Assembly: GCA_963837175.1 (NCBI GenBank)
Contig: CAWIMJ010000009.1
Span: 1 to 64,000, forward strand
Source of the DNA: an uncultured Nitrososphaeraceae archaeon
GTDB taxonomy: Archaea; Thermoproteota; Nitrososphaeria; Nitrososphaerales; Nitrososphaeraceae
Direction of reading: 5' to 3'
DNA: 64,000 nucleotides
Shown here: piece after piece, positions 1 to 64,000 of the stretch
How the letters are laid out: every line of letters begins with the position of its first letter
Numbering within the stretch: the stretch's first letter is position 1
Translations under genes and position numbers: made by a program
Notes under the pieces: model-generated
The model's database searches: none
Seen by the model: only the letters and a program-made list of their open reading frames with translations
What the model was told of the DNA's origin: nothing

Positions 1-76
1 CGCTGGCCCGCTCGCTGGCGAATGAGCCGGGCCCGATCGGCAGCTCAACCGTGGCGTGATACAAACGGCTGACGGT

Positions 77-1494
77 ATGCGTCGGCTCTTGCTGCTTGTC
101 GTGCTGACCTGGCCGGTGCCGGCCGCCGCGTGGAACTTCCGCGAACACACCAGATGGGTGAGGAGTCCTACGCGGCCGCGTGCGCGCAGGTCGCGCAGGA
201 ACAGAAGTTCGACGGGTCGAAAGAGGTGTGCGAGGCGGCGACCGATCCCGTGCGCGTGCGCTGGTGCCTGGCGTGCCGGGTCTACAGCCCGGCGCTGTAC
301 GGGCAATCGGTCGCGATCGCGGGCGACAAGGTCGGAACACCCGAGGCGCTGATGTCGATCGCCGGGCAGCGCTCGGCGACCAGCCTCGCGGACTATGCGT
401 TCCTGGCGCTGGTCAACACGGCGCACTTCCACCCCAACTCCCCGCGCAACTGGCGCACCTACCACAATCGCGCGCTGGTCGCGGCGGCATCGAAACACGA
501 CGGCGGAATGATGGCGGAGAACTTCGAGAAGGCGTTCTACACGTCCGCGTTCGCCGATCATTTCCTGCAGGACGCGTTCGCCGCCGGGCACGCCGGGTTC
601 AGCCGCGCGTCGTCCAGCGCGGGAGCGTCCAAGGCGTTCCACGACATCTGGAACAACGCCGGCCGGCTGGTGAAGGCGCCGACCGGCAGCTGCTGGCTGC
701 AGTTCGGCGACAACAAGTGGGCGCAAACGGCGGCGGTCGGCCGCGCGCACCTGCAGACCGCCGCGCAATCATCGGTCTACGACGTGCTGACGACGTTCGT
801 GACCGAGCGGCGGGACGGCACGCGCGAGGTGAAGCCCACCTACTTCATGCCCATCGCCACCACGACGGACACGCTGCCGCGGGGGATGCTGGCGACCGAG
901 GGCGCCGGCGACGTCGAAGACACGTCGAAGCCGACCGAGCAGATCACCCAGCTGTCCGTCGTCCAGCAGGCGAAGCAGCAGGCCTGTGAACGGGAGACGG
1001 TGCCGATTGCCGGCATGAGCAACGCCGCCGAGCTGTCCGCCGGCTTCAACTACTGGGGCCGGTTCACGATCGACAGCACCACCCAGTATCTGGCGGCCGA
1101 CGTGACGTTCAACCACCTGCTGAAGGTCCCGCTGGCGTTCGACCTCGGCGTCAGCCCGCTGGGCGCGGTCCAGCGAGATGACAACGTGCGCTTCGCCGCG
1201 GGCGGGTTCGTCGGCCTGCTGACGCCGCCGCTGTATCTGATCCACGGCCTGTGGCGCAACGAGCTCGGCGCGCAGGCGATGGCGTACGTCATCGCGCAGG
1301 ATCCGGTGACCTACGGCGTCTACGCGAGCGCCTTCCTGCGCACCAGCCTGGAGGTGTCGGACACCATCGTCCGGCTGCAGGCGGGACCGACGTACGACCC
1401 GCGCAACCAGGTGTGGGGCGCGACGGTCGCCGCCGGCTTCGAGCTGCCCGGCCTGCGCTGGGTGCGCGGCGGCGGCTCGATCGGCACGCGCTAG
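77..1494 (+). CDS. Secreted Zn-dependent phospholipase C / P1 nuclease-fold protein with C-terminal beta-barrel-like domain; 1-bp frameshift near 148
   Basis: Signal peptide MRRLLLLVVLTWPVPAAA-WNFREH lies in one frame and QMGEESYAAAC continues in the 130..1494 frame. Motifs NTAHF, ADHFLQDAFAAGH and FHDIWN match the downstream paralog. Confidence 0.65.
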
Positions 1495-1613
1495 CCGCAC
1501 TTCCGCGCGAAGCGCGGAGGGCGGCTATCCGAAACAACAATCGTCGTAAGGCGCTGCCGCAATCGGCGGCCCGGGGCGCCACATCCGCCCACGCGGCACA
1601 ACTCTTGAGAGCT

Positions 1614-2963
1614 GTGTCGGCGCTGCGCATCGGGCCATGCGTCGTCGCTGCCGTGGCGATGCTGATGCCGGCGACAGCGGCGGGCTGGGGGACGCTGGAG
1701 CACCAGCAGATCGGAAGCGTGGCGTACACGCAGGCGTGCGCGGAGCTCACGGCGGCGGCGGCGGCGATGAAGTCACCCGCGCCGGGGATCGCTACGCGCC
1801 TGGAGATCGCGTGTGGCCGCAACGGCGCGACGACGGCCGACATCTACGGCGACGCGACGGCGATCGCGGGCGACTTCCTCGGCGATCCGTCCGAGTTCAT
1901 GTCGCAGGCGGGCGCATGGCGGTTCAAGAGCAAGCGGAGCTATTACCTGCTGGCGCTGGAGAACAGCGCCCACTTCAACCCGATGTCGACGCAGTCGTGG
2001 GCCGAGTACCACAGCAAGGCGATCGACGAGGCGCTGGCCGGCGCGCGCGCGACCGGCGGGCTGGAGATGGTTCGTCAGTTTCAGCTCGCGCTTCAGGAGA
2101 GCGCGTTTGCCGATCACTTCCTGCAGGACTCGTTCGCCGCCGGGCACATGGGATTCAACCGGACCGCGTCCAGCGCCGCCGCGTCCAAATCGTTTCACGA
2201 CGCGTGGAACGACCGCGGGCGGGTGGTTAGCGACCGCAACGGCGACCGCTGGGTGACGTTCGGCGACGGATGGCTCAAGCGCCCCGAAAACGAAGGTGGG
2301 CACCGCCACGTACAGAACGCCGCGACCATGTCGGTGCGCAACGTGCTGCGCGCGTTCGTGTTCGGCGAGCGCGCCCCCGAGGAGGAGCTGGCGTTGTGGC
2401 GCGCCCTGCCGTTCACCATCCAGGCGCCGGAGATGCACGTCGGCGTCGTCGAGCTGTTCCAGCGCAAGGACGAGCTCGATGAACGCCAGCTGGTCCCGCT
2501 GCTCAAGACGATCCGGCCGGTGCGCAAGGACACCGTGTTCACCGCGCGCGTCTGGTCGGCGGCGCCGTTTTCGGAGACCGACGACGACCTGACCGCGGTG
2601 GTCGGCGGCTTCGAGCTCGCGGTGCCGCGCATGCCGGCGCAGACCTACCTGGGCGCGGGGGGGACGGTGCGCGAGCCGGGGGGCTCGCACTCGCTGGTGG
2701 TGGATACGGGATTGCTGTTCCCGCTCGGCCTCAGCTTCAGCGGCCTCATCAGCCACCAGCTCAACACGACGGTCTCCTGGTTGTTCCTGAACGGCGTGGC
2801 GACGGTGATTCACGCCGAGTACCAGATGAACATCGAGCTCGGTGACGTGCTCATCAGCCTTCACGGCGGCCTGGCCGAGTTCGTGCCCGACCCGCGCACC
2901 GGTTGGTACACCGCGTTCGGCATCGGCTACACGTTCAGCGCCGCCGGCGGCGGAACGCTGTAA
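1614..2963 (+). CDS. Secreted Zn-dependent phospholipase C-like protein, paralog of the upstream gene
   Basis: Signal peptide ends in ATAAG-WGTLEH. Motifs NSAHF, ADHFLQDSFAAGH and FHDAWN, then alternating beta-strand C-terminus (GWYTAFGIGYTF). Start uncertain (GTG 1614 or ATG about 1659). Confidence 0.7.
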   Translation: MSALRIGPCVVAAVAMLMPATAAGWGTLEHQQIGSVAYTQACAELTAAAAAMKSPAPGIATRLEIACGRNGATTADIYGDATAIAGDFLGDPSEFMSQAGAWRFKSKRSYYLLALENSAHFNPMSTQSWAEYHSKAIDEALAGARATGGLEMVRQFQLALQESAFADHFLQDSFAAGHMGFNRTASSAAASKSFHDAWNDRGRVVSDRNGDRWVTFGDGWLKRPENEGGHRHVQNAATMSVRNVLRAFVFGERAPEEELALWRALPFTIQAPEMHVGVVELFQRKDELDERQLVPLLKTIRPVRKDTVFTARVWSAAPFSETDDDLTAVVGGFELAVPRMPAQTYLGAGGTVREPGGSHSLVVDTGLLFPLGLSFSGLISHQLNTTVSWLFLNGVATVIHAEYQMNIELGDVLISLHGGLAEFVPDPRTGWYTAFGIGYTFSAAGGGTL

Positions 2964-3132
2964 GGACATCAGCAGCTGTCTCCCCGCCTTCGCCGGGAGA
3001 GGTGCAGATTCACCAGCGCAGCGTTCAATTTTGCGGGCCCGAGATCCGTCAGAGACGGTAGGCGGCTGCTCGACGCGATTTAGCTCAAGCACGTCGGGGG
3101 GCCGCCGATGACCGGACACCTAGGAGGAACGC

Positions 3133-4113
3133 ATGCGTACGCGCGACGGGTTTGTGACGCTGGCTGCGATCGTGGGCACGCTGGCCGTCGCGCCCGACGC
3201 GGGCGCCCAGGACAGCGCGCGTGGCGGCTGGCGCGGGCGCACCGCCGTGGGCGCGCCGGTTCCGCCGCCGCCGCTCCCGACGGGGACGGGGCGCCTGCGC
3301 AACGCCGCGCGCAACATGTGCCTGGACGTCGCCGGCTGGGCGGCGCAGGGGAACCGCGACGTGCTGCTGTGGGACTGCAACGACGACCCCGACCAGGTCT
3401 GGTCGTTCGCGCCCGGCGGCGAGCTGCGCGACGCGCTGACCGGCGAGTGCCTGGACGTCGCCGGCTACGACGGCGGCAAGGGCGCGGACGTCGGCACCTA
3501 CCGCTGCGAGGCGATGGACGACCAGCGCTGGTTCCTGGCGAACCGCCCCAACGGCCGGTTCGAGCTTCGCAGCGTCAAGCGCGGGCTGTGCCTGGATGTC
3601 AGCGGCCGCGCCGGCAAGCGCGGCGACAACGTCCTGTTGTGGGCGTGCGACGGCGGCGCGGATCAGGCCTGGACGTGGGAGCCCTATGCGACGCCCCAGC
3701 AGCGCCAGCGCCCGGTGCGCCACATGCGCGAGCCGCAGCCCAGCCCCGAGCTCACCATGCCCCCGCCGCCGCCCCCGCTGCCCGGCCCGCCACCGCGCGA
3801 TAACGCGCGCCGGCAGGCCCGCGCGATGGACGACGACGACTTCCGCCGGCTGGTCGTCGCGGTCAGGAACGAAGGCTTCGCTGACAACAAGCTCGCGGTC
3901 ATCGAGTCCGCTTCGGCCCGCAACTACTTCCGCGTCGGCCAGCTCAAAACGCTGCTCGGCGAGCTCACGTACTCGGCGACGAAGCTCCACGCCGTGTATC
4001 TGATCGGGCCGCGCCTGGTCGATCTCGAAAATACGTTCGCGGTCTACGACTCGTTCAGCCACACCGCGGACAAGGAACAGGCCGAGCTGATCCTGCGCCG
4101 CAGCACCTACTAG
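3133..4113 (+). CDS. Secreted ricin-B (beta-trefoil) lectin protein with Pro-rich linker and DUF4476-like C-terminal domain
   Basis: AGGAGG RBS, signal peptide, three CLDVxG...QxW repeats, PPPPPP linker, C-terminal F..DNKL...KL..v.l...D.EN segment. Confidence 0.8.
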   Translation: MRTRDGFVTLAAIVGTLAVAPDAGAQDSARGGWRGRTAVGAPVPPPPLPTGTGRLRNAARNMCLDVAGWAAQGNRDVLLWDCNDDPDQVWSFAPGGELRDALTGECLDVAGYDGGKGADVGTYRCEAMDDQRWFLANRPNGRFELRSVKRGLCLDVSGRAGKRGDNVLLWACDGGADQAWTWEPYATPQQRQRPVRHMREPQPSPELTMPPPPPPLPGPPPRDNARRQARAMDDDDFRRLVVAVRNEGFADNKLAVIESASARNYFRVGQLKTLLGELTYSATKLHAVYLIGPRLVDLENTFAVYDSFSHTADKEQAELILRRSTY

Positions 4114-5496
4114 CCGGGCGGGTTCTCGCCCGGGCGGGCGTTCGTCGGCGAGCTGGCCCAGCGTCGGGCCGCCGCCGTTGAGCGCGGCGCCGCCGCGCGC
4201 GGACAGCGCGGCGCGCGCCCCCGGCGGGAAGCCGTCGGCGGCCTCGCGGCGCACGTCCTCCAGCGCGGGATCGCGCTCGACGGCGTCGATGACCGCCGCG
4301 AACGCCGTCTGGTCGGGATCGGGCCGCAGCGAAAAGCCGCCGCCGCCCCGCTGCTCCACCAGCAGGCCGCGATCCACCAGCCGCACGCAGAGATCGCGCA
4401 CCAGCTGCGGCGGCAGGCGCAGCTCGCGCGCCAGATCGTCGTCGGACAGCGGCGCGTGCGCGCCATCGCCTGACCGCGCCACCCGCGCCGCGCGCAGCAC
4501 GATCGCCGCGCTCGCCTGGCGCTCGCCGTCGAGGTCGAGATGAAACGCGCGCGCGCCGTGCACCAGCACCACGTCGATGTGGTGGGCCACCGCGATCTCG
4601 GCGCAGATCAGCAGCGTGTACCAGGACGAGAACACCCACAGCAGGAAGACGGGGAAGGCGGCGAACCCGCCCCCGACCACGCCCGCCTTCGACACGCCGA
4701 TCTGAAGGTTGGCGTACGCCCAGAACACGACGGGCAACGCCAGCGCCGCCAGCGCGCCCCCGACGGCGGCCGACCCGAACGGGATGCGGGCGCGCACGGC
4801 CGACCAGTAGAAGATGGTGACCGCCAGCCAGAGCAGGCCCAGCACCATGACCACGCCCAGCGCGATCTCGAACCCCGGGATCGCGCCCAGCGTCTGGTAG
4901 ATGCGGTTGCCGATCGGCTGCCGTACGGCCGTGACCAGCACGCCCGACACCGCGAGCGCCGCCGGCGCCATCAGCAGCAGCGCGACGTAGCCGATCGCGC
5001 GCGAGAAGCGCGGCGTCTGCTGCCCCGATCCCGCGATGGTGTGCAGCGCCCGCTCCGTGAAGCTGAACATCTTGGTCGCGACGTAGAGCAAGGTGACCAG
5101 GCCGACGATGCCCGTGGCCTGGCTCGCGTGCTGCACGGCACCGAGCATCTCGCGCAGCGCCGCGTGCAGCACCTGGTTGCCGGTGATGATCTGCGGGTTG
5201 TCCGGCAGCTCGGCGTTGATCACGGGCAGGTGGTCGAGCAGCTTGAGCGCCCACAACACCACCACCAGCATCGGGATGATGGAGAACACGGTGAAGAACG
5301 TCAGCGCCGCCGCCAGCAGCGCCAGCCGGTGCATGACGATGCCGCGGACAACCAGGATCGCGATGCGGAACACGCGTACCGCCAGCGCCCGCGGGCCGCG
5401 CAGGGCGGCGCGATCGCGCGCCCACACCGAACGCGCGGCCGCCGACACCGCGCGATGCACCGGCGCGACGCCCGGGATCCGCTTCAACCAGGACAT
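4110..5496 (-). CDS. YihY/virulence factor BrkB family membrane protein with C-terminal Rrf2-like winged helix
   Basis: AAALTFFTVFSIIP, multiple TMs, FPVFLLWVFSSWYTLLICAEIA, then DDLARELRLPPQLVRDLCVRLVDRGLL. The true end is probably the TAG at 4110 via a frameshift. Confidence 0.8.
4114..4133. terminator. GC hairpin between convergent genes
   Basis: CCGGGCG-ggttct-CGCCCGG directly after the TAG at 4113; no U-tract. Confidence 0.35.
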
Positions 5497-5610
5497 GTCA
5501 CGGACCGCGTCGAAGCTGCGGCCTGACTTTGAGCCGTAACCGCCCCGTAGCCCGAATCAGACAATTCCTTGCTGGTCCGGGTGCGGGTACGACCCCATGG
5601 TGTCGCGACC

Positions 5611-6021
5611 ATGTACGATCAAATGTTCGACGCGTATCGCAAGGCATCGGAGTCCTGGCTGCAGGCACAACAGGACATGTTCAAACAGGGAGGGCAGTCG
5701 TGGATGTCGTCGCCGTCAAACGCGGCCGGCGGCGGCCCGGACTGGAATCGAGCCCTCCAGAAGCGCTATCTCGAGCTGGCAGTCGAGATCCTGAACCGCC
5801 AGCGCGAATCGCTCGACACGATCTACCGGTCGGCGATCCATTTGATGGAGCAGACCTCCAAGATCTCCGAAGCGAAGTCGCCGGAGGAATTTCGCGGCCT
5901 GGTCGAAAACGCGTGGCGCGAGTGGTTCGAGAGCATCAAGAGCCAGTCCGAGAGCCAGTTCCGCGACGCGCAGACCTGGGCGGGGAAGTCGCTGGAGCTG
6001 GTCAAGGGCGCGCAGGCCTAG
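5611..6021 (+). CDS. Phasin/PhaE-like amphipathic helical protein
   Basis: MYDQMFDAYRKASESWLQAQQDMFKQ; Q/E/W-rich helical protein directly upstream of a patatin. Confidence 0.5.
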   Translation: MYDQMFDAYRKASESWLQAQQDMFKQGGQSWMSSPSNAAGGGPDWNRALQKRYLELAVEILNRQRESLDTIYRSAIHLMEQTSKISEAKSPEEFRGLVENAWREWFESIKSQSESQFRDAQTWAGKSLELVKGAQA

Positions 6022-6030
6022 GGGCGGACC

Positions 6031-7034
6031 ATGAGCAACGGCGAACGGAGCCGGGTCGCGATCGCGTGCCAGGGCGGCGGCAGCCACACGGCGTTCACGG
6101 CCGGCGTCCTCCAGGGGCTGATGGCGAGCCTGCCGGACGACGTCGACATCATCGCGCTGACGGGAACATCGGGGGGCGCGATCTGCGCGTCGCTCGCCTG
6201 GGAAGGGTTCGTCCGCAACGACGCGACGCTGGCGATCAAGAAGCTCGGGAAGTTCTGGGAGTCGATGTCGGCGCGCGAGCCGCTGGATCAGATCGTCAAT
6301 CAGGCGATGCTGAGCTCCCTCAGCTTGCGCGACCTCATGATCATGCCGAGGTGAGCCCCTACAACCTCCCGACCTGGGGCGAGGACCACTTCCGCAGCAT
6401 GCTGAACGCGTTCTTCGACTTCGAAGAGCTGAGGCAGCTCGCGCGCAAACCGGGCGCGCCGCTGCTGCACATCGGCGCGGTCGAGGTCCTGAGCGGACAC
6501 TTCGAGCTGTTCACGGGAGAAGAGCTGTGCGCCGAATGCCTGCTCGCCTCGGCGGCGATCCCGGAGATGTTTCGGGCGGTCACCGTGCCCGGGCGTGGCG
6601 TGTACTGGGACGGGCTGTTCTCGCAGAACCCCCCAATTCACGACCTTTACGATCTCCGCATCGACGAGCTGTGGCTGATCCAGATCAACTCGAGCACCTG
6701 CGCGCGCGTGCCGACCGAGACGCACGAGATCCTCGACCGGCGCAACGCGCTGTCCGGCAACCTGTCGATGGAGCAGGAGCTCGCGTTCATCGACACCCTC
6801 AACCGGGCCATCAACAATGGCCGGCTCAAGGACCCGAACTTCCGCCCCATCCAGGTCTCGCGCATCTCGCTGGATCGCGAGCTCGACAGCCGGTCGAAGA
6901 TGGATCGTCGGCCCGCGTTCATCGAGGAGCTACGCGAGTACGGCAAGACCAAGTGCCGCTGGTTCCTCAAGGAGCGCGGGGCGAAGCCCCCCTTCGTGGC
7001 GCAGTCACAACAACAGCCAACAACCGCCGTTTGA
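6031..7034 (+). CDS. Patatin-like phospholipase/esterase; 1-bp frameshift near 6345
   Basis: QGGGSHTAF and GTSGG (nucleophile) in the 6031 frame; ASAAIP and WDGLF in the second frame; junction reads MP/EVSPY. Confidence 0.85.
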
Positions 7035-7052
7035 GTGAGGGGGGGATCCGTC

Positions 7053-7170
7053 ATGGGGATTCGAATCACTGGCATCGGTGCGTACGTTCCCAGTAAAACG
7101 CTGACCAACCTGGAGTTATCCCGCCAGGTCGACACCTCCGACTACTGGATAACCAGCAAGACCGGCATCC
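7053..7170 (+). CDS. fabH: 3-oxoacyl-ACP synthase III N-terminus, truncated at the sequence junction
   Basis: [39 protein letters not shown] is a typical FabH N-terminus. Confidence 0.85.
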
Positions 7171-7171
7171 T
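7170..7171. other. Junction between GC-rich bacterial and AT-rich archaeal sequence (contig boundary or chimera)
   Basis: Abrupt composition switch in the middle of the fabH reading frame. Confidence 0.9.
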
Positions 7172-7680
7172 TATCTAAAACATAATCTTAAGTACGTTCT
7201 CTTACTTCTCCCAGTTTTCATCATTAATCCCTCTTGTTTTTTTCTTTAGAACTTCATTCCAATCAATACGACTGTTATAAGAACTTCTTCAAACATTCAA
7301 TAATGTAATATGTGATATTAAATTTAATAGTTGGTGGCCTTTTTATCTTTGACCGTGGTATTTGTGTCGGATTGTCTTAGAGGATTGTGTATTATATATA
7401 ATATTAATAATAATGATGTTTCCCTGAAATATATATAAGCTAGTGCTAATATCATATCGAGCAATATATGGAAATACCTCTTGGGCAACCATGTCTTTAT
7501 CATCATCTTTGGAATACTCCTTCTATCATAGTCTCCATTAGTGGGTTTCTACAATCAGAATTTTTGTCCGACTTTCTAAAGTTTGAATTGTACTTTGTTA
7601 ATACAATAGACGGTGTGTTTTCAGATTCTAATAACTCTGGTCTTCTCACCTGACTAAGTCAGTATTCATAACCTTGCCAA

Positions 7681-8118
7681 ATGACGTGCAAATTACTTGA
7701 TATAGTCAGAAGACTTGAAGTTAAATACTGGTTGCTTCTATCATTCTCTATGCTCCCAACTACAAGAAGCAAGATTGTCACCAAAAGCACTATAAAAGAC
7801 AGCGATGTTTATAAACTGCTGATAAAGATACCTGCAGGAAAGATTTCCACTTATGGAGATCTTGCTAAAGCACTTGGAAAACCTTCAGCCTCAAGGGCAA
7901 TAGGAAGAATACTTGGTAAGAATCCAAACCCAATTGTTGTGCCATGTCACAGAGTAGTGATGTCGGATGGCAAACTGGGTGGGTACGCCTATGGCAGTGC
8001 CAGAAAGAGAGAGTTACTTGAAAAAGAAGGAATATCCTTTACTGATGAAATTATTAGCGATTTTAAACAAGTCAGAGTTTATCCTCAAATCAGTAAGACT
8101 GTGGTTAGGAAATCTTGA
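7681..8118 (+). CDS. ogt: O6-methylguanine-DNA methyltransferase (MGMT DNA-binding/catalytic domain)
   Basis: IPAGKISTYGDLA, RAIGR, NPNPIVVPCHRVV, LGGY, LLEKEG; true start probably near 7750. Confidence 0.9.
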   Translation: MTCKLLDIVRRLEVKYWLLLSFSMLPTTRSKIVTKSTIKDSDVYKLLIKIPAGKISTYGDLAKALGKPSASRAIGRILGKNPNPIVVPCHRVVMSDGKLGGYAYGSARKRELLEKEGISFTDEIISDFKQVRVYPQISKTVVRKS

Positions 8119-8576
8119 GTATTAATCGAGTTTATGATACTCAATTATCCATTTTTTGATTCGTGCTTTGATAAATTCAATGTATAACAAGCTTCGGTAA
8201 AAGAAAGAAAGGCAAGTATTATCGAGCGTTCAGTGTGTGATTTTAGTAATTGACTGTCACTAAACCCCATGTTTGTTATTCATTATGCTATCTATGCGGC
8301 GAATTGCATCGTAAATCCTACTTCCATCTGTCCTGACATTGATCAGACCACGTAATCTGTACTTAAAAATACCCACATTTCTCAAGTATGAATTTGTTAT
8401 GTGCTTCCACTCCCTTCTTCTTTAGGAGAAATCAACTGTTCAATATTCTTAATTTTTCTCTCTTCTGTAGCATAGTTGACATTAAACTAAATACTACAAA
8501 CTTTGCAAACTCAATTTTTAAATAAGCTTGGGCAGAAAAGCTTCAAACACAAATAAGTATTATAGCTATGATGCTA

Positions 8577-9476
8577 CTACCATTCATGATGTATGCGTTT
8601 AGCAATCAATGAAGATAACAATTTATCAGGAATGAAAGGTTTTAATTTAACTGCTATTTTTTCTTTGGTAGACCCGATGATATACTTTTGTTTTGGATTT
8701 GGAGATGATATAGAATGACAGATAACATCTGCAACTACATTTGATTTTAAGCCAGCGTAATTCCTTTTAGTAGAAAAATATTTATTGTAAGCTGCAATAA
8801 ACCTGGAATATTCATTGTTGTTGTTAATAAGATAATCTATCCTTTTTCTCAGAACATCGTAAATACCTGTTTCAATCACTCCTGGATTTATGGTTATGAT
8901 TTTGATGTTTTTATTCCAAAGCTCTATTCTAAGAGCATCAGATACCGCTTCCAATGCATACTTTGTTGCAGAGTAGGTTCCGATCAATGGAAGTGATATT
9001 AATCCAGCAAGCGAGCTTACATTTACAATTCTTCCTCCTAGTCCTTCATTCCGTCGTATCATTATTAATGGTAATACTTTTTTTGTAAATCCTACAAGAC
9101 CAAAGAAATTTGTTTCAAACTGGTCTCGTAGTTTATTCATACTTATATCTTCTATAGCACCTGGTTCCACGTAGCCGGCATTATTTACAAGACCATAGAT
9201 TATATTTTCATCATCTGTTGATGAGATTATGATGTCTAGGACATCATTAAATGTTTCAGGTTTAGTAATATCAAATTCTATTGGAATATAAAGATCTTTT
9301 TTAATCTCTTTAGATATTGATTCAGAGGAAAAAAGAGTAACAAGCTTGTCATATCTTCGCGCTAATCCAAAGACCTGATAGCCTGACTCTATTAATTTTA
9401 TAACAGTAGCTTTACCAATACCACTTGAAGCTCCAGTTACAATAATTGATTTTCTCAACAATTTATTTATTTTCAA
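8577..9476 (-). CDS. Short-chain dehydrogenase/reductase
   Basis: TGASSGIG, NNAG, YSATK, INPG. Confidence 0.9.
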   Translation of the reverse strand: MKINKLLRKSIIVTGASSGIGKATVIKLIESGYQVFGLARRYDKLVTLFSSESISKEIKKDLYIPIEFDITKPETFNDVLDIIISSTDDENIIYGLVNNAGYVEPGAIEDISMNKLRDQFETNFFGLVGFTKKVLPLIMIRRNEGLGGRIVNVSSLAGLISLPLIGTYSATKYALEAVSDALRIELWNKNIKIITINPGVIETGIYDVLRKRIDYLINNNNEYSRFIAAYNKYFSTKRNYAGLKSNVVADVICHSISSPNPKQKYIIGSTKEKIAVKLKPFIPDKLLSSLIAKRIHHEW

Positions 9477-10241
9477 GACTACTCAGAGATTATTATATCT
9501 CCCTCTGTGCTATTATTTCTTGATTATATCGATATCAAAATAAGATATTTAGCTCTAATAAATATGTCAGCAATACAAATAGCAATAAGCTAAGGAAGAT
9601 CTATTGAACAGAATTGAGACCTAATTAGGATATTATTAACAAGATGGATAGCAAGAATTAGGAAAACATTGTGGAAGCATTGATAGATAATGCTATAGAG
9701 GCTGCTGCCGCCGGTGCTTCCAATGCGACATTGTCATTGCCATCATCGGTATTCTTAGGTCAATATAATCAAATAGATATCTACAGAATAGAAGATTCAT
9801 GTTTCATGTGTTATCATAATAAAAGGGGATATTGCTGATTGATTTATAACACAACGAAGGTATTTTTTTTCTACAATATCCATCACTTGGTATTGCGGTA
9901 GCCATATTGATGCAAAATTGTTCCATTTACTTTTAATCAATTAAGCTTTCATTGGTAATTATGCATATATGTCTGCTACGAACCAGATGTCATAAAAGAT
10001 GATGTAAATGTTCATTGATTTTTAGATGATCTAGTTGATATATTGTCATATAATTTATAATTTGTAACATCACAGGAGCAGTGGACAAATTAGATTACGT
10101 GTAAACTGTATATGTTGACAAATATTGAATACTGTGTGAGAATGTAAAAGAAACTATTATTTTATATCTTCTATGTAAAATTTCTTTTTCTTTAGTTATA
10201 TGAAAAAAAATATTGGTTATGACAGCAACAAGTGCCGATAT

Positions 10242-10461
10242 TTATGTAACTCCAAATTCTACTGTGGCTTCATTAGTACAGGTAGCATCGCCACTACATC
10301 TGTTCTTTTGCTCTTGTTTGAAACTGAAGTCTGTATTGTCCCCGTCTCCATCTTCATCTAAGGTTGCACTAGCTTGTTTGTACTGATATTATACTTAATC
10401 CTGCTGACAGTATTGCCACTGCTCCTATGATTCCAATCATTAGTAAAGTTGTGTTCTTCAT
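10242..10461 (-). pseudogene. Small secreted Cys-pair peptide, paralog of 14058..14297; 1-bp frameshift
   Basis: MKNTTLLMIGIIGAVAILSAGLSIISVQ / QASATLDEDGDGDNTDFSFKQEQKNRCSGDATCTNEATVEFGVT*; not in the ORF track. Confidence 0.7.
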
Positions 10462-10665
10462 TTAACTTCTTATGTGAGTGTTATTACTAATGGTATATTT
10501 ATTTTCAAAAAATTAATTCTGAAATTATTTAATAGATATATCATAGATATGAAAGTATAGAAAATTTTCAAACTACTTTATGACATAATATAAATCAAAA
10601 AAGTTAATAAGATATATTAATCGCGATATTTACAATTTTTAAAATATTCCAGCAATAATGAAATT

Positions 10666-10931
10666 GAGCACTACTCCCGTTATGCGGATTATTTCAGTGA
10701 ATATTAGAAAAACTATTAGATAGTAAAAAAAATTCTAAATGTGTATCACATCTATACTAAAATATGGTGGTCAATAACACTTGACGCCAATTTAAAAAAA
10801 GGGAAATTAGGATATGAGACACTGCACGCAGATAATTAGCAGCTGATCAAACAAAATAACATCTACAAAATTCGATATTAGTTTATCGAATAGTAATGAA
10901 ATTCTGGGTATAACAATTGAGGCAAATCTAT
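10666..10931. repeat. Conserved ~265 bp block, copy 1 (copy 2 at 14500..14758)
   Basis: Near-identical GAGCACTACTC...CTAAAATATGGTGGTCAATAACACTTGACGCCAATT...GAGGCAAATCTAT. Confidence 0.9.
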
Positions 10932-11201
10932 GTCTTATATTCCACCTAACCCGTGAATTAATTTTTTACAACTACTACTGTGAACTATTCTTCTTGATAT
11001 AATCATACATTATCATTATCAATCATCATCTACATTTCAAAATCTATCTACTCAAAATTTACCTACAGAATAAAAAAGCGAGATGATGATGATCAAAATA
11101 AACATAAAGAACAAGAACAATAAAAAAAATCTGGAGAAATAATTTGACAAGATTATAACATACCTTAATATTTTTCTTTCATCATTAACTAGAATCTTTT
11201 G

Positions 11202-12599
11202 TTATTTGGCCCAAGTAAGAAACATAATAATAACTGACACACCCATTATCAAAATAGTAATCCAGCCAATTACATTTGATATTCTTCCATTGGCTTTACT
11301 TTGCATTATTTTTTTATCATTAGCAATCTTCATGATTGAAACAAGAATAGGTACAGCTACAACTGCATTAATAACGGCTGCATACACTAGAGCCTTTATT
11401 GGATCTATATTTATGAAATTTATACATAATCCTATTAGGGTTGCTGCAGATACTGTCACGTAAAATGCTTTGGCATTTTTGAATTTCTTATAAAGACCTT
11501 GTTTCCATCCAAATCCGTCTGCTAATGCATAGCCAGCGGATCCAGCCAAAACCGGTACTGCCAACAGTCCGGTACCTATTATACCTAATGCAAAAACTAC
11601 TTCTGATATCTGTCCTGCATTTGGAAAAGACTTTACAAGCGGTTCTAGTGCATTTGCTGCCTGTTCTGCTGTCTGTATATCCGTTATACCATTAGCATAA
11701 AGGCTTCCTGCCGCGGTTAATATTATGGTCCACATAATAAAATGAGAAAATGCTATACCAATTGCAATATCTGATCTCATTACCTTGACTTCCTTTTGGC
11801 TAACGTGTGGTATGTTGGCTTTATCTCTATCACCACTACTAATTTCTTTTATCTTATGTTTGTCAACATCTTCTTCAGCTTCCTCTGAAGCCTGCCAGAA
11901 GAACAAATACGGAGAGATTGAAGTTCCAAATATAGCTACAAACATCATTGCAAATTCAGGTGTAAATTCTATGTGAGGCACTATGGTTGCAACTATAATT
12001 TCGTTCAAGTTACCACCGACAATTATTGCAGTTATGAAATATGCAAAAAGAGAGAGCGTTAGATACTTCAGTATCTTTACATAGTTTTTATAAGGAACTC
12101 GAATTTCTGCCGCAAGAATAAATGCTGCAAAAGAAATAGTAGCAACAATAAATGGTATTTGAGGAAATATGAGTCTGACTGATGCTGACATAGCGCCAAT
12201 ATCAGCACCAATATTTATTGTGTTTGCAATAAAAAGAAGGCTTACAATTGGAAAAACAATTTTTTTAGAGTATTTTTTCTTTATGACTGCTGCTAATCCT
12301 CCACCAGTTACAAGTCCTATGCGTGCACACATTTCTTGAATAACTGTCATAATAGGATACTGGAATAGAACTAGCCATAACATTCCAAAGCCAAACCTTG
12401 CACCAGCTTGTGAAAATGTTGCTATTCCTGATGGATCGTCATCTGATGCTCCAGTTATTATTCCAGGTCCTAAAGATTTTAAGATTTGTTTTAGCTTTGG
12501 TGACAGTAAATGTGGTTTTATTGAGAATAGGTGTCTAAGGTTGACCTTTTTTTTATTATTTTTACTTAATTCATGTTCCCTTCTAATATCTTCAACCAA
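11202..12599 (-). CDS. NRAMP-family divalent metal transporter
   Basis: GPGIITGASDDDPSGIATFSQAGA, GTSISPYLFFWQ, about 11 TMs. Confidence 0.9.
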   Translation of the reverse strand: MVEDIRREHELSKNNKKKVNLRHLFSIKPHLLSPKLKQILKSLGPGIITGASDDDPSGIATFSQAGARFGFGMLWLVLFQYPIMTVIQEMCARIGLVTGGGLAAVIKKKYSKKIVFPIVSLLFIANTINIGADIGAMSASVRLIFPQIPFIVATISFAAFILAAEIRVPYKNYVKILKYLTLSLFAYFITAIIVGGNLNEIIVATIVPHIEFTPEFAMMFVAIFGTSISPYLFFWQASEEAEEDVDKHKIKEISSGDRDKANIPHVSQKEVKVMRSDIAIGIAFSHFIMWTIILTAAGSLYANGITDIQTAEQAANALEPLVKSFPNAGQISEVVFALGIIGTGLLAVPVLAGSAGYALADGFGWKQGLYKKFKNAKAFYVTVSAATLIGLCINFINIDPIKALVYAAVINAVVAVPILVSIMKIANDKKIMQSKANGRISNVIGWITILIMGVSVIIMFLTWAK

Positions 12600-13039
12600 T
12601 ATTTTTCACCATGTTTGAACTATGTTTTCCCATTATTGCAAATATTCTAAAGTTATTATAATCTATATAACATCTTTTTTAAATACCACTTAACTATGTT
12701 ATTACAGATTCTTTCTATACTTGCTGTCGTTATAATGACAATTTAGATGCTGAAACACCACCTAATGTTGTCTAATAATGAAACTGAAAAACACCTTGTT
12801 TCGCATTGAGGATAGCGCCTAGTCTCTTCATGGAATTAGATTATCAGAATTATTACTATAACTAGGAATATTTAATCATATACTGATACCTGTGTACATA
12901 AATGGAAACTAGGTGAAGATAACCTATGAAGATAAGACCAATTTTGGATGATGGTTGTTATATCTTATAGAGGTTATTCTTGCAAAATTGACATAATGTG
13001 ACCATTAACAAATTCTGTCTCTATTAAATCGTTCTTGTG

Positions 13040-13300
13040 AATTCATTATTGTATCCTACTTTCTCCTCCAATAGCTTAATTATATAATTATAATTTTCAA
13101 GCGAATGGTACTCGATTACCACATTTTTTATCTTCTGTTGGGTTAATGTGTTGATTGCACCTTTTAGAGCTAAAACTTCTGCACCTTCTACACATCTATT
13201 TTAAGTAATGAGATTTCATTTATGCCAGATCATTTATTTAGATAATATTATCGATTTCATTATTCTGTGAATGTGCCCGCGTTATTATATCTAATATTAT
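13040..13300 (-). pseudogene. FkbM-family methyltransferase remnant
   Basis: INEISLLKIDV/EGAEVLALKGAINTL...VVIEYHS across frameshifts and stops. Confidence 0.55.
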
Positions 13301-13879
13301 TATTATCATTTTAAATTTGACCTAAAATAAATCCAAGTAATAATTATAGAAGTTTGCCTCTTTTGTGGCTGGCTAAAGAAAAAGAAGAGATAAACATGAA
13401 AAATCCAATTCTTTGGATTTAGCAATGGCATAGATTATCATATATAGTCAAACACATTTCACAATAATATTTCTCCCTTGAGGTACGGATAATTTTTATA
13501 TTCTTGCTTTTGTTTGTTCTCCAACAGCTGTTACATCTCAGTACAAAATTACTAATGGCTGGATCCCATTCCTCCATAGATGCATTATATTGTGTCATCT
13601 GAGATATTTAAATGATAAATGCAATGTTCGATCAATTACGTCCTACAATAATATGTATTGCAAATATGAATAAAATCTGTCTTATATTCAACCTATTGCT
13701 AATTATAGAATTGGTATTATATATTATACATATTATATTTTAACAAACTGTCATTGAATTACATGCTGTCAACTATTATTTCTGATTAGATCTTGTTAGT
13801 CCGTTTAACCTTCTTCTTATAGCTAATTCCCATTAGTGATATTTGTATCCTCTAAATATTATTTTGTGTACCTTTTACT

Positions 13880-14056
13880 ATGGTAGGAAAATCAAAAGGT
13901 AACAAACGAGTAAACAAGAATGCAACCAAAGAAAAGAGCAAAGACTCTAATAAAAACAAGAGAATGGCAAAGATCAAAAATGATTTAGGAGGAGGCCAGT
14001 CAAGAGGTAAAAATAAAAAAAAGTTATTGCATAGTGGTATTGGCTCATCAAGTTAG
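13880..14056 (+). CDS. Small (58 aa) highly basic Lys-rich protein
   Basis: MVGKSKGNKRVNKNATKEKSKDSNKNKRMAKIKNDLGGGQSRGKNKKKLLHSGIGSSS*; AT-rich TATA-like sequence about 25 bp upstream. Confidence 0.45.
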   Translation: MVGKSKGNKRVNKNATKEKSKDSNKNKRMAKIKNDLGGGQSRGKNKKKLLHSGIGSSS

Positions 14057-14057
14057 G

Positions 14058-14297
14058 CTACGACTGCAGAGGGAAAGATACTAAGTCATCCATAACCGGC
14101 TCACCGAATGTTATTGTGCCATCGTTAGTACATTCAGCATTACCCCTACATTTGTTCTTTTGCTCTTGTTCGAAACTAAAATCCGAATCCTGTGCACTTG
14201 CTTGTTGTTGCATTGCAATAGGTACCACAGCTAGTCCTGCTGACAGAATTGCCACCGCTCCTACGATTCCAATCATTAGTAAAGTTGAGTTGTTCAT
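14058..14297 (-). CDS. Small secreted Cys-pair peptide
   Basis: Signal peptide ending QQQASA, then DFSFEQEQKNKCRGNAECTNDGTITFG. Confidence 0.75.
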   Translation of the reverse strand: MNNSTLLMIGIVGAVAILSAGLAVVPIAMQQQASAQDSDFSFEQEQKNKCRGNAECTNDGTITFGEPVMDDLVSFPLQS

Positions 14298-14499
14298 TTT
14301 ATTTTCTTATGAAGATGGATGTACCAATAGTTTATTTATTTTTAAAAAATTAATACTTAGTTTATTTAATAGATACATAGTAGATATAAAATTATAGAAA
14401 AATATATAATTTTTAATATCCATCACATAATTCAAAAATGTTTTTAAGTCACATTAATCTCATTCAAAAGGCAAGAAATTTATTATACAAGGACTTTTT

Positions 14500-14758
14500 G
14501 AGCACTACTCTCGTTGTGCGGATTATTCAATGAATATTAGAAAAACTATTAGATAGTAAAAAAATTCTAAGTGTATCTCATATACTAAAATATGGTGGTC
14601 AATAACACTTGACGCCAATTCAAAAAGATAGACCGGGATATGAGACACAGCACACAGATAATTAGCAGCTGATCAAACAAAATAACATCTACAAAATTCG
14701 ATATTAGTTTATCCAATATGTAATGAAATTCTGGGTATAACAATTGAGGCAAATCTAT
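14500..14758. repeat. Conserved ~260 bp block, copy 2
   Basis: Direct repeat of 10666..10931. Confidence 0.9.
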
Positions 14759-15066
14759 CTTACATATCATCGGATCCCTTAATGACATTACTTCTTACAG
14801 GTCTCAGTATTTTTTGGACGGATAATAATTAATTATTCTACAATATTTCTCTAAATGTAAGGATATGAGCATATTGAACTTGAGAGAAAATCCGCAGAGG
14901 TAATACTATATGCATTATACTCATATTTTCTCGGTTAAGTTTGAGGAAAAAGAAAGGAAAGAAACCATGTTGCTATACTGAAGTGGGTTCAAAGATTTAA
15001 TCCAAAACATCTTTACTTTTGGAAAAGAGTATCAACTTTCAATCTGATTTCCAATAGTATTGTCCG

Positions 15067-15411
15067 CTACGTCTTCAAAAGAGACTCTTCGATGAATTTT
15101 TGATATTTTTCCTTTGGAGCAGCTCCTATAGTTCTTGCAACTTCTTTTCCTGCTTTAAAGAGAATAAGCGAAGGAATCGATTGAACGCCATATCTCATTG
15201 CTATTTCTTGATTTTCATCAACGTTGAGTTTTGCTACTTTTATTCTATCTCCCATTGTCTGCGACAACTGTTCTATAGCCGGCCCAACCATTCTGCAAGG
15301 ACCACACCATTCAGCCCAAAAATCAACGAAAACAGGTAGCTCTGATTTCAATACATCATTGTCCCATGAATTTGTTGTTGTGTGCACTACATTGTACTGT
15401 GAATTTTGCAT
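15067..15411 (-). CDS. trxA: Thioredoxin
   Basis: VDFWAEWCGPCRM, SIPSL. Confidence 0.95.
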   Translation of the reverse strand: MQNSQYNVVHTTTNSWDNDVLKSELPVFVDFWAEWCGPCRMVGPAIEQLSQTMGDRIKVAKLNVDENQEIAMRYGVQSIPSLILFKAGKEVARTIGAAPKEKYQKFIEESLLKT

Positions 15412-15756
15412 ATGTATTACTTAACAAAACATCTATTTTAATTCCTAAGTGATGAACTGGTTATCTGATAAAGTAGTGGTAAGTCAGCAAAATTATATAA
15501 TTTTGCATTTTTATAGGATTCATATCTGCTTGAACCCTATAGTTGAGTGGATTCAGCTAACAATTCAAAAAATTAGTCAAATACGAAATTCATTAGTAGA
15601 AATAAAGGTATTTTTGATACTAATACTTAGTAAACACACCTTGTGGTGCCAGTGGGATTTGAATCTTTGCTGGTAGAGGGGTTCAGTATATTTTAACGAC
15701 CCCAACTAAAAGAAGGTAATATTCATCAAATATATAAATCAATTCAAATTCAAAAC

Positions 15757-16454
15757 GGCTGTGTTTACTTAAGCCATCATCTCCGTATTATGATAATCAA
15801 CGAAAAAATTGAACCAATTTCTGATATGTTGTAGTTTACATTTTTCTTTTCTACTACAAGGAAAGTAGTCATGATCAAAGCTTTCGGTTCTATCCTTTTG
15901 ATGTACTCTGTATGGTTCTTTCAATCATGCTTTTCTCATAGGAGGAATGCAGATGATGATTATTCATATTCAGGAATTTACAAGCCTGTGGATAGAATAC
16001 CATGTACCACTACCATCAGTAGAGACTGGATGTTTTCCATATTTCCTAACCAATTCTTGTTGTAGAAATCGTTCAGCAACAAGCATTGTTCTTTTAAAGG
16101 AAATACGAATACCAAGAATTATTTTATCTATTGATTCAATTGCAATCCACAGCCATACAAATTCATTACGAACTTTAAGCAATGTTTCATCTATAATAAA
16201 TTCTGATAATACCTTCTTTCTCTTTTGAGATATCTTACTTGGCTTATTATATCGTTGAATCCAGTTCCAAATAGAAACATGGTTTCTTTTGATAAATGCA
16301 GACAAATGTTCTGATGTTTTCCTAAGAGAAAGACCTGAAAAATATAACTTTAATGCATAATAATAGATATACTTTGAAGATGTTCTATTTCTTTTGAACA
16401 TAAAGGCAATTAGTATATTGAAAGCTATAGGTTTAACCTTAAGTGAACAGAGCC
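15757..16454 (-). mobile_element. IS6-family insertion sequence with frameshifted transposase
   Basis: Terminal IRs GGCTGTGTTTACTTAAG (15757) and CTTAAGTGAACAGAGCC (ends 16454); LYFSGLSLRK, HVSIWNWIQRY, IDET, STDG. Confidence 0.9.
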
Positions 16455-16552
16455 CAGAAAACACATCATAAAACTATAAATAATATATATCATATCCTTG
16501 TCTTAAATGCTAGAATTTAGCAGTTGTTGCTGCTATAACAAGATGATTTATA

Positions 16553-17587
16553 ATGAGTTATGAAACCCCCATGAAAACGACCATTTCTCTTATATTATTT
16601 TCACTTTTGACTATGACGTTCCTGATATCTACTATAGTATTTTCTTCAGAAATAGGTACAGCTAATGCACAGAAATATTCTGTAATTGCTACTATACCTG
16701 TTGGTCAAGATCCATCTGGAGTTGCTATTAATCCCGCTAATGGCTTGGTATATGTAGCTGATTCAAACACAGTCTCTGTAATAAGTCCTGCAACTAACAC
16801 AATAGTTGCTTATCAATATATTGTTTTAGGTAGTGATCCAGTTGGAGTTGCTGTTAATCCAACTAATGGCTTTGTATATGTGAGCATGGCTGTTCCTGGT
16901 ACTGTCTATGTAGTAGATCCTGCAACTAACACAGTAGTTGCTAATGTACTTGTTGGTAGTGTTAGTCCTGGTTCATCTGGAGTTGCAATTAACCCAACTA
17001 ATGGCTTGGCATATGTGGCCACTCAAAGTTTACACATAGTCTATGTAGTAGATCCTGCAACTAACACAGTAGTTGCTACTATACCTGTTGGTGATGGTCG
17101 TACTCCATTTGGAGGTTCATATGGAGTTGCTATTAGCCCAACTAATGGCTTGGTATATGTGACCAATGTTCATTCAAACACAGTCTCTGTAATAAATCCT
17201 GCAACTAACACAGTAGTTGCTACTATACCTGTTGGTGGTAATCCATCTGGAGTTGCAATTAACCCAACTAATGGCTTGGTATATGTGACCAATGCTAATT
17301 CAAACACAGTCTCTGTAATAAATCCTAGAACTAACACAGTAATTGCTACTATACCTGTTGGTGATGGTCCATCTGGAGTTGCAATTAACCCAACTAATGG
17401 CTTGGTATATGTGACCAATGTTCGTTCAAACACAGTCTCTGTAATAAATCCTGCAACTAACACAGTAGTTGCTACTATACCTGTTGGTGATGGTCCATTT
17501 GGAGTTGCTTTTAACCCAACTAATGGCTTGGTATATGTGACCAATGTTCGTTCAAACACAGTCTCTGTAGTTTCTACAGTATCATAA
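16553..17587 (+). CDS. Secreted YVTN-repeat beta-propeller (YncE-like)
   Basis: Signal peptide plus seven 42-aa repeats [29 protein letters not shown]. Confidence 0.95.
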
Positions 17588-17859
17588 ACCCTGCTACTAC
17601 TACCACCACCAACTACTACTATACCAGGTTTAGATGCAGCAGCAGCAAAAGCAGCTAATCAAACATGCAGAGAAAAAGCAGTTGATTAAAGTGCTATAGT
17701 AGTAATGATTCCTCAAAGCACCATGGAAATGATGATGATGGGTAACAAGACTTCCTGACCGGCAGTAGATATAGTGATAATAAAGATGATGATGATGTTA
17801 TGACCGCATTAGAAAGTTTTGATGAGGAATTAAAAAGTGCAGCAAATGCATCAGGTATG

Positions 17860-18027
17860 TCTATACAACTTTATAGATAGAACAGAATGTTTTGATGATT
17901 ATTATTTTCCATGTAGAAAAAGAGATAACTGTAAACTAGAACATCATGTTAGCAATTGGATGATGAGTCAGTTTGTTTATATGCATAATAGAATGCTTAT
18001 TAAAGGAAAAATTAAGTGAACAGAGCC
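17860..18027 (+). mobile_element. IS6 3' fragment with right IR
   Basis: DRTECFDDYYFPCRKRDNCKLEH is the IS6 transposase C-terminus; TTAAGTGAACAGAGCC ends at 18027. Confidence 0.85.
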
Positions 18028-18297
18028 TTCAAAACAATAAAAATAAAATAAATTGAAGAATGAATGAACTATTAGAACGGTGTTCTCTCTTGAGGTACAA
18101 CAGACACATCGAACAGTCAACTGTAGATCTGAAACTGAAGGTGAATGGACGCAAACACAGGATCCGAGCTGACCCATGTACTTTTTCTCCTTAGTAAAGT
18201 GAATAAACCGATGTGTAAATTTCAAAATAGAAAATAAAACTCAAGGAGAGTTAGCAAGATGATGACTATAATCAGAGGGATCTAGTTCATCTATATC

Positions 18298-18585
18298 CTA
18301 GAGGGGAGTCATCTTATCTATTAAGCGGGCATTTGTAATCTGTCCATTCTTCTCCATTACAAGGAGATCGACAGTATATTGAATTCCATCAATTAGAAAT
18401 GTAACTTGAACATCCCAAGAATCTCGTCTGTCTTCTGTTGGAAGTCCTCCACCTGCAACCAATTGGTCGGAAATATATGGAAGCATTTCTCTAATTTGCA
18501 AGTTCTGAAAATCCTGGCCATACAGGCTTTCTATAGCTTTTCTTGCAGCTGCCTCGACATCGCTTCTTGTTTTGACCGGTTTCAT
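18298..18585 (-). CDS. Hypothetical 95-aa protein (PepSY-like alpha/beta pattern)
   Basis: Clean ORF with WDVQVTF...YTVDLLVMEKNGQIT. Confidence 0.65.
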   Translation of the reverse strand: MKPVKTRSDVEAAARKAIESLYGQDFQNLQIREMLPYISDQLVAGGGLPTEDRRDSWDVQVTFLIDGIQYTVDLLVMEKNGQITNARLIDKMTPL

Positions 18586-18872
18586 GTTGTTGAATTTAAG
18601 CCGCCCTTATCTATAAGAGTGTCGATATATTTTAAGACACTAAAATAAGTGGTATAAGCAGGATAGCGGCAAAATCCTAAAAGGCTTGGTCTCAGCTTTT
18701 TTGTATTTATCGTTATAACAAGTGATTCAGGGTCTACTTTTATTTTGGTAAAAGTATCGTTAACTACCATCTCATCAAGTGTATTGCAGTAAATGCCTTA
18801 TGAGGTTCACAGAAGAAGGATCATATTTTTCAGCTGACTCGATTCAAATATTAACCCGTAATATGCTGCATC

Positions 18873-20582
18873 ATGATGGAGTTCTTGAAACAAATGAGGC
18901 TTTTTGGAGATGATGTTCGACGGAGTCGTGGTAATCAAGCACGTAGATATAATCTCCTTGCCGCCATGCTAATAGCAGAAGTTGTAAAAAGCTTCCTAGG
19001 CCCTCGAGGAATGGAGAAAATTTTCATTGATATCTTGGGCGAAATTACGATAACGAAGGACGGGGCAACCTTCTTGCGTAAGATAGATGTGGAGCATCCT
19101 GCTGCAAAGGTTCTGATTGAGGCATCTAACGCTGTTGACAATGAGGTAGGCGATGGTACGACCTCGGTTATAGTTCTTGCAGGCGCATTAGTGAAGAGAG
19201 CTGATGAACTGTTGGACCTCGGATTCGCACCTACTGTTATCGCAGACGGCTATTCTGACGCCCTAGTGTTATCTCTGGATCTTTTGAGTAATCTATCCCA
19301 GCGAAGTTCTAATTCCGATCGCCAAATTATGCTATATTTAGCTCAGACTTGTTTGAACTCAAAGATGGTTTCTTGGCTTGGAATATCAGACATCGTGGCC
19401 AATATAGTAGTAGATGCTATTGTTATGTTATCAGATTTTCCGAATAATAGTGTGGAGACTGACGATATAAAAATAGAAGAGAAAATTGGAGACCCTTTTG
19501 AAACCAAGCTAATTCACGGTATGGTAATTGATAAGACTATCGACAGTTCAGCAATGCCAAGAACTATTAGCGATGCAAAAATACTCCTAATTGATCTGGA
19601 ACTAGAAGACAAGGGCACAAGAATTGATGCTGAAATTCGAGTCAATTCCCCCAGCGAGATCCAAGCTTTTTCCCAAGGTATGTCAGATAAGCTCAGAAAT
19701 AAGATTCAAAAGATAATTAGATCGGGAGCAAACGTTGTTATTTCTAGAAAGGGGATCAGTTTGCTTGCACAAAATCTTTTAGCTGAGTCAAAAATCATTT
19801 CTCTAAAAAGAGTAAAAGAAAATGATATGCATTGGATAGAAAGAGCTACTGGTGCAAAAATCACAAATGACTTGAGTATTGATTCTCTGAGCTCATATTT
19901 AGGATATGCAGGATATGTACACGAGTCACCTGTAGGACAGGATAAGATGGTATTCATTGAGGAATGTACCAATCCGAAATCTGTCACAATTTTGCTACGA
20001 TCAAGATCTAAATCGACTTTGGACGAATATCATCGTTCAGTGTTAGATGCCATCTTCGTGCTACGAAACTTTGTAGTAAGACCTTTTACTGTGTATGGTG
20101 GTGGATCATTTGAATCCATTATCGCAAACAGAATAAGGAAATTAGCAAATGCAACTAGCGGAAGAAAACAAATTGTTTTAGAGAAGTTTGCAGGAGCACT
20201 CGAAGAAATACCATTGACTATTGCCAGGAATGCCGGCATGGACGAGATGGAAACAACTGCTGAATTGCGAACAAGAATATCCAAACAAGTTGACGGCAAG
20301 ATAGGATGGTATGGAATAAACGCCATAGAAAGAAGGGTAGACGATATGCGTTTGAAGAGAGTATTAGAGTCTGTAGTTGTAAAAGAGCAAATTTTGAAAA
20401 CAGCTGTGGAAGTTACCTCTCTTCTAATTAGAGTTGACGATGTCTTGATGATGAAGCCTGTAATGAACACTCACACTCACACTGATGGAACTAAACATTC
20501 TCATTCTGGAGGGGATAAGAAACATGACCATTACTTTGACAAATTGGGAAAGCAACAGCGTCCCACGCATCACTATTATTAG
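18873..20582 (+). CDS. Divergent group II chaperonin (thermosome-like) subunit with His-rich C-terminal tail
   Basis: GPRGMEK, ITKDGAT, GDGTTS, RSVLDA, GGGSFE, IRVDDVL; tail HTHTDGTKHSHSGGDKKHDHY...THHYY. Confidence 0.9.
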   Translation: MMEFLKQMRLFGDDVRRSRGNQARRYNLLAAMLIAEVVKSFLGPRGMEKIFIDILGEITITKDGATFLRKIDVEHPAAKVLIEASNAVDNEVGDGTTSVIVLAGALVKRADELLDLGFAPTVIADGYSDALVLSLDLLSNLSQRSSNSDRQIMLYLAQTCLNSKMVSWLGISDIVANIVVDAIVMLSDFPNNSVETDDIKIEEKIGDPFETKLIHGMVIDKTIDSSAMPRTISDAKILLIDLELEDKGTRIDAEIRVNSPSEIQAFSQGMSDKLRNKIQKIIRSGANVVISRKGISLLAQNLLAESKIISLKRVKENDMHWIERATGAKITNDLSIDSLSSYLGYAGYVHESPVGQDKMVFIEECTNPKSVTILLRSRSKSTLDEYHRSVLDAIFVLRNFVVRPFTVYGGGSFESIIANRIRKLANATSGRKQIVLEKFAGALEEIPLTIARNAGMDEMETTAELRTRISKQVDGKIGWYGINAIERRVDDMRLKRVLESVVVKEQILKTAVEVTSLLIRVDDVLMMKPVMNTHTHTDGTKHSHSGGDKKHDHYFDKLGKQQRPTHHYY

Positions 20583-20835
20583 TCAAGTTTTCTAGAAGCA
20601 ACTGTCACAGTTTAGGATCCAAAAACCTCAGACAATTGTATCTAAGCATGAATTAATTTTTCTGGGAATGGAATTCGTGCTGAAAGGTTTAAGTAGGTGA
20701 CTTCGTCGGATACTACCTTAGGAAAATTTTTTGTTAGTTTAGTGCTTCGCATCGTTAGCTAACAAATATTCATCTCGTCATTATGGCTTTAGTACATTTA
20801 TTCCATGTCCTCGTTCGGCAGAAGCGCTCAGCTGT

Positions 20836-21219
20836 TTAGCTTAAGACATAGCGCGGGATTTTAATGGGCTCCTGAAGAGTTATGACGTATTGCTGTACTT
20901 TATCTAGTTCTACGTGAAAAACAATTTTTCTGATAGTTTCAGGGACTCCTATCATTACGCTATAAGGTGACAAAAGTGCTTTTGCCCCTCCTTCAATATG
21001 TTCGATAAGATTTTGTGCACGCAACTGTGAGACTACGTAATTGCAATATAATGCCAAGCATTCGTTAATATTGATTCTTAGGCCCATTACAAGCTTCTCT
21101 TTTATTTTATTCACCGAAGGAAGAAATATGGTATCGTAAGATTCATCTGAATATTCAAAGACCCTGAAAAAGGGTGGGGTGTCTTTTTCCCCAGTCACTG
21201 TTGCTTTGACACGGATCAA
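20836..21219 (-). CDS. Urease gamma-subunit-like protein (orphan)
   Basis: GLRININECLAL...LR...IEGGAKALLSPYSVMIGVPETIRKI...VITLQEPI parallels UreA GLKLNYPE..AL...R.G...VMEGVPEMI...VTVHNPI; TTGA overlap with the upstream gene. Confidence 0.75.
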   Translation of the reverse strand: MIRVKATVTGEKDTPPFFRVFEYSDESYDTIFLPSVNKIKEKLVMGLRININECLALYCNYVVSQLRAQNLIEHIEGGAKALLSPYSVMIGVPETIRKIVFHVELDKVQQYVITLQEPIKIPRYVLS

Positions 21220-22379
21220 CGTTTTCGTTTTGGAGATTTAGCTTTTGGGGCCTTTCCGAAGTCATACGTGTGTCCGGTGCCTCTATAGAACTTGGGTCTA
21301 ACAGGGTTCCCTTCTACTTCACCTTTCTTTGTCAGAGAAAGACCCGCTAACAGTTCGACAATTAATCTATTAGCAAGACCAGAAGTAATACCTCCGTTGT
21401 ACGAATTTTGATCGCTTACATCATAGTTAGGAGCAACTTCCACCAGATCGAAAGCGAACTTGTCTGGATCAAACGAAGTGGAAAGTAATCGCATTAGCCT
21501 CATTCCTTCACGAGAAGTAAGACCGTTAGGTTCTGGTTCTCCTGTCCCAGGTGCAAAAGCTGGATCAAAAGTGTCTATGTCCCAGCTAATGTATACAGCA
21601 TCAACATTATCGTTAGCCCTGTCTGCAGCCTCTTTTGCTATCTGATCAATTCCTAGCTCCTCTACATCTAGCATGGTAAACCACTGAAAGTCCTGATCAG
21701 CCATCCATTTGTAGAGATCTGGACCAGGCCAATAGCCTCTAGGACCTATCAAAGTATAGTTCTTTCCTTTAAGGCAACCCAGTTCCATTATTCGTCGGAT
21801 ATGTGCTCCATGGTCGTATTTAAAACCGCAGAGGCCTTGTGGAGCGCAGTCTGCGTGTGTATCAATATGAATCATTCCAATATTTTTGTACTTCTTGGCG
21901 AATGCTCTGACATTAGCAAACGTAATTGAATGATCGCCTCCCAGCATGACAGGGATGCCGTCTACATCTAGGACTTCTTTTACCTTGTTAGTCATTCTAG
22001 TATGAGATTCAATGACATCTCCAGGTGAGACAACTACATCACCATAGTCGACTGTTCGAAATACTCCGAAAGGATCGACTCCAGTTTCTATGTTAAAATG
22101 CTCATAGGGAGGTGATGGTACTGTTGAAGCCGCTCTAATGGCCCGGGGTCCATATCTGGCGCCAGGTCTAATTGTGGTTCCAAAGTCAAACGGCTCGCCA
22201 ATGATTGCAACATCTGGTTTTACCTTCTTTAACTCTTGCAAAGTTCTGATCCAAGGTAGTTTCAAAAAAGTAGGAATACCTACAAAAATCGGTTCATCGT
22301 TTCCCTTGTAAGAGTCCCCGTAAAATTCCATTCCCATTGATAAATCAGATTTAGATAAACATACCGATTTCTTAAACAT
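21216..22379 (-). CDS. Ureohydrolase (agmatinase/guanidino-amidinohydrolase family)
   Basis: RPGARYGP, GGDHSIT, DTHAD, SWDIDTFDPAFAPGTGEPEPNG, DLVEVAPNYD. Confidence 0.92.
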   Translation of the reverse strand: MFKKSVCLSKSDLSMGMEFYGDSYKGNDEPIFVGIPTFLKLPWIRTLQELKKVKPDVAIIGEPFDFGTTIRPGARYGPRAIRAASTVPSPPYEHFNIETGVDPFGVFRTVDYGDVVVSPGDVIESHTRMTNKVKEVLDVDGIPVMLGGDHSITFANVRAFAKKYKNIGMIHIDTHADCAPQGLCGFKYDHGAHIRRIMELGCLKGKNYTLIGPRGYWPGPDLYKWMADQDFQWFTMLDVEELGIDQIAKEAADRANDNVDAVYISWDIDTFDPAFAPGTGEPEPNGLTSREGMRLMRLLSTSFDPDKFAFDLVEVAPNYDVSDQNSYNGGITSGLANRLIVELLAGLSLTKKGEVEGNPVRPKFYRGTGHTYDFGKAPKAKSPKRKR

Positions 22380-22525
22380 TACTAAGTATATTACATCTCG
22401 AAGCTAACAAATTATCATGTGTATCAATTGCTTCTATCTTCATCATCTACTCGCAACGTAGTAGCTTTGTCCTCACTATAGATCACTTCAACATCGGTGT
22501 GTTTGCCGAGGTTTAGTTTTGATTC

Positions 22526-24121
22526 TTATTTTTGGTTTTTCATTCTTACATCAATTGGATTAATCCACTTCGAAACATCCGTCCCTGCTACTACGTCTTC
22601 TTCCGATGGAATTAGGTAAATTACTTCATGCCTTGGTGGACTCTTCTTGTATGTAGCTAGACTTACTATTACAAATAGTATAAACGATACGAGTGGTGGA
22701 ATCATTGTATCTAGACCAAGGTAAGGAAAAAGCGGGCTGTCAGGAGGGGCTGTTGACCACACAAAGTACAATATCAATCGTAGCAAAGATCCAACAATGA
22801 TTGACACAACAGCGGCTTGATTAGTCGATTTCTTCCAAAATGTACCCATAACCAAAGGCACAAAACAACCTGCGAAGGCAATATCAAACGCCAATATCAG
22901 ATAAGCGCCGGGCCTAGGAATAATAGCACCCAGTGCGAAAGCAGCAAAGAACATTGGAATGATCAAAAGTCTTGTCGCGGTTAGTAACTGTCTGTCGTTT
23001 AGAGTAAAGCCTTTTCCCTTTAGTTTCCCAATGAGATTTCGCTGCAGTATGTTCCTTGACATTACACTTGCTATAGCGAGTGTTCCCCCATTTGCAGTGG
23101 ACATTCCGCAACTCACAGTGCTAACTAGCATTAGTATTCCTATAAATTCAGGTACATGTTTTATCGCCACTACAGGATACAAGGTAAATGGATCCTTAAT
23201 ATTCGGTTCAAGTGTATGTCCAACAATGCCAATCATTGTTGTAGGGACTAGAATTAGCAATGTAATACCAGCAGCAAGGTAGCAGCTCTTTGCTGCCGTT
23301 CGGCCACTATTGGCTGAAAACACCCGTTCCATAAAATCCAAGGCTACCAAATCACCTAGACCTAGCGACAAGATTCCAGCCCAATTGATTAAAGCACCGT
23401 TTTTAATATCAAACAAACCTGACATATCCATGAAATTTGGAGGGACATTTGCAATTATTGTTTCTAGTCCACCTGGAATGGGTGACCACGGACCAATGAA
23501 GTATATAAACCCTAACCAAAATCCTGCTACTGCTAAATAAATGTGGAAAATATCTGTATATGCACAGGAAAAGAGTCCACCAAAGTAAGTATATAACAAT
23601 ATTATTGCAGTCGATATGAGCATAGCCCAGACCAAAGGTATGCTCAGTACCACGGATAAAATGTAACCACTTGCACCAAGGTTACCAGCTACCAGAACAA
23701 TAAAGCTTACCGACATTATCACGCCAGACAGGACTTCCGCGGTATTTCCATATCGCCGAAAGTAAAAATCTGCAAGCGTAATCATATTCATTCTATTGTA
23801 TATTCTGCCAAATAACGCACCTGTAAGAACTAAGCAAATCGCCAAACCTAAAGGAATAACAGCACCACCCCAAAAGCCAAAGTCATAGGTCAATGATACA
23901 TTGCCAAGTGAAGCGTTACCATCAACCGCTTCAGAAACTAGCATGGTGCCGACAAAGAACAAAGGTAAACTCTTACCTGCAACAATAAAGCGCTTGCTGC
24001 TTTTCTTAACGAATTTGCCTGATAATATTCCAATGACAGCAGTTGCAATAACAAATGCCATTACCACAACGGGGTAACTAATCGGAACGTCGATGGCGGC
24101 CATCCTAATACCGAGTGTCAT
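22526..24121 (-). CDS. Sodium:solute symporter (SSS) family transporter
   Basis: FIVAGKSLP, TLADFYFRRYG, YTYFGGL..AYTD, about 13 TMs. Confidence 0.9.
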   Translation of the reverse strand: MTLGIRMAAIDVPISYPVVVMAFVIATAVIGILSGKFVKKSSKRFIVAGKSLPLFFVGTMLVSEAVDGNASLGNVSLTYDFGFWGGAVIPLGLAICLVLTGALFGRIYNRMNMITLADFYFRRYGNTAEVLSGVIMSVSFIVLVAGNLGASGYILSVVLSIPLVWAMLISTAIILLYTYFGGLFSCAYTDIFHIYLAVAGFWLGFIYFIGPWSPIPGGLETIIANVPPNFMDMSGLFDIKNGALINWAGILSLGLGDLVALDFMERVFSANSGRTAAKSCYLAAGITLLILVPTTMIGIVGHTLEPNIKDPFTLYPVVAIKHVPEFIGILMLVSTVSCGMSTANGGTLAIASVMSRNILQRNLIGKLKGKGFTLNDRQLLTATRLLIIPMFFAAFALGAIIPRPGAYLILAFDIAFAGCFVPLVMGTFWKKSTNQAAVVSIIVGSLLRLILYFVWSTAPPDSPLFPYLGLDTMIPPLVSFILFVIVSLATYKKSPPRHEVIYLIPSEEDVVAGTDVSKWINPIDVRMKNQK

Positions 24122-24221
24122 TACTTGGTCATATATTTAAGCCTGTTTAAGTAACCTGCATATTTTTCATACAAAAGATAATTTACTTGTTTATGTACTT
24201 TTTAATACATTACTAGCATAG

Positions 24222-24256
24222 TTCTTGTCGCGATCAATAGTATTAAGCGACAAGAA
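24222..24256. promoter_or_regulatory. 10-bp inverted repeat between usp and the SSS gene
   Basis: TTCTTGTCGC-N15-GCGACAAGAA. Confidence 0.45.
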
Positions 24257-24298
24257 TTTCCAAAGTACAATGAGAGGAGTGAAACTATTTCTAAAAAG

Positions 24299-24820
24299 CT
24301 ACCTGACAGCCAACACAGGACAGTGAGCATGACTAATGACTTTGCTAGCGACACTTCCCATTAGGAATTTTTCTATTCCGGTCATACCTTTTGTCCCAAT
24401 TATGATAAGATCCGCATCTGCTTGCTTAGCATAGTTTAGTATACCTTCGGCGGCAGACGAAGCGTTGGTAATTAGATCAGTCTTCATTTCAACTCCTTTT
24501 CCCTGTGCAAGATCCTTTGCTTCATTTAATAACTTCGCATACTCTTTTTGCATCGCCCTTTCATACATTTCAGCTCTGGTTCCTGGATAATAGCTTAATA
24601 GATCCCAGACAATTCCTAGAGAGGCCCTATCGATAACGTGAATTGACGTAAGACTTGATCCAAATGCCTTTGCCAACATAGTTCCGGTTTCTATGACCTT
24701 TTGTCGATATCCGGACTTATCAATAGCAGTCAAGATCTTCTTGAAAGTGTCTTTGCTCTCGGTCACTCCAGTAAATTCACTAGTCATTATCTCAAATAAC
24801 TTCTTGTCCCTATACATCAT
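24299..24820 (-). CDS. Universal stress protein (UspA family)
   Basis: FKKILTAID, DLIIIGTKGMTGIEKFLMGSVASKVISHAHCPVLAVR. Confidence 0.93.
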   Translation of the reverse strand: MMYRDKKLFEIMTSEFTGVTESKDTFKKILTAIDKSGYRQKVIETGTMLAKAFGSSLTSIHVIDRASLGIVWDLLSYYPGTRAEMYERAMQKEYAKLLNEAKDLAQGKGVEMKTDLITNASSAAEGILNYAKQADADLIIIGTKGMTGIEKFLMGSVASKVISHAHCPVLAVR

Positions 24821-24890
24821 AAATATTACTGGGTCAACTGCTATCGGATTCAGTATAACAAATTTACACCCGTATTACCGACACAAATTA

Positions 24891-25403
24891 TCACAATTTT
24901 CTTAATTTTGTGTAAAGAGTGGGGTCCAATTTGCGAGCCTTATCAAAACAATCTTGAGCCAATTTGATTTTACCTATTATCGCAAGGGCTCTTCCCTTGT
25001 TATACCAAGCCTTAGCATAGCTATTCTTGATCTTTATGGCTTTATCAAAACTTTCGATGGCTTCTTCGAACCTCTTAATTTTCATTTGTGTTAATCCTTG
25101 ATTGTGCCATGTGATTTCACTGTTTGGGTTTATAGCGATTGCTTTTGAAAAAGATTTCAAAGCCTCTTCAAGTTTACCTTGCTTAGTGAGAATCAAACCT
25201 TTATCTCCCCATGCGCAATCATTTTGGGGATTTATCTCCAAAGCTTTATCAAAATAATTTATGGCACCGACAAGATTGTTTGCGTTAGCCATATCTTCAC
25301 CGCGAATAATGTATTCGTTTGAAAGCTCTTTTTTTGAATGAAAAACAATAGGGGTATTTTTTTTATCCTTCTTTATCCATGACAGTATCCCCATAGCTAA
25401 CAA
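24891..25403 (-). CDS. Tetratricopeptide repeat protein
   Basis: Repeated AW.NKG..L..LG...EA...F.KA..INP. Confidence 0.9.
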   Translation of the reverse strand: MLAMGILSWIKKDKKNTPIVFHSKKELSNEYIIRGEDMANANNLVGAINYFDKALEINPQNDCAWGDKGLILTKQGKLEEALKSFSKAIAINPNSEITWHNQGLTQMKIKRFEEAIESFDKAIKIKNSYAKAWYNKGRALAIIGKIKLAQDCFDKARKLDPTLYTKLRKL

Positions 25404-25792
25404 GACTTAAACTTATGTATAAATATGAACTTAACGTAGGTAATTTCGTTTTAAGTACGTGTTAATATGGAATCTATTGATATATTTTCAGCTAGATTCA
25501 GCATCTATTTCTTTCTCATCGCCTCTCGTCCCTATGGTTCCAAGATAAAGAAAATAGCCGCTAGCAGCCAGGATTGCCGCAAACATAGCTATCTGATAAG
25601 ATATATCCACGATTACATATTTCTATTGTTAATATTTAAGGTTAGCTTCGGATCCCAATACGACAGAGAAGGTCTACGCTACTCCCAACTTACTCTAGTA
25701 ATTTAAGGATATTTGCCGAACATCTACTTGTCAATCGTTGGAAACTTAATAAGAATTACATTTAAATCTAAAGCTAGATCTTTCATACTGAA

Positions 25793-25978
25793 TTGTTCGA
25801 CAAGAGATATGGATGCGGAGCGTGTGGTAAAACGTTTAAAGATAGATTCCAACTTTTGGAACATGCGGAAGACGCTCACAATAAAAATACTACTTATTCT
25901 TGCATAACATGTGACGAATCTTTTAGTTCTGAATCGTCTTTTAAGTTGCATATGGTAAGGGATCATAAGTTATTCTGA
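25793..25978 (+). CDS. C2H2 zinc-finger protein
   Basis: CGACGKTF...LLEHAEDAH and CITCDESF...FKLHMVRDH. Confidence 0.85.
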   Translation: MFDKRYGCGACGKTFKDRFQLLEHAEDAHNKNTTYSCITCDESFSSESSFKLHMVRDHKLF

Positions 25979-26367
25979 TGATCTCACTATCCAGAGTCGA
26001 TACTATCGGGAAGAAGATTCATTTATCAACCCTAAATAGCAGATCATATGAACCTAAGAAAGATCAATATGGAAATAGGTCCAGAAATATTCTCTATATA
26101 CAAGATAGCTTCGATATGAATAGACATTTGGTTATCTTCTGCATGCGCTCATATTTTTGAAAAAATGCTGTAACTTAAGCGAGGAGGTTGCGCTAACAAA
26201 TAGTAAATCAACGAATCATTATATTAACCAAATCGAACTGAGTCTACTATGTCATTCCAAAGTAATTATATTGAAACTTATGGTAAGAACCATCTCTAGA
26301 AAAATCCCTTTTTACCTATTGCTCAAATATGAATGGAAAATATTAATAATGTGCAATTAGCGTAATT

Positions 26368-27426
26368 TCATCTATACTCATCACCACAATCTCCAATTAT
26401 TTCAAACAAGTTATTTGACTTTGTACATACGGCATCTATTTCATCACAATCTATTTTATCCAAACTAAATTTGAATACCTGCATGTTATCGTTTCTGTGA
26501 TCAACTATTCCAAGTCGGACGCCGATAATAACGCCTGCTACTGCAGACTTGGCAAGAATATAGCGGGTTGCCACATTTGCAATGCTTACATTGTGCTTTT
26601 GGGCTATTCTCTTCAAAGTCGATAAAAGCTCTTGGAACAAATTCCATCCGCCCCATGCATCTATCATCTGCTTGTATTTTCGTAAGCTCAACGTATCTAA
26701 CTCAGCAGCAGATGGTTGTATTCTTCCTAGATAGCGCTCTGACATCAGCCCTCCACAGATACTTCCATAAGTAAGCAGACTGATATTGTGCTTCAGGCAA
26801 AATGGTACCATCTTTACTTCTGGCCTACGATCTATAATCGAATATTGAATCTGGTTCGATACAATTTGTAGATCTGAATCTATCATGATCTGCATACGTT
26901 CAGTATCGAAATTTGTAAGACCTACATGCTTGATTAATCCTTCATCTCGAAGATCGAATAGGTATTTGAGAGCATCCATGTAATACGGATTGTTATAATC
27001 CCACCAGTGGAATTGAAGTAAATCAAGTGAGCTAGCACTCATTCTGCGAAGAGATCTTTCTATATTTTCCTTAACAATAGAGCGTGTAATTCTTCCTGGC
27101 TGTGGAACCCATTTTGTTAATGCCTGAATTCTGTCGAGTTCTCCTTTTCCTTTTAGTCTCAATAATCTACGCCTGAACTCCCCAATAAAATCCTCTGCTG
27201 GGCCATAAATATCTGCTAGGTCCCAAGTTGTAAAGCCCGCATCATGATATCCAATCATGTCTGCCATTGCCAATTCATGATCGATATATCCATGCCCCCC
27301 TGCAACCTGCCACATGCCGTTGAGTATTCTGCATATTGTCAAATCAGGTGCCAGATGGTGGCATTTCTTATTCATTTCATTCATTCTAGCTTTTCTCGAT
27401 ATTTTTATATCACGAATACCAAGCAC
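26368..27426 (-). CDS. Aldo/keto reductase
   Basis: NGMWQ, DLADIYGPAE, TKW, LDLLQFHWWDY, GLTNFD, NQIQYS. Confidence 0.9.
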   Translation of the reverse strand: MLGIRDIKISRKARMNEMNKKCHHLAPDLTICRILNGMWQVAGGHGYIDHELAMADMIGYHDAGFTTWDLADIYGPAEDFIGEFRRRLLRLKGKGELDRIQALTKWVPQPGRITRSIVKENIERSLRRMSASSLDLLQFHWWDYNNPYYMDALKYLFDLRDEGLIKHVGLTNFDTERMQIMIDSDLQIVSNQIQYSIIDRRPEVKMVPFCLKHNISLLTYGSICGGLMSERYLGRIQPSAAELDTLSLRKYKQMIDAWGGWNLFQELLSTLKRIAQKHNVSIANVATRYILAKSAVAGVIIGVRLGIVDHRNDNMQVFKFSLDKIDCDEIDAVCTKSNNLFEIIGDCGDEYR

Positions 27427-27514
27427 AAAAATCTAACGCTTATAGAAAGTACAAGTATTCAATAAGAATAAACTTATCTATATCTAATACAATTTCAAAT
27501 ATAAAATCTAATAC

Positions 27515-27859
27515 TTGCCACACATAAGCAGGACGAACTATAGCCCAAAGGATATTGATGTTAAAATTGCAGAGATAAATGATGGAATATACAGAATTTC
27601 TGGATATAATAGCACATTTGGAATTACATTCAATCAGTTCTTAATTGACGATGAACAACCAATGCTTATTCATACTGGTCCTATTGGAATGTACAAGAAA
27701 ATAGAAGAAAAAGTTAAAGAAGTAATTTCATTACAAAAACTAACTTATGTAGCATTTCTACATTTTTTTGAAAGTGACGAATGGGGAGGAATGGCATTTC
27801 TTGAATCTGCTGATGCTAAGTTAGTATGTAGTGATTTAAGTTCCTTTGCACTTGAGTGA
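27515..27859 (+). pseudogene. Metallo-beta-lactamase-fold (FprA/ODP-like) protein, truncated
   Basis: ITFNQFLIDDEQPMLIHTG, LHFFESDEWGG; ends abruptly on the stop of the convergent adh gene. Confidence 0.7.
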
Positions 27860-28900
27860 GTTCGCAATATCTATAACAAACCTATATCGAACGTCGCTTT
27901 TCACAACTCTCTCAAAAGCCTCATTCACTTGCTGTATCGGGATAAGTTCTATATCGCAAGCAATGTTATTCTTGCTGCAGAAATCAAGCATCTCCTGGGT
28001 TTCTCGAATCCCACCGATCGCCGATCCTGCAAGACTGCGACGAGTACTAACTAATGAGAAGGGACCAATCGACATTTGCTTCTCAGGAAGCCCAACCACT
28101 ACCATTGTCCCATCCAGAGCAAGCATCTTCAAGTACTTGTTGGAATCGAGCTCAACTGAAACCGTGTTGATTATGAGGTCAAAATAGCCTTTGAGCTTTT
28201 TGAAAGTATTCGGATCTGATGAGGTATAGAAGTTATCGGCTCCCATTTTCTTGCTTTCTTCTTGTTTTTTAAGCGAGTGGCTGAGCACGGTGACTTCAGC
28301 CCCGAGTGCGTCTGCGATTTTTACTCCTATATGGCCCAGGCCACCAAGACCGATAATGGCAACTTTCTTTCCTGGACCGGCTTTCCAATGCATTAAAGGA
28401 GAGTATAGTGTGATACCCGCGCAGAGAAGGGGTGCTGCGCGATCCAGAGGAAGGTTGTCGGGGATCCGAAGAACATAGTTCTCATCGACTACGATTTTGT
28501 TAGAATAACCTCCTTGGGTTTGAGTTTTTCCATCCCTCTCGACTGCATTATAAGTCCATGTCGCACCCTCTACGCAATACTGTTCAAGGCCTTTATGACA
28601 AGGGTCACACTTCCTGCAAGAATCAACGAAGTTGCCTACAGCCGCCCTGTCACCTACTTTGAAGCTAGTCACTTTTGTCCCAACTTGTGAGACAATGCCT
28701 GCGATCTCGTGTCCTGGAACCATAGGGAAGATTGATCCACCCCACCCATTACTCACTTGGTGGATGTCCGAATGGCAAATACCACTGTATTGAATGTCGA
28801 TTACGACATCATAATCTCGAGGTTCCCGTCTTTCAAAAGAGTACGGAGTAAGTGCTTCTTTGGCATGCTGCGCCGCATATCCACAAACTTGGATTGTCAT
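27836..28900 (-). CDS. Zn-dependent NADP alcohol dehydrogenase (cinnamyl-alcohol DH/YahK-like)
   Basis: GICHSD, PGHEIAG, CRKCDPC...[22 protein letters not shown]. Confidence 0.93.
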
Positions 28901-29311
28901 TTCTTTTTCTGTTGCTCCTTTGTCCAAAAATGCTTTCCCCAGTTAAGAACGTAAGCAGGTTTACCTTGGATTTTTTGTACAGGTTTACTATGGCTATATG
29001 AATTAGATAAAAAAATTTATTTCTATGCAATTTCCAACTACATGCTATTGCAAATGCTCAAATATGACATAACGGGGGTAAAACGGCTGGCTTCATGTAC
29101 TTTCAAGAGATGAAACTGCAAAAAATAATGACATAGAGGCAGGAACCGCAAGTGCAATGATCAAAGAAGCATACAAAACGACCGTGAATTTGATTTACAA
29201 AGACAAGTAGCAGTTATTCTGAAAAGAGAAAATAATCTAGACGTAAAATCATTTACATAACTCTACAATCTAAAGTTTACCATATTTAACGACATAAACT
29301 TTACCGTATAC

Positions 29312-29383
29312 TATAACGTAAACTATGCATATAACGTAAACTATGCATATAACGTAAACTATGCATATAACGTAAACTATGCA
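29312..29383. repeat. 4 x 18-bp perfect tandem repeat
   Basis: TATAACGTAAACTATGCA x4. Confidence 0.95.
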
Positions 29384-29408
29384 TTATGATGTATTACAAA
29401 GTAACTAC

Positions 29409-29550
29409 ATGCCAGATAAGCCCATCAAGTTTATAGAATAGATCCGCATACACAAGGGAGCTAGTAGAAATGGCTAAATATAGAGATTCTATGTCATATG
29501 TAGTCCAGAGATTAGTAGATTTGTACAAGAAAACTGCGGTGATACAATAA
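29409..29550 (+). pseudogene. Small ribbon-helix-helix-like DNA-binding protein remnant
   Basis: MPDKPIKFI../ELVEMAKYRDSMSYVVQRLVDLYKK across frameshifts. Confidence 0.45.
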
Positions 29551-30079
29551 GCTATATATTCAAGTATTATTTAGTGTAGCCCCAGTAATACAACTCTTTA
29601 CACGAATTTAAAATTATTACACGGATTTTTACACGCGCTTTATTTTAGCGAAGCTATTAATATAGAGTAAGCTTTACACTTCTCCGATGGACGCAAACGT
29701 TACCAATGAGAAGAACTGAAAAGCAAAGAAAATTGTTGATTTCAAAGTACACCATTTGGACACAATATTTTACGACAATGTGAAGACATTTTCTATAGCC
29801 AAGAAATAAAAGATTCTGAGACAAAACATGTAGGCAATTAGTTGAAGCTCGCGGTCTCGGGATTCTGATTCGAAAATGCTAAGTAAACGCATATCTCCTT
29901 TGAGGATCCCTATTAGATGTCCGCTTTAAGCATTATTATTACATTATACTATTATTATTTTTATTTTTTATTATTTTATAATGATATTGATAACAGTGGT
30001 AATATATATAGAAACGAACTATATTTTTTACTGTAATCTTTTTTATTAGATATATCTTTAATTTAAGGAGACATCACAT

Positions 30080-30560
30080 CTCAAAAATCTTCGACTATCT
30101 TCAATACTAGATATGGAAATAGCAAATTGCTGAAGAAATTACAAAAAAGAAGCAAAGAAATTACATGAACTGATAGTACATTAAGAAAGAATTGCTGGGT
30201 GGATGATGTTCCAATAAGTAATAGAGATATATCCTTTTTGGCCAAAATGTCCATAAAGGATATATAATATTAAAAAGGTATAAAGATATTCTAACTTCAA
30301 TTGAAACTTTAGTAGAAGAAGGATCTACCAAATTGTGATGCCAAAATAATATTTGGTTTGCCAACAAGATTTAGAAATATGGCTCTGCTGCACAGATGAA
30401 GGCATTATGGTATAGAACAAGCAGCCTCTATGTATGGTTAAATGATTCTCTTATAGGAAAGGTTGGTGCAGTTTTTACAAGTGAAGCAGCTTCTTCTGTT
30501 CATGGAGGAGGAGTAGTATAAGAGGAGACTACAGAAGTATCTCTATGCTGTTTTCAGTGT
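30080..30560 (+). pseudogene. wrbA: WrbA NAD(P)H:quinone oxidoreductase remnant
   Basis: IIFGLPTRFRNMA, AQMKA, WLNDSLIGKVGAVFTS, HGGG, ETT with stops and frameshifts. Confidence 0.75.
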
Positions 30561-30886
30561 TTTATCCCAATTCCATAGTAGTAAGGTGTCATATTTACAT
30601 TATGAATAACTGATTATAATATTCATATCCACTATAAATGACATTAAATGAAAATCTGTAATAACTTAACAATATATCTGTTTTTTCTATATGTAACTAA
30701 GAGGCATGAACCACAGACTAGATGCATAATTATATCGACATCATTGCGTATATATTATCTCAATAGCCGGTATAGGAAGCAAATAATATGTATTATACAT
30801 AGATGATGGAGTATTAAGAAATAAAATAAAGAAATAATGAATTTTTTATCTCTGGTTATTTCACGATATCGACCAAATTATAGAAA

Positions 30887-31471
30887 TTAGACTGCTAAAA
30901 AGTTACTATTGTGTCTTTTCATTATTTGCAGCGCTAGTTTTATCTTTCCTCCAATTTCTCCTAGTGGATTATCCGTAGTCCGTATGTTAAGATATAAGTT
31001 TCCATCAAGAAGCATTTTTAGAAAATCAGACATCTGTTTACCTTGAAGCGGGCCAGTGAAGTCTGCGGATGTAAAGTTACCTGTTGCAGATCCGTTACCC
31101 TTTGCGATCAAACCTTGTGTTGGGGCGTAGTGTATCAAGACCAAATCAGTAAAACGACCACCAGTAGAAGATCCTAGAACTACTTCGGAAATGTTCTCTA
31201 GATTAGTTCCGTTGATAGTATAAGACATAGTTTTTCCATCACCTACAAGATTAAAAGTAGCTCTTCCTGATGCATCTGTATTTACCTTCAATAAAGGCAA
31301 ACCATCTCCTGTCAGATCCGCGTAAAGACGTTTTTGTTGCTGTTGTTGTTGAGGTTCAGTCTGATTTTGGGATTGTGCTATCGCGTATTTGCCTAAATAA
31401 CTAGTTCCAATTGCTGATACAGATATTGCACTAAGAAGAATAACTAACAAAAGTGTTCTCTTGTTATCCAT
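30887..31471 (-). CDS. Secreted CHRD-domain protein
   Basis: Signal peptide, ADLTG, ASGRATF, GNLYLNIRTTDNPLGEIGG. Confidence 0.85.
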   Translation of the reverse strand: MDNKRTLLLVILLSAISVSAIGTSYLGKYAIAQSQNQTEPQQQQQQKRLYADLTGDGLPLLKVNTDASGRATFNLVGDGKTMSYTINGTNLENISEVVLGSSTGGRFTDLVLIHYAPTQGLIAKGNGSATGNFTSADFTGPLQGKQMSDFLKMLLDGNLYLNIRTTDNPLGEIGGKIKLALQIMKRHNSNFLAV

Positions 31472-31837
31472 TCAAATAAACATCATAGCCTAATATATAA
31501 AATATTCTATATTATGTACATTGTAGCATTATTATCTAGAGGATGTGACATTTAGGTCATACCACTAATCTATCTATCTATGCATATTGTATCCTATGCG
31601 GTAGAGGAGGTGCTAAGGCATTCAGGCGTCAATTAAGAAAAGACAAGAGTAGTTATGTGTTCACATGGCTTTAGAAAGTTTTTCATTAATCAATGTGGTA
31701 GGGGCTAACATTAACTATAATATGCAGGAGTTTTGGTAGGACATCAACTACCAAACCAAGATCCAAGTTAAGTTAGAACTTCAGAAGAGAATCCATATTT
31801 GAGTTGATAAAATATGCCCATTCTTAGCAATTCTAAA

Positions 31838-32432
31838 TTAACCATTTTTCTGATGATGAAATGCTTGGCCTAGCAATGTCATAGTGGGAACCATGATTAC
31901 TGGGAATATGATTGCCACCTGAATGTTAATAAAGGCTATTCCTATTGAGATGGCATAAAGCGCTGGAATCACCGAAAGGATACTGTACATATATCTATTA
32001 TCATTTTTTTTTAATTCTGTAGTCAGCATATTTCTATGTCTTAATAGGTACATCCATAACAATACTAATAATATACCATTCACGATCTGCAGAGAAGCTA
32101 GAGATGTTATTGAGGGCTGGACTTTGTACCTGAAATAGAGCAACACTAAAGACTGGTGTAAGTAATACAAGTATAAAGAACGTCAGTGAAACCCAGACTA
32201 CTATTTCATTAGATTCTTTTAAATAATCAAGAATTTTCGTATAAATTACCCAAAAAACGATGATTACGAAGAAGCTGCTTATGAGTCCGTAAAGATTATC
32301 TAAAAAGTTTTTTGCTTCATCAGAGTTCAGCTGACCGTTTACGACTGATGGAGGAACAAGATTGTAAGCTAGTAAGGTTAGAGAAACCAGGAGTATGGAG
32401 TCGGCCAAAGTTTTGAGTCGTTCCGTAGTCAT
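31838..32432 (-). pseudogene. TMEM175/DUF1211 family channel; frameshift near 32130
   Basis: TERLKTLADSILLVSLTLL, SFFVIIVFW, LTPVFS; continues in a second frame. Confidence 0.75.
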
Positions 32433-33479
32433 GAAACTTGTCAATATAAGGCTACACATAATCATCGAGATACTGATAATAACCTTACTGGTTCAGCAAA
32501 ATCAATATTAAATGAAAACATCTATGACAGGGCTAACGGTAAATTTGTCCGGTTTAATGTAAGCTAAATGCTCCACTACTAATATGTTCCTTTAAAAAGA
32601 ACTATCATAGATGTATTAATATCACTTTCCGAAATCTAATGGAGAAGTTAGCTGTTTTTATATGCATATCATTCTCGATAGGAGCTCTAATATCTTGGCT
32701 GTCTATGAAATCGATAATTTCATCAAAAACACTTCTTACTTTTTGATATAATAATAGATCAAATATAAATAACTTATAATATTCCCTTATATTGCTATAT
32801 TGTACTCTGTATTTTCAAAATGTTGAGATCTATCTCTTATCTACTAATGTCATATGATTTAGTTTCTAATTTTATATGGGTTACTCATTTCTTGGCAAGA
32901 TAGAAAAAAGCAACAACGTTCTTTACTATAGTTTTCTTCATCTGCATCATTTTTGTTGCATAACAATTCATAAGAGTGTTCTAATGCTCTTGGTAATTTT
33001 AAAACACAATGTAAAGATTAACTAGCTGAACTTAAACCTGAATTAGAAATGAAAAACCTCATCTAGGTAATGTTATGGAGGGTTTCTGATCTTAAGCCGT
33101 AGTAGTTAATGAGAATACTTTGTACAAATTGATGATGTTTTTTCATACAACATCATCAAATACCTGTGGAAACTTAGGCTTAATTCTAATAAGAACGCCA
33201 GCAATAGCTTCTCTTACTGTTGCTATTCCAGTTCTGAATGGAAATGCGCCATGTCACTCGGTGGTAATAGGATTTAACCATTCATAGAAACTGTATATGT
33301 GTGGCTTGCCTTCTGATGCAAGTTTGGAAAGGACTATTTCTAACCTATCATCACAATCATATAACTTAGACTAAAAATTTGACTTTCATATACAACTCAT
33401 TTGGATTAAAAGTCTGTAACTGTTTGAACGCAATAGAACTAAACCTTATGTCATTAGATATATATGCATTTAGCTGCAG

Positions 33480-34188
33480 CTGCTCTATTCTTCATATTGC
33501 TTTATAGAAAAAGAAATAGAGAAAATATATGTAAAGGACATAGGCTATAGTTTATACTTACTTATACTTTTTAGGTTTATAATGTATGTAGAAATACTAC
33601 TGCAAAAGCACTATTAAAGAGATTCATAAAAATAAGAAGCCATGTTTCCATATGGAAGTGGGTTCGGCATTACAGGTCAGAAAGGATATTATTCTACAAT
33701 AGGAGGAGGAGGAAAATGTCTGAATTTATAGCTGATAAAACACATAAATTAAAATAGGTAAAGACTACTGCTATTTCTGGATTTGGGCTGCACTAGAATC
33801 TGACAATAAGACATTGTAGTAGGAATATGCATCTTTCTCTAGAACGAAATATGTTAGTTAGTAGCAGAGTAGCAGTTTCTGCTGCAAAATATAATAAAAA
33901 TAAAAAATATGGAAAACATCCAGTTTCATAAGATGAAGGTGTACATTGTACCAGCACCAGCATGTAAATCTCTGAAATTAAAGCACACCATATCAATTCA
34001 TCATATGAAACAAAAGCATCATAGAAAGGACTATCCAATATATTATCAAAGATAGAACAAAGAATTTTGATAACTATTTTCCATGTAATAAGAAGAACAA
34101 ATGTAAACTAGAGCATGTTGTAAACTGGTTCCACCTATTTGTTGATTATTATAATAAGAGGATGTGATTTGCTTATGTTAACAGAGCC
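33480..34188 (+). mobile_element. Degenerate IS6-family element
   Basis: RSHVSIWKWV, KYGKHPVS, IKDRTKNFDNYFPC fragments; IR GTTAACAGAGCC ends at 34188. Confidence 0.8.
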
Positions 34189-34870
34189 TTATTCTTGATA
34201 TATGGTATACTGATGAATCTTCCATATTCTGTTTTTCTAGTGCCATCTTCTTTTGCATAAGCTATCAAATGTTATAGGTAGACCATCAGCTACATCAACT
34301 GAGACCAGTATCAGTCTTGGTTGATTTTCTTCATAACTTATTGCTATAGGAAACTTTACAAATTTTTCTAAACTTCGCTTCAATGGTTTATTACTAAAGC
34401 GATACCAGGTATTGTAATAAAGATCAAAAAACTTGTTATAAGGCATAGGTGTGAGAGGAGAAAATACGTTTGGTACTCCGGATATGGCAAATTCCTTAGC
34501 TGAATAATATCTTCTGGCTCCTTCTCCTGTTGCAACTGACTCGCAGATACTATGTAAATAATCCCGCCATGACTTGAACCAAGGATTAGCATCTATTATT
34601 GATTCTTTTGACAAATAATTCCAAAAATCTATGAGCCTCTCTGCTGAACCTTCATAAGTACCATTTTCGATAACGTAACTTGTGAGAACTGCCGCATTCA
34701 TAGGACCTATCGATGTACCCACAATTATGTCAAAGGTTGGACTTTTCTTTCTCCCTTCTTTTTTTATCTTTCTCTGAAAGCCATTCGTATAGTACCTTGT
34801 ATGCTCCTGCTTTGTACGCGCCTAGGGATCCCCCTCCTTGTAATACCAAAACGTATAGGGGCATTCAATC
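34189..34870 (-). pseudogene. Patatin N-terminal half, truncated at the IS6 end
   Basis: VLVLQGGGSLGAY, GTSIG, PRLILVSVDVA, TFDSYAKEDG; paralog of 45594..47004. Confidence 0.85.
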
Positions 34871-35124
34871 CAGGTGAGGCATAATAAAAAAGAGCAGTCT
34901 TATATTATATTATATGACAACAACTTTAATAGGCAATTATTTATCTGATAAAAAAGAAGATTGACTTTAAAGAAAAAGAAGAAATAGAGAATTATCAATA
35001 AAGAAGATTTTATGAATTTCGTTTAACGTATTTTGTTTTATGTCTAACTTTAGGCTAATAGTAATAATAGTAAAATATTTTCTCATTAATCTTTGGCAAT
35101 TGACTGTGCTCGCTTTCATTATTG

Positions 35125-35496
35125 TTACTGGCTCTCTAATTCTTTTGAAAGCGACCAGTTAAGCAAAATTCTTATAATTACAACAACTGCAAGTGTGGCA
35201 AGCTCAAAGAATGATGGAACCAGGATAGTCTTAAGAATGTCAGCGGCTACTAAGAAATCTAACGATATTAACAAACCTCTTAACATTCGTGATACCATCT
35301 CGCGGATACGTTTAGGTCGTTGTTGTTGTTCTTCTTTTTTCTTTAAACTTAAAAGCGATATTCTAAAAACCTCTATTAACGTAACTGCTACTATTGCTAT
35401 AATAATGAAAATTATTATAGCTTCTAAACCAAATACTACATAGCTAGTCATTTGCTCAAGATAAATGTGAGCAAGATCTTGATTGGATTCTACCAT
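35125..35496 (-). CDS. DUF1622 membrane protein
   Basis: GLLISLDFLVAADILKT..PS..EL..LAVVVIIRI.LNWSL.KE. Confidence 0.85.
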   Translation of the reverse strand: MVESNQDLAHIYLEQMTSYVVFGLEAIIIFIIIAIVAVTLIEVFRISLLSLKKKEEQQQRPKRIREMVSRMLRGLLISLDFLVAADILKTILVPSFFELATLAVVVIIRILLNWSLSKELESQ

Positions 35497-35554
35497 ATGA
35501 ATATGTCTTAAATTAAATGTTGATCCTCCGATGTCTTATAAGTTATACTATAGT

Positions 35555-35990
35555 CTTTTTGATGTATGTGTAATCAATTTGCATCCTAAAAAACAGGCAG
35601 AAATTCCCACTAACAGAGACAGTATTATCAACAGAACACTGACATAACTTTTTCCGATAGGACTGATCGAGAGGAAGTTATGCTCTTGCTAATATCTGAT
35701 TATGTGATTAGGTAAGGGCGCTAATAAAGATGGCAGATGAGCACGGCGTGGAAAATGATCTGATCAATAATTTCTTGAATCAGAAGACAAAATTCCATGG
35801 CGAGTTCTTAAGGTCGGGACGATTCCAAGACATAGTTGAAGGGCGATTTTAAATAGATGAAATAATACGTGTAAACCCGAAGAATGATGAGCATACTATT
35901 TCTAACAAAACGTTTGATTTCTCTTCCGGGACGATAAAGCTGTTGCTTGAGCAAGGATATAATGATGCTTATGACGAATTGAATATATAT
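35555..35990 (+). pseudogene. Patatin C-terminal (DUF3734-like) half
   Basis: VINLHPKKQAEIP, DITFSDRT, LLISDY, KNDEHTISNKTFDFSSGTIKLLLEQGYND. Confidence 0.8.
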
Positions 35991-36196
35991 GAAACCCATC
36001 TTAGGTAGATGGTCGGATATTATTGATTGATCGAGTGTTCTGCTGCAATAATCCATATGAATCAAATTGTGTCATACGAGTAGTTATGAGGTGTATTAAT
36101 TAACATCGCAACATGTGAGATAACACCAGAAGCTTATTCTTACTTACAAAGTTGATATCTAAATAAAAAACTAACATACGAGGAAGAGATAATGGC

Positions 36197-36680
36197 TTAA
36201 GAATGCCGCATAATGTCATGCCTGCTTTTAGCTACCATCAGGATATATGAGGCCGTGACAGGAATGAGAAGTAGAAGTGCAACCAAAAGGAGTGGATCGT
36301 CTAACATATCAGACAACATAGTGCTAGCTATGTATCGCACGAGTATAACCATGATAAGAACAATAAGTGCAAAGTAAGCGATTAGATAGAGTCTCTTTGT
36401 AAAGACAGAAAGTTTTTGCTCCTGACCAATGTACAGTCAGAAGATTACAAATGCCAGTCCCATCATGAAAACAATTATGCTGAGGTATAGTTGGATAATA
36501 CTTCCATATCCTACCTGTTCCAAATTCTCAATTATCGTGTTAAGGCGATTTGCTATCTGGGTACTACTGTTCTCTAATGAATCTTGGCTAGGCAATTCTT
36601 ACTGGGACCAAACGCTGTTGTCCGAATTTAATGGAACTACTACAAGTAGCAATAAAGAAGTCGTCCAATAGATGCATAAC
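36197..36680 (-). pseudogene. Membrane protein remnant, probable homolog of 51084..51743
   Basis: SIIVFMMGLAFVIF*LYI...LIAYFALIVLIMVIL...PLLLVALLLLIP, with an in-frame TGA. Confidence 0.5.
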
Positions 36681-38775
36681 AATCAAGGACTTGTTGAGCA
36701 AGTAACTATTAAAACTATTTCAGTGTCTCTCTTTCGCTTCGTCATAAACTATTGCCTAAAACACTGTCTGAAGCGTTTAGGCTAGCATACAAAATAAAAC
36801 TGATTAACTAATAATGCATAAGATATGCAAAGCCTCCTTGGAAACTATGCCATTGTTATTGGCGGCGTAGAATGATTAGATTAATCGCAGTCTGATAATC
36901 TTAGAAGTGGTACGAATCTTATCGAGATGTACGTCGCAAAAAATGTTAGTCTTAGTTTTCCCGTCTTTATAGAATGAGAACAGTTTCAACTAGGTTTGCC
37001 TATATTCATCGCTGGCTGCGAGCTCAATACTGCGAAGCGTTGGTTGCTTTGAATCATGACGAATCTATGCCAATGAATAGACGGTGTATGCTCAATGATA
37101 ATATGAAAGAAGGAATAACGTTCCCTAGTATAATATTGCTTATTCTGACAGAAAATTTTTGAAGAGTAGTACATTGTGGAATATGTGATAATTTAAGAAA
37201 TGTTCTAAAGTAACAGCATGTTTTAGAGCGCGGAACTTAATATCTACAAGTTTAACATACCTTGATTCTTTCAATATATAATTGCTAATTATACCCTTAC
37301 AAAGCATTGACTATGAAACAATAATTTCTACCTAGCCAATTATAACATTCTTCCTATTCTATACTATCGATTTTCGATACCATATTATAGCTTTTTATAT
37401 TATACTTTTACTTTTAAGGTTCTGTTCAATCTTGAGGACATTTGACTAGTCTGTTAAATTAGGGGCATCTTCAATTGTTAAGTCGGGACATAAACTACAA
37501 ATGAGTGCACCCATACCTCCCAAAAATATCTCGGACTATTCAATCTTTGGACATTAGAATTATGGAAATGCTTGTGTTCATCTCTACAGTAAAATAATCA
37601 TCATCATAAGTAGTTATCATCTACTCATATGGTTTAATTAGAACTTGTTTTGTTCCTGATCCCTTTGCATATATGATTAGCTATTCTATTGCCACTCCAA
37701 TTCTTAGTATATTCCTTGCTTATTTATCAAAATAAATTTTTGCAGAGGAAAATAAATACTAATATACTCTTTTGTCTTGACTCAATTGTTTTCGTGAGGA
37801 CAAAGTAGTAGACAAGAAGTAGTACTGAACTCTTTTGTAAGAGATCAAAGTCAATAGAGATCTCATTTTAATGAATTCAACTAGCAATGCATCGGAGAAG
37901 TTACTTCTTCTGTATCAAATCTCATTGTTTCTACTAATGCTTGCTGCATGCATTCTGAAAGAGATTTGATATGTATCGTAGATAATTTTCAAAACTTGGT
38001 GTTGATGTTTTGTTAAGTTTACTTTTTCATTATTTGTAATGACATCATCAACGGTATCTTTATCTTTATTTTTATTATTGATATGGGTCAACTTTGATGA
38101 CGGTGATGTTGCTGCAGAAGAAAACGTTACCGATGAAGAATCATTCATTTTTACTATAACTATTTATTTCATTCATTGGCTATATCGTTTTCGTTTTATC
38201 TGTTATTATGAGTTTCCAAGTTATTACTCGTACATCGCTGAAGGATCAACTCCATGTACTTTGAATTTATCTACTATATCATATCCAGGCTAATGCCAAT
38301 AACATGAAAAACAGGTTCAGGATAATGATTACACAAGGTTTCACATTATTTGTAATTCTGTATTCCCAACAAGCAAATGCAGATCATATCAGTAGATGTA
38401 GAGACAAGATACTCAATAATTTGTACGCAAGAATACAGAAGTATCCAAACTAAAATCAGAACTAATTGGAGTAATGAACAGTAGAAGAAATATAGCAAAG
38501 GATAAAAGTAGAGAAATGGCTTGATCCCCGGATTTCAAGAATTTATAATTTTATAATGAGTTACTGAGAAATTATCTCTCACGGATAATTATCGGTTCCC
38601 CTTTAACCTTTACACATGGCTAGCACCAACTAGGCGATCCAGATTTAGAACTCTGCATAATTTGTTGTTTACTGGTTGATTGTGTAAAAGCAACTATTCT
38701 TAGCTTTTGTTTGCTTAATTTTATCCTAGTGTATGCGTGACCAACATTCTTCTATACAAAGATAGCTGTGACATC

Positions 38776-39082
38776 CTATAATTTCGCAATTAATGCCGCT
38801 TTCAGTTTCTGAAATTCCTCATCCGTTAATAGGCCTTTTTGATGAAGATCAGCATATTTTTGGAGCTTTTCAGTTAGATCTTCCTGATTAGATGACTGTG
38901 GTCGTTGTGTTTCTTGTGTCTGTTGAGCTTGAGCTGCTTTCAATTGTTCGATTTCTCGTTGTTGTTGTTGTGCTTGTTGTTGTGCTTGTTGTTGCATCTG
39001 GGCTTTTTCTTCCATAGCCGATGCAGTACGACGTTTGGCTACAGCTGCACCTACAGCGAATGAAGCGATTCTTCCTCTCATA
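38776..39082 (-). CDS. SHOCT-domain protein with Gln-rich linker
   Basis: DLTEKLQKYADLHQKGLLTDEEFQKLKAALI. Confidence 0.85.
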
Positions 39083-39386
39083 TATCTATAAATCAATGTG
39101 TAAGAAATTAATTAACCTTTCTGAATATTCTTTGACTTTATCCTTCTCATATGAGTGAGCTGTTAATTGAGTCCAGCCTTGTACTGCTAGTTCAATATCG
39201 ATTGATTCTAACGATTCTATTACCAATGGCCCTTTTCTAGATATGTAAATTCATACAAGAGAGATTTTGATTACAAGAAGTTGTTATCCGAGATCGGTTC
39301 TTTTATAGTGTACATTTAGTGTCCTTTGTGACTACAAGCATACTATGCATTTAGTAAATCCTTGCAATAATGATGACAATATATCT

Positions 39387-40361
39387 CTATTTGTTTATCA
39401 TCATATTATTGGGATTTGCCGAGAACGTTTCTCTTAACGTATTGGCATAATGATCAGACAGAGATTTTAAGAAGGCAAAGTTGTCAGGAATACAAATGTT
39501 GCTAATTGATTCCTGGTACTCGTTTAGTAATCTAATAATGGATGCCCTTGATGAGTGTGATCTGTCTAGTACCATGTTCCTGATACTCTCATAACTAGAA
39601 TTTTTTATTCTTTTGTAAGGAGTATCTTTAACAGCGGCCATAACAAATACATTTGGCATATCTTCTTGAACATCATCTACTATATCTTCCCAGTCATCTT
39701 GCAAATCAAGGAAAGCCTGATTGTAATGAAGAATTAATGAAACATTTTCATTAAAGCTTGGGAGCTTCGCATCCAGAACACTCGCATAGATTGTTGATGC
39801 ATCAGATGACTTGAATAGGTTAAAATGTCTTATTTCATTATATGAAAAGGTGAAACCTCCTAAAATACGACGCTTAATAATTTGCTCAAATTTCCAAAAT
39901 GTGCAAAACTGCTTCAATGAGTACTCTATAGAATAGTTAAGATGATGGTTCTCATTTCCAGTTAAGAGGAATTTATTTATTGATGTACGTACCCTTTTTG
40001 CCATCCAGGTATATCTATCATCTCCTATCTCAAAAAATCTGTCTAACAGAAGAACATATCTAGCTAAAAGCCGTACCATTCTATATACCCATAACGCTTG
40101 GTAGACATCTTTTGTATCAAAGTAGGTAGCAATAAAGTACCAAGGATCTTGTGCTTTCTCATCTATAGTTCGATATGTAGTTGATAAAGGAGGGTCAAAG
40201 TTGCTTAATAAGATACTTAGAGAAATTATCTGCTCAATAAAACCCATTATATCGTTAGTAAAATCCAGCTCTTTTGCCGCTTTAGAAATCTTATCAACAA
40301 TGCCCTCCTTGTCAAAATTTCTGAAATTTGACATGTTGGTTCCTATAATATGGGAGATCAT
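39387..40361 (-). CDS. Class I isoprenoid-synthase/terpene-synthase-fold protein
   Basis: LLDRFFE and DLQDDWEDIVDDVQEDMPNVF Asp-rich motifs; all-helical. Confidence 0.55.
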   Translation of the reverse strand: MISHIIGTNMSNFRNFDKEGIVDKISKAAKELDFTNDIMGFIEQIISLSILLSNFDPPLSTTYRTIDEKAQDPWYFIATYFDTKDVYQALWVYRMVRLLARYVLLLDRFFEIGDDRYTWMAKRVRTSINKFLLTGNENHHLNYSIEYSLKQFCTFWKFEQIIKRRILGGFTFSYNEIRHFNLFKSSDASTIYASVLDAKLPSFNENVSLILHYNQAFLDLQDDWEDIVDDVQEDMPNVFVMAAVKDTPYKRIKNSSYESIRNMVLDRSHSSRASIIRLLNEYQESISNICIPDNFAFLKSLSDHYANTLRETFSANPNNMMINK

Positions 40362-40552
40362 TTAACTTTCCATGCCAAAATATTAATATTGTCATACAAT
40401 GAATCTTTTACCAACCAGATTCATTATGAGCCATCAAGTCCATTTATACTAAGTTTATTAATTTAATGATGTGAAAGGAACTAAATTAACATGGCCTATC
40501 TACCTGTGTAACTTTGTGAAACAGCATATATTATTGCAGTGTGGGAATATTA

Positions 40553-40987
40553 CTATTTATCTGGTGGCTGTTGTGCTGGCTCGACAACACCAGTTTTTAA
40601 TGCTGGCATAAGCGCATCAAAGATAGTCCATGCTTCTTTGATTTTGCCATCTTTGAAGTGAAAGATTTCCACACCACTACTTTCAAACGGCTCATTGCTA
40701 GCCGGAAGGACATTCCATCCTTTCTGCATAGTAGCTTTCATGCTCCACCTAACTGCAACTTTATCTTGTTCTCCAAACTCGTCCAATATCGTGACTTTCA
40801 TATCAGGGAATGTTTTGCGATCCTCTGCTAGCCACTCTTTAAAGTTATCTAAACCTTTAACCTCTTCTGCTATCCCATGATAAATTATGTCAGGAGTAAC
40901 AAACACGTTTGCCTCTGCTAGTTTTCCTTCATTAATTAGTTCTTGGATACATCTGCTAGCAATTATTTTATTTTCCGTAATTGTCAT
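40553..40987 (-). CDS. SnoaL-like ester cyclase (NTF2 fold)
   Basis: TFPDMKVTI.D.FGEQDKVAVRW, HFKDGKIKEAW. Confidence 0.88.
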   Translation of the reverse strand: MTITENKIIASRCIQELINEGKLAEANVFVTPDIIYHGIAEEVKGLDNFKEWLAEDRKTFPDMKVTILDEFGEQDKVAVRWSMKATMQKGWNVLPASNEPFESSGVEIFHFKDGKIKEAWTIFDALMPALKTGVVEPAQQPPDK

Positions 40988-41615
40988 GAGATTATATATT
41001 TCCGAGATACTTTAAAGCCTTTCTTATATCTACCAACAGTTGCCTAGAATAAGTGTTTACGCAATTGGTTCAAACAACTAAATCATTTTTACACAACTTG
41101 TACTATCATCTATCACAAGACTTGACCTAACTCCTTCTATAGGACATTGAGCTCACCATTAGAGGTGGCCACAAATCAAGCTATTATCTTATGTGGTACA
41201 GCACCCTTAAATGCCACAACCAGTTGTGCAAAAAAAACATCTATTTGAATTGAGCCTTCTTTTACTTTCGGAATCAATTAATTGAATTACCGACCAGTGT
41301 ATGTCAATGTTGAGTGCAGGAGTTGTGTTTGGAGCCTCAAAAACTTGATGATCACAGAAATCAGAAAGTAGTCTGATATAATTTATCTCCGGAATAGAAC
41401 ACAGATAGGAAGCTTGCTGCTGTCAATAGAAACAGTATGATAGTAGTAACATGGCGGCAGATGAAATACCTCATATCTGCTTGTCTGGCAAATGGATTTT
41501 TTACATTACACCAAAAAATTGAGTTCAAGGCAGGCTATAGTCTGATCGCAACACTACCAACAGATAATGCCAATGTACTTTATCATCATCATCTGACCAG
41601 TCAGAATTATGTGCT

Positions 41616-42185
41616 TTATGAACGTAACCTGGTCAGCTTTCTTCCCGTTATTCCTACGAACGTTATCTGTACACCATTAATCAAAAGGACTAAGGAAACA
41701 ATTAACAACAATAAAACGAAACCAAACTCAGGACGCGAGAATACAATTAGCGCCACTGCGATACATATGACACCTGTACCTACGGTAAAGATCTTCGAAG
41801 CTCTCTTGTAAGTATTGTTTTTTATGCCATCAATGATTCTTATCGCTCCGTTAGCCAAAAGACCAAAGGCAAGAATGAGTACATATAACTTACTAACGTA
41901 TTCTGGCGCAAAGTAGGCTGAACCGAAGAACACGACTAAACCCACTCCTATTGCTATGCTAATGAGCCTAGAAGATCTTTTTAAAGAAGTAGATCTTATT
42001 CCAACGATTATTCGTTCTATTCCAATTATAATAAATGCTGTAGAAGCTAAGAAAATAAGTGAGTAAGCTCCGAGTTTAGCTGAGCCGAGCATGATAGATA
42101 TAGATAATCCTATACATATTAGCCCTACAACAACTTGGAAAACTCTCAGCCATTGTGGATCAATGATATCTCCAGATGTCCTCAT
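41616..42185 (-). CDS. HdeD/DUF308 membrane protein
   Basis: PQWLRVFQVVVG...GIERI duplicated 3-TM unit. Confidence 0.8.
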   Translation of the reverse strand: MRTSGDIIDPQWLRVFQVVVGLICIGLSISIMLGSAKLGAYSLIFLASTAFIIIGIERIIVGIRSTSLKRSSRLISIAIGVGLVVFFGSAYFAPEYVSKLYVLILAFGLLANGAIRIIDGIKNNTYKRASKIFTVGTGVICIAVALIVFSRPEFGFVLLLLIVSLVLLINGVQITFVGITGRKLTRLRS

Positions 42186-42999
42186 TGTTACTTCAGATAT
42201 CTCACTTGTGAAGCGTATCTATTATATATATTGAATTGTAAATCGGCGCTCTTAAGTAAGAGCATTGTTACAATTATTGCTAATGGTACACGTTAAAAGG
42301 ATAAGGATTAATTTGGTATCTACGAGTCCTTCATGATATTCATTGTCTTGATTTGCGATTGTTAAAAACGCAAACGTACTTCGAAGATATTCTAGTTCTC
42401 CTCCTGGACACTCATATGTCAAATTGATGACACATATGCTAAAGAGATACTAGTAAATAAAAAAGGCTGTTTTGATTGTAGCCTATATGCCTTGACAATG
42501 ATCAAGTTTTGTTTTTGCCTGGCAATTTTATTGAAAATCATGACCGTGTGCTCTAATCTCTCTTAGGACTAGCTTATTGTACGCTTGCATTGGTTCTAAA
42601 ATATTTCTACTGCTCCATACTTGAAACTTTTTGATGTTGTCGAAATATGATTTATTTACGCTTAACTGGTTCAATTCCTAGTAAACATAAATATTTTTTA
42701 ATTTCGGACCTTTATTTTGGAGTGTTGTTAACTTTTTTGATCAATCAATTCCATCATCTAGTTTTTCTTTTCGTGAAGACAGATTTTGCTGATTTCTCTT
42801 GGATCACGTTGTCTTGAGAGAAGAGAAACCTAAGACCTCATTAGTTTATTAACTTTGCCATGAAACATATCTTATATTTTACATCATTTCTATTGAGAGT
42901 TCTTAAATTTCAGACAAGATATCTATTCTCCCAACTTAAGCAGGTAAATAGATTTAAGAAGTATAATCAGTCATCAATATTGAAAATAACTTGGCTAAC

Positions 43000-44730
43000 A
43001 TGGTCACAGATATCGCTAGGGATGCGCGCGGCATATCTAAAGACGGCATATGGTTCCATGATACGGAAGGCCGATATCTCATTTTTCGTGGTGTAAACCT
43101 TGCATCGCGTAGCAAATTGCCGCCTTATCTACCCATTGCTCCTCTCCATATGAAACGGATCGATGAATCCACTCTAAAACAAGAAATTGAACTGGTTAAA
43201 TCAGAGTTAGATCTTCTAAAGAAACTTGGTTTTAATATTATCCGATTGTTAATATCATGGAAAGGCATCGAACCTACGCCTAATCCAAACTTAAATGAGA
43301 TTTTGAGTGAAGGACAAAAGTACCTCTACCTAGTAAATCAAATAATAGATGCGTTATATAGTCGAGACTTATACATTATTTTGGATTTTCATCAAGACAT
43401 AGCACATGAAGTCTACGGTGGGGATGGGTTTCCAGATTGGGCATTAGCAATAGATGAGGAGCATAAGAGGCCAAAGGCGTCTAACCTCAAAGATAGGAAA
43501 TGGCAGACGGCTTACATGATAAACAAACTAGTAAAGCACACTCTGACTTCATTCTGGAAGAATGATCTTAGTAACACAGAACTTGGCCTGCAAAATTTTC
43601 CGGTGAGAACTCACCTAGAGAAGACTATAGGTCAGACCGTTAACTTCTTTAAATCATTAAGCGACGGGGGACATCCTGCCATTCTAGGTATTGAGCCTTT
43701 CAATGAACCTCATCCTGCTGGGATCCCAGCTGATCAATTCGAGTCTACATTTCTATACCAGTATTACCAGAATGTTGAATCCGAAATAAGGAAATTTGAT
43801 GACAAGATATTTTTATTCTTAGAACCACGTGTCGACTGGACGATGTCTTTTCAGGGATCCGGTAAAAAATCTAAGATAGGTCCTTCTCCTTTTAACATAC
43901 GTCGTACTCTTCATCTCAATTTTTTACGTAACGTTATGATCGAAGGAAATATAGATCCGCAAGCAGAACAACAAATAGTTAGTCATCTTCCTTCTAATCG
44001 GGCATCATTGGATAAGATAGGAGAGCGTAGTGTATTGTCATTTCATTATTATGATCCAAAAGCTATCGCTCAATCATTTTTGAAGATCCCCGATAATATG
44101 TATAGATATGCGTATCAATGGCCTAATATTTTTGCTCAATTATTCAAAGCTGCAGAGAAGCGTGGACTTGTACCATTTCTGACTGAATTTGGCGGAGTTC
44201 AAGATGCAGAACTAATTCGTGATTACATCGACCTGCATTATAGGCAAATTGAAACTTTTCTTCTAAACTCTACGTATTGGAACTATGACCTTTATAACAC
44301 TAAGGATGGGAAGGATAATTGGAACCTTGAAAACTTCTCCTTGCTTGGACCAGACAGAAGGCCGAGAAATATAGACACAATTGCTCGTCCTTATCCCCTA
44401 CGCAGTTCGGCTAAACCTATTTTACTATTTTTCGACTTAGAATCCTCATATGCTACGCTAATTCTTGAAGGAAGTGTAGTAGATGCGCCTACAGTTATAT
44501 ACATTCCATATGACCTCCATTATTCACCAGAATTTAGAGTATGGGCAACAAGTAAAGAGATAGAATGGGATAGACAAAATCAGCTGCTATATTGGTATCC
44601 TGCAAAGGCTCAAACACTAAATCAAATAATTATAGCCAAAGAACGTGGTGAAAATGTAGATACTGAAAGATTGCCTAAAGCAGCTAGAGATGTGGTAGAA
44701 AAGACATCCTTTGTGAGTGTGTTATCATAA
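43000..44730 (+). CDS. GH5 glycoside hydrolase, endoglycoceramidase-like
   Basis: FRGVN, GFNIIRL..SW.GIEP, ILDFHQD, GGDGFPDWA, FNEP (acid/base), HYY, TEFG (nucleophile), RPYP. Confidence 0.9.
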   Translation: MVTDIARDARGISKDGIWFHDTEGRYLIFRGVNLASRSKLPPYLPIAPLHMKRIDESTLKQEIELVKSELDLLKKLGFNIIRLLISWKGIEPTPNPNLNEILSEGQKYLYLVNQIIDALYSRDLYIILDFHQDIAHEVYGGDGFPDWALAIDEEHKRPKASNLKDRKWQTAYMINKLVKHTLTSFWKNDLSNTELGLQNFPVRTHLEKTIGQTVNFFKSLSDGGHPAILGIEPFNEPHPAGIPADQFESTFLYQYYQNVESEIRKFDDKIFLFLEPRVDWTMSFQGSGKKSKIGPSPFNIRRTLHLNFLRNVMIEGNIDPQAEQQIVSHLPSNRASLDKIGERSVLSFHYYDPKAIAQSFLKIPDNMYRYAYQWPNIFAQLFKAAEKRGLVPFLTEFGGVQDAELIRDYIDLHYRQIETFLLNSTYWNYDLYNTKDGKDNWNLENFSLLGPDRRPRNIDTIARPYPLRSSAKPILLFFDLESSYATLILEGSVVDAPTVIYIPYDLHYSPEFRVWATSKEIEWDRQNQLLYWYPAKAQTLNQIIIAKERGENVDTERLPKAARDVVEKTSFVSVLS

Positions 44731-45055
44731 ATCGCTTTGTCAAAAAGTCAACTTCACGCGCGCTTCCACTTCTTTTGAAAAATTCACCCTTTTTCAATCT
44801 GTACATATATTCTCGTCGAGGTCTCTATAAATTTGCCTGTAGATCACATGGAAAAGCTGGCTCTGTCTATTACTATTTTCTTTTTTTTGCTGTCAATTTG
44901 TGTTTACTATCATTATTCCTTCTATTATCTCTACATAGTTGCAAGGTTTTATGATATTTATTATTGTATCAATCCAGTTGGTCTAATGTAGATATTTGGG
45001 ATAAACGTGGAATTGTAAAACTCATATCATAAATGCCTCTGTACCAGGCAATCTG

Positions 45056-45289
45056 ATGCACAAACAAACAAGCTTCATAGTAACTGCAGAAATATTATTG
45101 ACTGCAGCTATTGCAGTAGCATTCTCTACAGTTAATACAGCAAATGCTCAAAGCAATATGACTAACGCCAGCGCCGCTAAGACAAAGGAGATAACTACAA
45201 CTAATTCATCCACCGGCGTTACTATCGGTAGTCAAAAAAACCTTACTAGCACTATTAGTGGCGGTAATATGGCAAATACGACTGGCTAA
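45056..45289 (+). CDS. Small secreted Thr/Asn-rich protein
   Basis: Signal peptide ending ANA-Q, low-complexity mature part. Confidence 0.55.
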   Translation: MHKQTSFIVTAEILLTAAIAVAFSTVNTANAQSNMTNASAAKTKEITTTNSSTGVTIGSQKNLTSTISGGNMANTTG

Positions 45290-45593
45290 GTATAGCTCAA
45301 AACCCCTGATCGTCGTCCTGACTTTACGAACCAAATAGAGAACCATCTTTCATTTTTTCAATGGGTTAGCTTTTAGTATATGGTTCTGCTTTGTAGCCCC
45401 AGTTTTCAATTTTTAGAACATAATGACAAATTAGAGCAAGGATAATTATGCATACTCATAGAATTAACATTTTTAGGTACCGAAAAATTAGGTGATTTAG
45501 CTAACAAAGACACATAGTCAAGAGACAATATTTGTGTGACATATCTAGTAGACAAAGATAATAATATCTGTCGGTTTGCTTAGATCATATATT

Positions 45594-47004
45594 ATGGAAG
45601 ACAGAGCAGCTTTCCAAAGAGTATTAGTCCTACAAGGCGGCGGTTCGCTTGGTGCATATGAAGCAGGAGCATACCAGGCGTTATCTGAAATGGTCACCAA
45701 AAAAGACAAGGAAAGAGGATTTAAAGATAAACCATTGTTAGATATCGTTGCTGGAACGTCTATTGGTGCAATAAATGCTCGCAGTACTTGTAAGCTATGT
45801 TATGGAAAATAATACATGGGAAGGCTCTGCGGAAAGACTCAATAAATTCTGGGAATATTTATCAAAAGAATCATCATTGGATCATTTTTTCGGTTTTACA
45901 TACTGGTGGGATTTCTTTCATAATAACGTTAATGAAGATATTGCCACGGGGGAGGCTGCAAGACGATATTATACGGCAAAGGAGTTTTCGGTTGTAGGAG
46001 TACCTACGGTTTTTTCTCCGTTAACCCCACAACTAGATACTAAATTTTTTGATCCTCAAAATATATGGTATCGCTTTGACAGTGGTCCATTAAAGAGAAG
46101 TTTGGAAAGGTTCGCAAAATTTCCAATAGCAACAACTTTCGACGAGAATCCATCATTGACTCAACCAAGACTCATTCTCGTTAGTGTTGATGTAGCAGAA
46201 GGTGCTCCCGTAGCATTTGACAGTTATGAAAACGAAGATGGTTCCAGAAAATCAGAGTACGGAAAATATATTGTTAAGGATGGAAGAGAAGTAGGATTCA
46301 CACACATTATAAGGTACAATGAAGGAATTACAGCTGATCAAGTTATTGCAAGTGCATCAGTACCACTTAATTATGCTTATACTACTTTAGAAGTAGAAAG
46401 TTATAATAATGCAACATCTAAACATGAGAAGAATATAAGATACTTTTGGGATGGCGGAATAATGAGCAATACTCCGCTCATGCAAGTTGTTCTGCTACAT
46501 CGGCGTTATTGGCTCAAGAGAAGAGGCTTTGAACACACTGTTCCAAGATTAAACATAGGAATATTCAATGTTCATCCAACTAAGCAAGATACAATTCCGT
46601 GGGACCGTGATGGTGTTGTAAATAGAAGGGAAGACATAACCTATTCAGATAGAACTTATAGTGATCAACAAGCTCTATTATTGGTATCAGACTATGTGGA
46701 CCTAGCTAGAGAGTTAATCAAGATTGCAAAAGATCATGGTGTAAAAGATGACGTCATAAATAGCCTATTGGACAGAAGGACTATGAATCATGGTATGGCA
46801 ATCAAACCTAGGAAATATTCAGACATACTTGTAGGACAATATGAAATAGGTAAAATAATACGGGTAAATCGCAAAAATGATCAATACACCATATCAAATA
46901 AAATATTTGATTTTTCCTCTAAGACAATTAACCAACTGAGAGAAAGTGGGTATAACAATACTCTAGATCTTAGTGATTTGGAGTATAAGGGTGAACTGTT
47001 CTAA
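45594..47004 (+). CDS. Patatin-like phospholipase with DUF3734-like C-terminus; 1-bp frameshift near 45780
   Basis: LQGGGSLGAYEAG, GTSIG, ASASVP, WDGG.MSNTPL, FDFS. Confidence 0.88.
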
Positions 47005-47180
47005 TTAATATTCAGGTTTGCAAATGTCAAATATGAAAGGTTTTGAGTGAGTCTATAAGAAGTTAAAGAGATGAATTTCAATGTCAAAGTATTTTTGACT
47101 ATTTGTTTTGAATTCAATGATAAGCTGTGGCACACATAACTATAGATATACCTAGATTGGAGGAAGAAACTGCTACTTAT

Positions 47181-47928
47181 CTATTCAGCTGCAGATCTTC
47201 CATTAAGCGACTGTATCATACCAATTAATCTCTCCAGGTCTTCTTAATTTAACTTCTCAATATCATCGATTCTGTCCTTTATTAGCTGTTTTGTATCCTC
47301 AAGCAGATCTGACTTCTTAGTTTGCTTTAATTTTGCAGCTGTGAATTTAGAGCTCAGGATAGGAATAACTGCCCATAACATTCCAATACCTACAAATGCA
47401 ACCAAGGTTGCTACTATCTTTCGGCCAAATTTAACCGGATAATATTCGCCATATGCTACAGTAGTTATTGTTTCGACAGCCCACCAGAGCGCCTGGCCCG
47501 GAGTAGTTACACTTGCATTTGAATTATTAGCCTCAGCTAAATATTCAGCGAATGTCCCAACAATTATAATGACGGCAGCAAATAATCCTAACAGAACGAT
47601 TTCGCTATTCCCGAGCCGTGATACCAGATTATAGAGCCTAGCAGTCTGAAAAATGCAATCCATTGAATGTTATAAGGAAAAGCAGATAGCAAAAACAATG
47701 ATATCGTTGCAGGAAATTCATACCAATGAATTAAAATATATCTTAACTTCTGGTCGGATTCTCATCCTAAAGTAGAAGTCTCTAGCCAACAATATCACCA
47801 CAACAAACAAATCGAAAAAATATATTAATCGTTTCTCAGTCCCATTTAATGGAAATAAATAGTCGAAAAAGAACGAGTAATAAAGCAAGAGTTGGTATCG
47901 TTGTTATTGCATTCCAAGGTTTACTCAT
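47181..47928 (-). pseudogene. Voltage-gated-type potassium channel, multiple frameshifts
   Basis: ALWWAVETITTVAYGEYYP pore; upstream FDLFVVVILLARDF fragments. Confidence 0.75.
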
Positions 47929-48411
47929 ACCTATTTATGTAAGTAAAATAAGGTCGTATAAAGAAGGATACTGAGCTGATAATTGATATATACACTAATA
48001 GAAGACCACGCCGATCTACTTGCAAATATTCCTTCTAATTTTGCGATATATCTTTATAATTAAAGATACTGTCAAAATCATTTTCATCTAAAACAATAGG
48101 TAAGATCATTATTGCATAATGGTAGTCTTAATTTTTCCTATACCCTTTCAAATCTCTTCCTGTAACCTACTAGTTGCAATGAAAATTTTCCGTTCTTATA
48201 TTGTTCTTAGGTAACTATCCTGCAAAGTTTCTCATTTCATCTGAGGCCAAAGGATTGCACCAGTTTTTACTTTCAATAAAGAATGTATATATCGCTTTTC
48301 ATGAAATGAAACTCTTCAAACCATCGGATAAGCCCCTTTCTCTTATAACAATAGTATCTTTCTTGAAGAATATCAATACATATGATCTCAATCCGTATGC
48401 TTTTCATTTTG

Positions 48412-48672
48412 CTATTGTTCCCATGGTTTTGAAAAGTGGTCGAGCCATTTCTGGTTCGTTCTTTGCATATTCTGAAATTGTTGTTCGTATAATGAGTCCA
48501 CCCAATTTCTCGTAGCTAGCTATGAACTATTATAAAGCTCATTTACTCTCTCAATATTCTTAATAAACTCATTATACAAGTGGCTTATCTGTTCTAGATT
48601 TCTAATATACTCTTGCTGTAATTGGTTTATGTTCTTAAGGTTTTTGATATATTCGTCATATGTATAAACCAT
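48412..48672 (-). pseudogene. Phasin-like coiled-coil protein, frameshifted
   Basis: MVYTYDEYIKNLKNINQLQQEYIRNLEQISHLYNEFIKNIERVNELY../YEQQFQNMQRTNQKWLDHFSKPWEQ*. Confidence 0.45.
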
Positions 48673-48977
48673 GTCATCATTGGAGCATAATATGGCTGGT
48701 TATACTTATCAATTGAGTCATGAAGAATTGGCAGACTCCAATAGATATTTGGAAAACATCGCCCTAAGCTTCGAAACCTTATTCACAAGGATATGAGAAT
48801 CTGCCCATCATCATAAATTCACACGTAATTTGTTTTTTTTGGCACTTTTTAGTGTGTATTGCACGTGATTTTCTGTAGCATTGCTGTGTATCTAAATCCA
48901 ACGGTAATATTACAATAACTTTACACAACACCTATTACATTTATATTATTTGGTAGAATTAGAAACCTGTAGTATGG

Positions 48978-49646
48978 ATGATAACAAATTTGATAAGAGA
49001 TCTTGATTTTGATAAAGACCATCCTAATGAAAGTATAAAAAATACTAAGCAGAAGCTTCTGAAAAAAATAATTATTCTAGGAATAATACTTACAATTTCC
49101 CTAGTTATCAGCACATTGCTACTGAAACCTCTAATCCCTACTGAATATTTAGTGTATTTTCAGGTTATACAGGTAGCTATAGTAGGTTATTTTATTATGG
49201 ACGTAATAAGTGACACAGCTTATAATATAGTTACAGCTGCAAAACAATCCAACCAATCAGCCAAATCAATAAGAAGCATTATTAGGATCCTATCTGCTAT
49301 TGTAATTGTTGCTATTTTAGTATCTTACGTTAGCCAGAATCCTGCCATAGCGGCATCAATTGGTGCCGTAACTGGAATAGTGATTGGCTTTGCTGCCCAA
49401 AACCTGATCGGAAATATGATAGCAGGAATGTCAATAGCAATAACTAGACCATTCAAAATAGGAGATAAGATTACCATCTTTGGGAATACTGGTACAGTGA
49501 CGGATATAGGATTGTTATATTGTGTACTTCTGATGAAAGATGGCGATATTGTACGTGCCCCAAGTTCATTATTGCTAACAACGTCGATAATATTGCGGGA
49601 AGAAAAAAAGCCTACTAATATATATGCTGATTGGTATATATGTTGA
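48978..49646 (+). CDS. Small-conductance mechanosensitive channel (MscS family)
   Basis: GFAAQNLIGNMIAG...RPFKIGDKI...GTVTDIGL. Confidence 0.9.
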   Translation: MITNLIRDLDFDKDHPNESIKNTKQKLLKKIIILGIILTISLVISTLLLKPLIPTEYLVYFQVIQVAIVGYFIMDVISDTAYNIVTAAKQSNQSAKSIRSIIRILSAIVIVAILVSYVSQNPAIAASIGAVTGIVIGFAAQNLIGNMIAGMSIAITRPFKIGDKITIFGNTGTVTDIGLLYCVLLMKDGDIVRAPSSLLLTTSIILREEKKPTNIYADWYIC

Positions 49647-49902
49647 ATTATCAATTATGCATTGAGCTTCGTAACATACTACCAATATCAGTTTCCATGC
49701 GAGAGGACATATGTCACTTGGATTTTACATTATAAAAAAGAACTTCACATTTATGTAGTCTGCTGAACTCGGAATTGTAGGAGATGGAAGAGCTTTGGCT
49801 ATTGCTATTTTGATACGCATTTTTAAGAAGTAGATGTTACAGGAGTAAAAAAGATGATCTCTAGACTTATTAACATCGCTTACAAATTAAAAATATAATA
49901 CT

Positions 49903-50463
49903 TTGCAAACACTAGAGTGTCCGCCTTGGCTTAGAATGCTTCAAATAGTTTTGGGAGCAATATGTATAACACTATCTCTGATTATTTTGGCTTACATTGG
50001 ACCTGCAATATTGACAATTATTTTAATACTTTCGTTGATTTTGCTAGTTGTTGGAATTGAGAGAATATGTGCCGGGATAGCGATCCGGTATCTTAGATCC
50101 AGTTTAGCTAATATTGTACTTGGTGTGGCAATAATAGCTTTTTCTATCGTACTTATGGAGTTCCCAATATTTACATCCGCGGTTCTGGTTGTTTTGGGTG
50201 CAGTGGCCCTACTTTTGAATGGTATAACAAGAATAATTCATGGTATATTTAGCAAAGGTTCAGGTTCGTCCCGTGCTTTTCTTATAGGTGTGGGAGTTCT
50301 AAGTATTGCAGTATCAACTTTAGTAATAGCACATCCTATTAATTTGGGTTTGGTCTTTTTCGCAATCATGATTTCGATTGCGTTTCTAATAAACGGAATA
50401 GAGATGATGGCCTCGGGAATATCTGGTCGTAAACAATACATAACGAGGAATAATGTTATGTAG
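49903..50463 (+). CDS. HdeD/DUF308 membrane protein
   Basis: PPWLRMLQIVLG...GIERI. Confidence 0.8.
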   Translation: MQTLECPPWLRMLQIVLGAICITLSLIILAYIGPAILTIILILSLILLVVGIERICAGIAIRYLRSSLANIVLGVAIIAFSIVLMEFPIFTSAVLVVLGAVALLLNGITRIIHGIFSKGSGSSRAFLIGVGVLSIAVSTLVIAHPINLGLVFFAIMISIAFLINGIEMMASGISGRKQYITRNNVM

Positions 50464-50487
50464 TAATAGTAGTAATAGTAGTAATAG
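50461..50487. repeat. (TAGTAATAG)3 short tandem repeat
   Basis: Seen directly. Confidence 0.8.
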
Positions 50488-51083
50488 CATCGTACGGGTA
50501 ACAAGTATAACTAAAAATACGTCTATGAAGGCGCTTTAATATGACTATCGTATAATTGAAAAATAGAATGGAATGGTCGGATGCTCGCTATAAATAAAAA
50601 TGATGAATCAGCATAGTTAACAGCATCACCTTCATTAATCCTATCCGTCAATGCTTACAACAATTTTGTCAATACGATAAAAAGTGAATATATGCTAGAG
50701 CATTACTTTAGAGCTATAAAATATTGTGGATAGTATGATGAAATCCTGAGATAATATGATTCTACCAACCATTCTATAAACATACGGTAACTCTTACCCT
50801 TGTACTATCTGATAGTAAGCAGGACAAAATGCTGCCAGACTGGAAATGTGATTGCTCTTCTTATAAAGGAACAGTGGCATGCTCGCATTTCTTCATAGCA
50901 GATACCAGTCTGAGATACTTTGATTCTTCGCTACATGTACAATATGGCCATACTATTACATAGCTTTTGTCTTATTTAGAATAGATGGTTTCGACAAGTC
51001 TTATGTTTAATCACAATAAATTTAAATTATGACATACTGTGCGGATAATATATAATAAATAGAGTTAAGCCATCTATTGTTAT

Positions 51084-51743
51084 GTGACTACATTTGGATA
51101 TGGCAGATTTCTGATTTGTGCAATGCTTGTCATTTTTGCTACAGTTATTTTAAGTTGCATGATAAACTTTGACAGGTCAATGGATTTCATGGCAGCAGCT
51201 ACAAAAAATAGTCAGGTTAATACCTTCGCGACTCTTATAGACCAAGTGGCATTACAGGATAGAAACATCTCTTCAAACCAATCAGGCGACATCACAGTTA
51301 TAAAAAATTCAATGTCTGAACAAATTCAAGTATTAAGAAACATGATGCAGGTTTTTGCAAGGTCATCTACTCAAGCTTCGTTTGCAGCTTTATGCGTGTT
51401 TCTTTTGGGTTCAACATTGCTCTTGTATGGGTTGAAGCTTACTATGAAAGCAACATCAAAGATAACAAGCATGTACTTTAAGGCTATGATGTTGGCACTA
51501 CTTACTCCTGTTATTATAATTATCGCTATCTATCAATTTGGAATTGTAACAGGAATTACCTTTGAATTTACTAAAGCAGCTGAACCCTTCTTCTTTATAT
51601 CACTCATTCTCTGGATTCCTACCGGTATAGTCATATTTTTGTTGGTAGTCGAAAAAAGACTATTATCTGATACCCAAAAAATAACCATAGTTATAGTATC
51701 CCGGGTTAGGAGTTCAGTAAAGCAAAAATATGGTCTACCGTAA
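51084..51743 (+). CDS. Hypothetical membrane protein
   Basis: N-terminal anchor plus 3 C-terminal TMs. Confidence 0.65.
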   Translation: MTTFGYGRFLICAMLVIFATVILSCMINFDRSMDFMAAATKNSQVNTFATLIDQVALQDRNISSNQSGDITVIKNSMSEQIQVLRNMMQVFARSSTQASFAALCVFLLGSTLLLYGLKLTMKATSKITSMYFKAMMLALLTPVIIIIAIYQFGIVTGITFEFTKAAEPFFFISLILWIPTGIVIFLLVVEKRLLSDTQKITIVIVSRVRSSVKQKYGLP

Positions 51744-52246
51744 ACAAACGATAAGAGCATATCTATAGTCAGATTGATTGACTGACATCAAATGCAACTG
51801 ATGTAGATTAGTGAAGTGGTACTGCTAGTGGGATAGTCAACGGAATAATGCCATTCAATCTATAAAGGTAGATTGCTGTGACAAGCTACCGTAACTAGCA
51901 GTCACTTTCGGTACCGAAAAATTGCGGTGACTATGGAAAATCCAGCTATCAGAACAACGATGAATGCGATCAATGCCATACATAAGTTTATTTCAGATAA
52001 AAAACTTCTACAATTAGGCATTGTTCATCCGTGAATTATCTAAAGGTTAGGTAAAAAAAACTTTGATATCATAGGAAATATCTTATCTGGTTCTAGAATC
52101 TAACTTATTTTAATTTATTGACATTCGATAATAGCATTTTTTCTATCCGGTTTTCAATGACGAATTTTATTGTCGATCCCAATAAAGCTGACTGGAAGTT
52201 AATTTGTGTAGATAAGGAGAGATCATACGGAAAATTACAGTTATTT

Positions 52247-53743
52247 TCATGTTATGTCGCTGGCTGTTACTGGCTTCGTCTTAGTAGCAAGCTGTTTCAT
52301 TCTGAGAGCTAGGAGTACACATGAAATTGTCATTGCAAGCCCAACTCCGAAAAGAATGTTAAATGTGACTGGACTTGGGTAGTTTTTCTCAACATCATTA
52401 ACGGTAATAGAGATCGTAGCAGATGCTAGAATTACAGTTGTGATCACAGGACCTATTGCACCTCCTATAATTCTCATCATATTTGTAACAGCTGAGGATA
52501 TTCCTGTATATTCGTTAGGCGTAAATCGAATGACCGTGTTAGTTAATGTCATTGGTAATAGAGCTCCAGCCATACCAAAAATAAAGAGACTACCATTAAT
52601 ACCAGCTGATGTAGCGTGGAATAACAAAAGCAACAAAAATGAAATAGTAGTAATTCCTATACCTGGTACTAACAGCTTCAAATTAAGTTTCTTTCTTCTT
52701 GCTACTATCAATCCGAAGACTGGACCAAAGATCATCATTGATAGACCAAAAGCCAACTGTAAAAGTCCAACATGAATCGGGTCTAGTCCTAACCCAGATG
52801 GGCTAGGCGCAGATCCCAACTGTGGTATGCCTGTAATTACAATATACTGCAGAATACCAAACATCAACATTATAATGTTTCCAACTAAAATCACTGGCTG
52901 AAAAACTAACTTCAAGTTAACTAATGGAGACTTCACTTGCTTTTCTACGATTAAGAAAAGTACAAGAAAAATAACTCCAATGATTAGAGGAATTAGAAAG
53001 CCCATTAAATTAGTGGCAATCGATCCGCTGAACGTTATTGCGATAAGAAAGCTAACGATTGTCACACTCATCGTTACAATACCTATAACGTCTAAATGTG
53101 GTCTTTTAGTCTTACTGGGAATATCCATTGGATCTTTGGCAATATCAAGTATCTTCTGACTTTCATCTACATGAACGTATCTCCAGCTTACAAATGTCAA
53201 GATTGCTGCAATAGGAGCACAGAAATAGAAATTAGCCTGCCATCCTGCCCCTGCGGCTACTACTGGTCCTAACACCGCCCCAAGTGCCATGCCGCCAGAA
53301 TAGGCAGAAAGATAAACACTCAAGCCAATAGTGAATTTAGCTCTTGGGAACTGATCTCTTATTATTTTAGTTGAAATAGGGGTACTAGCCACAGCTATAC
53401 CTTGAATTACTCTAATGATAATTAGAGTGGATATGTCATGAGCAAAAGGAGCCAAGATGGTTCCAACGGTAAAACATGTCATCATTAACATTAGCATTTT
53501 CTTGGCTCCTACAAGGTCAGATAACCTTCCCATTATGACTGTCATGACAGCTCCTGAAACCATATACGCCGTCATTACCCAAGAGGCAATGGACAGGGAG
53601 GTCCCAAAGTCTTGTGCAATGCTAGGAAGAGATGGTGACATCGCAGTATTAAGATATAGAAATATCAATATGCTACAGGTTAATACTAAAAGAGATTTCC
53701 AGGCATTAAACGATATTTGTTCTGGAGGCACTGTAGTAGACAA
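52247..53743 (-). CDS. MFS transporter, 14-TM DHA2-like
   Basis: SWVMTAY, GRLSDLVGAK, RVIQG, P.VNL.L. Confidence 0.9.
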   Translation of the reverse strand: MSTTVPPEQISFNAWKSLLVLTCSILIFLYLNTAMSPSLPSIAQDFGTSLSIASWVMTAYMVSGAVMTVIMGRLSDLVGAKKMLMLMMTCFTVGTILAPFAHDISTLIIIRVIQGIAVASTPISTKIIRDQFPRAKFTIGLSVYLSAYSGGMALGAVLGPVVAAGAGWQANFYFCAPIAAILTFVSWRYVHVDESQKILDIAKDPMDIPSKTKRPHLDVIGIVTMSVTIVSFLIAITFSGSIATNLMGFLIPLIIGVIFLVLFLIVEKQVKSPLVNLKLVFQPVILVGNIIMLMFGILQYIVITGIPQLGSAPSPSGLGLDPIHVGLLQLAFGLSMMIFGPVFGLIVARRKKLNLKLLVPGIGITTISFLLLLLFHATSAGINGSLFIFGMAGALLPMTLTNTVIRFTPNEYTGISSAVTNMMRIIGGAIGPVITTVILASATISITVNDVEKNYPSPVTFNILFGVGLAMTISCVLLALRMKQLATKTKPVTASDIT

Positions 53744-54020
53744 TTTACACTAACTCCTTGATGCATGTATTTATTATTGCCCCTAATGATTAATGGACAC
53801 CACCAACCTCACACAGAACAATTTTCTACTGCACTAGCAAGTACAGTACCACCTATACATAACCACTCAAAAGTACTACTGCCTTAACCTACAATATTAT
53901 TTATAATACCTAAGCTAGGTCTATTAAGAGAATAAGTGCATATCAAGAAAAATTATTGAAGAATTTTACTTCTTTATGTTCGAGAAAGGATTTAAAGATA
54001 TATTACAACAGTCATAACAA

Positions 54021-54581
54021 GTGTCTACTTCTTCTTTAGAACCCAAATCCCCAGGATGGATGCGCGCTGTACAAATCGGCCTAGGTATAATAGCTGTGAT
54101 AATATCAATAGCTGTCCTTGTTTCTCCAGCATTGACTGTCGTTTTATTAGTCAGAATAGTTGCAATAATTTTGTTAATAGTCGGAATTGAAAAAGTCTTA
54201 AGTGGTATATTTATACCAAGCAAGTCACGTTGGGGTACCATAGGTCTTGGTATTATAGTTATTATATTATCTATTATAGTTCTGTCATTCCCAGTAGGAA
54301 CAACTGCATTTTTGATAATCTTGCTTGCAATTGCTTTACTAATTGATGGTATTGCAAGAGTAATTCATGGTATTACGGACAAGACAGGCCGTAGTTGGTC
54401 AAGGATGTTCAGAATTGCCGCAGGTGTAATAGCTATTGCATTGGCTCTAGTGATAATCGCATCTCCTGCTATAGGAGCAGCGCTTGTAGGCATATTACTA
54501 GGAATAGCTCTGTTAATAATAGGCATCGAAATCATAGCAAGAGGTATAGCTGGGAGAAAAATATCATTAACACAATCTTAG
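54021..54581 (+). CDS. HdeD/DUF308 membrane protein
   Basis: PGWMRAVQIGLG...GIEKV, DGIARV. Confidence 0.85.
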   Translation: MSTSSLEPKSPGWMRAVQIGLGIIAVIISIAVLVSPALTVVLLVRIVAIILLIVGIEKVLSGIFIPSKSRWGTIGLGIIVIILSIIVLSFPVGTTAFLIILLAIALLIDGIARVIHGITDKTGRSWSRMFRIAAGVIAIALALVIIASPAIGAALVGILLGIALLIIGIEIIARGIAGRKISLTQS

Positions 54582-55149
54582 GGTGGATAAAGAGAAGAGA
54601 CAGATATCCTATTTCCTAAAATTTAAGATTATATTATTGCCTTTCAAATCTTGATTATGTCATGGTCTTTTTAGCCTATATATTCATTCACATAATTCTA
54701 TTAAGCCTAGATATATTATATCATAACTTTAGACTAAATCATTTTTACATTGCGCAAATGGATTACATACGCTAGTGTATTGCATCCCACCGAACCCGCT
54801 AACTATGCGGGTTCTTATACTGCTGAGTATAGAGTAACCATTGTTGTATACTGAAAAGTGCTTGGACATATTTAGATAAAGCATAAACACATATCTTGGA
54901 AAGTGTTGAGATACTGTGAGCCTAAGAGACATTCTTATTCTATAGAGAAATGTAAAAGGTTTCTTTTAGTTTAAAAAGAAAAATATTGACTGCAGCAGTA
55001 AGGCTGTCAGTTATTATTACCTGTCTAGGTTACCGGTGTCACGTACTCCTGGTCCGCTAACATAATTTCAATTGATGCTATACCAGTTAACATAATTACT
55101 CTGACACACCTCCAACCAGATAATTTCGCATATTCAGATTAAAATGCAT

Positions 55150-55760
55150 GGTTCTGAAGTATTGATCTATTTTCATTTTAAAATCTGTAAATGATGGATG
55201 GATGGTACATCATCAGTACCAGCAGGTCTTTCTTATAGATATGTTCCAGCATTCTTCCACCACTATCATGAACTCTGGTGACGCTGTTGGCAGCCAGATT
55301 GGTATCAGATCTTGCTTGTTTATGCTTTTGGAGGTACTGTTTTATCTTTTGTGATTTGTAATGCCGTGTGGCCTTGTCCAAAAACAAATAACATTTTGGA
55401 AATTTAATTTATAGTGGATTAGTTTTAGGAATTCATAGAATGTGTGTACTCATTAAATCAATCTGTCATACTGCTTGAATAACTGTTTACCTTCCTTCCA
55501 AACTAACTAATCGCACCAAACATACAGAAATGTCTGTGTGAGCTTTGTTGTTGTAACTACTGGTCTTGCATTCTCTTGGATCCACCCACATCTTTCTTAC
55601 AAAAGAATCAAGAAGAAAAATGATTCATCTAGCAATACTGTTGTAAATCCTTTAGGTAAATTGTTTAGTATTTTCTGTGTTCTTTTTTGAAAGCATCTTT
55701 TTCCAACTAGCAGAAAAGTCCCTGATGATTATATGGGATGGAGATCGGATTGATAATTCC
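55150..55760 (-). mobile_element. IS630-family transposase remnant
   Basis: FLDKATRHYKSQKIKQYL, WLPTASPEF, ECWN, DESFF fragments. Confidence 0.7.
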
Positions 55761-56561
55761 ATTAGAAAAACAAATAAGACTATAGGGCGTCCACTAGTTA
55801 ACTAGTGTGCTTTGCTAGAACAACATTACTATAATTTTAGTTACTGAATAATAGTAAAAAGAAGATAACTTGTCCGACTAACATTCGAAGACATGTGGCT
55901 TCCCCTGCAAGACTACTTTGATAGGCTAAGAGATAGCCCCGTGGTTTGCCCATATCATCCTACGCTCATACTCCCCACTTTTGGAGTGGTTAACCTACTG
56001 CTTAGAATGACATACATCATTTCTGAAGCGAATGCAAGCCTTTACTTGCAAACGTGGACCAAAATGATGTATGATCTACTCTTTCGGTCAGTCGAACATT
56101 ATGCATTTGAATAAACCTATATTTAACTATCCTTGTTAAAATTAATTTATCTAGTAATTTGAGTCTATTCACTTTACAATAAATTTATAGCTAAAGACAC
56201 TCACTTCTTTTTCTTTCTATGTTAGATTCAAAAAAGAAGCAGAGTATCTTCATCGATATACTCTCTTAATGAAAGAGTATATATGATTACCTTCCATCAT
56301 TGAGCATTAGAAACAAAAGAATGACTGCTACTGCTCTGGCTAATAATACTACTACAACATTATTAATATTCCACAATCATATAGTGTTAAGACATTGTGC
56401 ATCCTTTTTTACTGTCTCACTATCCCTCGCTCCCTTCCTTCTTCATACTTCAATTCTTATCTTACACATGAATTTATAGATTTTATATATATAATGAATC
56501 CCGAATCAGCAGAATCAAAAGGGAAAGAAGAAAAACAAGAAAAAAAGCAAAAGAAATTAGG

Positions 56562-57206
56562 CTATGGTTGTGTCAGAACAGTTTCACAATTCTTTGAAAT
56601 TTGTGGGTCTGCACCACTGGCTAACACAACTGTATCCTGTCCACCACCGCAATTAACCTTACTACCCTCAGATGTAGGGCCTATAGTATTCGTATCATCT
56701 CCTCCACCACTATGTATTGTAGTCTGTCCTTGAGTAAAGGCTGCAATATTATTATCACTTCCTCCACCACTATTTTGTTTAACATCTCCTTGAGTAATGC
56801 CTGCACCATTCGCATCACTTCCTCCACCACTATTTTGTTTAACATCTCCTTGAGTAAAGCCTGCAAGATTACCATCACTTCCTCCACCACTATTTTGTTT
56901 AACATCTCCTTGAGTAAAGCCTGCACTATTCAAATCAATTCCTCCACCACTATTTTGTTTAACATCTCCTTGAGTAAAGCCTGCACTATTCAAATCAATT
57001 CCTCCACCACTATTTTGTTTAACATGTCCTTGAGTAGAAGATGCAACATTAGTATCATCTCTACTTTTACCTTGAGCCCATGCATCTATTATCGTTGTAG
57101 TCACTGTGGTTGTAGTAGTAGATGTCAATATTGCATTAGATGTTAAAAGTCCTATTAGTGTAGCTGTTAGTAGTAATAATGTCCTTATTCTGGTAGTTTT
57201 TTCCAT
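56562..57206 (-). CDS. Secreted protein with 20-aa tandem repeats (GGGxD, RTX/beta-roll-like)
   Basis: Signal peptide ending AWA; about 6 x 60-bp units TQGDVKQNSGGGxDxNxAGF; C-terminal CGGGQDTV...NCE. Confidence 0.85.
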   Translation of the reverse strand: MEKTTRIRTLLLLTATLIGLLTSNAILTSTTTTTVTTTIIDAWAQGKSRDDTNVASSTQGHVKQNSGGGIDLNSAGFTQGDVKQNSGGGIDLNSAGFTQGDVKQNSGGGSDGNLAGFTQGDVKQNSGGGSDANGAGITQGDVKQNSGGGSDNNIAAFTQGQTTIHSGGGDDTNTIGPTSEGSKVNCGGGQDTVVLASGADPQISKNCETVLTQP

Positions 57207-58332
57207 CTAATTTGTCTTATCTTCTGTAATAAATAATAAACTTTTACCTAAGCGAGACAAAATAACCTATAATATACTTACAGAGTAACCTATCTCATTA
57301 TTTCTGAGCGAAGTTGAGATGCTAAATGAAACACTACATAATAGATTTGCAGAAACAACAACAAAAGAACATGCACAAATTCCATGTAGAGTTTATGCGG
57401 ATATCTATGGACATGGATTAAAATATTGCAATGAGTATTAGCAGAGTCTTTCTATCAGAAGATGACAGGAATATGATAAACGATACTACTACTAGAAAGA
57501 TGAAAAGACATAGATAGATAAAATCCACTTAGATATTTAATAATGATAATCTAATAATGCAAGTATATACTTGCCATCGAGTACTATCTTCAGAGTAAAT
57601 ATGTCTATTAATAGTTCGCATGCTTGAAGATAGTGCAATAACTGATGATGAAGAGAGACAAAGACTACCAGAATTAAGATATTGGGTGGGAATTATTCCG
57701 TATTCTTACCATAATATTCAGAATACGGTTTCTGTTCCCATTACCCAAAGGTCTATTGAGGGTACTTCTATACATAGTAATTATGTTATATAATAATTTC
57801 TCCTAACAATATACTATATATTAGGAAATTATCAATTTATCACCTTAGAAGGCAACACGCCGCATATAATTAGAACATGAGAAATTGTGCCAATGAAGAT
57901 AACAATAACAATAATGAGATGTGCTGTACTCAATCATAGTGATGGCGGAAATGACTTAAGAGAACACTTAACATCATTGTAAATAAGGAAGTTTAATGGT
58001 GTAAAAGCAAATTTTAGAATAATCAGTAACTACTCTAGAGAAGTATGATATAGTATTACTTAAACCAGTCAAGTGGCAGATATTATCTACACAAAGATAA
58101 ACGTGCAAGATATTAAAGGAAAACAGGCTGAGAAGATAATCAGGCAAGCGCTTGCTTGTCTAATACAAATGACGATGACCAAATTGATATCTTGGTAACA
58201 TCGATAACTTTGGTCATGATAGCTTTCCATTTGCAAATATCAACAGAGTACAATTGTTACATCTTAACATTAACTTATTTGTTTCAATTGGCTAAGTGAT
58301 TCTTATATTCCACTTAATTTGATAATCAAATT

Positions 58333-58503
58333 ATGAAGACATTATCCTGTCGTGAAGCTGGATGTGAATGCGACTATATTGCTAAAGGAGAAACAGAAGA
58401 AGAGGTTATTAGAGATGCCATAGATCATTACATTGCAGAACATGGTATATGCGGCATAGTCAATGCTGTTATGTTACTTAGTGCTTCCTTTTGTTGCATT
58501 TAG
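58333..58503 (+). CDS. DUF1059 small metal-binding protein, C-terminus replaced
   Basis: MKTLSCREAGCECDYIAKGETEEEVIRDAIDHYIAEHG. Confidence 0.75.
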   Translation: MKTLSCREAGCECDYIAKGETEEEVIRDAIDHYIAEHGICGIVNAVMLLSASFCCI

Positions 58504-58700
58504 GATTAATCCAGCAATCTCCTCTGGGTGTGATACAAGTCACGCATGGCTAGAGTTGACTGATATAGTGATAGGTTGGATTTGTTTTGCTAAGAGACGC
58601 TGTGCATCAGGAGGAATGATGTCGTTGCTCCCAGACACCTGAAACCATGTCAAAAATTGATTCCAAGCTGGAAGGCGAGATTTTTCAGCAAGAATTGAAT
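58470..58700 (-). pseudogene. Alpha/beta hydrolase C-terminal remnant
   Basis: DIIPPDAQRLLAKQI...NSSHA*LVSHPEEIAGLI. Confidence 0.65.
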
Positions 58701-58850
58701 GATTAGTTGGCTTCTGCACAATTGCTTATAAGATCAGCATTCCAATTCTAATTGATAGGATTTGAATCGGCCTATCATTGAAGTCTTATTGCTAAAATTG
58801 GCTTTTCAAAATCTAATATAGCAAAACAAATTGATGAAATCAACAATAAC

Positions 58851-60161
58851 TTACCAGTCACCTTTTCTGATCCTCAACAGTCGGAAAGATAGGATAAAAA
58901 CTGTGAATATGACTCCGGCACTAATTAGAAAAGTAGTTTTCCCAAACAAATTATACAAAAGACCTCCTGCTGTTAATCCAATAATACTTGCGAGGCTTGC
59001 AAAACTACTTGCAATACCTTGTACTGCACCTTGATGAATAGTTCCTGCACGCTTTGAAAGTATTGACACTACGGATGGCCACATTAGACCATTACCAACT
59101 GCAAATAATATCGCTGCCCCATAAATTAAGGCAATATAATTTGATACAAACAAAACGAAATTTGTACCTAAAATAAGACTACCAATTACTACTAATTTTT
59201 CCTCAGAGAATTTTTTTAATGCCTTACGTAGAATAGGGCCTTGAACTAAAACCATGATACCGCTTAGTATTGCAAAAAATATTCCCATTTCTGTTACTGT
59301 CCACCCCAAGCCAGATACAGCATGAATAGGAAAGGAAGTGTAAAAGATGTTAAACCCAAGAAAAATAAAAAAATACAATAAGAGCAAAAACGAAATATGC
59401 TTTAAATGGAAAACATCTAGGAATTTAAGTCTCTGGGGGTTTGAAGTCTTGTAGCACTCCTTGCATTCAAATGCAAAGACTTTTCCAACATTTTGTATTT
59501 CTTTTTCTGGATTTACTATTACTGATGAAGACTTGGATTCCTTTAGAGTGAAGTTTATCACAACTAAGATAGCTAAAGAGAGAAACAGGGCTGCCAGTAC
59601 GGGTAATTTTTCTCCATAAATTGTTGCACCTAAAATCCCTGCTATGGCAGGTCCAACAATAAAACCTATATTAGACGATATTGCCATTTTCCCAAAATTT
59701 TTGCTCCTATTTTCTTCTGATGAAACATCGGAAACGTATGCATCTGCGACAGAAACATTGCCACCGGTAAGACCATCTATAGCTCTGGCAAAGAATAGTA
59801 CAACTATTGGAAGAGTTATAGTAATCATTCCAATTATTGTAGAATTAATACTAAAGAGATTTTGAATAGGTAAAATTAATGCAATAAGGAAAATAACCCA
59901 TCCAGCTAGCGTTCCTCCATGACTTAAGAGAAGAATCTTTTTCCTTCCATAAATATCAGACCATCGTCCTAAAATAGGAGCCCCAATAAGTTGTAAAGCA
60001 GGATACGTTGCAGCAAGTATCCCATAGACTATAGCATTTCCACCAAAATCTGTAACTAAAAAAACCAGAAAAGGGAGAACAATACTAAAACCCAGAGTGC
60101 CTATAAAATTAATCAATAATATAGGAAAAAGTGAAATCTGTTCCTTGTGTACGCTTGCCAA
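58851..60161 (-). CDS. MFS transporter, TetA/DHA1-like
   Basis: GFSIVLPFL, APILGRWSDIYGRK, ARAIDGLTGGNVSVA, GFIVGPAIAG. Confidence 0.92.
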   Translation of the reverse strand: MASVHKEQISLFPILLINFIGTLGFSIVLPFLVFLVTDFGGNAIVYGILAATYPALQLIGAPILGRWSDIYGRKKILLLSHGGTLAGWVIFLIALILPIQNLFSINSTIIGMITITLPIVVLFFARAIDGLTGGNVSVADAYVSDVSSEENRSKNFGKMAISSNIGFIVGPAIAGILGATIYGEKLPVLAALFLSLAILVVINFTLKESKSSSVIVNPEKEIQNVGKVFAFECKECYKTSNPQRLKFLDVFHLKHISFLLLLYFFIFLGFNIFYTSFPIHAVSGLGWTVTEMGIFFAILSGIMVLVQGPILRKALKKFSEEKLVVIGSLILGTNFVLFVSNYIALIYGAAILFAVGNGLMWPSVVSILSKRAGTIHQGAVQGIASSFASLASIIGLTAGGLLYNLFGKTTFLISAGVIFTVFILSFRLLRIRKGDW

Positions 60162-60274
60162 TATTCAGCTATTATCCTGGATCTTTAACCATTGTCTGTG
60201 TATTAGTCATAAGACTAGAAAATTTGATAGTAGTGATATTTTGATTACCTGTAAATAAAGGTAATGTTTTGGAG

Positions 60275-61582
60275 CCTAGTCCACCAAGGCTTCCAATTCC
60301 GCCAGGTCCTCCTATGATGACCTATTGTTTAGTAGCGTGGATCCCATGGGCTACATCCCAAGGCCGCCAAGGCCACCAATTCCGCCAAGGCCACCTAATC
60401 CGCCAGGTCCACCAAGTCCGCCAATTCCGCCTAATTCCACCAAGGCCACCTAATCCGCCAATTCCGCCAGGTCCGCCTAATCCGCCAATACCGCCAAGGC
60501 TACCAATTCCACCAAGGCCACCGAATCCGCCTAATCCGCCAGGTCCACCGAATCCGCCTAATCCGCCAATTCCTCCGGGTCCGCCTAATCCGCCAATACC
60601 GCCAAGGCTACCAATTCCACCAAGGCCACCGAATCCGCCTAATCCGCCAGGTCCACCGAATCCACCTAATCCGCCAATTCCTCCGGGTCCGCCTAATCCG
60701 CCAATACCGCCAAGGCTACCAATTCCACCAAGGCCACCGAATCCGCCTAATCCGCCAGGTCCACCGAATCCACCTAATCCGCCAATTCCGCCAGGTCCAC
60801 CGAATCCACCTAATCCGCCAATTCCTCCGAGGTCCACCTAATCCCCGGTCCACCGAATCCGCCAATACCGCCAAGGCTACCAATTCCACCAAGGCCACCG
60901 AATCCGCCTAATCCGCCAGGTCCACCGAATCCACCTAATCCGCCAATTCCTCCGGGTCCACCTAATCCGCCAATACCGCCAAGGCTACCAATTCCACCAA
61001 GGCCACCTGAATCCGCCTAATCCGCCAATTCCTCCGGGTCCGCCGAATCCGCCAATTCCGCCAGGGTCTACCAATTCCGCCAAGGCTACCTAATCCGCCA
61101 ATTCCCCGAGTCCACCTAATCCGCCTAATTCGCCAATTCCTCCGGGTCCGCCTAATCCGCCAGGTCCACCGAATCCGCCTAATTCCGCCAGGTCCGCCTA
61201 ATCCGCCAGGTCCGCCTAATCCGCCAGGTCCGCCTAATCCGCCAGGTCCACCAAGGCCACCTAATCCACCAAGGCCACCTAATCCTCCAATTCCGCCAAT
61301 TCCACCTAATCCGCCAGGTCCGCCTAATCCGCCAGGTCCGCCTAATCCGCCAGGTCCACCGAATCCGCCAGGTCCGCCTAATCCGCCAATTCCTCCGGGT
61401 CCGCCTAATCCGCCAGGTCCACCTAATCCGCCAGGTCCACCTAATCCGCCAGGTCCACCAAGGCTACCAATTCCGCGAGGTCCTAGGTTCGCATTGGCTA
61501 CTTGTAAAGTAGCAGTTGCACTTAACAGTCCAATTACTGATGCCAATAAGACACTAAAAACACCGATTTTTTTTGTATTCAT
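60275..61582 (-). CDS. Secreted glycine-rich (GGX)n protein; several frameshifts in the repeat array
   Basis: Signal peptide ending ANA, then more than 100 GGP/GGL/GGI/GGF triplets; 108-bp higher-order repeat. Confidence 0.8.
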
Positions 61583-61924
61583 TAGCAGTATCATTACGTC
61601 TTATTATATAAGAATTGTTTAACTATATTCCACATAGTATTCACATTGAATATTATTCAATAAAAAATTCCTGTTGTGCCTTTTTCACATCCTAGTCATT
61701 GAAGGAATCATCCTTTCAATAACATCCTTTTCAAATGATGAGTGCAATCTATCTACTAGTCCCAAAGAATTACATACTTCAAGACGCCATGTCTCTCCAT
61801 ATCAAAATAAATAATATGTTTACCATAGAATTTAATCAAAGCCGCATAAATGTCTCTCAACGAGTAGTTAATACAGCCCTATTCAGCAGACTATAAAATC
61901 TGAAACACTTTATAGAATAAATAG

Positions 61925-62120
61925 GATGGTTTTCTGGAGCTACATTCCCCAATGAAGCAGATTTTACTAGAGCTATGTTCTCTAGTAATGAGCCTAGAAC
62001 ATTTTTCAATTTCAATTATATAATATTTGAGCAGCCAAATAAGATCTCATTCGATGAAAATAACTTATCAAAAGTCTCATTTGCTGGCAGCGATATCACC
62101 AAATCTTATTTTGGTTATTT
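61925..62120 (+). pseudogene. Pentapeptide-repeat protein remnant
   Basis: FSGATFPNEADFTRAMF, NLSKVSFAGSDITK. Confidence 0.5.
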
Positions 62121-62368
62121 ATATAATTAATTATAAGATAGGTATCTATCTATCATCATTAGTAGTAATAATCATAATGCCTGATAATTAATGCTTGAGT
62201 ATATACTCATACTAGGGATTAATATATCCTCATGTATTGTATCATGAAGGATGGTTTGATATTTCAAAAAAGAGAGAATGACAAAAATAATAATTATTGA
62301 ATATTAAAGCCACTCTGATTATATCAAGGTGTCATCGAGACGTTTTTAGTTTATTTCAAGGAGCGTTT

Positions 62369-62758
62369 CTAACGGTCTTGAAATTTCTGAATCAGCTTTG
62401 TTAAGTTAGCTCCTACCTCTTCTTTGATCTGAGCAAGCTCTGATGCGTTTATTCCAAGCGCCTGAGATGCTTGTGTAAACTTTTCAGATAATGACTTAAA
62501 TGGACCTGACTCAACCAGACTAGTCAAATTGCTTGTAAGGTTTCCACCCTGTGGTAACGTCATATTCACACCTGATTCATTAACCGCTCCACGAAATTTT
62601 TCAACAAATCGTGGAAGTTTTTCCTGTGCCTGCGATAATGCTGAAGTTCTATTCTCGGATTGAGCATAAGTAATGATATTTGTAGCAGAAAATACGAACA
62701 AAGCTAAAGCTGAAATCAAACCTACTCCTATCAATATGAGCTTCCTTTCATTATTCAT
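62369..62758 (-). CDS. Secreted hypothetical helical protein
   Basis: Signal peptide ending TYA-Q; clean ORF. Confidence 0.7.
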   Translation of the reverse strand: MNNERKLILIGVGLISALALFVFSATNIITYAQSENRTSALSQAQEKLPRFVEKFRGAVNESGVNMTLPQGGNLTSNLTSLVESGPFKSLSEKFTQASQALGINASELAQIKEEVGANLTKLIQKFQDR

Positions 62759-63225
62759 ATATAATTTCATTTCATATAGACTTGAACAACTATAAATGTG
62801 TTATTAGATTGGCTCCCAGAGCCAAAGTTATACAAATAACTAGTATTTGCCTGGCTGTGGGGTTAGTTAGTGGGATACATATAGAAAATCAAAAGAACAG
62901 ATTTGTTGTAACTCATAATAATCACTTCGCATTATGTGGATCTACATGGATGTTTTTGTCTATACTAAATGCTTCGCTATTTAAGAGAAAAAATAATTCT
63001 ACAAATGAATCAGGCTATCCAATTTAGCTTTAAGCACACATTTTATCAATCAATTTTGATATGGATATATTTGCAACTAGATAGATAGAAGCTATAGTCA
63101 GAGTGTAGGCCTAGTATATCATAGCTCTGATAGAGATGTTATTGAATCTATTGACATGCTTCTGGGAATGGATAATATCGTTATATTCATGTGTAATTTT
63201 TTAATAGACTTTATATATCACAAGG

Positions 63226-63696
63226 ATGAGTATTCAAAACATGAAAATTGGCATTATTGCTGTCTTGATAACATCAGTTATGGGTTTGAGTCTAATTTCG
63301 CTCCCTTTTGAAAATGCACAAGCTGCTAACACAAAAGAACAAACACAAACACAAACCGGTGTGTTGGTCGGATATGGAGGACGACTTTTTGGGCTTGTTG
63401 ATATTTCATCAAATGGACACACGACAGAAGTTAATATTGCAACAAATTTTCAACCTCCTAATGGCAAGATTTTTGAGGCTTGGCTTGTAGATGGAGGAGG
63501 AGGTGCTTCTGGCTATCCTCTTAGCTTAGGACAGATCTTTAAATCCGGTACACTAAAATTCAATCAACACATGGTCAACGCATACACGTATACTGATTTA
63601 ATTATAACCCTTGAACCAGTGAACGATTTGGATCCTGGTGGTGCTTGGTCTCAAACAGTAGCAGCCTATCTTTTGGCTCCACCATTTGGAAAGTAA
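63226..63696 (+). CDS. Secreted protein with RskA-C/anti-sigma-like beta-sandwich
   Basis: Signal peptide; FEAWLVD...LSLG...LIITLEP..D.DP. Confidence 0.65.
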   Translation: MSIQNMKIGIIAVLITSVMGLSLISLPFENAQAANTKEQTQTQTGVLVGYGGRLFGLVDISSNGHTTEVNIATNFQPPNGKIFEAWLVDGGGGASGYPLSLGQIFKSGTLKFNQHMVNAYTYTDLIITLEPVNDLDPGGAWSQTVAAYLLAPPFGK

Positions 63697-64000
63697 CTAG
63701 ATGTATATGAGCTACTTCATAGATAAAAGAAGCAATACTTTCAATTTTTTGCTATGTATTTTTTAGATATAAAAATCTAAATTTGTTTGTGAATCTCATG
63801 CCTCTATTATATTCGTTATATTTGAATGCTTTTATCATATCATTTACTAACGGTAGGATATGGATGCTATAAATTATCAGTATCAAAAGAGTAATAATAA
63901 TAACAAGAAACTATCAAAGGTACTCTCTACAAAACTATCAATAGATGATTATAATGCATTTGTTATGCTAACCAAGATTGAATATGAAGCCGGATTAATA

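What the first reader, a model, noticed from the sequence alone, without database searches (positions are those of the whole stretch)
18873..24121. Candidate archaeal guanidino-compound utilisation module: SSS transporter, ureohydrolase, orphan urease-gamma and His-tailed chaperonin
Seen: a co-oriented SSS gene, ureohydrolase and UreA-like gene, the last two overlapping by 4 bp, plus a convergent atypical thermosome. Established: ureohydrolases release urea from guanidino compounds using two metal ions, and some (GdmH, metformin hydrolase) use Ni and need metallochaperones. This enzyme has GYWP and PGTGEPEP, unlike classic agmatinase (PGTGTP) or GdmH (PGTGWPEP). Inference: an uptake and hydrolysis system giving an ammonia oxidiser a new organic N source, with its own accessory subunit and metal-loading chaperonin in place of HypAB/UreEFG.
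Basis: partly seen in the sequence, partly recalled or inferred. Interest (0 to 1): 0.85.

Follow-up and report, generated by a model that had tools for sequence, protein, structure and literature searches.

The report
Urease-linked ureohydrolase module with His-tailed chaperonin
A soil ammonia-oxidising archaeon carries a tightly co-inherited gene set (transporter, very conserved arginase-type enzyme, urease-gamma look-alike, chaperonin with a histidine-rich tail) that occurs almost only in genomes that also have urease, which points to an unrecognised organic nitrogen compound being turned into urea and then ammonia.

Summary
At 18873-24121 lie a thermosome with a His-rich tail (+), and on the minus strand an SSS transporter, an arginase-family ureohydrolase and a urease-gamma-like gene that overlaps the ureohydrolase stop by 4 bp.

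- In 401 genomes of the class, the ureohydrolase (77-95% identical across families) is in 118 and the His-tail thermosome in 113. They share 112.
- 112 of the 118 also have urease, while 64 urease genomes lack the module.
- The gamma-like gene follows the ureohydrolase in 30 of 30 loci.
- The SSS lies within 10 kb in 21 of 22 loci, and a related SSS flanks the haloarchaeal sister enzyme.
- Five complete genomes without the enzyme lack the SSS, the tailed thermosome and a small conserved protein.
- In the one family-f5 locus read (that family has the enzyme but no tailed thermosome), the His-rich stretch sits on the enzyme's own C-terminus.
- A NicO-type permease and NikR sit in the module in other genomes.

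Best reading (about 0.6): an accessory, probably nickel-dependent, guanidino-compound uptake and hydrolysis system that feeds urea to urease.

Substrate, metal and subunit binding are not shown. I found no description of the module in the papers searched.

The parts
18298..18585 (-). Small conserved protein of unknown function (95 aa), transcribed divergently from the thermosome gene.
   Evidence: It has no Pfam or NCBIfam match. Homologues lie within 10 kb of the ureohydrolase in 21 of 22 loci. No match was found in 5 of 5 complete genomes that lack the ureohydrolase. The AlphaFold model (pLDDT 84) has one helix on a four-stranded sheet. It is cystatin/PepSY-like only weakly, with no PDB match at E<=0.001.
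18873..20582 (+). Group II chaperonin (thermosome) paralogue with a conserved His-rich C-terminal tail. The tail is encoded at about 20430-20579.
   Evidence: It matches PF00118 and NF041082. The tail motif H-x-H-x-DGT-x-H-x-H ... H-x-H ... QR..HHYY is conserved in 17 of 17 aligned orthologues from two families, with 11 invariant columns. A tail profile matches 113 of 401 genomes, and 112 of these have the ureohydrolase. The genome's two ordinary thermosomes are 45-46% identical and stop aligning at query residue 526.
20836..21219 (-). Urease-gamma-like protein (127 aa), translationally coupled to the ureohydrolase.
   Evidence: PF00547 scores 31.5 bits, far below the NCBIfam UreA equivalog cut-offs. 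The AlphaFold model (pLDDT 94) matches urease gamma chains at TM 0.77-0.81 on the target. An N-terminal beta-hairpin replaces the first helix of UreA. It lies directly downstream of the ureohydrolase in 30 of 30 loci. In 19 loci the spacing runs from a 4-base overlap to a 14-base gap. It is 29-49% identical across relatives.
21216..22379 (-). Arginase-family ureohydrolase of an uncharacterised clade with the signature PGTGEPEP.
   Evidence: PF00491 scores 265 bits, but the protein is below the curated agmatinase cut-offs. H150, D173, H175, D177, D267 and D269 are invariant in 36 sequences. The closest solved relatives are guanidinobutyrase 3nio (7e-50) and the guanidinases 9fek and 7esr (1e-48). 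It is 77-95% identical in 117 other genomes of three families.
22526..24121 (-). Sodium:solute symporter family transporter, co-oriented with the ureohydrolase and 146 bp upstream of it.
   Evidence: It matches PF00474 and is below all NCBIfam equivalog cut-offs. It is in 21 of 22 neighbourhoods. No match at E<=0.001 was found in 5 of 5 complete genomes without the ureohydrolase, 4 of which have urease. A 36%-identical SSS flanks the haloarchaeal sister enzyme.
24299..24820 (-). Universal stress protein, a recurrent neighbour.
   Evidence: It matches PF00582. Its cluster is present in 13 of 22 neighbourhoods.
24891..25403 (-). TPR-repeat protein, a recurrent neighbour.
   Evidence: It matches the TPR families. 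Its cluster is present in 19 of 22 neighbourhoods, mostly divergent from and adjacent to the ureohydrolase.

Best explanation
This is an accessory catabolic module of ammonia-oxidising archaea. My reading of how it works has four steps.
1. The SSS transporter takes up a guanidino compound whose identity is unknown.
2. The ureohydrolase hydrolyses it to urea plus an amine or amino acid. The enzyme belongs to a distinct clade near guanidinobutyrase and guanidinase, and is probably loaded with nickel.
3. The cell's urease then turns the urea into ammonia and CO2 for energy and nitrogen.
4. The enzyme is served by dedicated helpers. One is a urease-gamma-fold protein made from the same transcript, inferred to be a structural or accessory partner. 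The other is a thermosome paralogue whose conserved His-rich tails are inferred to hold metal where the enzyme is folded.

Shown here: gene identities, folds, intact metal-binding residues, co-inheritance, dependence on urease at the genome level, and migration of the His-rich segment. Inferred: substrate, metal, physical contacts and physiological use.
For: 1. Co-inheritance. The ureohydrolase is in 118 of 401 genomes and the His-tail thermosome in 113. They overlap in 112, with 6 enzyme only, 1 tail only (a 64-aa remnant) and 282 neither. Per-genus tallies match within genera with patchy presence: g2 5/15, g6 13/24, g13 8/24, g26 7/32 in both searches.
2. Nesting in urease genomes. 112 of the 118 have UreC. 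64 genomes have UreC without the module, and 219 have neither. So the thermosome follows the ureohydrolase, not urease.
3. Tight coupling of the gamma-like gene. It follows the ureohydrolase in 30 of 30 loci, at spacings from a 4-base overlap to a 14-base gap. It has a urease-gamma fold.
4. Transporter link. The SSS is within 10 kb in 21 of 22 loci. It is missing, with the tailed thermosome and the small protein, from 5 of 5 complete genomes without the enzyme. The haloarchaeal sister clade (51-54% identical) also sits beside a 36%-identical SSS on megaplasmids.
5. Metal. All six conserved metal-binding positions are invariant. A NicO-type permease with an H-x4-DH motif and a His-rich loop that resembles the thermosome tail follows the gamma-like gene in most loci of the second family. 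NikR lies between the gamma-like gene and the thermosome in two loci. All three family-f5 genomes have the enzyme but no tailed thermosome, and in the one f5 locus read the enzyme has its own His-rich C-terminal extension: 12 His in its last 70 residues against 0-2 in 21 others.
6. It is not the housekeeping agmatinase. Two other, agmatinase-like paralogues exist in this genome.
7. Contigs from four soil RNA libraries, each a separate study, lie on parts of the ureohydrolase, the thermosome, the small protein and the SSS. Two runs reach the UreA-like gene and two the Usp. One contig bridges the ureohydrolase/gamma-like junction. This is weak evidence, because DNA carry-over is not excluded.
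Against: No biochemical datum exists, and the substrate cannot be read from the sequence.
- The guanidinase determinant Trp is replaced by Glu. A published screen found no guanidine-degradation genes in AOA (PMC11410670, passage read).
- Six module genomes show no UreC (G238, G339, G347, G381, G389, G400). All are multi-contig assemblies, but two are rated 99% complete.
- This genome itself has no NicO-type gene detectable with the query used. So nickel supply in this organism is unexplained, and the metal could be Mn, Co or Zn.
- NicO and NikR could serve urease rather than this enzyme.
- Deoxyhypusine synthase genes lie next to or near the pair in several loci, which fits a polyamine role.
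- Relatives are not independent samples, so the counts overstate the number of independent events.
Confidence: 0.6

Rival explanations
1. Biosynthetic role. The ureohydrolase removes amidino groups from an agmatine-derived intermediate made by a deoxyhypusine-synthase homologue. That would be polyamine synthesis of the homospermidine type, or modification of aIF5A. Under this reading the urea is only a by-product.
For: Deoxyhypusine synthase genes lie directly next to the pair in L023, L030 and L035, beside its remnant in L007, and within 10 kb in L045, L046, L048 and L057. SpeY (a DHS homologue) together with a specific ureohydrolase makes homospermidine from agmatine in bacteria, and the authors ask whether archaea have agmatine-dependent DHS (PMC13625781, abstract and passages read).
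Against: The module is accessory, found in 118 of 401 genomes, and is nested in urease genomes. Polyamine synthesis would not need that. It comes with an importer. The genome has two other agmatinase-like genes. The enzyme is nearer to guanidinobutyrase and guanidinase than to SpeB-type enzymes. DHS is absent from the window's own neighbourhood.
Confidence: 0.12
2. Urea island. The SSS is a urea (or other) importer that serves urease. The ureohydrolase recycles an internal metabolite (arginine, agmatine, guanidine) to urea, so no external guanidino compound is used.
For: The module is nested in urease genomes. The canonical urease operon lies within 10 kb in 7 of 22 loci. [quoted passage not shown]
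Against: Four complete urease genomes without the module have no homologue of this SSS at E<=0.001, so urease does not need it. In many complete genomes the module is hundreds of kb from ureC: G012 at 823 kb against 316 kb, G082 at 2015 kb against 1158 kb. The haloarchaeal pair of SSS plus enzyme stands without urease genes in the 19 kb read.
Confidence: 0.15
3. Only the ureohydrolase and the gamma-like gene work together. The thermosome, SSS and other neighbours are linked by shared descent or by riding on one mobile island, without a common function.
For: Gene order and orientation differ between families. A ParB-like gene recurs in the neighbourhood. Some genera of the second family carry module proteins much closer to those of the window's family (ureohydrolase 91-93%, SSS up to 75%). 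That hints at transfer of the block.
Against: The neighbourhood persists although the order is shuffled. The tailed thermosome is lost and gained together with the enzyme within many genera. The His-rich segment moves onto the enzyme in the one family-f5 locus read, from the family that lacks the tailed thermosome.
Confidence: 0.08

Closest known systems
Guanidinobutyrase GbuA and guanidinopropionase GpuA of Pseudomonas aeruginosa (PDB 3nio, 3nip)
   Same: Same superfamily. GbuA is the best solved match (E 7e-50 over residues 25-329) and GpuA follows at 2.7e-44. The GGDHS, DxHxD and DxD metal motifs are shared.
   Different: The loop reads PGTGEPEP instead of PGTGTPE. There is an extra insertion (DVSD..SYNGGITS) and a C-terminal extension. 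Here the enzyme also comes with a gamma-like partner, a tailed chaperonin and an SSS importer.
Ni-dependent guanidinase GdmH (Synechocystis Sll1077, PDB 7esr/7oi1; Nitrospira inopinata enzyme 9fek) with HypA/HypB-type helpers
   Same: Nearly as close in sequence (E 1e-48). The Thr-Thr of the substrate loop is kept. Nickel-handling genes are associated, and the product urea feeds a nitrifier (PMC11410670, passages read).
   Different: The Trp that the paper names as a guanidine determinant is Glu here. The helpers are not HypA/HypB. They are a thermosome paralogue, a urease-gamma-fold protein and in many genomes a NicO-type permease. The paper's screen reported no guanidine genes in AOA.
Metformin hydrolase MfmAB/MetCaCb, a Ni-dependent heteromeric ureohydrolase (PDB 8snf, 8ryi)
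   Same: A ureohydrolase that needs nickel and a second, co-encoded subunit (PMC11271267 and PMC10927577: search listings and abstracts only). It is a sequence relative at E 6e-33.
   Different: There the partner is a second arginase-fold subunit. Here the co-encoded protein has a urease-gamma fold, and binding is not shown.
SpeY-associated bis(guanidino)homospermidine ureohydrolase
   Same: An arginase-family enzyme paired with a deoxyhypusine-synthase homologue (PMC13625781). DHS genes neighbour the pair in some AOA loci.
   Different: Those enzymes are SpeB-type and biosynthetic. This clade is accessory, tied to urease, and carries an importer.
Extra chaperonins already noted in AOA: the Hsp60 homologue inside urease loci (PMC5797428) and the 'additional thermosome' near an SSS and urease in a hadal MAG (PMC7265257)
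   Same: Both are dedicated group II chaperonin paralogues beside nitrogen-releasing hydrolases. The hadal-MAG gene is probably this same thermosome type, but I could not check its sequence.
   Different: The urease-locus Hsp60 homologue is a different, 27%-identical gene (C50:16215-17663). Neither term, agmatinase or ureohydrolase, occurs in the hadal-MAG paper, and agmatinase does not occur in the other (the only one of the two I searched there). The hadal paper read the extra thermosome as a pressure adaptation.
Helicobacter pylori HspA (GroES with a His/Cys-rich nickel-binding tail). Recalled, not checked here.
   Same: A chaperonin-system protein that carries a His-rich tail tied to the maturation of a nickel enzyme.
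   Different: That is a group I co-chaperonin serving urease. Here the tail is on a group II chaperonin subunit that follows a ureohydrolase.

Membership tests
Arginase/ureohydrolase superfamily (PF00491) | Profile match above the curated cut-off over the whole domain | tested here: met
   265.4 bits against a cut-off of 22, covering profile positions 2-279 of 280.
Arginase/ureohydrolase superfamily (PF00491) | Six His/Asp ligands of the binuclear metal site. The assignment of these positions to the ligands is recalled knowledge of the family. | tested here: met
   H150, D173, H175, D177, D267 and D269 are invariant in 36 aligned sequences.
Agmatinase SpeB (TIGR01230, NF002564) | Score above NCBI's curated cut-off | tested here: not met
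   155.8 against 174.3, and 199.7 against 302. Solved agmatinases score E 8e-36 or weaker, against 7e-50 for guanidinobutyrase.
Guanidinase GdmH | Thr97 and Trp305 of the Synechocystis enzyme, named as specificity determinants in PMC11410670 | tested here: not met
   The alignment to 7esr and 9fek shows the Thr-Thr kept but Glu at the Trp position: PGTGEPEP against PGTGWPEP.
Nickel-dependent ureohydrolases | Nickel in the active site and need of a delivery system | not testable with these tools
   Only context speaks for it: a NicO-type permease, NikR and His-rich segments.
Urease gamma subunit UreA (PF00547) | Profile match above cut-offs | tested here: inconclusive
   Pfam gives 31.5 bits against 23.9, covering only profile positions 21-99. 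The NCBIfam equivalogs give 25.9 against 123 and 20.9 against 82.3.
Urease gamma subunit UreA (PF00547) | Urease-gamma fold | tested here: met
   The model has pLDDT 94. The best PDB matches are all urease gamma chains, TM 0.77-0.81 on the target, probability 1.0.
Urease gamma subunit UreA (PF00547) | Encoded with ureB and ureC as part of urease | tested here: not met
   It follows a ureohydrolase in 30 of 30 loci. The true ureABC of this genome is on contig C50.
Thermosome (group II chaperonin) | Profile match above the curated cut-off | tested here: met
   NF041082 gives 510.7 against 450 and NF041083 gives 501.3 against 400. The older TIGR02339 is not reached (504 against 671).
Thermosome (group II chaperonin) | Housekeeping copy present in all relatives | tested here: not met
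   The tail profile is in 113 of 401 genomes only. Five genomes without the module have only 41-45%-identical thermosomes, and the match to them stops at query residues 526-532.
Sodium:solute symporter family (PF00474) | Profile match above cut-off; assignment to a named substrate subfamily | tested here: inconclusive
   Family membership is met (81.2 against 22.8). All equivalogs (PutP, PanF) are far below their cut-offs, so the substrate is unassigned.

The most novel reading that the evidence does not exclude
The tailed thermosome is a client-dedicated 'metallochaperonin'. Its ring of conserved His-rich tails would hold nickel inside the folding chamber and load the ureohydrolase there. That would be a way of maturing a metalloenzyme not known for group II chaperonins. 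The urease-gamma-fold protein would be a borrowed urease subunit that either completes the ureohydrolase oligomer or docks it onto urease, so that urea passes directly from one enzyme to the other. Together they would give about three in ten AOA genomes sampled a so far unknown organic energy and nitrogen source.
Probability: 0.3. Interest if true: 0.9.

Novelty: new variant of a known kind. Interest (0 to 1): 0.8.

Why it matters
Ammonia-oxidising archaea drive nitrification in soils and oceans. Their known substrates beyond ammonia are few (urea, cyanate).

A module present in 118 of 401 sampled genomes of the class, nested in urease carriers, would add a class of organic nitrogen compounds to what fuels nitrification. 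It would also define a trait that separates ecotypes within genera.

It offers three testable novelties in enzymology:
- a new ureohydrolase specificity;
- a urease-gamma fold reused outside urease;
- a group II chaperonin paralogue with a conserved metal-binding tail that tracks one client enzyme.

Tried and rejected
Complex prediction of ureohydrolase plus gamma-like protein, 1:1, using alignments A5 and A4. The tool returned 'no answer' with score 0.00. This says nothing either way about binding.

Fusion of the gamma-like gene with the NicO-type gene. It was suggested by long open frames in GC-rich genomes. I rejected it: the two are in different frames in L052 and L053, and a stop separates them in L055.

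My early impression that many module genomes lack urease. It rested on the gamma-like profile missing true UreA, including this genome's own. A direct UreC search overturned it.

Fold search of the small conserved protein. No PDB match at E<=0.001. The ESM Atlas gave only its own unnamed archaeal clusters and leads at 0.82.

Sigma-70 promoter and terminator scan. Counts were at or below those of shuffles, and the scan does not suit archaea.

Rfam scan of the window. No family reached its threshold.

The single-protein scan of genome contigs returned only 2 loci. The wider picture came from the genome search.

Parts of the stretch without RNA-library contigs are not evidence of silence.

Earlier-findings look-ups by place and by sequence were empty.

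E-values against PDB chains stand in for it.

Full report
WHAT IS THERE

The window holds exactly the four genes described:
- a group II chaperonin at 18873-20582 (+);
- on the minus strand, an SSS transporter at 22526-24121;
- an arginase-family ureohydrolase at 21216-22379;
- a 127-aa urease-gamma-like gene at 20836-21219.

The TTG start of the gamma-like gene overlaps the ureohydrolase TGA stop by four bases. Pfam and NCBIfam confirm the families.

The ureohydrolase stays below NCBI's agmatinase cut-offs. The gamma-like protein barely passes Pfam and fails the UreA equivalog models. The SSS fits no named substrate subfamily.

The genome (3.8 Mb, 58 contigs, 91% complete) has a normal ureA-ureB-ureC set with a urea transporter on another contig. 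It also has two further agmatinase-like genes. So the gamma-like gene is an extra, 19%-identical paralogue, and the ureohydrolase is not the only member of its family.

THE PAIR

A profile of the gamma-like protein finds full-length relatives in two families of the order. Source names of close relatives are Nitrososphaeraceae; a Nitrosopolaris MAG and a Nitrosotenuis MAG also carry it.

In the 30 best loci the ureohydrolase lies directly upstream in 30 of 30. In 19 loci read in detail the spacing runs from a 4-base overlap to a 14-base gap.

The two partners evolve very differently. The ureohydrolase is 81-95% identical to the window's across three families, while the gamma-like protein is 29-49% identical.

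An AlphaFold model of the gamma-like protein (pLDDT 94) has a urease-gamma fold, with a beta-hairpin in place of the first helix.

THE MODULE

Twenty-two neighbourhoods of about 20 kb were clustered: the window, the Nitrosopolaris locus and 20 loci from other genomes. A recurrent set appears whose order and orientation differ between families.

| Component | Loci with it, of 22 |
|---|---|
| Ureohydrolase (one further locus miscalled by my ORF picker in GC-rich DNA) | 21 |
| SSS | 21 |
| Small unknown protein (window 18298-18585) | 21 |
| TPR protein | 19 |
| Tailed thermosome | 19 |
| Unknown 173-aa protein | 15 |
| Usp | 13 |
| ParB-like protein | 11 |
| NicO-type permease | 9 |
| Canonical urease operon | 7 |

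NikR also occurs in three loci and deoxyhypusine synthase in several.

The thermosome tail is conserved across both families, with 11 invariant columns in 17 sequences. His residues are spaced as H-x-H-x-DGT-x-H-x-H and the end reads HHYY.

CO-OCCURRENCE

In one sample of 401 genomes of the class:
- The ureohydrolase (E<=1e-100) is in 118: 42 of 78 in the window's family, 72 of 223 in the second, 3 of 4 in a third, and 0 of 95 in 17 other families.
- A profile of the last 50 residues of the thermosome is in 113.
- The overlap is 112. Six genomes have the enzyme only, one has the tail only (a 64-residue remnant), and 282 have neither.
- Genus tallies match in genera where presence is patchy, so the two are gained and lost together.
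- UreC is in 176, and 112 of the 118 module genomes have it. 64 have urease without the module.

These counts include two genomes flagged as unpublished (G283, G365), both positive in all three searches. Without them the figures are 110 of 116 for both overlaps. Relatives are not independent, so I give counts and no probability.

Five complete genomes without the enzyme, four of them with urease, were searched. They have only ordinary thermosomes (41-45% identical, with the match ending at query residues 526-532). They have no homologue of this SSS at E<=0.001, and neither of the two small unknown proteins.

METAL

The six positions that bind the metal pair in this family are invariant.

In most loci of the second family a permease follows the gamma-like gene. 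It has the H-x4-DH motif of nickel/cobalt transporters and a His-rich loop that resembles the thermosome tail. Its Pfam NicO match is weak (29.3 against 27.7).

NikR, above the NCBIfam cut-off, lies between the gamma-like gene and the thermosome in two loci.

The most telling point concerns the third family. Its three sampled genomes have the enzyme but no tailed thermosome. In the one locus of that family that I read, the enzyme carries a His-rich C-terminal extension of its own, with 12 His in its last 70 residues against 0-2 in 21 other orthologues. Several 402-438-aa database relatives carry a similar extension. In the other two genomes only the longer open frames (435 and 440 aa) hint at the same.

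This ties the His-rich segment to the enzyme rather than to urease. The metal itself is not shown. This genome has no detectable NicO-type gene.

RELATIVES AND SUBSTRATE

The closest solved structures are guanidinobutyrase (7e-50), two guanidinases (about 1e-48), proclavaminate amidinohydrolase and guanidinopropionase. Agmatinases and metformin hydrolase follow at 8e-36 or weaker.

The clade shares PGTGEPEP, an insertion and a C-terminal extension with a sister group of 51-61% identity that includes haloarchaea. On two haloarchaeal megaplasmids the enzyme again sits beside an SSS that is 36% identical to the window's, with no gamma-like gene. On one of them a divergent chaperonin with a short His-containing tail and a Usp lie 5-8 kb away, beside a formamidase.

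The Thr-Thr of the guanidinase substrate loop is kept, but the Trp that PMC11410670 names as a guanidine determinant is Glu. That paper's screen found no guanidine genes in AOA. I cannot name the substrate. A small guanidino compound with a polar or cationic group near the guanidino carbon, or a guanidino acid, are the leading candidates by inference only.

EXPRESSION

Contigs from four soil RNA libraries of four studies, 95-100% identical, lie on parts of the ureohydrolase, the thermosome, the small protein and the SSS. Two runs reach the UreA-like gene and two the Usp. One contig bridges the ureohydrolase/gamma-like junction with more than 31 bases on each side. DNA carry-over cannot be excluded.

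LITERATURE

In six full-text searches I found no paper that describes this module.

Two papers touch it. PMC5797428 describes a different Hsp60 homologue inside AOA urease loci; this genome has it at C50:16215-17663. [quoted passage not shown] The words agmatinase and ureohydrolase do not occur in it.

PMC13625781 gives the main rival idea: a deoxyhypusine-synthase homologue plus a ureohydrolase that make homospermidine.

It is not independent evidence.

VERDICT

The four genes, plus at least a TPR protein, a Usp and a small alpha+beta protein, form a co-inherited accessory module.

The best-supported mechanism is uptake and hydrolysis of a guanidino compound to urea for urease, by a probably nickel-dependent enzyme with dedicated maturation helpers (confidence about 0.6). 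The polyamine reading and the 'urea island' reading remain open at lower odds.

Noticed in passing
window 1-7000: The first ~7 kb of the contig has 70% G+C against 31-41% for nearly all the rest, apart from the Gly-repeat stretch near 60-62 kb. It encodes bacterial-looking proteins: a BrkB-like membrane protein fused to an Rrf2-type regulator, and a weak patatin-like match. The window starts at base 1 of contig C9, so a chimeric assembly join or contamination is as likely as gene transfer. The genome's contamination estimate is 3.2%.
   Followed up: partly
window 60269-61594: Two adjacent minus-strand genes encode glycine-rich repeat proteins (GGLGGPGG-type units). One has an N-terminal signal-like segment. 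They cause the local jump to 49% G+C and the strong GC skew.
   Followed up: no
own genome, contig C50:16215-17663 (outside the window): A fourth, very divergent chaperonin gene (27% identical to the tailed thermosome) lies about 2.4 kb from the canonical ureA (C50:20043-20336). Equivalent genes lie beside ureC in G120 and G184. This matches the urease-locus Hsp60 homologue described in PMC5797428. AOA of this family thus have two different client-linked chaperonin paralogues.
   Followed up: partly
L007:6317-6777 (Nitrosotenuis MAG): Between two deoxyhypusine-synthase genes and a NicO-type gene lies a remnant. About 44 codons of the ureohydrolase N-terminus run into broken pieces of the gamma-like gene. 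It looks like a module decayed by deletion. G184 likewise has a NicO-type gene broken by stops next to its urease locus.
   Followed up: partly
L059:1-2818 (Haloarcula marismortui pNG700): A formamidase gene is followed by a divergent TCP-1/cpn60 chaperonin whose C-terminus also holds a short His-containing stretch. A Usp, an APC permease, an SSS and the sister ureohydrolase follow within 8 kb. Dedicated chaperonins beside amide or guanidine hydrolases may be a wider archaeal theme.
   Followed up: no
L038-L057, 173-aa protein (e.g. L042:16184-16705); not in the window: An unknown protein is conserved in 15 of 22 module neighbourhoods. It has no Pfam or NCBIfam match, was not found in five module-free genomes, and was not found in this genome. 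Its N-terminus looks like a ribbon-helix-helix DNA-binding start, by eye only, so it may be the module's regulator.
   Followed up: partly
window 24891-25403 and thermosome end 20568-20579: The module's TPR protein and the invariant extreme C-terminus of the thermosome (..HHYY) recall TPR co-chaperones that grip chaperone C-termini. This is an idea only and was not tested.
   Followed up: no
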